A stretch of DNA of 64,000 bases from Nitrosopumilus sp. Its GTDB lineage: Archaea > Thermoproteota > Nitrososphaeria > Nitrososphaerales > Nitrosopumilaceae. Position numbers and translations under genes: made by a program. Shown in pieces: positions 1-64,000 of the stretch; the first letter of the stretch is position 1; every line of letters begins with the position of its first letter. The notes under the pieces are model-generated. The model ran no database searches and was not told the DNA's origin. It worked only from the letters and a program-made list of their open reading frames with translations. The stretch is from contig OZ242186.1 in assembly GCA_965205675.1 (NCBI GenBank), forward strand, positions 448,001 through 512,000, in the 5' to 3' direction.

Positions 1-352
<352 letters not shown>

Positions 353-370
353 CTGTTTCTAATTTCTTTC

Positions 371-736
371 TTATTTTATTATTTTAAAAGAAGCAAACAT
401 TGCAGGGACATTAGAGAAATGCAAAGCAAAGTACTCAATTGCATCTAAATTCATTGTGACAGTTACAAATTCAGAATCATCAGATACATAATTACTAATT
501 ATGATTACAACATATTTTTTGTAATCTAAATTTTCAAGAAAGATAATTCCATCCATTTTAAGTATTTTCAAATCTAAAAGTATCATATCAAGCGTAGTTT
601 CAAGTTATTTAAGGCCAAGTCTTGCATCAAAATAAGATCCAACAACTTTACAATTATGATAAAAACTTGTTGTATTCTCAAGAAACAATCTCATAGATTG
701 AGAATCATTAATGATCATGATTTTCATTTTAATCAT
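371..736 (-). pseudogene. Response-regulator receiver (CheB/CheY-like) pseudogene
   Basis: MIKMKIMIINDSQSMRLFLE...VVGSYFDARLGLK*LETTLDMILLDLKILKMDG: one in-frame TAA, eroded acidic pocket and PxMDG motif. Confidence 0.65.
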
Positions 737-975
737 ATCTTAAATTCAGTATAATTGAATGTGTAGTCATGTGTGTTTGATTTGAACTCATGCTAGGGTA
801 TTAAGAAAATATGATTATCAGTATTATAATAAAAGCGTGTAGAGATCCTGAAAAATATCAGATCCCATAATTTTATTTGGATCTGATGTTTTTCTCTATT
901 GATTTTAAACCGGATATATGATCAGAAAAACTAGATAATATGATAGGAATGAAAATTATAACTTCCTGAAAAGAA

Positions 976-1434
976 TTAATCTTTCTCTGGTGTTTCTTTA
1001 GCTGGTTCTTCTTTAGCTGGTTCTTCTTTCTCTGGTGTTTCTTTAGCTGGTTCTTCTTTCTCTGGTGTTTCTTTAGCTGGTTCTTCTTTCTCTGGTGTTT
1101 CTTTAGCTGGTTCTTCCACTGTGTCAGAAACAGGTTCTGATTCTTTTTCAGGAATTACAGTAGTAGGTTCTATATCTTCATCATATCTAGAAACAAGAAC
1201 ATATCCTTTATCGGTTTTACTCATTCTAACTCTAACTTTCCTCGGAGGATTTCTAACACCCTTTGCCCAAACTTCATGAGCTAACTCTTCTTCTATTTTG
1301 ATTGTTTCAACTTTCATGTGATGTTGAGCAAATTCTCTAATCATGTTAATTGCTCTAACAGCTCTATGTTGAGGTTGTGAAAGTTTTACTTTACCAAGAT
1401 TAATTGTGTAAACTCGTTCTAATTCCTGAGACAT
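976..1434 (-). CDS. rpl31e: 50S ribosomal protein L31e with acidic repeat tail
   Basis: ERVYTINL...RAVRAINMIREF...VWAKGVRNPPRKVRV; adjacent to rpl39e. Confidence 0.95.
   Translation of the reverse strand: MSQELERVYTINLGKVKLSQPQHRAVRAINMIREFAQHHMKVETIKIEEELAHEVWAKGVRNPPRKVRVRMSKTDKGYVLVSRYDEDIEPTTVIPEKESEPVSDTVEEPAKETPEKEEPAKETPEKEEPAKETPEKEEPAKEEPAKETPEKD
981..1116 (-). repeat. 30-bp coding tandem repeat (EEPAKETPEK)n in rpl31e
   Basis: Exact copies of ttctttagctggttcttctttctctggtgt, about 4 units plus a half unit. Confidence 0.95.
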
Positions 1435-1593
1435 CTATCCGACCTCCACATCAGTTGATCTCCAAGCTCTACGTTTTGGATTGGTTCTAACACTTCTTTT
1501 AGTTTTGAGAATTATCCATGCGGGTACCGGCGAAGCCTGCCTGGTCTTTTTGAGTAGACGAATTTTCCTTGGAGATGACTTACGTGCAGCCAT
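1435..1593 (-). CDS. rpl39e: 50S ribosomal protein L39e (not in ORF track)
   Basis: Manual translation MAARKSSPRKIRLLKKTRQASPVPAWIILKTKRSVRTNPKRRAWRSTDVEVG*; abuts rpl31e start. Confidence 0.95.
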   Translation of the reverse strand: MAARKSSPRKIRLLKKTRQASPVPAWIILKTKRSVRTNPKRRAWRSTDVEVG

Positions 1594-1630
1594 AGATCAT
1601 GAGGCACGGAAAGCTCTTTTTAAATGAATC

Positions 1631-2179
1631 TCAGGATTTAATGCAATCTTGAATCTGTTTTAGTATTCTAGCAGAAGCTCCCCAAACAATTTGATTTTGA
1701 TATTCAAACGTATACATTTCTTGGATAATATTATGAGTAGGATCTGGATCGAGAGATGCAGTTTTCAGAAAGGATTCTAAAGGAATCTGAAGAATTTTTT
1801 CCACTTCAAAATTTGCTGAAAGTGTAGGGATTTTTTCGATAATTGAGATGAATGGTAAAATTAGAAAACCAGAATTCAATGTAACTACAGGTTCTAGTTG
1901 ACCAATAACTTGTTCTTTAGAAATTGAAAGTCCCACCTCTTCACGAGTTTCACGTAATGCAGTATCCAAAAGATTAGAATCATTAGAATCTAATTTTCCA
2001 CCAGGAAAGGAAATTTCTCCAGCATGGAATTTCATATGTTTTGGTTTTTCAGTCATCAAAACAACTGGATCATCACCATAAATCACTACAAGAATTGATG
2101 CCAATCTATATTCTTCAGGATTTGGAATTAGAGGATTAATAGCGCTAGAAAGGTTAGATTTTAAATTATCTAAAAGCAT
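1631..2179 (-). CDS. Nudix hydrolase, CoA pyrophosphatase subfamily
   Basis: HAGEISFPGG and ALRETREEVGL Nudix box; IVWGASA. Confidence 0.9.
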   Translation of the reverse strand: MLLDNLKSNLSSAINPLIPNPEEYRLASILVVIYGDDPVVLMTEKPKHMKFHAGEISFPGGKLDSNDSNLLDTALRETREEVGLSISKEQVIGQLEPVVTLNSGFLILPFISIIEKIPTLSANFEVEKILQIPLESFLKTASLDPDPTHNIIQEMYTFEYQNQIVWGASARILKQIQDCIKS

Positions 2180-2253
2180 TGTAGTTCTTTCCTACTATTC
2201 CATATGGGTTTTGGTATTCAAAGGTTTTAATCGAGAAGAGAAGAAATTAAAAT

Positions 2254-2988
2254 ATGACAATTAGATACGAGGCAAATCCTCCAAAAATTTTACCCAATAC
2301 AGATACAAATGAATCAATTCAAAAATTTGTAGAAAAGATAAAGATTATTTCAGAAAAATGTGATGCAATTCATCTAACTGAAAATGTTCTAGGATTTCAA
2401 AGAGTCTCACCCATCAAAGCAGGAAAAATAATCAAAAAAGAAATTCCAGATATTCCAATAACGGTAAGTCTAAGAGTTAGAGACAAAACTGAAAATGAAA
2501 TTTCAGAGTTTGTAAAAGATTGTATTTCAATAGGCTTTTCAGGGATTTTGATACTAATGGGAGACTCATCACAAACAGGATGGAAAGATTCAGGACAAAT
2601 TCCTAGCTTGACGGTAAAACGATTAAGAGAACAAGGAGTAGATTCAAAAATTGATTTGTATCTATCTATATCAAACAAGCCTAATTTTGCCAAAATGAAC
2701 AAAAAGATAGATGCAAATCCCAAGGGGTTCATTACCCAGGTGATTCAAAACATAGAGCAGGTCAAAGATTTGTCAGATAATCTCAAAGGATTTACAATAA
2801 TACCTATTCTTTTATATCCATCATCCAAAAATGAAAAATCTGCAAAATTTTTGAATTTAAATTTGGCAAAATATACTCAAGAGTTTGAAACATTATTACA
2901 AAAAACACAAGAAATTACTGGAGACGTTTTACTTACATCCCCAAATGATTTCACGGGTGTGGATGAGTTTTTAAAAAAATCTACTTAG
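2254..2988 (+). CDS. Methylenetetrahydrofolate reductase-like protein
   Basis: YEANPPK, ILILMGD, FITQ motifs; convergent with metH genes. Confidence 0.75.
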   Translation: MTIRYEANPPKILPNTDTNESIQKFVEKIKIISEKCDAIHLTENVLGFQRVSPIKAGKIIKKEIPDIPITVSLRVRDKTENEISEFVKDCISIGFSGILILMGDSSQTGWKDSGQIPSLTVKRLREQGVDSKIDLYLSISNKPNFAKMNKKIDANPKGFITQVIQNIEQVKDLSDNLKGFTIIPILLYPSSKNEKSAKFLNLNLAKYTQEFETLLQKTQEITGDVLLTSPNDFTGVDEFLKKST

Positions 2989-5483
2989 AGCGTAAAATAT
3001 TTTGCATCTGGATGATGAACTACAATTGCTGCAGTGGATTGTTCAGGAATAATCTGGCCCGATTCAGTCAAGGTCATGCCAGATTTTTCAGGATGTAACA
3101 ATTTCCAAACTAGATGATGTTGAGCGACATCAGGACAACTAGGAAAGCCCCAACTATACCTTAAACCTCCTTTTTCTAAATTAAGTTCAGATTTGATTCT
3201 GCGATTTACCCATTCAGCTAGAGCATCTGCAACTTCAACTGCCAACCCATGAAGATAATATGCATCTGTATACCTGTCTTCCTTATTCCATTGTTCAATG
3301 ATATCTGCCACTTTATTTCCTACAGTTACAGATTGAAATGCAACAACATCATCATCACCAAAATAATCAGTCAAACACAGATGATCTGGTTTTGTAGAGC
3401 GTGGGAATTCTAATTCCACATCATCACCGTTAAGATTCTCAACGAGTAATTTTCTATCCTTATTATGACATTTAAAATAACCATACACAATTTCAGGCTC
3501 AAATAGTTTTTCTCTAATAATTCGAATTTTCCACTCAGATAGTAATTGTTCATGTTCAGATTCGGATTCAAATCCTGCCTTTCCTCTCAAACCCCAAGAC
3601 AGTTTGAAAAGGGATTTTTTATCAATCATAGTCCAAACTTCGGCCATATTGATTTGAACTTGTTTTAATCTAATTGACTCCCCAATTTTTTCAGGTGTTG
3701 GAGCTTGTATTGGTTTAACATCACTTCTTGGAAGAGTATCAGGATCAATAGTTACAGTAGACTTTTCTTTCCAATTTTCTAGTTTTGCTTTCCAATCAGA
3801 TAAAAGTTGAGGTTTTTGATCAGAAATCAGAATATCCATTGTTTTAAGACCTTCAAACATAGTATTGCAATAAAATACACCAGAGTCATAAATTCCATCT
3901 TCTTTTGCTATTCGATTAATGTAATTGCTGTTAATTGCAGCACCACCGCAAAGAATTGGAATAGCCATATTGTTTTTTCTTGCATGCTCTACAAAGAATT
4001 TCATTTGTTTTGATGTAGATACTAACAATGCAGATAGTCCTATTGCGTCAGGTTTTGTTTCATCAATTTTTTCAAGAAATTTCTGTAATGGTACTTGTTT
4101 TCCTAAATCATGTACAGTATATCCATTGTTTTGAAAAATTGTCTTTACAAGATTCTTTCCAATATCATGTACATCACCATAAACAGTACCTAAAACAAGA
4201 ACGCCTTTACTGGTTCCCTCTTCTTTGATTAAATATTTTTCTAATTCGCCAACTGCAGCTTTCATACATTCAGCAGATTTTAAAACAAAAGGCAAAATCA
4301 GTTCACCTGCACCAAATTTATCACCAACTTCTTTCATAGCGGGAAGTAGATCTTCATTGAGAGTTCTAATAGCACTGTCATGAGTAACTTCTTTTGGAGC
4401 ATCAATAGAGAGAGTTCCTTCTGTATCTTTGATAATGTTATTTTTATCAAGTTTCTCTACAATTGCAGATACTACATCATTTCCAATTCCATCTTTGAGT
4501 CTATTTACAATTCTAAAATTAGCGCGTTTTCCTGCAAGCCAGAGAGGGTTAACATCTACCTTCTTTGACGCAGTATTACTCTGAAGTCCAGCATCCTCAA
4601 AATAAGCAATCAAATCAGACAAAGCATCTGAATGAGTATTAAAAATTAGATCTTCTGCAAGTTTTTTCTCTTTCTCATCAACTTCACCGTATGGAATAAT
4701 CTCTTTAGCGTTAACAATTGCAGTATCAAGACCAGTTTTGACTGCATGATATAGAAACACTGAATTTAAAATTTTTCGAGCATAAGGTGCTAACCCAAAA
4801 CTAATGTTACTCAGACCTAAAGTAGTGTACGAATTTGGAAATTTTTCTTTAACAAGCCTAATTCCGTCCAACGTATTTTTTCCTGCATCAAGAAACTCAT
4901 CTTCACCTGTTGCTAAAGTAAATGTAAGAACATCAAAAATAAATTGTTCAATTTTTAATCCATATTTTTTTCCTGTTTCATATAATAATTCAGCAGTATC
5001 AACTTTTTGCTGGGCAGTTTTTGCCATACCCGCAGGGCCAATACACAATGCAATTGCAGGTAAACCATATTTTACCATCAAAGGAGCAAGTTTTTCAAAT
5101 CGACTACCATCACCTTCAAGATTTATGGAATTAATTATAGGTTTACCAGGAATTTGTGTGACAGAGGCTTCAATAACTTCAGGATCTGTAGAATCAATTA
5201 CCAATGGTGCATCAATTTCCAAGCTTAGTCGTTTAACTAAATTTAACATGAATGCTTTTTCATCAGCACGTTCAGTTGTAGCAACACAAATATCAAGACA
5301 ATGTGCACCATTTTCTACTTGGATTCTTCCTAAATCAACTAAACCATCATAATCATCATCAAGTACGAGTTTTTTAGCTTTACGAGAACCCTGGGTGTTG
5401 ATTCTCTCTCCAATAATTAGAGGGGCAGGAATTTGTTTTAGATCAACTGCTTTCAGTGCGGAACTCACTCTAGGAACTGTCAA
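2985..5483 (-). CDS. metH: Cobalamin-dependent methionine synthase, pterin-binding/B12-binding/activation part
   Basis: IIGERIN, GDVHDIGKNLV B12 motif, RYSWGFPSCPD activation domain. Confidence 0.95.
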   Translation of the reverse strand: MTVPRVSSALKAVDLKQIPAPLIIGERINTQGSRKAKKLVLDDDYDGLVDLGRIQVENGAHCLDICVATTERADEKAFMLNLVKRLSLEIDAPLVIDSTDPEVIEASVTQIPGKPIINSINLEGDGSRFEKLAPLMVKYGLPAIALCIGPAGMAKTAQQKVDTAELLYETGKKYGLKIEQFIFDVLTFTLATGEDEFLDAGKNTLDGIRLVKEKFPNSYTTLGLSNISFGLAPYARKILNSVFLYHAVKTGLDTAIVNAKEIIPYGEVDEKEKKLAEDLIFNTHSDALSDLIAYFEDAGLQSNTASKKVDVNPLWLAGKRANFRIVNRLKDGIGNDVVSAIVEKLDKNNIIKDTEGTLSIDAPKEVTHDSAIRTLNEDLLPAMKEVGDKFGAGELILPFVLKSAECMKAAVGELEKYLIKEEGTSKGVLVLGTVYGDVHDIGKNLVKTIFQNNGYTVHDLGKQVPLQKFLEKIDETKPDAIGLSALLVSTSKQMKFFVEHARKNNMAIPILCGGAAINSNYINRIAKEDGIYDSGVFYCNTMFEGLKTMDILISDQKPQLLSDWKAKLENWKEKSTVTIDPDTLPRSDVKPIQAPTPEKIGESIRLKQVQINMAEVWTMIDKKSLFKLSWGLRGKAGFESESEHEQLLSEWKIRIIREKLFEPEIVYGYFKCHNKDRKLLVENLNGDDVELEFPRSTKPDHLCLTDYFGDDDVVAFQSVTVGNKVADIIEQWNKEDRYTDAYYLHGLAVEVADALAEWVNRRIKSELNLEKGGLRYSWGFPSCPDVAQHHLVWKLLHPEKSGMTLTESGQIIPEQSTAAIVVHHPDAKYFTL

Positions 5484-5515
5484 TGTTGTAAAATCACATC
5501 TGTTTTTCTAAATAC

Positions 5516-6478
5516 TTAACCCTCGACAGAGTTGGCCTTTTCGTCAATTACTTTCCTCAAGACTCGAATATGTTCAGGGTTTGTTCCACAACAACCACCA
5601 ATTATTCGGACTTTTTTGTAGTTATTAAGAAAATCGCCTAGGGCAGTTCCCATTTTATCCGGAGTCATTTTGTAAACTGCTTGTCCACCATCATTTTCAG
5701 GCATGCCCGCATTTGGGATTACCAGTACACTATGTTCATTTTGTTCATCAAGCCACTGTACACTGGGAGTCATCTCAATCGGACCAGTAGAACAGTTCAA
5801 CCCAAATACATCAATTCCCATATCAGAAACAGTTGTGTATGCAGCTTGAATGTTTGTCCCAAGCAACATCTTTCCATATTGATCCAAAGTAGTATTTGCG
5901 ATTATTGGAATTTTTTTCCCAGTTTTGGCTGTAATATTATGACATGCTTCAATTACTAATTTTACTTCAAGGATATCCTGACTAGTTTCAATAAGCAATG
6001 CGTCAACTCCTCCTAAAATCAATCCTTTAGATTGTAGCTCAAATGCATTCCTAATTTCATCAAGAGATTTTTGTCCTAAATCAGGATCATTTGAACTTGG
6101 AAGATATCCAGTTGGTCCCATAGAACCAATCACATAACGAGGTTTGTCAGCATACTCAGCACATACATCAGATGCAAGAGTGGCGATTTTTTTATTAAAA
6201 TCAATAGTTTGATCACCAAAACCGTATTCATCAAGTTTAATTTTATTTGATCCAAAAGAATTAGTTTCAATACAATCAGAACCGGCATCTAAATAATTTC
6301 TATGGATTTGTTTAATCCATTCAGGATGTGTCAATACTAGACCATCATTAAATCCATCTTGATTGTTTGGAAAATCTTCAGGTTTGGGGTCATGTCTTTG
6401 AATCTCAGTTCCCATAGCACCATCAAAAAGTAAAATTCTATTTTTCATTGCGTCGAGAAATGGTTCTTTTTTTGTCAA
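5516..6478 (-). CDS. Homocysteine S-methyltransferase domain (N-terminal part of split MetH)
   Basis: DGAMGT, GLNCSTGP, IIGGCCGT Zn ligands. Confidence 0.95.
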   Translation of the reverse strand: MTKKEPFLDAMKNRILLFDGAMGTEIQRHDPKPEDFPNNQDGFNDGLVLTHPEWIKQIHRNYLDAGSDCIETNSFGSNKIKLDEYGFGDQTIDFNKKIATLASDVCAEYADKPRYVIGSMGPTGYLPSSNDPDLGQKSLDEIRNAFELQSKGLILGGVDALLIETSQDILEVKLVIEACHNITAKTGKKIPIIANTTLDQYGKMLLGTNIQAAYTTVSDMGIDVFGLNCSTGPIEMTPSVQWLDEQNEHSVLVIPNAGMPENDGGQAVYKMTPDKMGTALGDFLNNYKKVRIIGGCCGTNPEHIRVLRKVIDEKANSVEG

Positions 6479-6590
6479 CTTGATTTCAGAATATTCTTGG
6501 ACAGTTTAACTCTTTTCAGAAAAAACCACAAGAAAGGGTGATTTTGATACGTATATTGAAATTAGGCAAAAATTAATTTTGTATACATTT

Positions 6591-7691
6591 ATGCAAAAGT
6601 TACATGTTAATAATCTAGTTCGTAGTGCGACATTTTTTCAACATGCAGGAATTTCAATAGTCTTTGTTTTCATGCCTATAATTGCAAGAGATGTAACAGA
6701 ATCAATTTTTGAGATTGGTCTTTTAGTAGCCTCATTTAGTTTTGCTCAAATTTTATCTGAAATCTATTTTGGGAGACATTCAGACAAAAAAGGAACCAGA
6801 CTCAAATTCATCAGAATTGGTTTCATAGGATGTGCCATTGCATTTGGATTACATTATTTTGCAGATGATCTTAGCATGTTTTTCCTAGTAAGGATTGTAG
6901 CAGGAGTTGCGAGTGGAATCATGATTCCAGCCATGATTGCTTACACATATGAAGCAAATATTGACAAAAAGATGGCAGCCACAGTAATCTCATTTCATGC
7001 ATTAGGATGGTTAGCAGGAATAGTAGCTGCAGGACTTGCAAATGATTTAAAATTGATTTTTTTGATTAGTGCAACATCATTTGTGATAGGATTAATCTTT
7101 ACAATAAAACTACCAAATCCAGGACAGAAAAAAGAAGTAGAGCCAGGAACAACAACAAAAATTATTTCAAAAAATAAATTTCTCTTTTTGTCATTATTAC
7201 TAAGACATATTGGAGCAGCAGCAGTGTGGACTATTCTTCCAATAATGATTGTTGAAAGATGGGGAGGAGATCTTTATCACATTTCAATCGTATATGTTGC
7301 AAACACGCTAACTGCATTTATTTTGATGAATGTGATGGCAAGCAGAATTCACTTATCTAATGTAACTAAATTCAAAATTGGAATAGGGTGTACAACATTT
7401 GTGTTTGTAGGATTATCTTTAGTTACAGAGTGGTGGATGGCAATGCCATTTATGTCACTTGTTGGAGCTACATGGGCATTTTTGTTCATAGGTGGAAATT
7501 TTCATCTGATGGAAAATAATCCAAAATCTACATCAACGGGAATATTTAGCTCAACATTATCTATTGCTACTGTAATCGGACCTGTAATTGCAGGAAGTAT
7601 TGCGTTTGCATTTAATTATGTTACAGTAATGTATTTTGCAATTGCAATTATCATATGTGCATTTATAGTATCATTAAAAATTAGGAAATAG
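6591..7691 (+). CDS. MFS transporter
   Basis: Many hydrophobic helices, GRHSDKKG MFS motif; ATG at 6591 preferred. Confidence 0.85.
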   Translation: MQKLHVNNLVRSATFFQHAGISIVFVFMPIIARDVTESIFEIGLLVASFSFAQILSEIYFGRHSDKKGTRLKFIRIGFIGCAIAFGLHYFADDLSMFFLVRIVAGVASGIMIPAMIAYTYEANIDKKMAATVISFHALGWLAGIVAAGLANDLKLIFLISATSFVIGLIFTIKLPNPGQKKEVEPGTTTKIISKNKFLFLSLLLRHIGAAAVWTILPIMIVERWGGDLYHISIVYVANTLTAFILMNVMASRIHLSNVTKFKIGIGCTTFVFVGLSLVTEWWMAMPFMSLVGATWAFLFIGGNFHLMENNPKSTSTGIFSSTLSIATVIGPVIAGSIAFAFNYVTVMYFAIAIIICAFIVSLKIRK

Positions 7692-7714
7692 AAACAGAAA
7701 GTTTGAAGTTATAC

Positions 7715-8007
7715 TTAATCGTCATCTTTGTAGTTATCTGGATTAGAGGATTGAAATGTTTTTTTCAAAGCTTTGAGATATTTGATGATTTCATCATCGG
7801 ATAACTCAGATTTGAATTTTTCATTTTTAATAGACCTCTTGCGTAATTATAGAGATTTTTTCTCAAATTTTGTATTTTAACAGAATTCATACCTGAAAAT
7901 TCAAATTTCTCAACCAATTTGAAAAATCCTGCAGCAAAATTCACGCCTAGAAATAATTACGCAAGACGTCTAATATCTTTTTGAGTATACTCAATAACAA
8001 AAATTCG
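7715..8007 (-). pseudogene. Small gene remnant interrupted by the MITE
   Basis: Removing the MITE plus one AAT gives continuous RIFVIEYTQKDIKNEKFKSELSDDEIIKYLKALKKTFQSSNPDNYKDDD*. Confidence 0.4.
7832..7971. mobile_element. 140-bp MITE, copy 1
   Basis: TIRs AGACCTCTTGCGTAATTAT / ATAATTACGCAAGACGTCT; flanked by AAT duplication; near-identical copy at 56986. Confidence 0.9.
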
Positions 8008-8179
8008 TCACCCTATTTTGAACTCGATTTACGTACATTGTAGATTCAAGTTTAAATTTCAGGAATTAGTATAATTTGGAAGATTTTGGGTCATGAATAT
8101 TTGTTAGACAGTATATGATGATCGTATAGATTCATATGGTATCATGATAGAAACCATGAAAATATATTGCAATAAAAAA

Positions 8180-8947
8180 TTATCTTAATCCCCAACGAGA
8201 CATCACTTTATTTTCTAGTCTTTTGAAAATTATTCCATCAACTATCAATCCAATCATCATAATTACCACCATAATTCCGATTACTTGAGAAACATCAGTA
8301 AGAGAGCGACCTGCATTGAGTAGGAATCCCAATCCTAGGAATGAAAACAAAATTTCTGCACCAATTACACCTCTCCAAGCAAATGCCCAGCCTTGCTTAA
8401 AACCAGAAATCATGTAAGGGAAAGCTGCAGGGATTAAAACAGATGTAATTAATTGACTACCTTTAGCACCCATGTTTCGAGCAGCTTCAATAAAATGTGG
8501 ATCGATATTTTTGACACCAGTGTAAGTATTGATAGTAACTGCAAAAATCGCACCAATTGCAGTAACGAAAATAATTCCTCCATTAGTTAAACCAAACCAA
8601 AGTATAGCCAATGGAACCCAAGCAATTGATGGAATTGACTGCAACCCCAAAACCAAAGAACCAACAGTTTGGTTGATGACTTCTATTCTTGCCATAAAAA
8701 TCCCAAGTGTAATTCCTCCGCCAATAGCAATACCTAATCCAATAGATAATCTCCACATACTAGTTGCAATGCCATAAAACAAACTACCATCAGTTGCACC
8801 ATATGCTAAATCTTGAGCTACTTCATATGGAGATGGAAAAATATTATTAGGCCAGATTCCAGAAATTGCAATAACTTGCCAAACGACAACAATACCTACA
8901 TAGAATCCAATTCGATGAAGAGTGTAGTTCTTTCTCATAATTATCAC
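8180..8947 (-). CDS. ABC transporter permease (nitrate/sulfonate/taurine family)
   Basis: EAARNMGA EAA motif, IPSIAWVPLAILWFG. Confidence 0.92.
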   Translation of the reverse strand: MIIMRKNYTLHRIGFYVGIVVVWQVIAISGIWPNNIFPSPYEVAQDLAYGATDGSLFYGIATSMWRLSIGLGIAIGGGITLGIFMARIEVINQTVGSLVLGLQSIPSIAWVPLAILWFGLTNGGIIFVTAIGAIFAVTINTYTGVKNIDPHFIEAARNMGAKGSQLITSVLIPAAFPYMISGFKQGWAFAWRGVIGAEILFSFLGLGFLLNAGRSLTDVSQVIGIMVVIMMIGLIVDGIIFKRLENKVMSRWGLR

Positions 8948-9708
8948 TCTTTAGCTTTCTTTACCTCGGGTCGAAGCTCAGTTAAGATATCTTGTTGCAA
9001 TTTCAATAAAGATTCATCGTCAGAAATTCTAGGTCTTGGAAAATCATTGTCAACTTCTTTTTTAATTACTGATGGACGATTACTAAAAATTGCAACCTTG
9101 GTTCCAAGAACTGTAGATTCTGGAACACTATGAGTTACAAACAAAATAGTTTTTTTTGTTTTCTCCCAAATTAATTGCATCTCAACTAATAACAAATCAC
9201 GAGTTTGTGCATCAAGTGCGGCAAAGGGTTCATCCATAAGTAATACATCAGGATCCATTACAAGAGCTCTGGCAATAGCTACACGCTGTTTCATCCCAGT
9301 TGAAAGTTGATAAGTATAAGAATCTGCAAATTTGGTAAGTTGCATCATATTTAGATATCTATGAGAGATTTTTACTCGTTCTTCTTTTGGGATGCCTGCC
9401 ATCTTTAATCCAAATTCTACATTATCTTGAACTTTGAGCCAAGGAAATAATGCACCTTCTTGAAATACCATAATTCTCTCAGGGCCAGTTTCAGTTACAT
9501 TATGACCATCAAAAAGAATTTGACCATCATCAGGCTTCTCCAAGCCTGCAACTATGCGTAAGAAGGTAGATTTTCCACATCCAGAAGGACCAACTAAGCA
9601 TACAAAATCACCAGCCTCAACTTTTAGATTTATCCCTCCAAGTGCTTTGAGTTTGTGAGAATCATGATTGAAATATTTTACAATATTTTTTGCCTCAAGT
9701 TTGATCAT
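8944..9708 (-). CDS. ABC transporter ATP-binding protein (SsuB/TauB-like)
   Basis: GPSGCGKST, LSTGMKQR, LLMDEPF; likely start MIKLEAK at 9708. Confidence 0.93.
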   Translation of the reverse strand: MIKLEAKNIVKYFNHDSHKLKALGGINLKVEAGDFVCLVGPSGCGKSTFLRIVAGLEKPDDGQILFDGHNVTETGPERIMVFQEGALFPWLKVQDNVEFGLKMAGIPKEERVKISHRYLNMMQLTKFADSYTYQLSTGMKQRVAIARALVMDPDVLLMDEPFAALDAQTRDLLLVEMQLIWEKTKKTILFVTHSVPESTVLGTKVAIFSNRPSVIKKEVDNDFPRPRISDDESLLKLQQDILTELRPEVKKAKE

Positions 9709-10729
9709 GTGGTGTATCTCCTTTAACAGAATTTGTATCATAGTAAAAAATACCAAACAAATCATATCCATTTCGTCCCAGATATCCCAAAAGATCTGCT
9801 TTTTCAGCAAAGGAATGAACAGAATCAGGTATCGGATCTGCCGTGATTACAAGATTAGATAAAGCAATGTCAACTACATCATCAGAAAGAGATTGTCCCA
9901 GATGTGAATCTAAAAAATTATTAAAAATAATTTTAGTTTCTCTAGGATTCTCATTAATCCAAGCAGATGTCTTGTGATGAGAATCTAACAAATTAGAAAT
10001 TAGCAGAGGGTTTTTTTCTACATAATCAATATTTGCAATTAAAAGAACTGATGCAAATTCATGGTTAGGCCATAAATCTTCTTCATGGAATAATCGTTTT
10101 CCATTTAATTCAATTTCTAAAATAGTAGCCCAAGGTTCTGCAATCCAAGCTCCATCAATATCGCCTTTAACAAATAATGTGTAGATATCAGGATTTGAAA
10201 TATTATAAATTATTACAGAACCACCTTTTTCAGCAGATTGTAGATTATTTTCAGATAAATAATGTCGCAAAGATACATCTTGGGTATTGCCAATTTGAGG
10301 AACAGCAATTTTTTTTCCACTAAAATCTGAAACAGAATTTATTTCAGAATCAGGATGAACAATAAAACTGGCACCTCCACTTGCAGCACCTGCAAGAATC
10401 TTTACATTATGATTTTCTGAGTTTAAAAACCCATTAATTGCAGGGCCAGGTCCAACATATGCTAAATCAATTGAATTGGCAAAAAGAGATTCTATTGCTT
10501 GCGGACCACTATCAAAAACTCTAGTCTCAATGTTTACTTCATCTCCAACATTATTTTGAAAAAATCCTTTCTCCACACCAACTATTGGAATAGCATGTCC
10601 GATATTTGAAAAGTATGCGATTCGGAGTTTAGGAGCATTATCCATGTCATTGGAATTAAATATAATCCCTAACGCAGATAGTAAAATAACCCCTACAATA
10701 CTTGCAGTAATCACCGAACTAGTTTTCAT
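9695..10729 (-). CDS. ABC substrate-binding protein (SsuA-like)
   Basis: N-terminal anchor, AYVGPGPAIN, PQIGNTQDV; first gene of the ABC operon. Confidence 0.88.
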   Translation of the reverse strand: MKTSSVITASIVGVILLSALGIIFNSNDMDNAPKLRIAYFSNIGHAIPIVGVEKGFFQNNVGDEVNIETRVFDSGPQAIESLFANSIDLAYVGPGPAINGFLNSENHNVKILAGAASGGASFIVHPDSEINSVSDFSGKKIAVPQIGNTQDVSLRHYLSENNLQSAEKGGSVIIYNISNPDIYTLFVKGDIDGAWIAEPWATILEIELNGKRLFHEEDLWPNHEFASVLLIANIDYVEKNPLLISNLLDSHHKTSAWINENPRETKIIFNNFLDSHLGQSLSDDVVDIALSNLVITADPIPDSVHSFAEKADLLGYLGRNGYDLFGIFYYDTNSVKGDTPHDQT

Positions 10730-10861
10730 AAAACAGCGTTATATCTGGCGGTTAAATAATCATCGAATTTTAGCTCAAGCTAGTCAGAAATTCTCTAAAA
10801 ATAATTTATTTTGAGCCCATCACAAAAGATAAATTCCAAATTGTGACGAAAAAGATGTTTT

Positions 10862-12061
10862 ATGACTCAAAAAGGAATTCTTGCATTTTCTGGAGGATTA
10901 GATACCTCAGTAGTTGTAAAATATCTACAAGATGAACATGATATGGATGTCATCACAGTTACTGTAGATGTTGGTCAAGACGATAATTGGAAAAAAATTG
11001 CAGCAAAAGCAAAGAAACTGGGGGTAAAAAAACACTACAACATTGATGCAAGAAAGGAATTTGTCAAAGATTACATTTTTCCATCAATTAAAGCAAATGC
11101 CCTTTATCAAAAAAAATACTGTCTTGCTACAGCACTCGCCAGGCCATTAATTGCAAAAAAAGTTTTAGAAATTGCAAAGAAAGAAAAAGTAACATCACTT
11201 GCACATGGATGTTCTGGAAAGGGGAATGATCAAGTTAGATTTGATATTACATTACGTTCAGGATCTGATCTTCCAATCATAGCTCCGATAAGGGATAAGA
11301 ATTTGGATAGAGATACAGAATTAAAATTTGCAAAAAAACATGGAATTCAAATTGATACAGTAGCAAAAAAATTTAGCATTGATCAAAATCTATGGGGACG
11401 TGCAATAGAAGGAGGAATTTTAGAGAATCCGTACAATGAACCCCCAGATGATGCATTCATTTGGGTTAAAACAAAAAATCTACCAGACAAACCAACATAC
11501 TTGGAAATTAAATTCAATAAAGGAATTCCAGTGGAAGTTGATGGAAAAACAATGGAGTCATTAAAATTAATTGAATACATTAACAAAAAAGCAGGAGATG
11601 CAGGTGTTGGAATAGCTGATCATATTGAAGACAGAGTTGTAGGAATTAAATCTCGAGAAGTATATGAAACACCAGCAGCAACTTGTTTAATTGAAGCACA
11701 TGCAGATTTAGAAAAAATGGTTCACACTAAACATGAAAATAAATTCAAATCAGTGATTGACGATGAATGGGCATATTTGATCTACTCAGGACTTTGGCAA
11801 GATCCTCTAAAAACAGATCTGGATGGATTTATCGAAGCAGCACAAAAACCAGTATCAGGAACAGTCAGACTAAAGATGTACAAAGGAAATCTCAGAGTAG
11901 TTGGAAGGAAATCCAACAATTCATTGTATAGTCACGATATTGCAACTTATGGAGTAGAATCCACATTTGATCAAAGACTGGCTAAAGGATTTATCGAATT
12001 ATGGGGAATGCAGTCAACAGAAGCTAATAAATTACAAAAGAAAAGGTCAACAAAAACATGA
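10862..12061 (+). CDS. argG: Argininosuccinate synthase
   Basis: AFSGGLDTS, HGCSGKGNDQVRF, SIDQNLWGR. Confidence 0.97.
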   Translation: MTQKGILAFSGGLDTSVVVKYLQDEHDMDVITVTVDVGQDDNWKKIAAKAKKLGVKKHYNIDARKEFVKDYIFPSIKANALYQKKYCLATALARPLIAKKVLEIAKKEKVTSLAHGCSGKGNDQVRFDITLRSGSDLPIIAPIRDKNLDRDTELKFAKKHGIQIDTVAKKFSIDQNLWGRAIEGGILENPYNEPPDDAFIWVKTKNLPDKPTYLEIKFNKGIPVEVDGKTMESLKLIEYINKKAGDAGVGIADHIEDRVVGIKSREVYETPAATCLIEAHADLEKMVHTKHENKFKSVIDDEWAYLIYSGLWQDPLKTDLDGFIEAAQKPVSGTVRLKMYKGNLRVVGRKSNNSLYSHDIATYGVESTFDQRLAKGFIELWGMQSTEANKLQKKRSTKT

Positions 12062-12225
12062 ACTGCCCAGAATGTGATGCAACACTAAACATCCCAGATG
12101 ATGCCTCAGTAGGAGAAATTGTCTCCTGTCCTGATTGTGGCGCTGACTTTGAAATCGCAAAAAAAGACGGATCAAATGTTGAGCTTAAACAAGCAGAAAA
12201 CGTAGGCGAAGACTGGGGAGAGTAA
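12058..12225 (+). CDS. lysW: Amino-group carrier protein LysW, copy 1 (ends EDWGE); not in ORF track
   Basis: MNCPECDATLNIPDDASVGEIVSCPDCGADFEIAKKDGSNVELKQAENVGEDWGE*. Confidence 0.95.
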   Translation: MNCPECDATLNIPDDASVGEIVSCPDCGADFEIAKKDGSNVELKQAENVGEDWGE

Positions 12226-13082
12226 TGTCAAAAGTTTGTATCGTTTTTGACCGCCTAAGAGCGGAAGAAAAAATGCTTCAAAAAGAAGCATTTGACCTAG
12301 GACACGATACATTGATGTTAGATGCAAAAATCACTCAAATCAATACAGATAGTAAAAAAGAAGATTTTGATTTAGGAGATGTTGTTTTAGAAAGATGTGT
12401 TAGTTATTTTCGTGGACTTCATTTTACATCTAGTTTAGAATTTATGGATATTCCTGTATTAAACAAATTTGATGTTGCAAATATTTGTGGAAATAAAATG
12501 TTCATGACTTTATTTCTAAAAAAAAATAATATCCCAACACCTAAAACATATTTTTCATTTTCAAGTGAAAGTGCAGCAGAGAATTTAGAAAAAGTAGGAT
12601 TTCCGCTAGTGATTAAACCCGTGATTGGAAGTTGGGGAAGAGGAGTAATGTCTCTCAAAGATAAAGATACCATGGAGGCAGTTTTTGAAATAAGAAACAC
12701 TACAGATGGTCCACATGACAGAATCTATTATTTACAAAAATTAATCAATAGACCACCAAGAGACATCAGAGTGATTACTGTAGGTGATGAATCTATTGCA
12801 GCAATGTATAGAAAATCTTCAGGGGGTTTTAAAACAAATATTGCATTAGGTGCAGAACCTGAACTTTGTGAGATCACAAAAGAAATGGAAGATATAGCAG
12901 CAAAAGCATCAAAAGCTATGGGAGGGGGAATATTAGGAATCGATATGATGGAAGATGAGAAAAATGGGTTAGTTGTTCATGAAGTAAATAATACAGTAGA
13001 ATTCAAAGGGTTGGCAAGAGTAGCACAACGAAATATACCAAAGGAAATGGTAAAATTTGCTCTAAACTACGTTAGGAAATAA
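12225..13082 (+). CDS. argX: ATP-grasp LysW ligase, ArgX-like
   Basis: KPVIGSWG, RDIRV, EVNNTVEFKGL (ArgX-type G-hydrophobic signature); follows argG-lysW. Confidence 0.8.
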   Translation: MSKVCIVFDRLRAEEKMLQKEAFDLGHDTLMLDAKITQINTDSKKEDFDLGDVVLERCVSYFRGLHFTSSLEFMDIPVLNKFDVANICGNKMFMTLFLKKNNIPTPKTYFSFSSESAAENLEKVGFPLVIKPVIGSWGRGVMSLKDKDTMEAVFEIRNTTDGPHDRIYYLQKLINRPPRDIRVITVGDESIAAMYRKSSGGFKTNIALGAEPELCEITKEMEDIAAKASKAMGGGILGIDMMEDEKNGLVVHEVNNTVEFKGLARVAQRNIPKEMVKFALNYVRK

Positions 13083-13110
13083 ATTATACTCCATTTGGAA
13101 GTGTTTTATC

Positions 13111-14157
13111 ATGAAAGTAGGTGTTGTCGGTGCATCAGGATACGTAGGTGGAGAAACACTTCGTCTTTTGATTAATCATCCAAAGGTAGAGATCTCCACA
13201 GTTACATCAAGACAGCATGTAGGAGAATATCTACATAGAGTTCAACCAAGTTTGAAAGGATTTACCGATCTTACATTTTCAGAATTAGATTATGATAAAC
13301 TAACAGATCAATGTGATTTAGTGTTTACAGCAGTGCCACATGGAACTGCAACAGAGATTGTAAAAGCACTGTATGATAGAGGAGTCAAAATTATTGATTT
13401 AAGTGCAGATTATAGATTACACAATCAAGACGCATATAACAAATGGTATGGATGGGAACATCCACATCCAGACTATTTAGAAAAATCAGTATTTGGAGTA
13501 CCAGAATTACATAGAGAACAAATTAAAAATGCACAACTAGTATCATGTCCTGGTTGTATGGCAGTAACATCAATGTTAGCACTTGCACCATTAATTCGAA
13601 ATGATATTATTGATACAGAACATATCATAGTAGATTCAAAAATAGGTTCATCGGGTGCAGGTTCAGGTTCAGGAACTGCACATGCAATGAGAGCAGGAGT
13701 CATCAGACCATACAAACCAGCAAAACACAGGCACACAGGTGAAATTGAACAAGAGCTTAGTGAAATTGCAGGAAAGAAAATTCATGTATCAATGAGTCCA
13801 CATGCAGTAGATGTAGTTAGAGGAATTTTATGTACAAATCATACATTTATGAAAAAAGATATTGAAGAAAAAGAATTGTGGAAATTATATCGTCAAACTT
13901 ATGGTGAAGAAAGATTTGTTAGATTGATTAGGGATAAAAAAGGATTATACAAATTCCCAGATCCAAAATTCTTAGTTGGTTCAAATTTTTGTGATATTGG
14001 ATTTGATTTAGATGAAGATAACAACAGATTGATTGCATTATCTGCATCAGATAATTTAATGAAAGGTGCAGCTGGTTCAGCTATTCAAAACATGAATGTA
14101 ATGTGTGGTTTTGATGAAATGGACGGATTAAGATATACCCCACTAACTCCAGTGTAG
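13111..14157 (+). CDS. lysY: LysW-aminoadipyl/glutamyl-phosphate reductase (LysY/ArgC)
   Basis: GASGYVG, SCPGC, DNLMKGAAG. Confidence 0.93.
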   Translation: MKVGVVGASGYVGGETLRLLINHPKVEISTVTSRQHVGEYLHRVQPSLKGFTDLTFSELDYDKLTDQCDLVFTAVPHGTATEIVKALYDRGVKIIDLSADYRLHNQDAYNKWYGWEHPHPDYLEKSVFGVPELHREQIKNAQLVSCPGCMAVTSMLALAPLIRNDIIDTEHIIVDSKIGSSGAGSGSGTAHAMRAGVIRPYKPAKHRHTGEIEQELSEIAGKKIHVSMSPHAVDVVRGILCTNHTFMKKDIEEKELWKLYRQTYGEERFVRLIRDKKGLYKFPDPKFLVGSNFCDIGFDLDEDNNRLIALSASDNLMKGAAGSAIQNMNVMCGFDEMDGLRYTPLTPV

Positions 14158-14159
14158 AA

Positions 14160-14963
14160 ATGATTACAATTAAAATTGGTGGAAGTGTGGTAGATGATTT
14201 ACATCCATCAACAATTTTAGATATTAAAAAAACAGCAGAAACTGAAGGGATAATCATAGTTCATGGAGGGGGAAAAGAAGTCACAAAAGTTTGTGAGCAA
14301 CTTGGAAAAGAACCAAGATTTGTAACATCTCCAAGTGGCATCAAAAGTAGATATACAGACAAAGAAACAGCAGAAATTTTCACCATGGTGATGTCAGGTA
14401 GAGTAAATAAAACAATTGTACAAATGCTTCAAAAAAACGGCATTAATGCAATCGGTCTTTCAGGTGTAGATGCCAAAATCATAGAGGCAGATAGAAAAAA
14501 GAAATTATTCATAGTTAATGAAAAAGGTAGAAAACAAGCTATAGATGGTGGTTATACAGGAAAAATAAGAGAAGTGAATTCGAAATTTATCAAATCCCTC
14601 TTAGAGCAAGGGCTTACACCTGTGATTTCCCCAATAGCCATAAGTGAAGAATCAGAATTTCTCAATATTGATGGAGATCGAGCAGCAGCATATGTTGCAG
14701 GTAAAGTAGGATGTGATAAAATATTATTTATCACAAATGTTGATGGATTATTGATAGATGATAAACTTGTTCCAAGATTAACATTGGCAGAAGCAAAAGA
14801 AATTAGGCCAAAAATTGGGCCAGGAATGGAAAAAAAAATTTTAGCATCTACTGAAGCATTAGATATGGGTGTTAAAGAAGCATTAATTGGGAATGGACAA
14901 AAAGAAAATCCAATATCTGCATCTATTGCACATGATAATTGCACGGTGATTGAACATGAGTGA
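14160..14963 (+). CDS. lysZ: LysW-aminoadipate/glutamate kinase (LysZ/ArgB)
   Basis: IKIGGS, VHGGG, NIDGD. Confidence 0.93.
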   Translation: MITIKIGGSVVDDLHPSTILDIKKTAETEGIIIVHGGGKEVTKVCEQLGKEPRFVTSPSGIKSRYTDKETAEIFTMVMSGRVNKTIVQMLQKNGINAIGLSGVDAKIIEADRKKKLFIVNEKGRKQAIDGGYTGKIREVNSKFIKSLLEQGLTPVISPIAISEESEFLNIDGDRAAAYVAGKVGCDKILFITNVDGLLIDDKLVPRLTLAEAKEIRPKIGPGMEKKILASTEALDMGVKEALIGNGQKENPISASIAHDNCTVIEHE

Positions 14964-16137
14964 AGACCAATTTATGGGGAATCTCTATCAAAGATTTCCA
15001 GTTACAATTGAAAAAGGAGTAGGCGCTCATGTATGGGATGTAGATGGGAAAAAATACATTGATTGTATGGGGGGATATGGAGTAGCTTTAGTTGGTCACA
15101 AAAATGATAAAGTTAACGATGCAATAAAAAAACAAATCGATAAGATTATCACAGTACATAGTTCATTATACAATAAAACAAGAGAAGAGTTTTTGACAAC
15201 ACTTATTGGGTTAGCACCAAAAGGACTAACACAAGTTCATCTAAACAATAGTGGAGCTGAAGCAATTGAAGCTGCAATGAAATTTGCCAGAAAGTTTACA
15301 GGTAAAAAAGGAATGGTTGCAATGAAAGGATCATACCATGGAAAATCGTTTGGAGCTTTATCAATAACATTTAATCCAAAATATAGAAAAGCATTTGCGC
15401 CATTGGTAGAGAAAGTTTCATTTGCATCATATGGGGATATAGAATCTTTACATAAAGTAATTGATGAGGATACTGCATTTGTGATTTTAGAACCAATACA
15501 AGGTGAAAGTGGAATTATTGTTGCACCCGAAGGATTTTTGCAAAAAGTTCGAAAACTTTGTGATGAGAAAGGAATCGTGTTAATATTTGACGAAATACAA
15601 GCTGGGTTAGGTAGAACGGGACGATTATGGGCTTGCGATCATTGGAATACTACGCCAGACATTCTATGTCTTGCAAAAGGGATTGCGGGAGGAATACCAA
15701 TGGGAGCTACACTTGTAAAACCGGATATTTTAGATGCAATGGGTAAAGGAGAACATTCATCAACATTTGGAGGTAATCCAATATCTTGTGCAGCAGGCAG
15801 TGCATCACTTAAAACAATTACCGAAGACGGGTTAATTGAAAATTCAGACAAGATGGGGAAATTATTCCAGAAAGGACTAGAAGAACTAAAAGAAAAACAC
15901 ACAATGATTAGAGAAATACGTGGTAAAGGACTCATGATAGGAATCGAGATGAAATTTGAAGTTAGGGATATTTTAATGGGATTAATCAAAAAAGGTGTCT
16001 TGATGTTATATTCTGGAAGAAACATTTTAAGAATTCTTCCACCACTAGTAATATCGGAAAAGGACGTAACAGAAGTTTTACATGCTCTTGATTCTGTACT
16101 AACTGAAGAGGAAGAAAAAAGAAATGTACAAGGATAA
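14956..16137 (+). CDS. lysJ: LysW-semialdehyde transaminase (LysJ/ArgD)
   Basis: FDEIQAGLGRTG, LAKGIAGG PLP lysine, STFGGNP. Confidence 0.93.
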   Translation: MSEDQFMGNLYQRFPVTIEKGVGAHVWDVDGKKYIDCMGGYGVALVGHKNDKVNDAIKKQIDKIITVHSSLYNKTREEFLTTLIGLAPKGLTQVHLNNSGAEAIEAAMKFARKFTGKKGMVAMKGSYHGKSFGALSITFNPKYRKAFAPLVEKVSFASYGDIESLHKVIDEDTAFVILEPIQGESGIIVAPEGFLQKVRKLCDEKGIVLIFDEIQAGLGRTGRLWACDHWNTTPDILCLAKGIAGGIPMGATLVKPDILDAMGKGEHSSTFGGNPISCAAGSASLKTITEDGLIENSDKMGKLFQKGLEELKEKHTMIREIRGKGLMIGIEMKFEVRDILMGLIKKGVLMLYSGRNILRILPPLVISEKDVTEVLHALDSVLTEEEEKRNVQG

Positions 16138-16543
16138 GATAGATGAAAAAATTATAGAGTATTTAAAAGATGATTCTAGAGAATCGTTTGTGGATATTGG
16201 TAAAAAGCTAAAACTATCAGAATCAGCAGTACGAAGACGTGTAAAGAATTTAGTGGACAGTAGGACCATCAAAAGATTTACTTTAGAGTTGGGTGAAGAG
16301 AACACAACTAGCGCAATTGTTTTAGTTTCAGTGGATTCTGCAACAGATACATCAAAAGTGTCATTGAAGCTTGCAAAACTAGAAGGAGTGAAAACAGTTT
16401 ATGAAATTACTGGCCAATATGACATTACAACAATAATGAGTGCAACAAACATTGCAGAAATTAATAATAGCATTGACGCTCTAAGAAAAATCCCAGGAGT
16501 AGTTGATACCAACACAGTAATTATTTTAAGAAAAATAATCTAA
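16124..16543 (+). CDS. lysM: Lrp/AsnC-family regulator LysM
   Basis: N-terminal HTH (LSESAVRRRVKNL), ITGQYD RAM domain, lys cluster context. Confidence 0.85.
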   Translation: MYKDKIDEKIIEYLKDDSRESFVDIGKKLKLSESAVRRRVKNLVDSRTIKRFTLELGEENTTSAIVLVSVDSATDTSKVSLKLAKLEGVKTVYEITGQYDITTIMSATNIAEINNSIDALRKIPGVVDTNTVIILRKII

Positions 16544-16604
16544 TTACGACTTTCGTTTTAAAAATTAATTTCAAAACTAGTTTAGGATCATTTTTACTTT
16601 TTCT

Positions 16605-16633
16605 CAACGAATTTAGTACGAATATGTTTATAT
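16605..16633 (+). promoter_or_regulatory. Putative Lrp/LysM operator plus TATA box upstream of homocitrate synthase
   Basis: Semi-palindrome CAACGAATTTAGTAC just upstream of TTTATAT, about 27 nt before the ATG at 16661. Confidence 0.45.
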
Positions 16634-16660
16634 CATCAACTTATAACAACGATATTAGTA

Positions 16661-17827
16661 ATGAAAGATCCGAATCACTATGCAAATATATACAACGCAT
16701 ATGAAAAAAATCCAAAGAAAATTAAAATTTTAGATAGTACATTAAGAGAAGGTGAACAACACCCAGGTGTTTCATTTACAAACAAACAAAGAATTCAGAT
16801 TGCATGGATGCTAGATTATTTTGGAGTTGATCAAATTGAAATTTCACCAGTTGTATCAAATGATCATAAAGAAGCAACTAAAACAATCATTAAACAAGAA
16901 CTAAATGCAGATATTATTTCTCATGGACGTGCATTAAAATCAGACATCGACATCTCATTGGATTGTGATGCAAAATGGTGTGCAGCATATTTAGGAATTT
17001 CAGATATTCATCTAAAAGATAAACTAAGGATTTCAAGAGAGGAGGCTCTTAGCAGAGCAGTAGAAACAGTAGAGTATGCAAAATCTCATGGACTTAAAAT
17101 TAGATTTACAGTGGAAGATGGAAGTAGAGCAGAACCAGAATTTCTGGTAAAAGTTTGTAAGGCTATTGAAAAAGCAGGAGTTGATAGAATCAGTCTTCCA
17201 GATACTGTTGGAATTTTACGTCCAATTGGAATGTATAATTTTGTTAAAAAAATAAGAGATGTTGTAGATACACCATTAGATGCACATGTTCACAATGACA
17301 TTGGATTTGCAGTTGCAAATGCATTTTCAGCATGTGATGCAGGAGTTGATCAAATTCACACTACAATTGATGGGATAGGAGAAAGAACAGGAATTCCACC
17401 TCTTGCAGAAATTGCAGTGGCATTAACTTATCTTTACAAGTCACCAAATGATTTCAGATTAGACATGTTACTTGATTTATCCAGATTGATTGAGGAATAC
17501 ACATCAATCAAACCATATGATTCCAAACCTATTGTAGGTACATCAGCTTACAAACACAAGGCAGGTACGCACCTTGCAGCAATTCTTCGAAATCCTGCAG
17601 CCTATGAGCCAATTCCACCCAGAGCAGTGGGAAATAGAAGAAGAATCGTCTTCGGAGAACTAGCAGGAAAAACAGGTGCGGCATATTTGATGTCTCTTTT
17701 AGGATTAGAAAAAAGCGATGAAGGTGCAAAAGCCGTTGCCGCAGGATTAAAGGGTCTAAGAATGGGGGATTTGATAGAGATCCCTCTAGAAGACAGACTT
17801 GAAAAAAAGATAATTAATGATAAATAA
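16661..17827 (+). CDS. Homocitrate synthase (LeuA/NifV family)
   Basis: DSTLREGEQ, HVHND, GIGERTG, HKAGTH; AAA lysine cluster context. Confidence 0.88.
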   Translation: MKDPNHYANIYNAYEKNPKKIKILDSTLREGEQHPGVSFTNKQRIQIAWMLDYFGVDQIEISPVVSNDHKEATKTIIKQELNADIISHGRALKSDIDISLDCDAKWCAAYLGISDIHLKDKLRISREEALSRAVETVEYAKSHGLKIRFTVEDGSRAEPEFLVKVCKAIEKAGVDRISLPDTVGILRPIGMYNFVKKIRDVVDTPLDAHVHNDIGFAVANAFSACDAGVDQIHTTIDGIGERTGIPPLAEIAVALTYLYKSPNDFRLDMLLDLSRLIEEYTSIKPYDSKPIVGTSAYKHKAGTHLAAILRNPAAYEPIPPRAVGNRRRIVFGELAGKTGAAYLMSLLGLEKSDEGAKAVAAGLKGLRMGDLIEIPLEDRLEKKIINDK

Positions 17828-17850
17828 AGAGGGAGTAATGAAGAGAAAGT

Positions 17851-18018
17851 ATGTCAAAATGTGAAGAATGTGATGCAGATATTTCTATACCAAGTGATGC
17901 ACTTGAAGGAGAAATTGTAACATGTCCGGAATGTGGCGCGAGTTTTGAATTAGCTAAAGGTTCAAACGGTTTCGATCTAAAGCCAGCACAAACAGTTGGC
18001 GAGGATTGGGGACAGTGA
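17851..18018 (+). CDS. lysW: LysW-family carrier protein, copy 2 (ends EDWGQ); not in ORF track
   Basis: MSKCEECDADISIPSDALEGEIVTCPECGASFELAKGSNGFDLKPAQTVGEDWGQ*. Confidence 0.92.
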   Translation: MSKCEECDADISIPSDALEGEIVTCPECGASFELAKGSNGFDLKPAQTVGEDWGQ

Positions 18019-18857
18019 ATCCTGACGTTACCATTCTTTACGATTCCATCCGTTGGGAAGAAAAAGCTCTGTTAGAAGCAGGTAAAAAAAAGAATATCAA
18101 CATTCAGATGGTCGATTGTAAAAAATTGGCAATAGATTTAGAAAAAAAACCAGAAGACTATGGTGTAGTTATTCAGAGATGTGTAAGTTATTATAGGAAT
18201 TTACATTCTACTGCAGCTCTTGAAGGATTAGGAATCAAAGTAATTAATTGTCTTAACACAGGAGTGTATGCTGGAAATAAATTATTTACACATATGTTGC
18301 TAAAGAAATTTGGAGTTCCAACACCAAATGCTACTGTAGCATTTTCAAAAAATGCAGCATTAGATGCATTGGATTTGCAAGGTTATCCAAAAGTTATCAA
18401 ACCAACGGTTGGTAGTTGGGGAAGACTAATCTCAAAATTAAATGACAGGGATGCAGCTGAAGGAATTATTGAAAGTAGAGAAAATATGTATCCAATTTAT
18501 CAAGTTCATTATTTAGAAGAATTTGTAAAAAGACCGCCACGAGACATTAGAGCAATTATGGTAGGAGATAAAATAGTTGCAGCAATTTACAGAACATCAA
18601 AGCATTGGAAAACAAACATGGCATTAGGAGGAGTAGCTAAGCCGTGTAAAGCTACGCAAGAGATGGAGGAAATGTGTATTAAAGCAAAACATGCAATTGA
18701 AGGAGATATCGTAGGTGTAGATTTGATGGAAAGCGATGAGAAAGGACTAGTTGTACATGAAGTAAACAACACAACAGAATACAAAAACACTGTAAGAGTG
18801 TGCAATGTAGACATTCCTTCCTTAATGCTAGATTATGCACTAAAGGTAGAAAAGTAA
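18015..18857 (+). CDS. lysX: Alpha-aminoadipate--LysW ligase
   Basis: KPTVGSWG, IYRTSKHWKTNMALGG, EYKNT (LysX-type); GTG start overlaps lysW stop (GTGA). Confidence 0.85.
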   Translation: MNPDVTILYDSIRWEEKALLEAGKKKNINIQMVDCKKLAIDLEKKPEDYGVVIQRCVSYYRNLHSTAALEGLGIKVINCLNTGVYAGNKLFTHMLLKKFGVPTPNATVAFSKNAALDALDLQGYPKVIKPTVGSWGRLISKLNDRDAAEGIIESRENMYPIYQVHYLEEFVKRPPRDIRAIMVGDKIVAAIYRTSKHWKTNMALGGVAKPCKATQEMEEMCIKAKHAIEGDIVGVDLMESDEKGLVVHEVNNTTEYKNTVRVCNVDIPSLMLDYALKVEK

Positions 18858-18860
18858 GAA

Positions 18861-19988
18861 TTGGATACTCATTTTATAGTAACACCAAGATTTGCAGTAA
18901 AGATGCTAGAGAAAGCACTCAGACTATACACACCATCACTAAGCGAAAAACCAATGGCAGAATTTTTAGCCGATAAATGCGATGATCTAGGATTTGAAGA
19001 TATTCAGATAGACGAAGTTGGTAATATGATAGCAAAGAAAGGTTCAGGTTCCCCCACAATCATGTTATGTGGACATATGGATGTAGTACCAGGTAAAGTA
19101 AAAGTTAGAAAAGAAGGGGATGCACTTTATGGTAGAGGTGCATCAGATGCAAAAGCGCCATTAATGGCAATGTTATTTGCTGCAGCATCAATTCAAAACA
19201 ATAATGGGACAATAATTTTTGTTGGTGCAGTAGATGAAGAGGGAAATGCAACTGGAATTAAAAATTTAGTTAAGAAAAAAATGGATATTGATTATGCAGT
19301 GTTTGGAGAACCAAGTGGAATCAAAAAAGTCACTATTGCATACAAAGGAAGATTAGCTATAAATCTCAAAATAAGCGTAGAAGATAGCTCTCATGCAAGT
19401 GCGCCATGGTTATCAAAGAATGCAATTTTAGAATCAATGGTTTTTGCAAGAGAGTTAAAAGAAAAGCTAGAAACAAACCAAGAAGAGAAGACAAAAGGAA
19501 TGTTGTTGACTGCTACCATAACCGAAGTAAAAGGAGGAACTAGTCATAATGTTACTCCAAAAGAATGTGAAACAACCTTTGATATCAGAATCCCCGTAGA
19601 TATGAATTGTAAAGCAATTGAGCAGAAAATTGCAACACTAGTCAAAGAAATATCTCGAGAAAGAGAAGTTGAGGCATTTTATTCAATTTTAGATGAAACT
19701 GAGCCATTTGAAGCTCCTCACAACTCACCACTAGTTAGAGCATTTACATTAGGAATTATGGAAACAGAGCATTCAAGACCAACATTAATCAGAAAAACAG
19801 GTACAGGAGACATGAATGTACTTGGAAATCAATGGGGAATTCCAGTAGTGACATATGGGCCAGGGGATCCTCATGAAGCACACACAATTGATGAAAAAGT
19901 TTCAGTGAATGAATATCTTAGAGGAATAGAAATTCTCAAGAAAACACTACAGCACTTAAAAAGACTTCACGATAGAAATATTCAGTAA
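18861..19988 (+). CDS. lysK: LysW-lysine/ornithine hydrolase (M20, LysK/ArgE)
   Basis: GHMDVV, GRGASDAK, VDEE, TGTGDMN, AHTIDE. Confidence 0.9.
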   Translation: MDTHFIVTPRFAVKMLEKALRLYTPSLSEKPMAEFLADKCDDLGFEDIQIDEVGNMIAKKGSGSPTIMLCGHMDVVPGKVKVRKEGDALYGRGASDAKAPLMAMLFAAASIQNNNGTIIFVGAVDEEGNATGIKNLVKKKMDIDYAVFGEPSGIKKVTIAYKGRLAINLKISVEDSSHASAPWLSKNAILESMVFARELKEKLETNQEEKTKGMLLTATITEVKGGTSHNVTPKECETTFDIRIPVDMNCKAIEQKIATLVKEISREREVEAFYSILDETEPFEAPHNSPLVRAFTLGIMETEHSRPTLIRKTGTGDMNVLGNQWGIPVVTYGPGDPHEAHTIDEKVSVNEYLRGIEILKKTLQHLKRLHDRNIQ

Positions 19989-21025
19989 TGCTGTGGTTTG
20001 TAGGGTTAGGAATTTCGGGATTTAGATCAATTCCAAATGAGGCATTAGATGTTTTATCAAAAGCAGATATTGTGTATTTAGAACAATTTACCAGTCCAAT
20101 AGAAAAATCAGATCTAATAAAAATTGAAAAAGCAACAAAAGGGGAATTCAAACTTGCAAAAAGATGGCTAGTAGAAGATGGTAATGAGATTTTAAAAAAT
20201 GCAAAAAAAAAAGAAGTGGTACTATTAGCATATGGAGATCCTTACATTGCAACAACACACATTGAATTACGAGCAAGAGCAATTGAGGATAAAACAAAAA
20301 CACGTTCTATTCATGCATCTTCATCACTTACTTCAATGATAGGAGAATGTGGTTTGCATTTTTACAAAATAGGAAGAATTGCAACAATAATGAGTGAGAT
20401 GAAGTCATTGACAACCCCATATTATGTAATATACAAAAATATCATTGAGGGAAATCACACCGTACTTTTATTAGAATATAATCAAGACAAAGATTTTTTC
20501 TTAGATCCTAAAGATGCATTAAATGGACTTTTAGAAACCGAAAAAGGTCAAATAAGAAATGTCATCAGTCCATCAACATATGTTATTGTGGCATCAAGGA
20601 TAGGGTTTAAAGATCAAAATATTATTTCAGGTAAGATATCTAGTTTGAAGAAGACAGATTTTAAAAAACCTCCACATACCATAATTATTCCAGGTAGACT
20701 ACACTTTACCGAATCAGATGCCTTGAAAATATTTGGTCAGTGTATAGATAAACCATTTGATAATGCTGAAAAAACAAAGAAAATTTCTGTTCAAATGATG
20801 AAAAAATATGTGCCAATGGTCAAAGAAGCACTAGAAGAAGTGGAACCACTATACAAAGAACAAAAACAATTTCAAGGGATTTTAGAAAACGCTGAATTGT
20901 ATATTAGAGATGCAGAAAAATTCCTTGAAGATGGTCAAGATGAAGTGGCAATACTGAGTATAGGATATGCAGATGGTCTTGTTGATGCATTAAGATTAGC
21001 AAAAGGTCTTGAACCAAAGATGTAA
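19988..21025 (+). CDS. dph5: Diphthine synthase with C-terminal DUF357-like helical domain
   Basis: MLWFVGLG, GDPYIATTH, PPHTIIIPGRLHFTE; C-terminal AELYIRDAEKFL...YADGLVDALR. Confidence 0.9.
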   Translation: MLWFVGLGISGFRSIPNEALDVLSKADIVYLEQFTSPIEKSDLIKIEKATKGEFKLAKRWLVEDGNEILKNAKKKEVVLLAYGDPYIATTHIELRARAIEDKTKTRSIHASSSLTSMIGECGLHFYKIGRIATIMSEMKSLTTPYYVIYKNIIEGNHTVLLLEYNQDKDFFLDPKDALNGLLETEKGQIRNVISPSTYVIVASRIGFKDQNIISGKISSLKKTDFKKPPHTIIIPGRLHFTESDALKIFGQCIDKPFDNAEKTKKISVQMMKKYVPMVKEALEEVEPLYKEQKQFQGILENAELYIRDAEKFLEDGQDEVAILSIGYADGLVDALRLAKGLEPKM

Positions 21026-21069
21026 TTTTTAGCGATGAATTAAAGAGAGGGTCAAAAATAGAAAAAATA

Positions 21070-21687
21070 GTGGAGCGAATCGAAAAGACCATACTTTCCA
21101 TCATGTATGTATGCCAAATTGAAGGAAAAAAATCATTGAAAATAATTAAAGAAAGAAATATGCTTCCAGAAGATACCATTAATTCAAAAATTAATGAATT
21201 GATTGAAAATCAACTAGTCAATAAAGATAGAAACACTCTGACTGAAATGGGAAGAGATTCATTAAAAGTAGTATTAGCAGGAGGAGTTTTCGACATTATA
21301 CATCCAGGACATATTCATACATTAAATGCTGCAAAAGAATTAGGAGACGTTTTGGTTGTTGTAGTTGCAACTGACAATACAGCAGTAAAAATGAAGAAAC
21401 GTAATCCATTACACAGTCAAGAGCAAAGACAAGAGTTAATTAATTCATTATCAATGGTAGATCTTTGCCTAATTGGACAAGAACGGGATATGTTTAAAAC
21501 AGTAAATCGTGTCAGACCACAAATAATTGCATTAGGTTATGATCAAATTCATCAAGAGAAATTTATCACAGATGGATGTAAAAAAATACAACTTGATGCA
21601 AAAGTTGCAAGATTGCAATCCCCAATTCCTGAAAGTTCTAGCTCTAAAATTCAAAAAGAATATGGTGAATCAATTCATGGGATTTAG
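21070..21687 (+). CDS. ribL: FAD synthetase (RibL, cytidylyltransferase fold) with N-terminal extension
   Basis: GGVFDIIHPGH, IALGYDQ, SSSKI; convergent with ribK. Confidence 0.8.
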   Translation: MERIEKTILSIMYVCQIEGKKSLKIIKERNMLPEDTINSKINELIENQLVNKDRNTLTEMGRDSLKVVLAGGVFDIIHPGHIHTLNAAKELGDVLVVVVATDNTAVKMKKRNPLHSQEQRQELINSLSMVDLCLIGQERDMFKTVNRVRPQIIALGYDQIHQEKFITDGCKKIQLDAKVARLQSPIPESSSSKIQKEYGESIHGI

Positions 21688-22367
21688 GAATTAATTGAAA
21701 TTTTAATTGAAATTTTAGAACCATCTTTTAATTTTGCAATTTTTCTTAAACAAGATTTCGAAATTAACTCTATGATCGAATCATCATGATGTGTACGCTC
21801 AAGAATAATCAATTCACAGTTTGCAGAGTTGTTAAGTTTAGCAGTAAAGCATTTTACCCATCCATAAGTTCTCTTTCCATCAGAAAAACTTTTAATTTTT
21901 ACACCATCCAAAGTTTCAAATTGTTTGATCGCTTCTTGATGGATTTTTTGATCTAACCTAACATTAAGAGTTCCAGGATATGGTACATAACCAATTTTTG
22001 ATTTGAATTGTTTTGTATATCCCTTTAGTCCCATATAGTATGCACCTTCACCCATTCCAGAAACTAACGTACCTCTCAATTCAACATGAGAGGGAGATGA
22101 ATCAAGACTTTTTTGTAGAACGGATGAGAGTTTTACCATTTCAAAAAATCCTCTAGGAGTAATCTTAACAGAGATATTTCTACCATTAATAATTCTCTCG
22201 ATAAATTGATTTTGCTCTAATTCAACAAGATGTTTTGATGCAGATTGTTGAGATTTTCTTATACTTTTTCCAAGCGAAGATGTAGTAATAGAGACGTAGT
22301 TATATTTTGCCCCTTTAGAAAGTAAATATGAAAGAGTTAGAATATGTTGAATCTTTATCTCAGACAT
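21684..22367 (-). CDS. ribK: CTP-dependent riboflavin kinase with N-terminal wHTH
   Basis: SQQSASKHL, VSGMGEG, PYPGTLN, ERTHH. Confidence 0.92.
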   Translation of the reverse strand: MSEIKIQHILTLSYLLSKGAKYNYVSITTSSLGKSIRKSQQSASKHLVELEQNQFIERIINGRNISVKITPRGFFEMVKLSSVLQKSLDSSPSHVELRGTLVSGMGEGAYYMGLKGYTKQFKSKIGYVPYPGTLNVRLDQKIHQEAIKQFETLDGVKIKSFSDGKRTYGWVKCFTAKLNNSANCELIILERTHHDDSIIELISKSCLRKIAKLKDGSKISIKISINS

Positions 22368-22372
22368 CTATG

Positions 22373-23515
22373 TTAAGATACACCCAAGTCGCCAAATGTT
22401 TTTAGTTTTATTCCATCTGAATTAGATAGTTTTGCAACTCTATGTCCAATGACATATTCAACATCAGCGTTTTTTGCACCTTCTAAAAGTCTTTGAGTGA
22501 TAATGCCATCCAATAGAAGATATTTGATTCCAGATTGTGAAGATAATTTACTGACAACTTCACTTATTGGAACTTTGAATACTTCATTTTGATCATTATC
22601 CAATGCTACTGCTTCAAGTGTTTCATTTAGATTTACAAATACTTTGGTTGCCATTTCTGCAATAGGTTTATCATCTTCATTTTTTAGTTCAGGTGTGGGT
22701 TTTCCATTTTTAATCTCATCAGCAATAGGTCTTAGAATTTCATCTAATCTTTGTGGAGTTAATTCTTCAACTTCAACACCATTATCTGCTTGGATTTCAT
22801 AATCTAAAGTAACAAAAGATTTGAGTTCTCTGAGAATAAATCCACCGGCTCTATCCCCATCAAGGAAAGCAACTACATTATCTTTAGAATTACACAATTC
22901 TTTTATTGATTCATCAATTTTTGCACCTTCAATTGCAAGTACATTATCATATCCAGCTCTTAGAAGATTAATTACATCAGCTCTCCCTTCGACTAGAATT
23001 ACCCAATTAGAATCAAAAACACCAGAACTACAAGTTAGTTTAGATGCACCATATGTAGATAATTTTCCACCATCACCTTGGTGAACATCATTAAGCATAC
23101 TTTCACCTTCACTAACAGTTTTAGTTGCCCATTTTTGTTTGATTTCTTTTGCACGTTTTACAATATCATCTTTCTTTGCAGCTCGTACATCATCAATGGC
23201 TTCTAATTTGAAGGTACAATCAAATGGCCCTACTTTATCAATGCTTTCGATACCTGCTGCAATTAATGCACATGTATCAATATCAGTACTCATTGGAATT
23301 AACGCATCACCACTAGTAGTGTTAGATGTAGATTTTGCATTAATTTCAATACGGCCTACTTTAGAAACTCGTTGCAGTTCATTCAAATTCATCTCTGGGC
23401 CTAACAGTCCTTCTGTTTGGCCAAAGATAGCTCCGATTATATCTGCTCTTTCAACGAGTCCATCGACTTCATAGGAAAGCTTAACATGATATTTGACAAT
23501 TCCTGATTGAGGCAT
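22373..23515 (-). CDS. dnaG: Archaeal DnaG (TOPRIM)
   Basis: GAIFGQTEGLLG, VEGRADV, DGDRAG. Confidence 0.95.
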   Translation of the reverse strand: MPQSGIVKYHVKLSYEVDGLVERADIIGAIFGQTEGLLGPEMNLNELQRVSKVGRIEINAKSTSNTTSGDALIPMSTDIDTCALIAAGIESIDKVGPFDCTFKLEAIDDVRAAKKDDIVKRAKEIKQKWATKTVSEGESMLNDVHQGDGGKLSTYGASKLTCSSGVFDSNWVILVEGRADVINLLRAGYDNVLAIEGAKIDESIKELCNSKDNVVAFLDGDRAGGFILRELKSFVTLDYEIQADNGVEVEELTPQRLDEILRPIADEIKNGKPTPELKNEDDKPIAEMATKVFVNLNETLEAVALDNDQNEVFKVPISEVVSKLSSQSGIKYLLLDGIITQRLLEGAKNADVEYVIGHRVAKLSNSDGIKLKTFGDLGVS

Positions 23516-23660
23516 AAACTATTCATCTCCTTTATTATCATATTTTGAATTCCTGATTGCAATATATGAGGGTATCGCAAAAAATGGCATTAACAAATGA
23601 TATTGTTAAAAAAATAGGAAATTCTAGAAGAGTCTAAAAATGAAAAATAATGATATGTGT

Positions 23661-24011
23661 TTATTCAGTACTAAATGAGTGACCACATGAACAGGATTTT
23701 GTAACATTTGGGTTGTTAATTTTGAATCCAGAGCCCATTAGGCTTTCAATATAGTCTACGTTTGCACCTTGTAGATGGTCAACACTGTAGCTATCAACTA
23801 GAAGTTTAACGCCATTTTCTTCTAAGACAATGTCGTCTTCTTCTGGTGCTTTCTCAAATCCCATTCCATAAGATAGACCAGAACAACCACCGCCTTGAAC
23901 ATATACTCTAAGGTATTCAGGTGATTCTGCTTCTTCTTTCATGAATTCATGAATTTTTTCAGCTGCTTTTGCGGTAACTGTGACCATTTTTTGTGTTTGT
24001 TCAGTTGCCAT
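23661..24011 (-). CDS. HesB/IscA Fe-S cluster carrier
   Basis: GGGCSG, CSCGHSF. Confidence 0.95.
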   Translation of the reverse strand: MATEQTQKMVTVTAKAAEKIHEFMKEEAESPEYLRVYVQGGGCSGLSYGMGFEKAPEEDDIVLEENGVKLLVDSYSVDHLQGANVDYIESLMGSGFKINNPNVTKSCSCGHSFSTE

Positions 24012-24108
24012 TATAAATAAAAATGACGATTCAAATTATAATAATCTTTTCACACCTGACACAGTGGGAATTAATGAAAATAGTGTATTTTTGTTAAGAT
24101 TATAATTG

Positions 24109-24475
24109 TCAGTGATCAGCAATATGCGTGATTCAATCACTTGAAGTGATTATTCCAACGACTTTGTCATCTTCAATTACAGGTAATTTTCAGACATTTC
24201 AAATAGGCATTAAATCAAACGCCATTTACAAATCAAAGTTTAGATCTATTGGATTAAAGGTAATGCATTATTCGTTTGACAGGGATATATTAATAGAATA
24301 AAAATGTGTGATAATTTTAATTGCAAAATTTCTATTAGTTGTGATTCCAACTGAAAGACTATTTTCCAAAACTACAATCGCATCAATTACAAGGTAAAAT
24401 ATTGATGACTTCTAGGAAATCTGTATTAGATAACACAGAAAATGTTTTTGAAATTATAGAATGGTGAATTGGCAT
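24109..24475 (-). pseudogene. CBS-domain protein pseudogene
   Basis: DAIVVLENSLSVGITTNRNFAIKI...KLPVIEDDKVVGIITSSD*ITHIADH* with several stops. Confidence 0.7.
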
Positions 24476-24613
24476 AGTTACTGTGAAATAAAAAATATAT
24501 CAAAAATGATTTTCAAAAATACACTTCACCACAAAATAATAAAAGATGCTTTGTATTCAAATCAATTCTATCATCTGTACTCTTGAAATAGATAAAAGAC
24601 AATAATTAATTTC

Positions 24614-24727
24614 TAAAATCTTTGTTTTTGATATTTTTGTATGTATGTTGTCTAGTTTTATTCTAATTGATAAAATCTTTGTTTTTGATATTTTTGTATG
24701 TATGTTGTCTAGTTTTATTCTAATTGA
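24614..24727. repeat. 57-bp perfect tandem duplication spanning the ftsZ stop codon
   Basis: taaaatctttgtttttgatatttttgtatgtatgttgtctagttttattctaattga at 24614 and 24671. Confidence 0.92.
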
Positions 24728-25662
24728 TACAAGTCTAATTCACAGTCAATACTACAATCTGATGTTGACCAATCAAGAGTATTTTCTTGTGGAATCGTTC
24801 CTAAAGGATCATAATTATCAAACTTTGTCATTCCTTGAATTGATGATAGCATTACTACTTTGGATTCTTCTGATGAACTCATATCGATCTGAGAATTGCT
24901 TCCACTAACAATCCCTGTTGTAAGATTTGTAATTGAATTGATTACTCCTACCGGTATGTTGTTTCCCCCAACGACATACAAAATTGAGCGTTTAACTGAA
25001 TTTGGTACTGCATTTTCATATAGCATTTTGAGTGAATCTCTTAGCGAATCTTCAATATTTTGACCATTTTTGCTTGTAGATAGAATGCTTGTTTCATCAG
25101 ATATTTCTGATGATCCTAGGGATTTCACAACATGCATCATTGCAGAATTTGCTATTTCATAACATGCTTTAGGACTTAGATCTGGATTGCTTTCAAGTAG
25201 TGAATCATTATCAAGTACTATGGTACATTCTGAGTTTTCTCTTATTCTTTTTAGAGATATACCAGAATTGAAAATTCTATCTTTTTCATATTTGAAAGGC
25301 ATAATTGCAAATGAAACTAATCCTGTTTCCACTTCTTTGCATATTTCTGATACTACAGGAGCCATAGCTGAGCCTGCTTTACCTGCTAAATTACTCATTA
25401 AGACAACTGTGGAATATTTTGAAACTTTTGATTTGATTTCTTCGAATACTTTGTATGTTGAGCCCTTGATTAACTGAACTGATGGGTTGACAACTGAATC
25501 TGTTGTAACATGTATTGATGTATTCCCTGCTGAGAAATCTTTTTTATTATTGCTAATTATTAGACAATCTGAATTTAGGAACTCTTTTGTTTGAATTGCT
25601 AATTTTGAGCCTACGCCCCCAAGACCTACAACTAAAATTGGTTCTTTAACTTGAAAACTCAT
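24715..25662 (-). CDS. ftsZ: Divergent FtsZ/tubulin-family protein
   Basis: VVGLGGVGS, MPFKYE, LDNDSL; signature loop diverged to LAGKAGS. Confidence 0.8.
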   Translation of the reverse strand: MSFQVKEPILVVGLGGVGSKLAIQTKEFLNSDCLIISNNKKDFSAGNTSIHVTTDSVVNPSVQLIKGSTYKVFEEIKSKVSKYSTVVLMSNLAGKAGSAMAPVVSEICKEVETGLVSFAIMPFKYEKDRIFNSGISLKRIRENSECTIVLDNDSLLESNPDLSPKACYEIANSAMMHVVKSLGSSEISDETSILSTSKNGQNIEDSLRDSLKMLYENAVPNSVKRSILYVVGGNNIPVGVINSITNLTTGIVSGSNSQIDMSSSEESKVVMLSSIQGMTKFDNYDPLGTIPQENTLDWSTSDCSIDCELDLYQLE

Positions 25663-25734
25663 TCTGATCTTGTTTTCTGATTTAGATAAAAAACCTTCTT
25701 ACGTTTTTTTAATCAAATTTTAGATCGAAAAAAA

Positions 25735-27003
25735 TTAGCTTGCGATCTTACCAGTTAATCTCTTTACTGTAGCATCTGTGATCTCAACTATATATGATTG
25801 CCCTAATTTTACATCTTCTTTAATGGCTATAGGCTTGTAGGCAAAATTTCTACCCTTTATTCCTTCATCTGTCATCTCATCGAATAGGACTTTGCCTTTC
25901 CATCCGATCCACTTTTGATTGCTTTCCATTGATATTTTACTGATCTGTTCAAAAATTATCCTACTTCTGCGTTTAACTTCTGCCGTGTTAATTTGTTCCA
26001 ATTCTGCAGCATCTGTTCCTGGCCTTGAACTATACTTTGATAGATTGACAGAATCTGGTTTTGTTTCATCTAACAATGTTATTGTTTTTTGAAATTCTTC
26101 TTCTGTTTCAGAAGGAAAACCTACAATGATATCTGTCGAAATAGTAAATTTCTCAAATCTTTCTTTTACCCTATTCACGATTTTTCTAAACGTTCCAGAC
26201 GTGTGCCCTCGTTTCATATCATAAAGTACTTTATCACTTCCGCTTTGCACTGGAATATGTAAAAATTTGAACACTTTTTCATTATCAAAAGATTTGATTA
26301 AATTTTCTTTGATTCTTGGCATGTACATTGGATTCATCATGCCAACCCTTATCATGAAATCATTTGGAATTTCTGAAACTGCACTTATCAGTGATGGTAG
26401 ATCAGTACCAATATCAAACCCATAACATCCATTATCTGTTGATGTTAACCATACTTCTTTACATCCTTCTTTGATTTCAGTATGAACTTGTCTTACAATA
26501 TCCCCTAATCTATAACTTGAAAGATTTCCTTTTGATAATTTAGTTTGACAAAACGTGCATTCACTTAAACAGCCACTTGCAATTTCTACAATCCCCACTG
26601 TTGGATTTAGTCTAACTTTTGGCAGTCCAACTTTTGATACATCTGAATCTTCTAATGCTATTTGTTTTCTTCCTCCTAACGTTGAATTAATCACTTGAAG
26701 GGTTTTGCCTAATGAATTCGGCCCTAACAAACTAGCATTTTTTGAGAATTTCTCAACTGTTTCTTTTTCTGCTTTAGGTAAACATCCTGCTACTATGAGT
26801 GGTTTTGATTTTAATGAATTTATTCTATGCATCATTTTATTTGCAGTCGAATCTTTGACTGAACATGTAACTACAATATTTAGATCAGAATCTGAAGAAT
26901 TATCTGCTAATACGTGTCCTCCATTTTGAATCAATCCTGAAATCATTTCTGAATCTGCAAAACTGGCAGAACATCCATAAGCTTCTACAAAAATTTTCGC
27001 CAT
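25735..27003 (-). CDS. Radical SAM tRNA methylthiotransferase (archaeal MtaB/MiaB-like)
   Basis: YGCSAS, TCSVK, GCL, CLSECTFC, TRAM C-terminus. Confidence 0.9.
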   Translation of the reverse strand: MAKIFVEAYGCSASFADSEMISGLIQNGGHVLADNSSDSDLNIVVTCSVKDSTANKMMHRINSLKSKPLIVAGCLPKAEKETVEKFSKNASLLGPNSLGKTLQVINSTLGGRKQIALEDSDVSKVGLPKVRLNPTVGIVEIASGCLSECTFCQTKLSKGNLSSYRLGDIVRQVHTEIKEGCKEVWLTSTDNGCYGFDIGTDLPSLISAVSEIPNDFMIRVGMMNPMYMPRIKENLIKSFDNEKVFKFLHIPVQSGSDKVLYDMKRGHTSGTFRKIVNRVKERFEKFTISTDIIVGFPSETEEEFQKTITLLDETKPDSVNLSKYSSRPGTDAAELEQINTAEVKRRSRIIFEQISKISMESNQKWIGWKGKVLFDEMTDEGIKGRNFAYKPIAIKEDVKLGQSYIVEITDATVKRLTGKIAS

Positions 27004-27006
27004 GTT

Positions 27007-28368
27007 CTATCCAAATAGAGCGTCAATCTCTTTGTTATTCATTAGTCTCTTTGAAATTACTATCTCTCTGATAGTTTTTCCAGTTTTTAATGATTCTTTG
27101 AAAAATTCTGCAGATTTTAGATATCCGATTCTTGGAGTTAACAATGTGACAATTACTGGGCTGTTCTCAATATCTGCACGTAGTTTGTTTTTGTTAGCTG
27201 TTAACCCATCAATTAGATTTGCAGAAAATATTGGTAAGAAATTTTTAATCATATCTGTTGACTCTAACATACACTTTAGCATTCCTGGAAGCATGACGTT
27301 TAATTCAAACTGTCCACCTTGTGCCGCATAAGACACTGCTGTATCATTTCCAATTATGTTAAAACAAATCATGTTCATGCATTCAGCTAAAGATGGGTTT
27401 ATTTTTCCAGGCATGATTGATGAGCCTGCATGCACTGCAGGAATTCCTAATTCTGCCAATCCTGCAATTGGTCCTGATGCCATCAATCTAATGTCATTGG
27501 CAATTTTTCCTATTTCTAATGCCAAATTTCGTAATGCACTTGATAAATTTACAATTGCAAATTTACTTTGTAAACTATGCTGCATGTCTTTTTCCAGTTT
27601 TAGTGATAATTTTGAAATCTTTCCTAGTTCTGATACTGCAATCTTTCTGTAACCTTTTGGAGTATTAGCTCCTGTACCTACAGCTGTTCCTCCCAATGCG
27701 ACATATTGTAATTCTTTTTGTGCATCTGTGATTTCTCTCCTTGCTTTTGTCAGTGATGTTACATATGCGTCAAATTCACTACCCAATGTAACTGGTAATG
27801 CATCCATGAGATGGGTTCTCCCTATTTTCTTAAATGATGAAAATTGTTTTGCTTTTTTGGATAATGATTTTATCAAAATATCTATTGCAGGAATTGTCTC
27901 TTTTAGATTCATCAAAATTGCAACATGCATGGCAGTGGGATATGTGTCATTGCTTGATTGTGACATATTGACATGATCATTTGGGTGTAAGAATTCGTAT
28001 TGTCCTTTCTTTTTGTGAAGTACTTCTAATGCCACATTGGAAATAACTTCATTAGAATTCATGTTAAAAGCAGTACCTGCTCCAGAATTTATCATATCTA
28101 CAACAAATTGATCAGTATATTTTCCTGACAATATCTTGTCACATGCTGAAACAATTGCTTTTCCACGTTTTGCATCGATAGCTTTTGTCTTCATATTTGC
28201 AACTGCTGCTGAGCGTTTTATCATTACAAACGACTTTATCAAATTCTCGTGACTTTTGTTGCCTGTTACGTGATATTGTTTGATGGCTCTTCCTGTGAAT
28301 GCCCCATAATATGCATCAGATGGGATTTTGACTTTTCCAAGTGAATCTTGATCTAATCTAAATTTCAT
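27007..28368 (-). CDS. Class II fumarase/aspartate ammonia-lyase
   Basis: GSSIMPGKINP, SQSSND, GRTHLMDA. Confidence 0.92.
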   Translation of the reverse strand: MKFRLDQDSLGKVKIPSDAYYGAFTGRAIKQYHVTGNKSHENLIKSFVMIKRSAAVANMKTKAIDAKRGKAIVSACDKILSGKYTDQFVVDMINSGAGTAFNMNSNEVISNVALEVLHKKKGQYEFLHPNDHVNMSQSSNDTYPTAMHVAILMNLKETIPAIDILIKSLSKKAKQFSSFKKIGRTHLMDALPVTLGSEFDAYVTSLTKARREITDAQKELQYVALGGTAVGTGANTPKGYRKIAVSELGKISKLSLKLEKDMQHSLQSKFAIVNLSSALRNLALEIGKIANDIRLMASGPIAGLAELGIPAVHAGSSIMPGKINPSLAECMNMICFNIIGNDTAVSYAAQGGQFELNVMLPGMLKCMLESTDMIKNFLPIFSANLIDGLTANKNKLRADIENSPVIVTLLTPRIGYLKSAEFFKESLKTGKTIREIVISKRLMNNKEIDALFG

Positions 28369-28479
28369 GTTATCTCTACTCTATTTCCCCCCATTATTCA
28401 TTCTTTTATTGATAAGAACATTTTGACACATTCAATAAAAAGGGGAATTATTATATAGGAATTGTAAGGTCGTTGGGTT

Positions 28480-29901
28480 ATGAATAAGCGTGTTAGTATG
28501 CTCTTTACAATTACAGCAGTAGCTGTAATGGGAGCAACCTTATTCGGAAGCACATACACACAAACCCAGATTACTGGACAATCACTTGACATTACAAAAA
28601 TGGATGCCGATGTAATTGAACAAATCCATCAAATGGGTGGTTTACAGCTTGTAATGCCTCAAGCATTCGCAGAAACTGATTGTGGTGTACTTGAATCTTC
28701 TGGACGCACTGTCGTCGAGTTTGATTTGACTGGTGAAAGTGTTGAACTCCCAATTATGGGAGGGAAAACTTACAATGCCATGACCTTTAGTGGACAAGTC
28801 CCAGGACCAACACTAAGAGTCACACAAGGCGATGTTGTAAAAATGACACTTACAATTCCAGATGATGAAGTTACTGGACACGGTAATGACATGCATGCAT
28901 CACAATTGTCCTCAAGCAATTTTGAATCCGTTAATCCGGGTGAAACAAGTCAATATTGTTACATTGCTGAATCTGCTGGTGTTTTCAAATACCACTGTTC
29001 TGGTGTCAAACTAATTGGTATGGACCAACACGTTCTTTCCGGCATGTACGGAATTGCAATCGTTGATCCTATCAATGGCTATAAGAAACTCATGGTAGAG
29101 AAAACTTCAGTTAGTGGCGGCGAAGTTTCATTAGATAGGATGTTCTACGATGCAGATGCATTAGAGTTCCAACTCCAATACAATCAATTGTATTTGAATG
29201 ATGATGGCAATTATGATGCAACAGCAATGTTCCAACATCATAACACTGCAACAGTTGTTAATGGGATGCAATTTGGTTATGTACCAAACATGGCCCATAA
29301 TTTACTCGTCAATGGCGATGTAAACAGGAACATCTTTGTTGCACAACCATGGAATGGAATTGAACACAAACAATACCAATCACAACTCTTGTTTGTTGAA
29401 AATGATCAACATGTCAGACTCTTTGTTGAAAACCACGGTAACGAACCAGTATTTTTCCACATTGTTGGAGAAATTTTAGATAGAGTTACTCAAGGTAACA
29501 GAGTACAATCCGCAGCAACTGAAACATGGTTACTCGGAGGTTCACAAAACATGATTGTTGACTTGGTCTTTGATGAACCAGGTGCATATGCAGCAGTAAA
29601 CCATGATTATGCAGCAATTTACACTGGCGCTGCTACAGTATTTGTAGCAGGTGACCCATTCGGCTTGAACTCTGTTCTAGTTGAAAAAGGAGTTATCCCA
29701 GCACCAGTGCCATCTTATGCATATGCTTTAGGTAATCCAAGTGATGCTGTCCCACCAATGGGAATGAACAGTATTGCTCATCCTGCCCAAAACATTCACG
29801 GTTTAATGACTGATGATGTAGCTTCTGAAATGCAAGCAAGTGGCGATTATCTTGCATTATGGGAAATAATTCCTGTAGTGGCAGAAATCCTTACTTCTTG
29901 A
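28480..29901 (+). CDS. nirK: Copper-containing nitrite reductase (AOA type)
   Basis: Cu ligands HGNDMH, YHC, QHVLSGM, FHIVGE, VNHDY; N-terminal signal segment. Confidence 0.88.
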   Translation: MNKRVSMLFTITAVAVMGATLFGSTYTQTQITGQSLDITKMDADVIEQIHQMGGLQLVMPQAFAETDCGVLESSGRTVVEFDLTGESVELPIMGGKTYNAMTFSGQVPGPTLRVTQGDVVKMTLTIPDDEVTGHGNDMHASQLSSSNFESVNPGETSQYCYIAESAGVFKYHCSGVKLIGMDQHVLSGMYGIAIVDPINGYKKLMVEKTSVSGGEVSLDRMFYDADALEFQLQYNQLYLNDDGNYDATAMFQHHNTATVVNGMQFGYVPNMAHNLLVNGDVNRNIFVAQPWNGIEHKQYQSQLLFVENDQHVRLFVENHGNEPVFFHIVGEILDRVTQGNRVQSAATETWLLGGSQNMIVDLVFDEPGAYAAVNHDYAAIYTGAATVFVAGDPFGLNSVLVEKGVIPAPVPSYAYALGNPSDAVPPMGMNSIAHPAQNIHGLMTDDVASEMQASGDYLALWEIIPVVAEILTS

Positions 29902-29934
29902 TCTTTTAATCTCTTTTTTTCTTTTTATTTTCTT
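29902..29934 (+). terminator. T-rich archaeal terminator after nirK
   Basis: tcttttaatctctttttttctttttattttctt directly after the stop. Confidence 0.55.
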
Positions 29935-29969
29935 AATGAATTATATTCCGTTGGTCATTTTATTTTGTT

Positions 29970-30902
29970 ATGGGATTTGAAGACTCTGTACTAATTTGTG
30001 ATGAAGTAGATCCTATATTGAATAAGATTTTGATGGATAATGGATTCAAAGTTTCATACGAACCTAAAATTACTAAGGAGCAAATTCTTGAAAAAATTAT
30101 CACTTTTAATATTGTAATTGTAAGAAGTAGAACTACAATAACAAAAGAGATGATCGATAAAGCTGACAATTGTAAAATAATTGCACGTGTTGGAGTTGGA
30201 TTAGATAATGTTGATCAGGAAGCAGCTAAAATTAGGAACATTAGAGTAATTAATGCAGTTGAAGGTGCAATGAATGCAGTTGCGGAATTAGTTTTAGGCT
30301 TGATGTTATCTCTTGCAAGACAAACTACAAGAGGAGATAGAGCAATTAGAAATAAACAATGGCTTAAAAAAGAACTAAAGGGAACAGAACTTAGAGGAAA
30401 ATATCTAGGAATCATTGGTTTAGGTAATATTGGAAAAAGATTAGGCAGACTTGCACGAGCATTAAACATGAATATCATTGGTTATGATGTAATGCCAATT
30501 GATGAGGAATTTACAAAAGAAGTTGGTTTGATGAAAGCTGATTTGAATACTCTTTTACAAAGTTCTGATTATATCTCTATACATGTCCCACTTTTGGATT
30601 CTACATACCATCTTTTAGATGAAGAAAAAATATCTACTATGAAAAAAACTGCAAAAATTATCAACACTTCTAGAGGTGGTGTTGTCGATGAAGATGCTCT
30701 TTACAATGCTCTCAAAAATGGTATGTTGGGTGGTGCTGCATTAGATGTATTTGAAAAAGAACCTGCAATTGGAACAAAATTAGCAGAACTTGACAATGTA
30801 ATTTTAACGCCTCATATTGGTGCCCAAACAAAAGAGGCACAATCTTTAGCTGCCAATGTGATTGCTGAAAAAATTATCCAGATTCTCCGTGGTGTAATCT
30901 AA
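29970..30902 (+). CDS. D-2-hydroxyacid dehydrogenase (SerA-like)
   Basis: RVGVGLDNVD, GLGNIG, NTSRG, TPHIGA. Confidence 0.9.
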   Translation: MGFEDSVLICDEVDPILNKILMDNGFKVSYEPKITKEQILEKIITFNIVIVRSRTTITKEMIDKADNCKIIARVGVGLDNVDQEAAKIRNIRVINAVEGAMNAVAELVLGLMLSLARQTTRGDRAIRNKQWLKKELKGTELRGKYLGIIGLGNIGKRLGRLARALNMNIIGYDVMPIDEEFTKEVGLMKADLNTLLQSSDYISIHVPLLDSTYHLLDEEKISTMKKTAKIINTSRGGVVDEDALYNALKNGMLGGAALDVFEKEPAIGTKLAELDNVILTPHIGAQTKEAQSLAANVIAEKIIQILRGVI

Positions 30903-31007
30903 TCTAATTCATGTGCATTTACTAAAAATAAGTAAAAAAGCTTGACTTTTACGTGATTAATTGTCGTCTCTTCGTTTTTAAGGTCTATTTGGAGGTCGAT
31001 TATTATA

Positions 31008-31940
31008 ATGGATAATTTGTCTCTAAAGGAATTATATTCTAAAAAACATATGAACTTCTCAAGGGTTAACTCTCTACTGAAAATTTCTTTTGGATTGGTT
31101 TTGTTTACTATGATTTCCTTTGTTTTTGTTTATGGGTATACTGAAACGATTTCTTTAGATGTCGAGGGCACTTTATTTGATGTAGAATATGATGTCATTG
31201 GAATGACTATTTCTGGAATTGAAGCAGATACTGATTTTTATTCTTTGATATTAACAGTTGATGTAACTGAATCTACCGGCGTGTTGAATATTACTTTAGA
31301 CCGCTCTTTCTTTGATTCTACCTATAAAGGATTAGATGAAGATTTTATTATTTTAGCTGAGGGTGACGAATCACCTTTTTCAGAAACTGCTACTTCCTCT
31401 CAAAGTAGAACTTTGAGTATTGAATTACCTGCCGGTACTAAAGAAATAGAAATTTTTGGTTCTGAATTTGGAGTTTCTATACCTGACGCAGTTCCAAATA
31501 CTAGTGAAAATGACGCAGCAGCACAAGCCGCAACAGACGCAGCAGCACAAGCCGCAACAGACGCAGCAACACAAGCCGCAACAGACGCAGCAGCACAAGC
31601 CGCAACAGACGCAGCAACACAAGCCGCAACAGACGCAGCAGCACAAGCCGCAACAGACGCAGCAGCACAAGCCGCAACCGATACTTCCTCAACACGGTGT
31701 GGCCCTGGAACAATTCTACAAAATGGTGCTTGTGTACTAGATGAAAGATGTGGTCCTGGTACTACTCTGAAAGATGGAACATGTGTTCTTGATTCCACAT
31801 CTCAATCTTCAAGCCCTTCAAATACTTCGATCAAAGAACATGGTAAAGACTTGGTTCTTGGTCTTATGGTTGCATTTGTAGGTGCTGGAATTGTTGGAAT
31901 TGTTTTCGCTTTGATTTCTAAAGCCAATAAAAGCAGCTAA
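31008..31940 (+). CDS. Membrane-anchored surface protein with Ala/Thr repeat stalk and two CGPGT Cys modules
   Basis: Signal peptide, beta-rich acidic domain, (DAAAQAAT)7, 2x CGPGTxLxxGxCV, C-terminal TM helix; start may be 31050. Confidence 0.75.
   Translation: MDNLSLKELYSKKHMNFSRVNSLLKISFGLVLFTMISFVFVYGYTETISLDVEGTLFDVEYDVIGMTISGIEADTDFYSLILTVDVTESTGVLNITLDRSFFDSTYKGLDEDFIILAEGDESPFSETATSSQSRTLSIELPAGTKEIEIFGSEFGVSIPDAVPNTSENDAAAQAATDAAAQAATDAATQAATDAAAQAATDAATQAATDAAAQAATDAAAQAATDTSSTRCGPGTILQNGACVLDERCGPGTTLKDGTCVLDSTSQSSSPSNTSIKEHGKDLVLGLMVAFVGAGIVGIVFALISKANKSS
31512..31679 (+). repeat. 24-bp coding tandem repeat x7
   Basis: gacgcagca(g/a)cacaagccgcaaca x7. Confidence 0.95.
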
Positions 31941-32452
31941 TCACAAGACAAATCTTCTGAATTCATGGTTTTATCAAACTCAAATCCTGATATTTTTTCT
32001 GTAGTTGAATATGGAATAATTCCCAAAACTGGCATATCTGCCTGCACTATTACTATAAGCTGATTAGGATCTAGTCTGATATCTCCCCCATCAAATTCAA
32101 AATCTAAAGCCATGAAAATGTGTTGGGCCGCAGCTGATTTTTCTGATAAAAATATCCCTTCTTGAATTATTGACGATGATGGATTTATTGTAGACGATTC
32201 TACTGAAAATGATCCTAAATAATTTTCTTCAAAATATGGCGATATTGTTATCCTCTCAAAACTAATCCAAAATGGTAATGAATTACAAAATTCTATTTTT
32301 CCATGATTCGACATTGTAAAAAAATTAAACTGTCCTGGGCTATCCCATCTATATTCTAATTCTTGTATTCCCAAAATACTGAGACCTGAATGTGCAAATG
32401 GTAATATGATTATGATGATTGCTATGATTGTAATGATGGAATGCTTATTCAT
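31937..32452 (-). CDS. Hypothetical protein with N-terminal membrane anchor
   Basis: 171-aa ORF, hydrophobic N-terminus, overlaps the upstream gene stop. Confidence 0.7.
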   Translation of the reverse strand: MNKHSIITIIAIIIIILPFAHSGLSILGIQELEYRWDSPGQFNFFTMSNHGKIEFCNSLPFWISFERITISPYFEENYLGSFSVESSTINPSSSIIQEGIFLSEKSAAAQHIFMALDFEFDGGDIRLDPNQLIVIVQADMPVLGIIPYSTTEKISGFEFDKTMNSEDLSCD

Positions 32453-33102
32453 ATCTCATTTTCAATTCCCATTGGCAATCCGATAATGTTTCTTCCAAGC
32501 AGATTGTTCATGGCTTTAGCGAAATTGTCATCTGATATAGCTCCTTCTAACCACCAATAACCAATATTTTTTACCCATTCTGGAATAGATACATCATACA
32601 CATTATTTTCATTAATTTCAAATGGAACATTAACTAATCCACCATCTACATATTTTTGAAATCCATCTAAAAGAAATCCATCTGAAATATTTCCTGAAAG
32701 CCAATTTGCCATTATTGGTTTAATTAATTCTGGAATGCAAATTGAATCTGATTTTACTAATTCAAATTCTGCAGAAGCAGTTGTTCCTAAGTATTGAACA
32801 TCAATGAAATATTTTCCTAATGGAAATATCTTTGCTTCAAATGGAACTAGTGATGGAATTGGATTTTGCAATTTTGTTATGGCTATTGGAATTGCACTGC
32901 TACTTTTGCCTGATTCATCACTGATGTGAATTATTGCTGGTTCTCCTGTAATTTCTGAAACTTCAATTATATAGAATAACTTTTCACAGTAACTGTATGT
33001 TGTTTTTTCCATTATTATTGAGACTATGGATTCTGTTTGAGCATGGGGCAAAAATGCCATAATTCCAATCGTGAAAATTATTGATAGTACTAATACCTTC
33101 AT
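32449..33102 (-). CDS. Secreted protein with thaumarchaeal IPxWVKN..WW..G.ISD module
   Basis: Signal peptide; IPEWVKNIGYWWLEGAISDDNF. Confidence 0.7.
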   Translation of the reverse strand: MKVLVLSIIFTIGIMAFLPHAQTESIVSIIMEKTTYSYCEKLFYIIEVSEITGEPAIIHISDESGKSSSAIPIAITKLQNPIPSLVPFEAKIFPLGKYFIDVQYLGTTASAEFELVKSDSICIPELIKPIMANWLSGNISDGFLLDGFQKYVDGGLVNVPFEINENNVYDVSIPEWVKNIGYWWLEGAISDDNFAKAMNNLLGRNIIGLPMGIENEI

Positions 33103-33433
33103 CTTTTTTTAAAATTCATACTGTTCAATAAAAATCTCAAAGCAATGCTGAGGAATCTTTTTTAATGATTTGAGCCTGGGTAATGTGTTTGTTGGCAGTT
33201 CTAGTCTTCTTGCGAGTTTTGGCACGAATGCAAGTACCTTCTAATTTACTAGCTGATTTTGGCACATATGGTTATAGTTATCATCGGAAGTCTTCTTAGA
33301 TAAGTGAAAAAATCACTAAAAAAAGATATGGCTGCTATAGTTTGGGCGTAAATTAAGATGATTCTAATAAATGAAAATAAGGAAAACTAGAATCTAAATC
33401 ATAGTTAATATTTGCAATATTTGTGTCAGTATC

Positions 33434-34432
33434 ATGGCAAAAACATGGAAAGATTCCGATATCAGTCTTGATCCTATTAAAGATCAAATCGTTGCTGTAA
33501 TTGGTTATGGAATTCAGGGTGATGCACAAGCAAACAACATGAAAGACTCTGATCTTAATGTGATAATTGGCCTAAACGAAGGAGGTAATAGCTGGAAAAA
33601 GGCAGAAGATGACGGTCACAAAGTAATGTCTGTTGTAGATGCAACAAAACAAGCAGATATTGTTCACATATTGATCCCTGATATGATTCAAGGCCAAGTA
33701 TACAAAGATGAAATTGAACCCAATCTTTCAAAAGGAAAAGCATTGTCATTTTCTCATGCAGCTGCAATCTATTGGAAATGGATTGAAGCACCAAGCAATG
33801 TTGATTTAATCATGATTGCACCAAAGGGACCTGGTTCCAAAGTTCGAGAAACATATCTTGATAATTTTGGCACTCCTGCAATTGTTGCAGTTGAACAAGA
33901 TTTTACCGGAAAAGCTTGGGATAGGACACTAGGAATTGCAAAAGCAATTGGAAGTGCAAGAGCTGGATTAATCAAAACTACTTTTAAAGAAGAAGTGGAA
34001 ACTGATTGGTTTGGTGAGCAAGCAGATCTTTGTGGTGGAGCCGCTTCTATGGTAACAAACGCATTTGAGACTCTTGTTGAAGGCGGATATCAGCCAGAAA
34101 TTGCATACTTTGAAGTTTTACATGAACTCAAACTCATCGTAGATATGATTCAAAGATATGGAATCAATGGAATGTGGAGACGTGTAAGTGAAACTGCACG
34201 ATATGGTGGACTAACACGTGGACCAATGGTTATGGATACTGTAAGTAAAGCAAACATGAAAAAAGTTCTTACCATGATTCAAGATGGCACATTCAACAAT
34301 GAGTGGATTTCTGAATATCAGAAAAATGGTAAAGATGCATTTGATAAATACATGAAAGAATATGACGAACACCAAATTGAAAAAGTTGGTAAAGAAATGC
34401 GTAAAATGATGTGGCCTGATTCCACAGAGTGA
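33434..34432 (+). CDS. ilvC: Ketol-acid reductoisomerase
   Basis: IGYGIQG, APKGPG, TDWFGEQ, EVLHELKLIVD, SETARYG. Confidence 0.97.
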   Translation: MAKTWKDSDISLDPIKDQIVAVIGYGIQGDAQANNMKDSDLNVIIGLNEGGNSWKKAEDDGHKVMSVVDATKQADIVHILIPDMIQGQVYKDEIEPNLSKGKALSFSHAAAIYWKWIEAPSNVDLIMIAPKGPGSKVRETYLDNFGTPAIVAVEQDFTGKAWDRTLGIAKAIGSARAGLIKTTFKEEVETDWFGEQADLCGGAASMVTNAFETLVEGGYQPEIAYFEVLHELKLIVDMIQRYGINGMWRRVSETARYGGLTRGPMVMDTVSKANMKKVLTMIQDGTFNNEWISEYQKNGKDAFDKYMKEYDEHQIEKVGKEMRKMMWPDSTE

Positions 34433-34554
34433 CTCATCATTTTTGTTGTATCCCAAAACCAATTCGTCTCTTATTCCGCATCTAATTCCAGTAGATAGGA
34501 AAGTGCTACCCAACATATCTATGTGAAATCTTTAAAAACATTTACACTCTTTTG

Positions 34555-34735
34555 CAACACATGAGAATGGCTACCGCTCGAGATGATCCCATTCATTTTC
34601 AAAAGATGAAACCGGACACATATCTATTCGAGGATCTCCCTCAGTACCATTCTTCATCCATTTATCAGAACCATGCCGCAGTTACAAAACGAGGATCTCC
34701 CTCAATATGTTTAACGAGGATTATAGTTCTGATCA
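34555..34735 (-). ncRNA. Putative bridge/seekRNA of the IS110 element
   Basis: Two stem-loop domains; stem ATCAGAACTAT/ATGGTTCTGAT; duplicated hairpin TGAGGGAGATCCTCG; homologous co-varying copy at 57716-57840. Confidence 0.6.
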
Positions 34736-34745
34736 TAATGTTTCA

Positions 34746-35747
34746 TTATGCATTTTTGATGCACTGGTAAAATGTCATGTTGTTTTTTAACATCCAGTAA
34801 ATTATTCTCAACAGTTTGGATGCTGCTGCCACTGCAGCTTTTGATGTCCCCCTCTTTTTTGCAAGACGTTTGTAAAAATTTGTAATGGTGCTGTTTTTTG
34901 CATATCTTACATGAGAATGTACTGTCTCCACCAGAACCCAGCGTAACATGCTACTTCCTCTTCTTGTTATGGAACCATGGCGTATGGTGTCAGCTGAGTT
35001 TCTAACGGATGGTACAATTCCTGCATATGAACACAGTTTGTGAGAATCTGAAAATCTTTCGATATTGTCAATTTCAGAGGATATGGTTAATGCAGTAAAT
35101 CTTCCAACACCAGGTATTGATTCTAAGAGTTGTGCATTAGAATCATGTTTTAGAGCATCCTTGATTCTCATGTCTGACTCTGCGATTCTATCATTGATTG
35201 ATATTATCATCTTGAGATATCCATCTATTCGATAGTCATCTAATCCCAACAGTTTGTGCACACATGAATCAGAAAATGCAGTTCCTGGTATCTTGATTGC
35301 ATTTTGTAAGGTTATACTGTGAATCAAATTTTTCATCCTTGTCCTGTTGCGGACTAGTTTGGTTCTATATCTCACCAGTTGTCTTGTTTGCACGGTATCT
35401 TTTTCTGGTACATGACAAGATGAGATGTATCCTCCTCTTAGCAAATCTGCCAAGATGTGAGCATCAATCTTGTCAGTTTTTTTCTTTGATGCTGCAATTG
35501 CTTTTGTGTGATATGGGTTTGATAGTATTACATCAAATCCTAGTTCGTCTCGCAGAAACCTAAACACGCCATACCAGACAGATGATGATTCCATTACACA
35601 TTTTGAGTTTTTTGGGATTGCAGAAAATACTTTTTTGATATCCTCTCTGGTGTTTGTAATTTTTTCATTGAATAATGTATGTCCTTTATCATCCATTGTT
35701 TCGACCTGTAAGAATTCTTTGTGCAAATCAATTCCGACATAGGTCAT
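34746..35747 (-). CDS. IS110 DEDD recombinase/transposase
   Basis: YVGIDLHK, VMESS, KTDKIDA, SIPGVG, YAGIVPSVRNSA; start MTYVGID (frame open to 35855). Confidence 0.95.
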   Translation of the reverse strand: MTYVGIDLHKEFLQVETMDDKGHTLFNEKITNTREDIKKVFSAIPKNSKCVMESSSVWYGVFRFLRDELGFDVILSNPYHTKAIAASKKKTDKIDAHILADLLRGGYISSCHVPEKDTVQTRQLVRYRTKLVRNRTRMKNLIHSITLQNAIKIPGTAFSDSCVHKLLGLDDYRIDGYLKMIISINDRIAESDMRIKDALKHDSNAQLLESIPGVGRFTALTISSEIDNIERFSDSHKLCSYAGIVPSVRNSADTIRHGSITRRGSSMLRWVLVETVHSHVRYAKNSTITNFYKRLAKKRGTSKAAVAAASKLLRIIYWMLKNNMTFYQCIKNA

Positions 35748-35876
35748 GGGTTTTGTCTTTCTAGTCCTAATGATTTTCTTTGGCTTTTTCTTGGAGATGT
35801 ATCTTTTAGAAACTATAGAATCAGCAGTACCATCTAAATTTCGTTGTTTATTCACATATGGTTACTCTCTAACATA

Positions 35877-36620
35877 AGTTCGTCAACCATCCTCTCGTTG
35901 CATATACTTGAGAATGTCTAAATTGAATCGTCTGGTTCTGTAATATCTGGAGATATTATTTTTCAGATTACTCAGAGATGACAGATATTGTGACACCAAC
36001 AAATTGTATTTTCCTGGGCTTCCATACTTCCTCAACTGCATTGAACTGTGGTGAGTCTTTTGAAAACCAATTCAATAGAATATCATCTGTATTCTCATCA
36101 AGATATTTTTGTACTAGTTTTGATCTGTGTTGTGGTGCTCAGTCTACATAGACTAGAATCTTGCCAAACTTTCTGTGCAATTCCTTTAGATAATCCAAAA
36201 AACAGTATTGATCAAATTTTTCATATTGTCTGAATAATTGCCTGCCGTCATGAGTCAGTGCATCAAAAATGATTGTTTTTTGATGTGTTCCATTTGCCAA
36301 AATGATTGGACATGTTCCTTTCTTTATCGCCCATCTTTTTTCTAAATATTGCATCTGTAGTAAAGATGGACTCGTCTTGTGATAGTATGGTAAAGCATTC
36401 TTCTATTTTTGAAGCAATTTGTTCTTTGGAGTTTTTTTTAAAACCAGAGTTTTTCCTCTGGTGTTGCAGAATTAACAAATCTTTTTGCTGCAACCTTTGA
36501 AACAAATCCTCATTTGTGTAATAATTGATACCCATGAACCTCATAATATCTTATTCCCGATTTTTCATAAATTAAATTTATCACTTGTTTTGCACTCCAG
36601 CCTGACTGGTTTTCTGCAAT
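35877..36620 (-). mobile_element. IS630-family transposase remnant (frameshifted)
   Basis: ILSQDESIF, DGRQLFRQY, VYVD*APQH, SPQFNAVEEVW, ISRYYRTRRFNLDILKYMQREDG*. Confidence 0.8.
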
Positions 36621-36765
36621 TTGTAGTTGGATGTTGACTGGTTTCTTTTTTGGTTTGTTTATTGTTATATTTTTTTGTAACTTTATCCTTTAAACACTAT
36701 CCGTTAACCTTCTACCAATTTTTGTTATTAGACAGATTAATAGGCTCATTTTAGGCACAAATTTC

Positions 36766-37923
36766 ATGTCTTTTGATTCCCAAAATATTCGACATTCTAT
36801 TTTATCAAAATGGCATGAGTCTCTTTCTAAATATGGAAATTTGTTTTCTTCTGATTCTATTAGTGGTACTAGTCCTCCTTCTATATTTGTTGGTTCATAT
36901 GATTATCCTACAGTCTTTGTAGGTCCTATGGTGCCTCCAATTCATGGAGACACCAGCTTACTTGATTCTCCTGAACAATGGAAAGGCAAGTCCCTAGAAG
37001 ATATAGTTAATTTTAGATTAAATTTGGTTCGTGGGATTCAAAAAATCTCAATTGATCAAGTAAATGGACGTTATATTGAAAGTCTACAAGAGGTTGCAAT
37101 GTCTTCAAAACCTATTGACTCTGATCTTATTTTTCAAAAAGCCACTTCTCCAAATGTTTCTCTCGATGGAGAAAGCGCACCCTTTGGTCCTATTGGGGAA
37201 ATTAAATCTGTTAAATTTTCTGGAACTGTGTCTGTAAAATCTATAGAAAAAACATACTATGATAACGATCTGAAAGCCCAAGATGCAATCTTGAATTTAT
37301 ACAACTCTGGAATTGAAATTTCAAAAATTCAAAAATGTTTTAGTATTGGAATGTTTGGGCATAAAAGAAAACTGGTTCCTACTAAATGGAGTATTACTGC
37401 AACTGATGATATTATTTGTAAATCTCTTACTGAGGATGTTCTAAATTATAGTTTGATTGATTCCCATAGGGTCTTTTCATATGAGCATTTAGGAAATATT
37501 TTCACTATCATTTTGTTTCCTCATAGATGGGCTTATGAAATGATTGAAGCTTGGTATTCTAATGGTATATTGGGATTTGGTTCTGATTATGAGGATGCTC
37601 GCGGAATTGATCATCCTCCTGCAATTGCTGGGGCATATTTTGCAGCAAAATTAGGCGTTTTGGAATATCTGAACAAAAAGAAAATTCAGGCAGGTGTTGT
37701 GATTTTGCGTGAAATTAGGTCTGAATATGCAATACCTGTAGGTGTTTGGCAAGTTAGAGAAGGTATTCGTGAGGCTGTCCTCAAGCCCCATATAGTTGCT
37801 GATAACTTTGATCATGCGTTATCTTTGGCATCTGCTAAGATGAGTATTAGCAAATCTGAATGGTTATCCCACGGAAACATCGTTGAATTGATGAGGCAAA
37901 AAACAATTTCCGATTTTTTCTAA
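36766..37923 (+). CDS. nreA: Nre-family DNA repair protein with C-terminal PIP box
   Basis: SPPSIFVG, RKLVPTKWSITATD, PVGVWQVRE, QKTISDFF. Confidence 0.88.
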   Translation: MSFDSQNIRHSILSKWHESLSKYGNLFSSDSISGTSPPSIFVGSYDYPTVFVGPMVPPIHGDTSLLDSPEQWKGKSLEDIVNFRLNLVRGIQKISIDQVNGRYIESLQEVAMSSKPIDSDLIFQKATSPNVSLDGESAPFGPIGEIKSVKFSGTVSVKSIEKTYYDNDLKAQDAILNLYNSGIEISKIQKCFSIGMFGHKRKLVPTKWSITATDDIICKSLTEDVLNYSLIDSHRVFSYEHLGNIFTIILFPHRWAYEMIEAWYSNGILGFGSDYEDARGIDHPPAIAGAYFAAKLGVLEYLNKKKIQAGVVILREIRSEYAIPVGVWQVREGIREAVLKPHIVADNFDHALSLASAKMSISKSEWLSHGNIVELMRQKTISDFF

Positions 37924-38314
37924 TTCTTTTTTTGATTTATTTCAATAAGAGAGCATAAATTACAAATTCAATTAAAAAATAAAATAATGAACGAAGATAT
38001 GGCAGAATATGGATATTCCAAATATGGTGAACATACGATCAATGAAAGTCTTGAATCATCTTTGCCTGATATCATTGTAAAAATTGAAAAGACTGGCAAA
38101 AATGCTTTTTCTTATTTTCGACAAGATTATGAAGATAAAATAATCAAAAAAAAAAAATGATTCATATAAAATCCAATGAACTCGCAATTGAACTTGCACC
38201 TATTAGCCCTTGAATCATTCTGCAAGACGTACTGGATATGTTTTTTTAAAATTTGACAAGGAAATATATCTTTAGAAATCCTGCAAAGATTTCATGAATT
38301 TTTGATCGTCGCTA

Positions 38315-39412
38315 TAGTTTAGGCATATAAATTTTGAACGAATTATCAACTATTTTAACCCAAAAGATCTAGATCATAGTTTATACTTACAGAAATGTCA
38401 AAACAAACTAAAGCATTAATGGTATCTTCAGGAAGCCATTTCATGAAAGGAACAAGCATTAATTTTTTAAGAAAAACATGCAAGAATGAAAAAAATGCAA
38501 AAGCGAAGATAAGATTAAAGGGATACTAAGAAAACAAGATAATGATATGTGCCAGTTTGGATGTCATACCATCAACTCTGTCCTACTGGCTAAATCGAAT
38601 GGATAAAGAGGGAATAACTGCATCACACCGTAAGGAATATTCTGGCTCTAGATGAAATTAAGAGATGATCTAATTTCAGGTCCAGAAAAGTTTGGATTCA
38701 ATCAATTCATGTGGAGTACTGTAATTACACATGTGAATAAAAAATACAACACGCTATACTCTGCAAGAGGAATGCGTGAATTGCTGCACAGAATCGGATT
38801 CTCATCTAAAAAACCAAGACAGACTCATCACAAATCAGCCTCAAAAGAGGAACAAACCCGTTTTAAAAAAACGCAAAAAGGAGTATCAAAAAATATTCCA
38901 AATTGGGATACACCACACTATGTCTGGACGAGTCAACAAATAAAGTAGCACCCAACATAAAGCGCGGATGGTATCTTGCAGGCAATAACATTACCACACC
39001 AATTAATTACACTCGAGAAAAATTTCAATCATTTGGTGCATTGGGCAATAACGGTGTATTTTTTTGCAGGTTCTATGATAAATCAAACACAGACTCATTT
39101 CTTGATTTTTTAGAATCACTGCAAAAACAATTTGGTAAGAAATTGTTACTGTTTGCAGATAATGCATCATACCACAAAAGTGTCCGAGTAAAAGAATTTC
39201 TCAAAGCACCAAAAAATAAAGTAATAATTAGATATTTTCCTGCATACACTCCAGAACTCAATCCAATTGAGATACAGTGGAGAGAAGAGAAAAATGGTAA
39301 TGCCAATACATTCTTTGCAAATGGAACTGAAATGAGAAAACACATGCAGAAGAGACTAGATAATGGAGCGGTTCGAGTTGTTAAAGTGTTCAAATATTTA
39401 ATGCCTTAACTA
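38315..39412 (+). mobile_element. IS630-family element with damaged orfA
   Basis: TIRs TAGTTTAGGCAT.../...ATGCCTTAACTA, TA duplications at 38313 and 39413; orfA/orfB overlap with slippery TTTTAAAAAAA. Confidence 0.88.
38903..39409 (+). CDS. IS630 transposase DDE domain (orfB)
   Basis: CLDES, ADNASYH, PAYTPELNPIEIQW. Confidence 0.85.
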   Translation: MGYTTLCLDESTNKVAPNIKRGWYLAGNNITTPINYTREKFQSFGALGNNGVFFCRFYDKSNTDSFLDFLESLQKQFGKKLLLFADNASYHKSVRVKEFLKAPKNKVIIRYFPAYTPELNPIEIQWREEKNGNANTFFANGTEMRKHMQKRLDNGAVRVVKVFKYLMP

Positions 39413-39441
39413 TATGCTATGGAGATGGGATTGGAATAATT

Positions 39442-40260
39442 GTGGAATTTTTACAAAGTTTATCTAAAATGGAAATTGTTGGTGGTCTTACTGTTCTTTC
39501 TTTCTTGATTGGTAGAATCATTATGGCGGTTGGCATTATTGTGGCAAAAATTACAAAAATGATCTTCTTGAAATACTATGCACCAACTCTCTCACAAGAT
39601 ACCGCAAAGAACTTTGGAAAAATCATCTATTTTGGAATCCTTGTTATTGCTTTTCTAGTATTTACTTCTAGTCCGGGTCTTGATTTTTCTGGATTGTTAG
39701 TAGATGATGGAATATTTGCTGTAGTAATTGGATTTGCAACTCAATCTGTTATTTTTAATTTGATTTCAGGTGTCTTTTTGATGATTGAAAAACCTACCAA
39801 ACATGGAGATATTATTCAAATTTCAGATATGGAAATTTCTGGAACTTTGTTAGATATTGGTACCTTTTCAAGTAGAGTTAGAAAATTTGATGGAACAGTA
39901 ATTCAAATTCCTAATGAAAAATTTTTCACTTCTAACATTAGATCGTTAACTGTTTTGACTGTTAGAAGGGATGAAGATGTGGTTGGAATTGCATACTAGG
40001 ATGACATTGAACATGCTATTTCTGTAATCAAAAATGAAATTCAATTTACCATGCCCTTTGTTCTACAAATCCCTGAACCTGAGTTTAGGGTTGAAAAGTT
40101 GGGTGACTCTAGTGTGAATATTCAAGTTTTTGTTTGGCACCCTCGTGATGATTGGAGTCCGGCTCAATCTATCTTGTTGACTATAATAAAGCGTGTGTTA
40201 GACAAATCTGGAGTTAAAATCCCATTCCCACAAAGGGTTGTTTGGGATGCCAAAGACTAG
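39442..40260 (+). pseudogene. mscS: Small-conductance mechanosensitive channel with in-frame TAG
   Basis: GFATQS..NLISG, IPNEKF, VGIAY*DDIEHAI...KLGDSSVN...IPFPQR; single TAG at 39997. Confidence 0.8.
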
Positions 40261-40261
40261 T

Positions 40262-40540
40262 TTATGCAACTTTTTGAATTTGTTTCTTTTGTTGTCTTTT
40301 TTTGAGCAAACTAAACATTATCATTCCAACATTAACTATTGAAATAATTTCAATTAGATCAACTCCATACAAAAACCAATCAATTATTGGATGGACTCTG
40401 GATATAATTCCTGCCTCTAACATTATATCTGCATTCCATACCATGTGTGGGATTTGGATGAATTGTATGATTGCAATTAAAATTACACTACCTAATATTT
40501 TATTTTCATACCATTGCCAAAATCTATTCCACATGTTCAT
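40262..40540 (-). CDS. Small membrane protein
   Basis: 92 aa with two hydrophobic segments. Confidence 0.65.
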   Translation of the reverse strand: MNMWNRFWQWYENKILGSVILIAIIQFIQIPHMVWNADIMLEAGIISRVHPIIDWFLYGVDLIEIISIVNVGMIMFSLLKKRQQKKQIQKVA

Positions 40541-40659
40541 ACATTGTATTGTTGTTTTATTCTATTAAACATCACGAAAATTAGATTCTCCTAATTAGAC
40601 TCCCCTAATTTTTCTAGGCATAAAAATACCTAGTATGAACTAATTAATTTAAGCTAAAT

Positions 40660-42048
40660 TTATTTTTCAGCTTTGATGTTTTCTTTTCGCACCCAAATTG
40701 TTTTTTCTTTATGATCAATCAGCTCTACATTCATTTCGTTTAATTTATCTCTAATTATGTCTGCTTCTTCAAATTGTTTTTCTCTTCTTGAATTTTCTCG
40801 ATCTGTGATTAGTTTGTCTATCTCCTCTCTTTCTTTATCATTTATTTTTGGTATGTTCAACCCTAAAATTTCTAACATTCTGATCAGTTCTGTTTTAATT
40901 GAACTTGTATTCCCTTTTCCTAGTTTTCCTTCCACTGCTAATTTGTTTGTCTCTTTGACTAGTTGAAAAAATGCTGTTAATGCTAAATGTGTATTAAAAT
41001 GATTATCTAATGCCGCATCAAAATTTAGGCTAATTTTATTTACAAATTCACCATTTTCCTCACTGTCTTCATTGTCTGCATGAATTAATTCGTAGTAACA
41101 TGTTTCAACCTGTCTCCATTTTGTAAGATTTTCTTTTAGTAATTCTTCAGAATAATCTATTGGTTTTGAATAATGTCCTGATAAACAGAATAGTCTGATG
41201 ATGTTTGATCCCCAATTTTCTAAAACATATCTTATTGATTTTACATTTCCAATGGATTTTGACATTTTTTCACCTTCTATGGTGACCATTCCTACATGCA
41301 TCCACATTTTTGCAAATTGTTTGTTTGTACATGATTCTGATTGAGCAATTTCATTTTCATGATGAGGAAAAATTAGATCTCTGCCTCCCCCATGTATATC
41401 AAAATTTTCTCCCAAATATTTTACACTCATGACTGAACATTCGATATGCCATCCTGGTCTTCCTTTCCCCCATGGACTATCCCATGTAGGTTTCACATTT
41501 GATAATTTCCATACTGCAAAATCTAATGGATTATTTTTCTGTTCATCTACTTCAACTCTTGTTCCTGATTGAAGCTCATCTATCTTCTTTTTAGATAATT
41601 TTCCGTACTCTGGGAATTTTAATACTGAAAAGTATACTCCATTTTTTGATGTGTATGCTATTTCTTTTTCAATTAATTTTTTAATAAACTCAATGATATC
41701 TTTTATATGCTCTGTTGCTTTTGGATAATTTGTGGCACGTTTTACATTTAGTTCATCAAAGTCTGTAAAATAATTATCAATGTATCTGTTACTGATTTCT
41801 TCTGCGGTTTTGTTTTCTAATTTAGCTTTGTTAATGATTTTATCATCTACATCTGTAAAATTTTGAATAAATTCTATTTCTATTCCTTTATTTTCTAGAT
41901 ATTTTCGTAGTACATCAAAAACTATGATTGTTCTTGCATGTCCTATGTGAGATTCATCATATACTGTAACTCCACATAGATATATTTTGATTTTTTTTGA
42001 CGTGTCTATTTTTCGTTCTGTTTTTGATAATGTGTCGTATATGTTCAT
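40660..42048 (-). CDS. cysS: Cysteine--tRNA ligase
   Basis: CGVTVY, HIGH, WHIECS, KMSKS. Confidence 0.97.
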   Translation of the reverse strand: MNIYDTLSKTERKIDTSKKIKIYLCGVTVYDESHIGHARTIIVFDVLRKYLENKGIEIEFIQNFTDVDDKIINKAKLENKTAEEISNRYIDNYFTDFDELNVKRATNYPKATEHIKDIIEFIKKLIEKEIAYTSKNGVYFSVLKFPEYGKLSKKKIDELQSGTRVEVDEQKNNPLDFAVWKLSNVKPTWDSPWGKGRPGWHIECSVMSVKYLGENFDIHGGGRDLIFPHHENEIAQSESCTNKQFAKMWMHVGMVTIEGEKMSKSIGNVKSIRYVLENWGSNIIRLFCLSGHYSKPIDYSEELLKENLTKWRQVETCYYELIHADNEDSEENGEFVNKISLNFDAALDNHFNTHLALTAFFQLVKETNKLAVEGKLGKGNTSSIKTELIRMLEILGLNIPKINDKEREEIDKLITDRENSRREKQFEEADIIRDKLNEMNVELIDHKEKTIWVRKENIKAEK

Positions 42049-42839
42049 ATTGCCCTCTCTGGTTTTTGTGATGGTAATCTTTTATGTTCACTGTTTGTGT
42101 GTAATTGTTGTATTTTTTCAATAATTTCTTCACTTACATCTATCTCTTTTTTTGTTTCAGACGCTGTTAATTTTTTCTCAAATAAACAATACAAAATAGA
42201 ATCAATTTCTTCATATGTCGCCCCTAATTCTTCTTCTGCTCCATGATCTTTCCATAGATGAGGGCTACTTTTTTTTGTAATAATGTTTTCTGGTACTTGT
42301 AAGTATTTTGCAATTTCTCTTACTTGTAATTTGTATAGTGGACTAATTGGAGATATATCTGATGCCCCGTCTCCAAATTTTGTAAAATATCCGATCATGT
42401 ATTCACTTTTGTCACTTGATCCTAATACGAGGTAGTTTTTTGCATTTGCATAATAGTACAAAATATTTGTTCTGATTCTTGCACGTAAATTTCCTTTAGA
42501 TTTTTCGTTTGGTTCAAGGTGCCTAGCGTATTCGTCTATGATTGGTTTTATGTCGATTACTTTGTGTTTTATCCCTGTCAATGAAATCATTTTGAGTGCA
42601 TCTTCAGTTTCTGAATTTGGTGTAATTGCTGTATCTGGCATTATCAAAGCCAATGTTTTCTCTTTGAGCTGCCTTTTACAAAGATAAGATAGAACTGCTG
42701 AATCTATGCCTCCACTTAATCCTAAAATAATTCCATCTGCATGATTTTTTTCTAATTGTTCAGTTAAAAATTCTTCAATTGTTTTAGTGATTGTTGGATA
42801 ATCTTGATCTTTAATCTCATTTATGATTTTTTGATTCAA
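42045..42839 (-). CDS. nadE: NH3-dependent NAD+ synthetase
   Basis: GLSGGIDS, GYFTKFGD. Confidence 0.95.
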   Translation of the reverse strand: MNQKIINEIKDQDYPTITKTIEEFLTEQLEKNHADGIILGLSGGIDSAVLSYLCKRQLKEKTLALIMPDTAITPNSETEDALKMISLTGIKHKVIDIKPIIDEYARHLEPNEKSKGNLRARIRTNILYYYANAKNYLVLGSSDKSEYMIGYFTKFGDGASDISPISPLYKLQVREIAKYLQVPENIITKKSSPHLWKDHGAEEELGATYEEIDSILYCLFEKKLTASETKKEIDVSEEIIEKIQQLHTNSEHKRLPSQKPERAI

Positions 42840-42952
42840 CAGATATTTCTCAGAATATGTATGAATAAAACCTATGCCTAATATTGAATCTAAATATATT
42901 AACGCCTAGAACCGCTGTGTATTTTTTGAATTCACAGGCTTTTTTTTTAAAA

Positions 42953-43255
42953 TTAAATATCTATGTAGATACCATCATCTCGCGCTTCCACCTGATATGT
43001 TTCAAGTTTCACTTCTTTGAGATAATCTGTTAATTCTCCTGTTTTGATATTGTAATGCCAAAAATGTAATGGACATTCTACGATATCCCCTTCCAATTTT
43101 CCTGGTGCGATTGATCCATCCTGATGGACGCAAAGATCATCCATCGCATGATATCCATTTTGATTGAAAATTGCTATTTGTTTACCATCTACTTTGAAAG
43201 CTTTTCCCTTTCCTGCAGATACTGCTCCTTTATCTGCAATTTTTTTCCAGGTCAA
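42953..43255 (-). CDS. Rieske 2Fe-2S ferredoxin
   Basis: CVHQ...CPLH. Confidence 0.9.
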   Translation of the reverse strand: MTWKKIADKGAVSAGKGKAFKVDGKQIAIFNQNGYHAMDDLCVHQDGSIAPGKLEGDIVECPLHFWHYNIKTGELTDYLKEVKLETYQVEARDDGIYIDI

Positions 43256-43320
43256 TATTTTGGTGATATCTTTGGCATTTATTTATATTCGCATGCTGTA
43301 TCCCGAAACTAATTCATCTC

Positions 43321-43920
43321 TTATTCCACATTGTATTTTTCTCCTGTCTGCTCACCAATAACTTTTGTTCCCTTCTTTGGCATCTTTCTCACATATGCTT
43401 TTGCAGGTATCTCTAGATCGTCCAAGTCAAGTGACATGTGTGATTTTATATAATTACACGTGAACCAACTCATTGATTCCATCAAACCATTTCTGTTTTC
43501 TTTGAATTTGACCATGAAATTCCTCTAATTTCCCGTTATCTGTGGATGATTCGCCCTTGCCATGATCTGCTTTATCTCCAATCTGACTAGTCCTTGTTCA
43601 AACTTTGAGGCTTTACTTTTCTTGTATTCATCTTGGTCTGCATAAAACTGGGAGACATAGTCAGTCAAAATTGATGCAGGTCTGCCATGCTTTGTAATTG
43701 CTTCTCTGAGGATTACAATAGCGTTATCTGTTGTTATCTTTGCAAATATTTCATCATCGATGTTCTTGGTTCTATTCTCTTTTGATTTGATTATCCATGA
43801 TATTTGGTTTTGGAACTAGTTTTTACATGACTGTAGTTCTTTTCTCTTTTCCAAACTTATTCTGACTTTAGTCTGGAAATGATGAGGTGAACTATTTTGA
43901 GGATAATAGATTTGTTTACA
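43321..43920 (-). mobile_element. IS481-like (rve/integrase core) transposase remnant
   Basis: HGRPASILTDYVSQFY, ARANHPQITG..EEFHG..QRK, broken by frameshifts. Confidence 0.65.
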
Positions 43921-43963
43921 TTTGTATGATAGAATTTTATATGATGATGATTGGTTTTGTTTG

Positions 43964-45205
43964 TTGAGTAAAGTAAAATCCAGTTCAAAACTGATCAAAG
44001 AAGGTAAGCTATCTTATGAATGGGCTAGATCTCATATGCAAATCCTTGATAATACAATTAGTCGATATAAAAAATCAAAACCTCTCAAAGGAATTACCCT
44101 TGGATTTTGTCTTCACATTACTAAAGAAACATCTGTTTTATTGATGGGTGCTAAAGAATTGGGCGCAACTGTTGCTTGTTGCGGTGGAAATCCATTAACC
44201 ACCCAGGACAATATCGCCGCATTTTTAGCATCTCAGGGAATCAATGTTTATTCTTGGCATGGTCAATCTGTCAAAGAATATGATTGGTGTATTGATCAAG
44301 TGTTGAAACACAAACCCACTATTCTTACAGATGACGGTGCTGATATGAACATCAAAGCTCATTTTGATAAACGATTTAAAAATATGGAAATACTAGGTGC
44401 CACTGAAGAAACTACTGCGGGGGTTACTAGAATTAAGGCTGTAGAGAATCAAGGCAAACTTCGTTATCCTGTAATCTTGGTAAATGAAGCATACACAAAA
44501 CACATGTTTGATAATCGATATGGTACTGGACAAAGTACTATTGATGGGTATCTTCGCGCAATGAATCTTCTGATGGCTTCAAAACGTGTTATTGTTGTTG
44601 GTTATGGTTGGGTAGGTCGTGGTGTGGCATCTCGATGCAATGGAATGGGTTCTAAAGTAATTGTCACTGAAGTAGATCCTGTTAAAGCTCTTGAAGCTCA
44701 CATGGATGGATTTGAAGTTATGCCTATGGCACAAGCGGCAAAGATTGGTGATATGTTTATCACTTGTACAGGGATGACTAGTGTAATTCGTAAAGAGCAT
44801 ATTATGAAAATGAAAGATGGTGCCATCCTGGGCAATGTTGGTCATTTCGATGTTGAGATTGATAGTAAATTTTTGTTAAAATCCTCAAAGTCTGTTAAAA
44901 AAGCAAGACCTAATCTTGATGAATGTATCTTAAAGAATGGAAAGAAAGTTTATCTTATTGGACAAGGTCGACTTGCAAATTTGGTTGCAGCAGAAGGACA
45001 TCCTCCCGAAGTCATGGCACAATCCTTTTCTAACCAGATTCTTTCGGTTTTATATATTCTCAAAAATCACAAAAAGATGGAAAATAAAATAATCAATGTG
45101 CCTGAAGAAATTGATCAACAAATTGCAGTTGATGCATTAAAGGCAATGGATGTTAAAATTGATAAATTAACTTCTGAACAAGTAAAATATGCTAACAACT
45201 GGTAA
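43964..45205 (+). CDS. ahcY: Adenosylhomocysteinase
   Basis: EETTAG, KHMFDNRYGT, GYGWVGRG, GHFDVEID; TTG start inferred. Confidence 0.95.
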   Translation: MSKVKSSSKLIKEGKLSYEWARSHMQILDNTISRYKKSKPLKGITLGFCLHITKETSVLLMGAKELGATVACCGGNPLTTQDNIAAFLASQGINVYSWHGQSVKEYDWCIDQVLKHKPTILTDDGADMNIKAHFDKRFKNMEILGATEETTAGVTRIKAVENQGKLRYPVILVNEAYTKHMFDNRYGTGQSTIDGYLRAMNLLMASKRVIVVGYGWVGRGVASRCNGMGSKVIVTEVDPVKALEAHMDGFEVMPMAQAAKIGDMFITCTGMTSVIRKEHIMKMKDGAILGNVGHFDVEIDSKFLLKSSKSVKKARPNLDECILKNGKKVYLIGQGRLANLVAAEGHPPEVMAQSFSNQILSVLYILKNHKKMENKIINVPEEIDQQIAVDALKAMDVKIDKLTSEQVKYANNW

Positions 45206-45240
45206 AACTTCTTAACCCCAATATCGCAACAAACTATCTG

Positions 45241-46896
45241 ATGAACAAAAAAGCTATCATTACAAGTGCATTACCTTACGCAAATGGAGAAATTCATTTA
45301 GGTCACGTAGCATCCACATATCTACCTGCTGATGTTACAACGCGATTTTTAAAACTTAATGGTGTCGAAGCATACTATGTTTGTGCATCTGATGATTTTG
45401 GAACTCCTATTCTGATTCAATCTGAAAAAGAAAGAAAAACCCCTGCTGAATATGTTGAGCATTGGAATAAACGTGATTATGAAGATTTTTCCGCATTTAG
45501 CATTGCATTTGATTATTTCTACAAAACTAGCTCTTCTGAAAATATCTCCTTTGTTCAAGATGTCTTCAAAAAATTAAATGCCTCTGGTCATATCTATGAA
45601 AAAGAAATCATTCAATTTTACTGCAATAATGACAAAAAATTCCTTCCTGATAGATATGTAAAAGGCATATGCCCTTACTGTAAATCTGAGGATCAATACT
45701 CTGATCTTTGTGAAAGTTGTGGTCGCGTACCTGAGGAGATCACTGATCCAAAATGTTCCCTTTGTGGACAACCTCCTACTAAAGAAAAAACAAATCATTA
45801 TTTTTTCAAACTTAAAAATTTTAGTGATTCTTTGATTGATTGGTTAGATGGTAATCTAAATCTCCAAAAAGATGTAAAAAAATATGTTCAGAATTGGATC
45901 AAATCTGGATTAATTGATTGGGATATTACTAGAGATATTACTTGGGGGGTTCCTGTTCCTCTTGATGGTGCTAAGGGTAAGGTGTTTTATGGTTGGTTTG
46001 ATAATCATCTTGCATACATCTCAACTGCGATAAAATTCCTTAATGATAAAGGCATTGATGGAAAAGATTTTTGGAATTCTGCAGATATTTATCATTTCAT
46101 TGGAAAAGATATCGTATATCATCATTATCTTTTCTTACCTGCAATGCGATTGGGTATTGATTCAGAATACAAACTTCCTGATTACATTCCTACTAGAGGA
46201 CATCTAACTCTACAATCTAAGAAAATTTCTAAAAGCAGAAAGTGGTATATTGGTCTAAAACAATTTTTAGAATATTACCCTGCAGACTATCTTAGATTTT
46301 ACCTTGTTTCGATAAATCCCTACTCTCAAGATGATTTGAATTTTGACTGGGATGATTTCGCAACAAGAATTAATTCGGAATTGATTGGAAATCTGGGAAA
46401 TTTCATCAATAGAGCCCTTGGATTTACTAAAAAGACATTTGACGGTATAGTTCCAGAACCTAACTCTTTTGATGAAAAAGATTCTGAAGCTGAACAAAAA
46501 ATAAAAAATCTTGCAACTGATGTTGGTTCCCTCATGAAACAAAATCATCTTGATCGAGCCCTGAAAAAAATCATGGAGTTTTCCTCATTTTTTAATCAAT
46601 ATTTTCAACACAAGGAGCCTTGGAAAAGAGGTCCTGGTACCACAAACTGTGTATATCTTTCAGTAAATGCTGTTAGAGCGTTGGCAATTGCAATGTTTTC
46701 GTTTATGCCTGAATCTTCACAAAAAATCTGGATTCAATTGAATCTTGATAGTAAAATCCATGATTCTTTATGGACTGATATGTCTGAATTGAGAATTGTT
46801 TCTAATCATACATTAGGTGATGTGTTTCCTCTTTTTGCTAGAGTGGAAGTCTCTGATATTGAAAAACACAAAAGTGGATTGGGATCTTCTGAATAA
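45241..46896 (+). CDS. metG: Methionine--tRNA ligase
   Basis: ALPYANG, HLGH, Zn knuckles, KISKS. Confidence 0.97.
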   Translation: MNKKAIITSALPYANGEIHLGHVASTYLPADVTTRFLKLNGVEAYYVCASDDFGTPILIQSEKERKTPAEYVEHWNKRDYEDFSAFSIAFDYFYKTSSSENISFVQDVFKKLNASGHIYEKEIIQFYCNNDKKFLPDRYVKGICPYCKSEDQYSDLCESCGRVPEEITDPKCSLCGQPPTKEKTNHYFFKLKNFSDSLIDWLDGNLNLQKDVKKYVQNWIKSGLIDWDITRDITWGVPVPLDGAKGKVFYGWFDNHLAYISTAIKFLNDKGIDGKDFWNSADIYHFIGKDIVYHHYLFLPAMRLGIDSEYKLPDYIPTRGHLTLQSKKISKSRKWYIGLKQFLEYYPADYLRFYLVSINPYSQDDLNFDWDDFATRINSELIGNLGNFINRALGFTKKTFDGIVPEPNSFDEKDSEAEQKIKNLATDVGSLMKQNHLDRALKKIMEFSSFFNQYFQHKEPWKRGPGTTNCVYLSVNAVRALAIAMFSFMPESSQKIWIQLNLDSKIHDSLWTDMSELRIVSNHTLGDVFPLFARVEVSDIEKHKSGLGSSE

Positions 46897-47648
46897 TGAA
46901 ACCTATTCCAAGAATTTCTACAAGGGGATACTATGATCTTTCAAATGGATTAACTTTGAAACATAATTCGTATTACACTTATCCAAAAAATGATTTTAAA
47001 AAATTAATCAACTCTAAAGAATTTACAATTATGATTCATGGATTACGAAATGATAACGCCGGAGCTATTACTAAAGTTATCTTAGCAAAAAAACAATTAC
47101 ACAAATTAGGTTACAAACATACTGTGATTGGATATAGTTATGACTCAAACACTACGGGTGCACATTTAGTTAAACATGCAAAACATGCTCTTGCAGTAGG
47201 TCAAAAAATTGCAGTGAAAAATGGCAAAAATCTTGGAAAATTCATTGAAGATTTTAAATTATCTAGTCCTAAAACAAAGATTCGACTAATAGGTCATTCT
47301 TTGGGTTCTCAAGTAATTTTGAGTACTTTGGAATATCTTTCAAAAAAGAAACAAAACATTGGAATTGTAGAGAGTGTGTATCTCTTTGGCGCATCTATAA
47401 CTGAAGATGTTCCCTCATCAAAAAAATATGGTAAAATTCTTCAATCTGTAGTTAATTCAAAAATAATAAATCATTATGCACCAACTGATGAAGTTCTTAA
47501 TTGGGCAAATCATAAAAAATATGTCAAGGGACCTCTAGGACTAAATGGAGCTGTTGGCAAACCTGTGAAAAAATATCTACAAAAATTAGTAAAACCAAAA
47601 AACCACAGATTTGCAAGTTATGCTAGTGTTTTGAATTCCTTTCCCTAG
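46896..47648 (+). CDS. Alpha/beta hydrolase
   Basis: IHG, GHSLG nucleophile elbow, C-terminal His. Confidence 0.8.
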   Translation: MKPIPRISTRGYYDLSNGLTLKHNSYYTYPKNDFKKLINSKEFTIMIHGLRNDNAGAITKVILAKKQLHKLGYKHTVIGYSYDSNTTGAHLVKHAKHALAVGQKIAVKNGKNLGKFIEDFKLSSPKTKIRLIGHSLGSQVILSTLEYLSKKKQNIGIVESVYLFGASITEDVPSSKKYGKILQSVVNSKIINHYAPTDEVLNWANHKKYVKGPLGLNGAVGKPVKKYLQKLVKPKNHRFASYASVLNSFP

Positions 47649-48027
47649 ACTCTTTGTTTAGTATGATTCATACGCTAGTTTTTTATATAAAAAATGAGTC
47701 TTACACTTTATTATGAAGGCAAGTGTTGAGTCACAAAACAAATCCATATTGTACCATCTTCATATTTTGGATGAACAGACTGACATCTACACAGATCTTT
47801 CTGAGTATTCTTGTTAGATGATCCCAAGTATTTTTAGATTATATTATGTTAGAAGTTTTATCAATGAGACTAACTGTGATAATTGTTTTACAGGATTATC
47901 ATCTAGAACAATTAATCTCATGTGATCAATGTTGTCCTAAATTTTATGATAGTTGCATAAAGACCCATAAACATTGAGATTCTCAAAAATCAAAACTTCA
48001 TAAGATCGATTTTAATTCAAATTTCAT

Positions 48028-48948
48028 ATGGTTCAATCTATAAATTTTGTAGTTTTAGGTAAACAAGATATTGCATCTGACTTTGGAAAAAAAAGCACCG
48101 AATCCGATCTTACTCTCTATGATAGAAAAGAATCTAAGATTATCAAAACTTGGGTGATTCCAAATGGCTTCCCTGATAAAATACCACCTCTTTTTCAAGC
48201 AATCAATTTAGCAGAATATGTGATATTCCATGTTGATAAATTAGATAAATTTACTGGAGAACAAATAATTGCTCTTGATTCTTTGAAAAAGGAAAAAGGT
48301 ATTTTATCTCATACTTTTGATGTTGATAAATCAAAATTGGCGATGATGATTAAAGGAACTGTAGTAGAAAATTACATCAAAGTCGATCAAGATAAAATCA
48401 AAGAAGCAATGAATAAGCTAGAACCTATTACAAATGATAATGCTCCTGAATTATTCATTGATCACTGTTTTGATGTTAAGGGTGTTGGAACTGTGATTTT
48501 AGGTAAGGTGACAAATGGAACTATAAAACAGTATGATAATTTGAAATTATATCCATCTGAAATTAATGTTTTAATAAAATCTATACAAATGCATGATGAT
48601 CCTGTTGCTGAATCTGTCTGTCCTGCAAGAGTTGGGTTGGCTGTAAAAGGAGTAAAATCTAGTGAAGTTAGTCGTGGTGATGTTATTTCACAAGAAGGCG
48701 TAGTTGATGTGAAAATTGAGATTAGTCTTGATTTTCAAAAGAGCCCTTTTTACAAAAGTGATATTATCGAAAATCAAGGTTGCCTTGTAAGTATTGGATT
48801 ACAAATCAAAGCTGCAAAATTTTCTTCTATCTCTCCACTTAAACTAATATTTGAAAAACCTATTGTTTGCAAGAAAGGGGCAATTGCTGTCATCTTAAAA
48901 CCTGAATCCTCAACAATTCGAATTTTGGGTAGTGGTCTAATCCAATAG
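48028..48948 (+). CDS. SelB-like/EF-Tu domain protein lacking a canonical P-loop
   Basis: IDHCFDVKGVGTVILG, IKSIQMHD, RVGLAVKG. Confidence 0.8.
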   Translation: MVQSINFVVLGKQDIASDFGKKSTESDLTLYDRKESKIIKTWVIPNGFPDKIPPLFQAINLAEYVIFHVDKLDKFTGEQIIALDSLKKEKGILSHTFDVDKSKLAMMIKGTVVENYIKVDQDKIKEAMNKLEPITNDNAPELFIDHCFDVKGVGTVILGKVTNGTIKQYDNLKLYPSEINVLIKSIQMHDDPVAESVCPARVGLAVKGVKSSEVSRGDVISQEGVVDVKIEISLDFQKSPFYKSDIIENQGCLVSIGLQIKAAKFSSISPLKLIFEKPIVCKKGAIAVILKPESSTIRILGSGLIQ

Positions 48949-48982
48949 TGAAATTTAATTAAATCCTACAACATGATTGATT

Positions 48983-49105
48983 ATGGGTGAATCATTACGT
49001 GCATGTCCTATTTGTCCTGCATGTAGTTCTAAGAAATTCACTAGATTTTCTGGTAAAAAAGTCATTGTAAAATGTCGTTCTTGTGGGAAAATAATTGAGA
49101 TCTAG
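48983..49105 (+). CDS. Small zinc-ribbon protein (40 aa); not in ORF track
   Basis: MGESLRACPICPACSSKKFTRFSGKKVIVKCRSCGKIIEI*. Confidence 0.65.
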   Translation: MGESLRACPICPACSSKKFTRFSGKKVIVKCRSCGKIIEI

Positions 49106-49283
49106 GTTTTCTTGCATTGTAGATGAAAATGATTGATTTTGTACGTGTTGTATGTAGGTGGAAATTAAATTGTTTCCTTTTCTAGGAAGCCGTTTTTTGG
49201 TATGATGTATTTTGAATTTTTTTTGTATGGAATGCAACAATTAATTCCATGACACTACAAATAGTTTCTGATGTATTTTCAAC

Positions 49284-50147
49284 TGATCCCAAAACAAACC
49301 ATTTAGGCAAATTTTGATGATCATTTAGATCTATGAACAATGTCATTTAGAACGATTCTATGCAATTTACAGAACTAACTAACAAGCAGGGAATTATTAC
49401 ACATTTACATTTGCCAAAACCAGCTAAAACTGGCCAGACCTAGAGCCGATGACAGGACTACAATCAATGCAATAATGTTTGTGTTAATTACAGGTTGCAG
49501 GTGGATTGACCTGTCTGTGCAGCACGGTTCCAAATCATCAACACCTATGAGATTTCAGGATTTCCAGCAAAAGGGAATATGGAAAAAGATTCTCAAATAT
49601 GTAATTATATCTGCACACAAAGCAAACAAGATTAGTCTGAAAAAAAGTATCAGTTGACTCCTCAAGTGTTGCTGCAAAAAAGAGGTAACGATATAAGAAG
49701 AGATGGTTTCAAAAAGATTACAGACACAAAAATTCATGTTGCAGTAGAACAAAACGGTTTACCGATATCTATTGTGATGGGTTCTGCAAATATCCATGAT
49801 TCCGCAAAATTCATTGATGTAATAGAAAACATCTCTGATTTTGTAAATGATGAGGGAAATTATTTCAGTTTATGCAGACAAAGGTTATGATGCAAAATCA
49901 ATTAGAAATTATTTGAGAGACAGAAACATCAATCCATGTATTCCATTTAGAAAAAATAATGATGAAGCAACAAAAAATAGATCATACAAAAAATATAACA
50001 AGATTCGTTATGTTGTGGAGAGATTCTTTGCATGACTCAAGTGTGGATTCTGCAAGAACAGCAATAAGATATGAAAAGAATTGCGAGAATTATCTGGGAC
50101 CTGTTTACTTGGCATCAATTCTGATGTATTGAAGAATGTTGGAATAA
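49284..50147 (+). mobile_element. IS5-family (IS427-like) transposase remnant
   Basis: TG.PRADDR..INAIMFVLITGCRWIDL, KIHVAVEQNGLP, ADKGYD, RYVVERFFA*L; several frameshifts. Confidence 0.85.
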
Positions 50148-50677
50148 TATCATACATTTGAGAGAATAGTTTTGGGAAATGTTTGATATCATGAGATACG
50201 GGATAGTACTGAATCACAACTGCACAAATCAACTGGGATTTCATATCAGATCCTACTGACATTTTTGTAAATGCATGCCTAAGATTGCATCTGTAAGAAT
50301 AGTATGGTGTAGCATGTCTGTTTTCAAATCCTGTTGCATCAATTACTGCAAATATTGCACCCTGAGATACCTTCCAATGAATCTACCAATTGTAACATGC
50401 AGTAAAACGTAACTCAATCTAGCTGCTGCCTTTTGGAGCGTTGTAAAATGGGGAATGGTCTTGAGTTGTAATTGGATAGTGATTTCTGTTGTAACTTTTA
50501 ACCATTCAACAAAACTCTCATAACTTTTTGACTCGTACTGTCTAAGGACTAGCAGTATGATGCGTTTTGGTGTATTGAAAATGTATGTTTTGATTTGGAA
50601 TGTAAAAACAGTGGAACATTCATTTTCTTTAGAGTCTGGCGCATGAGAGAAATCATGCGTTGGTATTTGTTTTTCAT
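50148..50677 (-). mobile_element. Second IS5-superfamily transposase remnant, 3'-truncated
   Basis: LLVLRQYESKSYESFVEWL, IPHFTTLQKAAAR, VIDATGFE. Confidence 0.7.
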
Positions 50678-50970
50678 AAAATGATGGATATCTGATAATT
50701 GATGATATCTGTATGGTTAGTTTAATGAATCATCAGGTAAAATATTGATGATTTCTATGTGGCCCCTCTCAATTCCACACCAAATATACATGATGTTCAT
50801 TTATCACAACTGGTTTGATGTATCTGATTTGAAGATAATTCTACTGGCTATCTGACGAGAAGGTAGAGATTAGGTGTAAAAATACTTTCTTGATAAATCA
50901 AAACATTGGAAACATCTCGTTAAATGCTCTTTTGGTTTAAAATTAAATATTGATAGTATCAGATATTATC

Positions 50971-51468
50971 ATGCAAGTTATTCTTCGACAATTAGGTAAT
51001 TGTAATATTAGAAGAGCCGAACCAAGCGATCTAATCTCTATTATGGAAATTAATCTCAAAACTTTACCTGAGCATTATTCTGATTATTTCTATGAAAGTT
51101 TGCTTGCTGAATTGCCCGAGGCTTTCATTGTTGCAGAAATTGAAGGAAAACCTGTTGGATACATCATGTGCAAAACTGAATTTGGATTTTCGAATTTTAA
51201 AAAATTAGGTTTTGTCAAAAAAGGCCATGTTGTATCTATTGCAGTACTTGATGAACATAGACGAAAAGGTATTGGGAATACTCTTGTTGAGGAATCTGTC
51301 AAAGGCATAAAATTAAAAAAATGTGATGAATTTTATTTGGAAGTAAGATGTAGTAATACTGATGCTGTCAGATTATATGAAAAATTAGGATTTGTAATTC
51401 GACAACAGCTAAATGTCTATTATCGAGATGGTGAAGATGCCTATCTTATGGCAATTGAATTAACTTAG
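50971..51468 (+). CDS. Protein N-alpha-acetyltransferase (Ard1/RimI)
   Basis: LPEHY, GHVVSIAV..HRRKGIG, YYRDGEDA. Confidence 0.92.
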   Translation: MQVILRQLGNCNIRRAEPSDLISIMEINLKTLPEHYSDYFYESLLAELPEAFIVAEIEGKPVGYIMCKTEFGFSNFKKLGFVKKGHVVSIAVLDEHRRKGIGNTLVEESVKGIKLKKCDEFYLEVRCSNTDAVRLYEKLGFVIRQQLNVYYRDGEDAYLMAIELT

Positions 51469-51500
51469 TTAAAACCAATAGATAACTCACAAAAAGTTAT

Positions 51501-51722
51501 TTGTCATGGACAAACGAAAAGGAATGGATATCATCATTTTTGTATTGTGTATTAATGGTTTTTTTGTATGCTTGCTTGTTAATGCTTTCTGAATGGAATC
51601 CTACTGTATTACAATTATCTGTGTTAATGATTGCTGGAGGAATTTTAGGAATTGTTGCATGGATTGGATATGTAATGGCTACAACAAAGTCTTCACCTGT
51701 TTTTATTACATCTGAGGATTAA
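51501..51722 (+). CDS. Small membrane protein
   Basis: Two TM helices, WIGYVMATT. Confidence 0.55.
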   Translation: MSWTNEKEWISSFLYCVLMVFLYACLLMLSEWNPTVLQLSVLMIAGGILGIVAWIGYVMATTKSSPVFITSED

Positions 51723-51723
51723 A

Positions 51724-52551
51724 TTATTTGGAAATTTTAGCATCTACAACTGTTTGATAATATCTGGGGCCAACTGCTCTAACAATTTTTGAATCTAGAA
51801 TTTCTGATTTTACTGATGTAACGTCTAGGTAATGATCTTCTGAAAGTTTTCCTGCATCTCTTTTTTTATCTGCATGAATATGTGAGTAATAATGAATGAT
51901 ACCTCCATCTTTGGTTGTACTTATTGCTGATTCTAAAAATTCATCTGACTTTTCAGGTAACAACATCAATGTTCTATCTGATTTATCAATTAGTTGATCT
52001 TTGATGATTTCAGGTGCATCCCCATTAATGGAAATCACATTACCTGCAAGTTTGTTCAATTCTATGTTTGTTTCACATAATTTTGAAGCCGTGGGATTAA
52101 TGTCAAGACTATACACAGTGCATTTCTTCTTTTTTGCAGCCATTATAGAAAACATCCCAACACCTGCAAACATGTTAGTTATAACCTCTCCATTTTGAAT
52201 TAAATTGGAAATTCTTTCTCTTTCAGTAGAAAGTCTAGGTGAAAAAAATGCATTTTCTACATCTACTGTAAACATACATCCAAATTCCTTATATTTGGTC
52301 TCTGTATTGTTCTCTCCTGCAAGAATCTCTAAATCCCTTGTTCGAAAATCCCCCTCTACTGCTGAGGCTTGATAAAATACACTTCTTACTATTTTTACTT
52401 CATCTAATAGTGTTTTTCCGATAATTTTCTTCTTTGATAGAAGTGAATCGGGAATTCTCACAATAATTATTTCACCAATCTGATCAAATGCCGAAATTAA
52501 TTCACTATTTTCTTTTTCTGTAAGCACACTTTCAAGTGCTTTTTTTAACAT
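51724..52551 (-). CDS. Trm5/Tyw2-family tRNA methyltransferase
   Basis: FFSPRLSTER, MFAGVGMF, GGIIHYY. Confidence 0.88.
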   Translation of the reverse strand: MLKKALESVLTEKENSELISAFDQIGEIIIVRIPDSLLSKKKIIGKTLLDEVKIVRSVFYQASAVEGDFRTRDLEILAGENNTETKYKEFGCMFTVDVENAFFSPRLSTERERISNLIQNGEVITNMFAGVGMFSIMAAKKKKCTVYSLDINPTASKLCETNIELNKLAGNVISINGDAPEIIKDQLIDKSDRTLMLLPEKSDEFLESAISTTKDGGIIHYYSHIHADKKRDAGKLSEDHYLDVTSVKSEILDSKIVRAVGPRYYQTVVDAKISK

Positions 52552-52556
52552 ACGCG

Positions 52557-54344
52557 TCAATGTTTGTAGTAGAAATTTCCACTTGTTTTTTGTTCTTTAT
52601 CTAACCTACTTTCTAATTTATTTACACGAGGTCTTAGACTTTTTTCATCTCTTCTAAATGACATGTCCAATGATTTTAGGAATCTATTCATTGCATTTGA
52701 CTTTGGCATTGGTGATGTAGCCGTACCTACAGAACCCGATTCTCCTTCAAATATTATCATTGAATCTGAAATTAAATCCATTAATTGTAAATCATGATCA
52801 ATAATTATTGCTGACTTTCCAAAAGAACGAACAAATTTTTGTAAAAACTTTGCTACGGCAATTCTATCTTCTACATCTAAAAACGCTGATGGTTCATCTA
52901 ATGCATACAAATCAACTTTTTGTAACAAACACGATGCAACTGCTATTTTTTGTAATTCTCCTCCAGAAAGATTCTTGACGGATTTGTTGTACAGTTTTTT
53001 AATTTTTAATGGATCAAGTATTTGTTCTTCTTCCATACTTCCTTCTACAGAATTCCCATTTGCTTGATCTAAAACTGAGATTACTTCTACATCTAGATCG
53101 TTTTGGAGATACTGTGGTTTGTATGCTATTTTGATTTTTTTATCAACACTACCAAAGTCTGGTTTCTCAACTCCTGCAATCATTTTCATCATAGTTGTTT
53201 TGCCTAGAGCATTAGCTCCCATTATTCCTAAAACTTCTCCTTTTCTTATCATGCCCGGCTCAACTGTCATTGAAAATGATGGATATTTTTTCTCTAACTT
53301 TGGATATGTGAGAATTTCACTATCTTCTTGAAAAATATCTGTAGATGAAGACGATACATCAAAAGAGAATTTTTTATCTCTAAATCTTACATTTTCGTTT
53401 GGTAAATACCCATCAAGGAAAACATTGATTCCTATTTTAGTAGATAAAATACTTGAAACAATTCCATATGCCGTGGGTTCTCCGTATAACACTTCAATAT
53501 AATCACTTAGAAAATCTAATAATGTCAAATCATGTTCTACCACCATTACACTTTTCCCCATTTTAGCTAAATTTTGTATTACTCTTGCAACACCAGTCCT
53601 TTGAAAAACATCATTGTATGAAGATGGTTCATCAAAAAAATAAAACTCTGTATCTTTTAATGCTGCAGCTGCTACTGCAATTCTTTGTAACTCCCCTCCG
53701 CTTAGTTCTCTTAAATTTTGTTCCATGGAATTACCTAATCCTAATTCTCTGATTAGTTCTCTTGAAACTCCACGTTCATCATATTTATCAAGTAATTCTT
53801 TTCCTGTCCCATCAAATGCTTGAGCGATATGATGCACTTGTTGTGGTTTTATTGATGCACGAATTTGTTTTTGTTCAATTTTTTCAAAGTGTTGTTTCAT
53901 CTCTGTTCCACTATAGTGTTTTAAAACTTCATCCCATTCAGGAGGATTTTCATATCTGCCTAAATTTGGTTTAAGATTTCCTGATAGTATGTTAACTACA
54001 GTACTTTTCCCCATGCCATTTCTTCCTAATAGTCCTACAACTTCTCCTTTTTTTGGTGTAGGTAATTTGTAAAGTCGAAATGAATTCATTCCATATTGAT
54101 GAATTTTGTCTGTAGCCAATTCACTTGCAAGATTGACAATCGTTATCGCATCAAAAGGACATACTTTGATGCAAATCCCACATCCATTACAAATATCCTC
54201 ATCAATCTGTGCTTTTTTTGATTCTTTATTAAGAGTAATGCATTCTGCACCTGATTTATTGACTGGGCAATATTTTATGCATTCTAGGCCACATTTTTGT
54301 GGCTGACAAAGATCTTGATCTAAAACCGATACTCTGTGAGTCAT
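52557..54344 (-). CDS. Ribosome recycling ATPase ABCE1/Rli1
   Basis: N-terminal Fe-S Cys clusters, two NBDs with LSGGELQ. Confidence 0.97.
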   Translation of the reverse strand: MTHRVSVLDQDLCQPQKCGLECIKYCPVNKSGAECITLNKESKKAQIDEDICNGCGICIKVCPFDAITIVNLASELATDKIHQYGMNSFRLYKLPTPKKGEVVGLLGRNGMGKSTVVNILSGNLKPNLGRYENPPEWDEVLKHYSGTEMKQHFEKIEQKQIRASIKPQQVHHIAQAFDGTGKELLDKYDERGVSRELIRELGLGNSMEQNLRELSGGELQRIAVAAAALKDTEFYFFDEPSSYNDVFQRTGVARVIQNLAKMGKSVMVVEHDLTLLDFLSDYIEVLYGEPTAYGIVSSILSTKIGINVFLDGYLPNENVRFRDKKFSFDVSSSSTDIFQEDSEILTYPKLEKKYPSFSMTVEPGMIRKGEVLGIMGANALGKTTMMKMIAGVEKPDFGSVDKKIKIAYKPQYLQNDLDVEVISVLDQANGNSVEGSMEEEQILDPLKIKKLYNKSVKNLSGGELQKIAVASCLLQKVDLYALDEPSAFLDVEDRIAVAKFLQKFVRSFGKSAIIIDHDLQLMDLISDSMIIFEGESGSVGTATSPMPKSNAMNRFLKSLDMSFRRDEKSLRPRVNKLESRLDKEQKTSGNFYYKH

Positions 54345-54432
54345 ATGTTGTACTCTGATATTTTCTTCGTTTTATACCTATTTTGAGCATATTTGGCGTT
54401 AGGTTAATAGATGAGAATTTGACACAAAATTT

Positions 54433-54549
54433 AAGCCGGCCATAGCGTTAGGGTGCGACCCAATCCCATTCCGAACTTGGAAGTCAAACCTAACGTCGCT
54501 GTTGTGTTACTAAGATGCGAGAGCTCTTGGGAAGCAACAGTGCTGGCAT
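54433..54549 (+). rRNA. rrf: 5S rRNA (stand-alone)
   Basis: GCCGGC...GCTGGC terminal helix, ACCCAATCCCATTCCGAACTTGGAAGTCAAACC conserved 5S motif, GC-rich. Confidence 0.92.
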
Positions 54550-54596
54550 TTTCTACTTTGCAATCAATCTTTTAATATTGAATTACTTGGATTCAT

Positions 54597-54734
54597 ATGA
54601 ATTCAATGACAAATTGCAGTGTTTGTGGAGAAATATGTGATAATGATATACGATTATTAAACCACATGATGGAAAAACATGGTTGGAGAAATCCGAATAT
54701 TGGCACTCCTGATAGAAATAGTAGAGGGTATTGA
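54597..54734 (+). CDS. Small C2H2 zinc-finger protein (45 aa); not in ORF track
   Basis: MNSMTNCSVCGEICDNDIRLLNHMMEKHGWRNPNIGTPDRNSRGY*: C-x2-C-x12-H-x4-H. Confidence 0.65.
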   Translation: MNSMTNCSVCGEICDNDIRLLNHMMEKHGWRNPNIGTPDRNSRGY

Positions 54735-54736
54735 TT

Positions 54737-56209
54737 CTATAAATTTTGTAAATAATCTAAAATTAATCTTACACCAAAACCTGTAGCACCTTTTGGATTG
54801 TATGATTTTTCTTTTGTAGATCCTTGTGTCCATGCAACCCCTGCTATATCAATGTGAGTCCACGGTGTTTTCTCTATCGCATTTTTTAAAAATGCAGCAG
54901 CGGTAATAGTCCCAGCTGCTCTTCCAATTCCAATATTTTTCATATCTGCAACATCTGATTTTATCATATCCATATAGTCTTGATTTAATGGCAGTTCCCA
55001 CACTTCTTCTGTAGTTCTTTTAGAAGAATCATTAATTTTCTTTGTTAGTTTTTCATCATTTGATACAATTGCAGCAACATTGGTACCTAATGCTACAATA
55101 CATGCTCCAGTTAGAGTTGCAAAATCAATAATTGTCTTTGGTGAATAATGTTTTTCTCCATATGCTAATGCATCAGCTAAAATCAATCTTCCCTCAGCAT
55201 CTGTGTTTAGGATTTCAGCTGTTTTTTTATTATATAATTTAATAATATCTCCTGGTCTATATGATTTCCCATCAGGCATATTCTCTACTGAAGGAACAAT
55301 TCCTACAACGTTGATTGGTAGTTTTAATTCTGAAACTGCTTTCATTATTCCTAATACTGTACATCCTCCACATTTGTCAAATTTCATTTCATCCATTGCA
55401 GCTCCTGGTTTTAATGAGATTCCACCTGTGTCAAACGTGACTGCTTTTCCAACTAAGACAATTGGTTTATCTTTTCTTCTTCCACGCATGTGTTCTAAAA
55501 TAATTAATTTTGGTTGATTGATACTTCCTTGACCTACTGCTGAAATTCCACCAAAACCTTTCTTTTTTAATTCTGGCTCTGAAACAATATTGCATTTCAT
55601 TTTATTTTTTTTAGCCATATTTTTTGCAAAGTTTGCCAATGTTGCAGGTGTACATTCGTTTGGAGGTAAATTTGCAATACTTTTGGTAAATATTGCACCA
55701 TCTGCAACAATTTCTGCTGTCTTGATGTCTTTTGAAATCTTTTTTGATTTTGAAACAACAATTGTAAGATTTGGAGATGTTTCTACTTTTTCTGTCTTGA
55801 ATTTTTCAAATTTGTAAAGAGACATTTTGGAACCTTCAATGATTTGAGTAACTGTAGACATTGATTCAATCATAAAATTTGGAGGTGCTATGATTGAAAA
55901 TTCTTTTAATTTTAACTCTCTTGCTTTTTGAGCAATTTTTCCTGAAACAAATCTAATTGTATCATTTGTTATATTTTCTTTTTTACCTATACCTGCAAGT
56001 AGAATTCTTTGCACTGAATTTTTTCTAGGTACTGGAATTATGCTTAATCTTCCTAACTTCCCTTCCATGTCTTTTAGAGATTGATTAAGTGCTGATGTTG
56101 TTTTAGTATCAAATTTTGGTAATCCCAAAACCTTATTCGAATTTTCTAATACAAATCCACATAGAAGATTTGTTTTCTTTTTTGCAGAATTCTCAATTTT
56201 AATTTTCAC
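54737..56209 (-). CDS. pepA: Leucyl aminopeptidase (M17)
   Basis: GKAVTFDTGG, MKFDK, NTDAEGRL, DFATLTGA. Confidence 0.96.
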   Translation of the reverse strand: MKIKIENSAKKKTNLLCGFVLENSNKVLGLPKFDTKTTSALNQSLKDMEGKLGRLSIIPVPRKNSVQRILLAGIGKKENITNDTIRFVSGKIAQKARELKLKEFSIIAPPNFMIESMSTVTQIIEGSKMSLYKFEKFKTEKVETSPNLTIVVSKSKKISKDIKTAEIVADGAIFTKSIANLPPNECTPATLANFAKNMAKKNKMKCNIVSEPELKKKGFGGISAVGQGSINQPKLIILEHMRGRRKDKPIVLVGKAVTFDTGGISLKPGAAMDEMKFDKCGGCTVLGIMKAVSELKLPINVVGIVPSVENMPDGKSYRPGDIIKLYNKKTAEILNTDAEGRLILADALAYGEKHYSPKTIIDFATLTGACIVALGTNVAAIVSNDEKLTKKINDSSKRTTEEVWELPLNQDYMDMIKSDVADMKNIGIGRAAGTITAAAFLKNAIEKTPWTHIDIAGVAWTQGSTKEKSYNPKGATGFGVRLILDYLQNL

Positions 56210-56232
56210 TATAGTTTTCTATTTCTGAAGCA

Positions 56233-56622
56233 TTATTTAGATTTACTTAGATCTATTATTTTACTATTGAAAATCAAACTTGCAGATCTTACAAATACAG
56301 CTTTTACTGTTTTACAATCTTGTTGACATTCATCTTCTATTCTAATATTTGACACTCTCTTTGTTTTTCCAAATAAAATTGATTTAATCAATGGAAATAA
56401 AGCGGCTCTTCCACCGCGTGCTTTTTTTTTATTAATAAACCAAAACATATCCAAAGCTGTTTCATCTAGAATCTCTTCTCGTATTTTTTCTCCAAATTTT
56501 GAATAATGCCCTATAATTGTAATTTTATCTCTTGCAAAAAAACTAATTATTTTTGCAAATTTTGTACACAAATAACATTGATTATCAAAAAGCACTATTG
56601 CTGTGTCTTCTTGAATTTTCAT
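56233..56622 (-). CDS. DCC1-like (DUF393) thiol-disulfide oxidoreductase
   Basis: VLFDNQCYLC (DxxCxLC). Confidence 0.75.
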   Translation of the reverse strand: MKIQEDTAIVLFDNQCYLCTKFAKIISFFARDKITIIGHYSKFGEKIREEILDETALDMFWFINKKKARGGRAALFPLIKSILFGKTKRVSNIRIEDECQQDCKTVKAVFVRSASLIFNSKIIDLSKSK

Positions 56623-56690
56623 AATAATCTGGAACCCCCACCAAATTAAAATTTTACAGATCTAATCGATGAAATTTATTTTAATTATTT

Positions 56691-56954
56691 ATGAAATTAC
56701 TTGTAGATTATGCCAATTATAGTCATACTGAAATTGGAGAATTTCCTTGTGTTTCATGTTATACAAACTGTTCTAAAGCGTATGTGATGCTTGTTAATGC
56801 TCATGATATTTATCGTTTTTTTACTCAATTGGATTTGGCTCCTGAAAGTTTTTTGGAAATTTATGGCGTAAAGAATTATTCCCTTGAAGTTGAGATAGAA
56901 AAGGGTTTGATAGATCTTGCTCTGAAGCAAAAAATGATGCATGTCAATTTCTGA
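56691..56954 (+). CDS. Hypothetical protein with CxxC-x3-C
   Basis: 87-aa ORF, PCVSCYTNC. Confidence 0.55.
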   Translation: MKLLVDYANYSHTEIGEFPCVSCYTNCSKAYVMLVNAHDIYRFFTQLDLAPESFLEIYGVKNYSLEVEIEKGLIDLALKQKMMHVNF

Positions 56955-56985
56955 AAGAAATTGGTGATATTTTTAGATGTATAGT

Positions 56986-57125
56986 AGACCTCTTGCGTAA
57001 TTATAGAGATTTTTTCTCAAATTTTGTATTTTAACAGAATTCATACCTGAAAATTCAAATTTCTCAACTCATTTGAAAAATCCTGCAGCAAAATTCACGC
57101 CTAGAAATAATTACGCAAGACGTCT
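56986..57125. mobile_element. 140-bp MITE, copy 2
   Basis: Same TIRs as copy 1; flanked by AGT duplication. Confidence 0.9.
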
Positions 57126-57149
57126 AGTTAATGATTTCAGATCAGGAGT

Positions 57150-57298
57150 TTGTAAATTCAACTGCTATTGAGGAAAAACTCTGGTTTAAAAAAAATCTAA
57201 AAAGAAAATAACTTTAAAAATAGCAAAAAATGTTTACATCTCTTGTACAGGATTGAGTCCATCTTTACTGCATATACAATATCTAGAAAAAAGATGGA
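57150..57298 (+). mobile_element. IS630 fragment homologous to the 36330-36470 remnant
   Basis: Shared gaggaaaaactctggttt(t)aaaaaaaa ... gagtccatctttact ... tagaaaaaagatgg. Confidence 0.75.
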
Positions 57299-57910
57299 CG
57301 GAATCAAAATCACTGGTGTCACGTTCACTGAAATATACTACAGAAGACTCAAGACACTAGGAGATTCTAGAATGGATAGATTCCTACGACAGATAAGTTA
57401 TTTGAATCTGTAGATTGCAGAGATTAATTCTAAAGTATATGCGATTGTAAAGACCAATCCTGATATAATACTAATAAACTCAATTCTTGGAATTGGTGAT
57501 TATTCTGCAATAATGACATCATCAGAAATTACAGATATTGAAAGATTCAACGATTCTCACAAGTTGTGTGCATATACAGAAGATGTGCCATCAGTTAGAA
57601 ATTTTGTTGATACCATACATCATGGTTTTATCACAAAACAAGGTTGGTGTATCAAAAATACTATGGGCGATTTATTGGATGCTAAAGGAGATGTGAGAGT
57701 TTGTGGAAAATTATAGTTAGGACTGCAAGTCGCGTTAAAATCTAGAGAGACAAGGCCTCGTCTGGTAACTGCAAACAATCCTAACGAAGAGATGAAGATA
57801 GCATTGAGGATATGAGCTTCATATGGATATATGTCTGCATATTTTTTGTTTGGAATCATTCTCTAATGTTTGAAAAGAGAGAAAACGTATAAAAATAATT
57901 TGCATGTATA
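57299..57910 (+). mobile_element. Degenerate IS110 copy (3' half plus non-coding end)
   Basis: SSEITDIERFNDSHKLCAY...PSVRN..DTIHHG.IT and IYWMLK match the 34746-35747 transposase; downstream end homologous. Confidence 0.85.
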
Positions 57911-57930
57911 ATTCTAACATTATTGCCATG

Positions 57931-58749
57931 TTATGTACCAATCTGAATGTTATCTGAGCAATATTTTCTTAAAGTTTCAATTGCAGATAAAATTGCCAAT
58001 CGACTAGTTTTGGGATTATTTAAATCCGGGTAATTTTCAATTGTAAAAATCATTTTTCCGAATTTTCCTTCAGCCTCAATATGATGAGTATTTTTATCAG
58101 TGTCAGGATCAGCGATAATTTTTACATCCGTTTTTTCACTACCGATTCCAGATAAAGAAAGTAAAGCAGCTACATTGATGTTTGCAGGAAACAACGACAC
58201 TGCTTCTTTTGCAGTACCTTCAAAGATTGTTGTTGATGAGTTAATAGAATCTAAATTAATCTCTGAATATTCAAAAAACTTTGCACCTTTTAATGAATTA
58301 GGATGTTTTGTAGTGGTGATAGATAGAGATTCCAATTCGCCCCTAATAGCTTTAAGACCATCCACTCCGGCAATTGCACCTGATGGGAGAAGAATAGTTT
58401 TTTTAAAATCTCGACACGCATCAGACAAAATATCATAAATGGATTCATCCAATAACGCTCCAACACTCATGATCATTAAATCACGTTTGTTTTGTAAAAC
58501 ACTCAATCCGACATCTTTTACAGCATCTTGAGAAGCTGCTTCCACAACAATGTTAACAGGATGGGAAGATAGTAAATGTGAGTTTTCTACAATTTCTGGT
58601 TTGTTATTTAATTGTAATACTAGTTTGATTGCATTTTCTTTAGATGTATCAAAAACATGAGTTAAAGAACCCGGAATTTTTCCAGAATCAATTGCAAGAG
58701 CGATTTGAGTACCTATTGCTCCACAGCCCAACAAACCTATTTTTTTCAA
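57931..58749 (-). CDS. nadX: L-aspartate dehydrogenase
   Basis: GCGAIG, VEAAS, SGAIAGVD, FPANINVA, NPKTS. Confidence 0.93.
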   Translation of the reverse strand: MKKIGLLGCGAIGTQIALAIDSGKIPGSLTHVFDTSKENAIKLVLQLNNKPEIVENSHLLSSHPVNIVVEAASQDAVKDVGLSVLQNKRDLMIMSVGALLDESIYDILSDACRDFKKTILLPSGAIAGVDGLKAIRGELESLSITTTKHPNSLKGAKFFEYSEINLDSINSSTTIFEGTAKEAVSLFPANINVAALLSLSGIGSEKTDVKIIADPDTDKNTHHIEAEGKFGKMIFTIENYPDLNNPKTSRLAILSAIETLRKYCSDNIQIGT

Positions 58750-58861
58750 TCATTAAGAACTAGAAACACCTCTTAATTTATTCTAATCTACAAATCAAAA
58801 ATTACAAGAAAAATAATTAGAATTACAGATGAATTATAGTAAATATATTTAAAATAAGAGA

Positions 58862-59863
58862 ATGCAATTTACACTATTGCAGTTTTTAAACTATGTTATA
58901 CTCATAGGAATAATATTTTGCCTAACAACATCAATTATCCTTCCAGCGAATGGTGAAATTAAATCCCCAAGGCAACAAATGAAACAAGGTATATTGCCAG
59001 AAAACGTTCTTTGTAACGAAGGATTAGAATTAGTAATTCGTACAAATGGGTTATCTGCATGTGTAAAACCCGAAACCGCTGAAAAAATGGAAAAAATAGG
59101 ATTGTTGGCAAAATCAATAAAATTTACAGATTTGAATATCGTTGAAAAATCATTTCAAGCATCAGAAAAAAAAATTGAAACAATACCAGCATCATCTGCA
59201 TCAATTGTAAATTTTTACATTACAGATCATGATTTGAATATTGCACATAATGGAGTAGAAGTAATTTCAACTAAGGGACTATTTGAGTTTACAATCAATG
59301 GAGTATCAATAGAAGGCCCAGCAAATATGATAGAAACAGGTCCAAACACAGGAAAATTTTATCTCACATTAGAATTGCCTGAAACAATTAATGGGAAGGT
59401 GCCTAGCCAAGATGACATTATAGTTATAAAATATTTAGATGAATCAGATTATTCGGGAGAAGAACAAATCTTAGTAAAATCAATTCTATTAACTAAAACC
59501 TTTGCAAAAGTTCAAACAGTTGGAGGAGGATCTAGAATCGGCCATGATTTTACAGTTAGAATCTACGAACCCGATGCAAATAGAGATTCACATGAAGAAG
59601 ACAGAATTTCACTAAATAAATTAGAATATAGGGGAGATGGCGGAATTAGAACAACTTTAGCTAATCCAAAATTTGATGCAAATTCATCATATCTTATAGA
59701 GACTGGACCTAATTCAAACATATTTGAAGTTCAGATTAAGATTCCACGTCAGTTAGACGGAAAAACAATTCACATTGGTGACGAATATGAAATTAGATAC
59801 ATTGACAAATCAACGCCATCAAATACAGATGAAAAGATCATCCTCAAAGGTAAGATAGGATAA
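58862..59863 (+). CDS. Secreted/surface protein with thaumarchaeal Cys module and two ETGPN repeats
   Basis: Signal peptide, SPRQQM..G...VLCNEGL...ACVKP, IETGPNTG / IETGPNSN. Confidence 0.7.
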   Translation: MQFTLLQFLNYVILIGIIFCLTTSIILPANGEIKSPRQQMKQGILPENVLCNEGLELVIRTNGLSACVKPETAEKMEKIGLLAKSIKFTDLNIVEKSFQASEKKIETIPASSASIVNFYITDHDLNIAHNGVEVISTKGLFEFTINGVSIEGPANMIETGPNTGKFYLTLELPETINGKVPSQDDIIVIKYLDESDYSGEEQILVKSILLTKTFAKVQTVGGGSRIGHDFTVRIYEPDANRDSHEEDRISLNKLEYRGDGGIRTTLANPKFDANSSYLIETGPNSNIFEVQIKIPRQLDGKTIHIGDEYEIRYIDKSTPSNTDEKIILKGKIG

Positions 59864-59936
59864 AGGATTTGATGGATCAGTCTTGTCAAGATTCAGTATA
59901 ACCTAAAGATTTTATTCAAACCTACAAAGTATTGTT

Positions 59937-60773
59937 GTGCTCAATACGGTATACCGAGATGCAATAGTCAATAGAGAGAAAATGCTCTCAATTCTACGAG
60001 GGCCAAAATTTGAACAGATTTTACAAAAAGCACGGAATAATTGGAGGGAATTTACGCCTATAAAAGAAGAAATAGTTACAGCAGGGATTGATAGCAGTTT
60101 CAACAATACAAAATTTCAAGGTATTGAGTTGTGGGCAACTACTGCAGTTTCAATAAAATCGGATGGGGAAATTTTAGTAGATTTACACAAATCTGGGTTG
60201 GGTTCTGCTGACGATATTTCAAGTATTGCAAGTAAAATGGAAATTGAATCATGTGAGAAAACAATTGACAGTGTAGACATGGTATTGATGGATGGTTCTT
60301 TACATTCTCAATTAATGACTAGACAAGCAAATTTAGGATCACAGATTGTAAAAATAATGAAAAAGAAAGATAATGTAATTTTCATAGCAAAAACATCAAA
60401 CACAAAAAAACAATTTGAACATTTAGATTCACTTGCAGGAGATATTTTCTACTACAATCATGTAACAAATAGACCTGGATTTAGTAAAATTTTTGTAGAA
60501 AAAAAATACGGAATGGATAAAATAATTTCTTCAACATTTGTAAGATTAAGCAATTCTACTCCAATAATCAAATTAGAATTTTTAGGAGATCAACATGATG
60601 AAAATGAAATCAAATCAATTATGAACAAATTATACAAAACTAGTATTGGAGGATATCCATATGTATTAAAACTTGCACATAATAGCTGTAAAATATCTGA
60701 TAAAGAGATTGGAAAGATGGTAAGTTTGTTAGGACTAAGTAATGAAATAGGTTCACGGGAGGTATTGGGTTGA
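59937..60773 (+). CDS. nurA: DSB repair nuclease NurA
   Basis: AGIDSS, MDGSL, GYPYVLKLAH; operon with herA-mre11-rad50. Confidence 0.92.
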   Translation: MLNTVYRDAIVNREKMLSILRGPKFEQILQKARNNWREFTPIKEEIVTAGIDSSFNNTKFQGIELWATTAVSIKSDGEILVDLHKSGLGSADDISSIASKMEIESCEKTIDSVDMVLMDGSLHSQLMTRQANLGSQIVKIMKKKDNVIFIAKTSNTKKQFEHLDSLAGDIFYYNHVTNRPGFSKIFVEKKYGMDKIISSTFVRLSNSTPIIKLEFLGDQHDENEIKSIMNKLYKTSIGGYPYVLKLAHNSCKISDKEIGKMVSLLGLSNEIGSREVLG

Positions 60774-62302
60774 GTTTAGGTTTTGTTATTGGAGAATCAA
60801 AACCAACAAGAATTACAGCAATTACTTCAAGAGCACTATCAGTAGGAGAATATATCAAAATAAATTCAGATGGTGGAGAGATATTAGGATTGGTAGAAAG
60901 ATCTGCCGTATCCAGTGCAGCATTTGCAGATGTTAAAAATTTTGATGAAGCATCAGAGAGTACAGAAATTGCAGAACTAAACAAAAGAGATAAAACATTT
61001 ACAGCACATATCGGGATTTTAGGATTTTTAGAAAAGCTACGAAAAGGACAATCAATTATACCGGCTGTTCCACCGATTCCAGGCACAGAAATTACATTAC
61101 CGAGCAAACAAGATCTAGAAGAAATTTTTAGTCCTAAAAAAGATGGATGGGTTAGCATAGGAAATCTTTTACGAAATAAATTAATTGATGCTAGAGTAAA
61201 TCTAGATAAAATTGTGTCAAGACATCTAGGAATTTTAGCAATGACTGGTATGGGTAAAAGTAATTTGGTATCTCTAGTGACCAAACAAATTTCAAAATTA
61301 AAAGGAACTGTAATAATTTTTGATTACCACAACGACTATACAAGTCTGAACATTCCTCACATAAATGTAATTGATGCAAAAATAAATCCAAGATTGTTAG
61401 ATACTGATCAATTCTCAGAAGTACTTGAAATTAGAGATAGTGCAAATGTACAACAACGAGTTTTAAGAATGGCATTCACAAAACAAGTTAAAGAATCAAA
61501 AAAATTTTGGAACAAGTTAGAAAATGAAGTAGATTCTATTGTGACTTCAGATGATAAAAAATTAAAAGAGATCAGAACATCTGCATACCGAATTCAAGAT
61601 ATTATAGAAGAAGCACAAAGAAGATTTGAAGATATTTTAGATCCAGATATAGGAGATCCAATTGGTTTTATTAAAGAAGGCAAAATAAACATTCTAAATA
61701 TTTCAGAATTATCTGAAAAACAAGCAAACGTTGCAGTTGGATTTTATTTGCAGCAACTACTCAAAGATAGAAAAGATGCTAGTATTGCACGACATGGTAA
61801 AACAAAAAGAGGTAGAGACTTTAGATTTAATTCACCAATTTTTGTAATCATTGAAGAAGCTCACGTATTCATTCCAAAAGATCATGATACTAGTGCAAAA
61901 TATTGGGCTGCAAAAATTGCCAGAGAAGGTAGGAAATTTGGGTTGGGGTTAGGAGTGGTTTCTCAGAGACCCCGTAGTGTTGATCTAAATGTATTAAGTC
62001 AAATGGGATCATTTGCAATAATGAAAATAATTCAAGAAGATGATCAACGACAAATAGCCTCAGCAACAGAGTCAACTAGTCGTGAATTAATCGCTCAGTT
62101 GACATCACTCAATGTGGGAGATGCAATACTAGTTGGACAATGGACAAATCTTCCATCATTAGTTCATGTCGAGGAAGTAAAGGAAAAAATTATGGGAGCA
62201 GATCAAAGTGCAGTTAATGCATGGGCAAAGGCAGATAAAATGAAAGAGGTAGCTGTAGAATCAACACAGGGATTGGTACAAAAAGATTTGTTATTAGACT
62301 AA
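60770..62302 (+). CDS. herA: HerA helicase/translocase
   Basis: RHLGILAMTGMGKSN, IIEEAH, REGRKFG, SQRP. Confidence 0.95.
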   Translation: MSLGFVIGESKPTRITAITSRALSVGEYIKINSDGGEILGLVERSAVSSAAFADVKNFDEASESTEIAELNKRDKTFTAHIGILGFLEKLRKGQSIIPAVPPIPGTEITLPSKQDLEEIFSPKKDGWVSIGNLLRNKLIDARVNLDKIVSRHLGILAMTGMGKSNLVSLVTKQISKLKGTVIIFDYHNDYTSLNIPHINVIDAKINPRLLDTDQFSEVLEIRDSANVQQRVLRMAFTKQVKESKKFWNKLENEVDSIVTSDDKKLKEIRTSAYRIQDIIEEAQRRFEDILDPDIGDPIGFIKEGKINILNISELSEKQANVAVGFYLQQLLKDRKDASIARHGKTKRGRDFRFNSPIFVIIEEAHVFIPKDHDTSAKYWAAKIAREGRKFGLGLGVVSQRPRSVDLNVLSQMGSFAIMKIIQEDDQRQIASATESTSRELIAQLTSLNVGDAILVGQWTNLPSLVHVEEVKEKIMGADQSAVNAWAKADKMKEVAVESTQGLVQKDLLLD

Positions 62303-63456
62303 TGTTGTTTTCACATATTTCCGATACACATTTGGGGTTAGTACAGTACGGTTCAGAAGAACGAGTACAGGATGTGTACGATGTATTTAATCAAGCAATA
62401 GATACATCAATCAAAGATCATGTAGATTTTACAATATTTGCAGGAGATATTTTTCATGTTCCAAATCCAAATGGAACTGCCATTATACAAATGGCAAATG
62501 GATTAAAAAGATTAAAAGAAAATAATATTGATTCATTTTTTATTTTAGGGGAACATGATATTAGTAGAATTAGAACAACGCCAATTCCATATGTATATCA
62601 TAATTTAGATTTTTCAAGATATATCGGTCAGGGCAATCCGATAGAATACAAAGGTATATTGTTGGCAGGTTTTGATAAAATAAGAAAAGCTGAAGTTTCA
62701 CAATATGAAGAAAAATTTACTGGAATAGACAATAAAATTAAAGATTATTCGGGTCATAAAATTTTAGTTTTACATCAAGGAATTACAGAGTTTAACAAGT
62801 TTGCAGGAGAATTACAATCCACAGATTTGCCAAAGAATTTTACATATTATGCAATGGGACATCTTCACGACAGAGACGTCAAACAATTCAATCACCTTAG
62901 TGGACCAGTAGCATATCCTGGTTCCACAGAATTAACAACAAGTGAAGGAATTAAAAATACAAAAAAAGGATTCTTCGAAGTAGATATTTCTGGAAAAGAT
63001 GCCCAGCCCAATTGGATAGAACTAGATGCAAGACCACAAATTTCATTCAAAACAGAATATCAAGAATTATCAAAAACAATAAAGGAAATTTCTGAAAAAA
63101 TAGTAATCGAAAGGAAAAAACCCATTGTGGAGATAAAAATCCAAGGCGAAAATATAGACACAGATCATATTCAGACACAAATTACCAGATTAAACTCATT
63201 GGTACTAAGATGTTTTTGGAGAATTAGTACAAAACATGTTTTAGATTCTTCAGTATTTCTTGACAGACCAAATGTCATAGATGATGAAATGTACAGATTA
63301 TCTGTTGGTGCATTAGGTTCAGAACAAACAGCCAAATTTGCAATCAAAGAATTGCTCCCAATTTTAGCCTCAGGCGAAATTAAAGAAGCATCACAAATTA
63401 TTTTTGAAAATTTTGAGAAATACAAAAAGGAGAAAAATCATGATTACATCAATTGA
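62302..63456 (+). CDS. mre11: Mre11 nuclease
   Basis: SDTHLG, GDIFH, GEHD, MGHLH, YPGS. Confidence 0.94.
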   Translation: MLFSHISDTHLGLVQYGSEERVQDVYDVFNQAIDTSIKDHVDFTIFAGDIFHVPNPNGTAIIQMANGLKRLKENNIDSFFILGEHDISRIRTTPIPYVYHNLDFSRYIGQGNPIEYKGILLAGFDKIRKAEVSQYEEKFTGIDNKIKDYSGHKILVLHQGITEFNKFAGELQSTDLPKNFTYYAMGHLHDRDVKQFNHLSGPVAYPGSTELTTSEGIKNTKKGFFEVDISGKDAQPNWIELDARPQISFKTEYQELSKTIKEISEKIVIERKKPIVEIKIQGENIDTDHIQTQITRLNSLVLRCFWRISTKHVLDSSVFLDRPNVIDDEMYRLSVGALGSEQTAKFAIKELLPILASGEIKEASQIIFENFEKYKKEKNHDYIN

Positions 63457-64000
63457 GCTAGGGGATTTTCTATCACATTCAAATACAAAATTGGAATTTC
63501 AAAAAGGGGTTACGGTTTTTGTAGGAGATAATGGTGCAGGAAAATCAAGTATAATAGACGCAATTACATTTGGATTATTTGGTCAACATACAAGAAAATC
63601 AAACAAAAGTTTGATTAAAAGAGGTTCAAATCAAGGATTTGCAAAAATAGGATTTTTGATTAACGATAAACAATTTGAAGCAGTAAGAAAAATAGATAGC
63701 AAAGGAACACTTACTGCAACATTTGCAGAAATAATAAACGAGAAACGTGTTGAGTTGGCTGCAGGAGAGAGAAAACAATTCGAGGAATCAATGACACAGG
63801 AAATTGAAAAAACCATAGGTTTAGATTTTAAAAAATTAAAAATTGCATCAATTGTTCAACAAGGGGAATTAAATACAATAATTAATGCAAAACCCAAAGA
63901 ATTCAAAGAATTACTTAATACGATTATAGGTATTGACAAGCTTGATGTAGCATCCGAATCAATGAAAACAATTAACAAAGAATTTAGAGAAAAAATCAGA
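63440..64000 (+). CDS. rad50: Rad50 ATPase, runs off the window
   Basis: MITSIELGDFLSH...GDNGAGKSSIIDAI...IVQQGEL. Confidence 0.93.
   Translation, partial: MITSIELGDFLSHSNTKLEFQKGVTVFVGDNGAGKSSIIDAITFGLFGQHTRKSNKSLIKRGSNQGFAKIGFLINDKQFEAVRKIDSKGTLTATFAEIINEKRVELAAGERKQFEESMTQEIEKTIGLDFKKLKIASIVQQGELNTIINAKPKEFKELLNTIIGIDKLDVASESMKTINKEFREKIR

Follow-up and report, generated by a model that had tools for sequence, protein, structure and literature searches.

Does the non-coding DNA behind an IS110-family recombinase gene in a Nitrosopumilus genome encode a guide RNA and, if so, which DNA does each part of that RNA read? The gene lies on the minus strand of a 64,000-nt stretch (the whole of which we call the window) of a complete, single-contig genome of 2.01 Mb. 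Bridge RNAs, or seekRNAs, are established for bacterial IS110 and IS1111 elements (PMC11208160, PMC11187229), and Durrant et al. 2024 report predicting them for 93.0% of the IS1111 entries in ISfinder (PMC11208160). Archaeal recombinases of the IS110 family are also known, 662 of them in one preprint (10.1101/2024.06.21.599552). A first-pass annotation of the window, made from its letters alone, had proposed that a structured RNA is encoded 3' of the gene, its scaffold conserved and its guide loops variable. From comparison of the sequence with its relatives we conclude that the 3' region of this element, which belongs to a subfamily that we term G1, very probably encodes a bridge RNA or seekRNA that has two internal-loop domains and is at least about 120 nt long.

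The ends of the element were fixed by aligning its copies together with their flanks, using three full copies and one 5'-truncated copy, all 99% identical. The parts that the following sections refer to are these:

34517-35865, minus strand: complete IS1111-type element of subfamily G1, 1349 bp including the left crossover dinucleotide GT (35864-35865)
35851-35863, minus strand: left end, made up of the 5-nt extension AACCA (35859-35863) and then the sub-terminal inverted repeat TATGTGAA (35851-35858)
34746-35855, minus strand: DEDD recombinase gene, open frame of 369 aa
34517-34527, minus strand: right end, the inverted repeat TTCACATA (34520-34527) followed by GAT (34517-34519), of which the last two bases are the crossover dinucleotide
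34509-34516, minus strand: right flank, ATGTTGGG, the right half of the target site of the window copy, with five consecutive pairs to the guide

The arrangement of the left end, an extension and then a sub-terminal repeat, is the same at related loci, and CACAT[A/G]GAT terminates all 38 distinct right-end tails. The first-pass annotation had called the element IS110/IS1111, and the layout is IS1111-like. The 8-bp repeat TATGTGAA/TTCACATA is set in from both ends of the element, the IS1111 definition being sub-terminal inverted repeats of 7-17 bp (PMC11208160). The longer non-coding part lies downstream of the gene, where an estimate of about 230 nt becomes 229 nt (34517-34745, minus strand), against about 116 nt upstream if the ATG at residue 37 is the start. 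Within the RNA, the match to the target's top strand comes 5' of the match to the bottom strand.

The recombinase carries both domains of the IS110 family (Pfam PF01548, 1.3e-28, and PF02371, 1.3e-22) and scores 249 bits against the NCBIfam model NF033542, 'IS110 family RNA-guided transposase', for which the cut-off is 140. Among solved structures in the PDB it matches ISCro4 (E = 1.4e-12) and IS621 (E = 2.3e-12). The RNA is thereby placed in the long non-coding end of an element whose recombinase combines a DEDD (RuvC-like) with a Transposase_20 domain. Translation probably begins at the ATG at residue 37 (~35747) and not at the listed GTG, since the GTG sits within the left inverted repeat; the alignment of homologues to the recombinase begins at about residues 25-39. 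A perfect 7-bp hairpin extends over the stop codon (34734-34750, minus strand), immediately 5' of the RNA, and is present in G1 only.

The predicted RNA core begins 12 nt past the stop codon and folds into two domains, with a short U run 3' of the second:

34614-34733, minus strand: predicted bridge RNA core with two domains, 121 nt including the G at 34734, from the minimum free energy (MFE) fold, covariance model R1 and covariation
34664-34733, minus strand: domain 1, putative target-binding loop, with an outer stem, a middle helix, an inner GUUA/UAAC helix, an internal loop and a cap hairpin
34614-34659, minus strand: domain 2, putative donor-binding loop, with a GGAUG/UGUCC stem, an internal loop and a cap hairpin

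Two domains had been described in the first pass, and the helices named there for domain 1 are present, namely the outer stem (34723-34733/34664-34674), the GTTA/TAAC helix (34712-34715/34681-34684) and the cap hairpin (34690-34704). A 15-mer reported to occur twice proved to be the cap hairpins themselves, at 34629-34643 in domain 2 and at 34690-34704 in domain 1. The extent given for the RNA, 34555-34735, stands for the core at 34614-34733; positions 34555-34613 are non-coding but fall outside the modelled core. Folding of a 231-nt stretch gave an MFE of -63.1 kcal/mol (z = -2.45), with 2 of 200 shuffles as good, and the 121-nt core alone returned the two-domain consensus fold at -30.6 kcal/mol.

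It had also been proposed that a second copy of the element in the same window supplies covariation. A homologous RNA is indeed present, and the alignment recovers both its stem (57716-57725/57776-57785) and the shared motifs in the same order; the element that carries it is not the same one, however, but a decayed member of a sister subfamily, G2, the recombinases of the two being about 59% identical.

57420-57899, plus strand: G2-type remnant, comprising the C-terminal part of the recombinase (PF02371, 2.2e-4), the RNA and the decayed right end, which stops at 57899
57713-57854, plus strand: homologous predicted bridge RNA of this decayed element (model R1, 139.8 bits, E = 2.2e-27)

Folded alone, the remnant RNA is no better than its shuffles (z = -0.28). 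The evidence from two sequences is therefore weak by itself, and support for the fold comes from 60 distinct homologues. The first-pass annotation had suggested collecting homologues and building a covariance model. In the resulting alignment the predicted partners pair in 96.3% of 1693 cells, against 88.0% in shuffled alignments and 38-44% when the partner columns are slid. Double changes occur at 20 of the 30 pairs, namely at 15 of the 20 pairs that make up helices 1-3 (domain 1) and at five of the ten that make up helices 4-5 (domain 2), and they fill 157 cells, compared with 34.6 +/- 6.3 after shuffling (0 of 500 shuffles reach the observed count). As these counts were made on an alignment fitted to the structure, 23 diverse members were tested again with MAFFT and RNAalifold without fitting to the model. 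This brought back the outer stem and the middle helix as well as the domain 2 stem and the two cap hairpins, with 13 of 23 pairs compensatory. The scaffold is thus conserved, as had been claimed. Several of the helix pairs are predominantly G.U, which on the opposite strand would be A.C; the fold is therefore restricted to the recombinase-sense strand, which favours RNA over duplex DNA.

An alternative outer stem for domain 2, in which GAUGAA pairs with a UUCAUC further 3', was also considered; judged by eye it fits G1 and a third subfamily, G3, though not G2, and it was rejected in favour of GGAUG/UGUCC, which both RNAalifold and the pair counts prefer. Searching the whole window with Rfam 15 at the gathering score matched only a 5S rRNA gene (54432-54551, plus strand; RF00001, 80.5 bits), and relaxing the search to E <= 10 added two chance snoRNA matches of 14-17 bits, where the cut-off is 50.

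How widely the RNA accompanies the recombinase was followed from the protein. The search returned 1151 relatives at E <= 1e-3, and a scan of one genome per species gave 184 encoding stretches, from which 80 loci were kept. All 80 come from assemblies of Nitrosopumilaceae (Nitrosopumilus and Cenarchaeum), one of the records being labelled only 'bacterium', and every relative fetched belongs to this family, in keeping with the earlier description of the system as thaumarchaeal. In 75 of the 80 loci, model R1, built from eight variants within the window genome, places the RNA immediately behind the gene on its 3' side; of the five misses, three are cut off by a contig end, one concerns a truncated gene and one is unexplained. 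The same model gives 30 matches in the genome of the window itself and detects the RNA in 17 of 151 sampled genomes of the family, representing 8 of 27 genera. No match was obtained in 131 sampled genomes from other families of the phylum, a result that says little about distant bridge RNAs because the model is narrow.

The internal loops are where a bridge RNA would hold its guides, and four strands were compared with the DNA at and around the ends of the elements:

34705-34715, minus strand: candidate right-target guide, formed by the 5' strand of the loop in domain 1 and continuing into the inner helix
34684-34689, minus strand: candidate left-target guide UUUU with core guide GU, formed by the 3' strand of the loop in domain 1
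34644-34651, minus strand: candidate right-donor guide, the 5' strand of the domain 2 loop, in which AUGGU pairs with ACCAT of the left-end extension
34622-34627, minus strand: candidate left-donor guide with core, AUAGAU, the same six bases that close the right end

The 5' strand of domain 1 is complementary to the DNA immediately to the right of the element. Over 77 unique guide/flank events with 40 distinct guides, the Watson-Crick runs have a mean length of 5.96 (median 7), against 2.59 (median 2) in 5540 mismatched pairings, and permuting the guides among families never reached the observed value (0 of 2000). Among close relatives a changed guide base is met by a changed flank base, as in L037 compared with L044 and L082 compared with L096. 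The 3' strand repeats the four bases to the left of the element together with the crossover dinucleotide. Identity over these four bases averages 2.54, against 1.01 when permuted (0 of 5000), and the variable first base of the core dinucleotide, which precedes T, is the same in the guide and at the left junction in 51 of 54 events. Both halves of the target-reading loop and its core therefore follow the insertion site across the family, the exception being the left half in G1 itself, to which we return below.

In domain 2 the comparison is with the ends of the element, a role that the first-pass annotation had not given it. The 3' strand has the form AU[A/G]GAU, and its A/G variant agrees with that of the right end in all 25 distinct combinations that can be read. 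The 5' strand forms five of five pairs with the left-end pentamer in 13 of 23 distinct combinations and four of five in a further nine (permutation, 0 of 5000), which we regard as modest evidence only, given the low diversity of the left-end extensions. The earlier proposal of variable guide loops is therefore supported, domain 1 varying with the flanking target DNA and domain 2 with the ends of the element.

Where exactly strands would be exchanged became apparent from the sister subfamilies. The window genome holds, besides G1, the subfamilies G2 and G3 with about 9-12 copies each, as well as single variants; their recombinases are about 59% (G2) and about 57% (G3) identical to that of the window and all have a homologous 3' RNA. 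For G2 we identified uninterrupted targets, two exact 34-nt sites in the same genome in which AT is present once, whereas it stands on both sides of an inserted element. At the G2-type remnant in the window, seven of the eight bases of the right flank, from 57901, pair with its own guide when compared by eye. For G3 the right flank in nine of nine copies is the left-end repeat of another element, G2 in eight cases and G1 in one, giving tandem G3-G2 units. The left junction fits the same site in eight of the nine (six G2-type, two G1-type), the remaining copy being without a left end. Nested examples are found at G000 C1:996473-998887 and, in the window genome, at C1:953098-954612, and the left end that G3 targets is intact in five other G2 copies. 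The guides in the G3 target loop read exactly this sister left-end site. From the G2 empty sites and the G3 insertions it follows that the crossover dinucleotide reads AT at the right end; at the left junction it is N-T, with N set by the target. We had previously considered whether the five variable bases that adjoin the element on its left belong to it or represent a 5-bp duplication, and dropped both readings because the two-base core model fitted both G2 and G3.

G3 thus uses one fixed insertion position in the terminal repeat of other mobile elements. The elements that it enters are sisters from its own IS family, and its choice of site is explained by guide bases that can be read directly in its RNA. 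We see an even chance that the genome houses a small ecosystem of RNA-guided elements reprogrammed against each other, in which the G3 target loop is directed against the left-end repeat of its sisters. A complete promoter box of archaeal type at the right end of every one of these elements would then let the system stand alone in an archaeon and make it a candidate for a programmable recombinase native to ammonia-oxidising archaea. The tandem G3-G2 units may still be mobile as a whole, because the donor-recognition bases of the sister remain at the outer edge. All eight full G3 copies carry a frameshift in the recombinase frame just after the third and fourth catalytic acidic residues (G000 C1, e.g. 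996300-997950), whereas G3-like elements in a sister genome (L079, L089, L099) align in one piece. Possible explanations are a mutation common to the copies, which would then be mobilised in trans or within a composite unit, and a systematic error of the assembly. At another locus, L040, the right flank from position 2664 onwards resembles the 3' strand of domain 2 of its own subfamily, which suggests that this element may have inserted into the RNA gene of another copy.

Read together with IS621 and ISEc11, these relations suggest how the system may work. Domain 1 would read the target DNA. Domain 2 would read the donor, which arises when the right and left ends are joined in the excised circle; the last six bases of the right end are matched by its 3' loop strand, and the left-end extension pairs with its 5' strand. 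Strand exchange at the dinucleotide would then be the work of the DEDD/serine recombinase, attached to the conserved stems and to the pair of near-identical cap hairpins. What we observe directly is how the sequences relate and covary; the steps of transcription, protein binding and catalysis are carried over from IS621 and ISEc11 on grounds of homology. A search for sequencing runs that contain this sequence listed none of RNA.

It is possible to assign less to the RNA. Domain 1 could be the sole guide, as in a target-seeking seekRNA, with domain 2 acting as a protein-binding or stabilising module whose likeness to the ends reflects shared descent or gene conversion, the protein recognising the ends via the sub-terminal repeats. 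The 82-nt seekRNA of ISEc11 supports transposition, and the matches that we found described for it are to the target only (PMC11187229); the low diversity of the left ends and the nine of 23 combinations with one mismatch also point this way. We nevertheless consider such a division of labour unlikely. The agreement of the A/G variant of domain 2 with the right end extends across deep branches, domain 2 shares the loop geometry and the cap hairpin of domain 1, and IS621 is described as reading its donor with just such a second loop (PMC11208160).

Two further explanations dispense with a guide altogether. That the region lies inside the right end, where many insertion sequences have protein-binding sites, would suit an action at the level of DNA, in which recombinase-binding sites near the terminus are what matters and the RNA fold is a by-product. 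We regard this as highly improbable, as the helices are kept by compensatory changes, their predominantly G.U pairs would be impossible on the complementary strand or in duplex DNA, and the loop bases track flanking DNA that lies outside the element. Less credible still is a 3' UTR element of the recombinase mRNA, whether a terminator, a stability element or a translational regulator, without guide function. The proximity of the RNA to the stop codon, the hairpin that spans this codon and the U run after domain 2 would all be at home in such an element, yet covariation with insertion sites or with the ends of the element is not expected of one. The two-domain bridge RNA is thus the reading that we prefer.

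G1 itself fits this bridge RNA model less closely than its relatives do. The right-target runs at its four copies are 5, 3, 8 and 4 bp, the right flank of the window copy pairing over five bases only, and the left guide UUUU matches between none and two of the four bases at the left flanks observed in the window genome and in a sister genome. The G1 element of the sister assembly (L031, L032, L035; 99% identical) differs at one base of the right-target guide (34705-34711), with C in place of the U found here, which looks like a natural retargeting step caught in progress. Pairing by hand, two of the four G1 right flanks are accommodated better by the sister guide, which we regard as the older, or by U.G wobble on the present guide, while a third is a perfect fit to the present guide over eight bases. 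At some right junctions there are one or two extra bases, for which a strict two-base crossover does not account.

An uninterrupted target for G1 was sought in three ways. Joined flanks compared with the whole genome, allowing up to three mismatches, gave no match. Contigs from four DNA runs over 33900-36700 consisted of short pieces, with none spanning the element and no empty site among them; loose contig ends at 34513 belong to related elements adjoining a G2-type left end. Mapping the flanks of the sister-genome copies onto the window genome gave no clean target either, and we take the junction of one sister copy to be rearranged, because its left flank sits in another repeat that continues differently. 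The left flank of the sister-genome copy L031 is about 90% identical to a further repeat family of at least 400 bp that occurs at about 17 places on G000 C1 (e.g. 212493-212888 and 486823-487221).

How does the system compare with those described previously? It resembles the IS1111 seekRNAs of ISEc11, ISPa11, ISKpn4 and ISPst6 (Siddiquee et al. 2024, PMC11187229) in having the RNA 3' of the gene and sub-terminal repeats, in its 7-nt left extension by the Hall-lab convention, in the lack of any duplication beyond the shared core, and in relatives whose natural retargeting comes from changes in the loops while the stem is conserved. In the order of its guides, the one complementary to the target's top strand lying 5' of the one for the bottom strand, it likewise agrees with the IS1111 group and is the reverse of IS621 (PMC11187229, PMC11208160). 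It differs from the IS1111 seekRNAs studied in that account in its archaeal host, a member of the Nitrosopumilaceae, and in a clear second internal loop that matches both ends of the element. In this last respect it resembles the bridge RNA of IS621 (Durrant et al. 2024, PMC11208160), which likewise has two internal loops, target first and donor second, a longer 5' and a shorter 3' guide in each loop and a core dinucleotide read by the guides; the recombinases have the same two domains. The IS621 RNA, in contrast, is described as lying in the left end, 5' of the gene, and its core is CT, whereas here the RNA is in the right end and the core reads AT there but N-T at the left junction (PMC11208160). 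For many IS1111 orthologues Durrant et al. place the donor bases in a multi-loop, unlike the simple internal loop found here (PMC11208160).

The right end holds one more conserved feature:

34530-34538, minus strand: conserved A/T box at a distance of 14-21 nt from the right end, with a run of purines before it

Seven consecutive positions of this box are A or T without exception in all 38 distinct right-end tails. Its resemblance to archaeal promoters makes it a candidate outward-facing promoter, which would drive the recombinase gene once the ends are joined in the circle and, in integrated copies, would also read into the flanking DNA. ISEc11 is described as having a bacterial promoter split into -35 and -10 parts at the junction, which differs from the A/T box at the right end here.

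A bridge RNA in Nitrosopumilaceae would be a case of a known mechanism and not surprising in principle, and it appears well supported by the comparison. Our literature search found no paper describing one in Nitrosopumilaceae or Thaumarchaeota, though archaeal ISfinder entries may be among the per-element predictions tabulated in the supplements to Durrant et al. and Siddiquee et al. The experimental work on RNA-guided IS110/IS1111 recombination that we found concerns bacterial elements only, and this locus, together with some 40 relatives reprogrammed in nature, indicates that Nitrosopumilaceae follow the same logic. Together these elements provide a covariance model together with defined ends, a defined core and defined guide positions, and form clean natural data on the retargeting of bridge RNAs, including retargeting against sister elements. 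No established genetic system is known for ammonia-oxidising archaea. If there is none, a native, compact and programmable recombinase that would already be at work in these cells, under an archaeal-looking promoter, would be a sensible starting point for one.

Immediately beyond the left end of the window element lies a decayed repeat with broken frames (35866 to ~36640, minus strand), which we take to be IS630-like; a Pfam search with two of its frames returned no family. Its 98-nt end has at least ten further copies in the genome at 91-96% identity, and a fragment related to the same repeat is found at ~57197-57330, beside the G2-type remnant.
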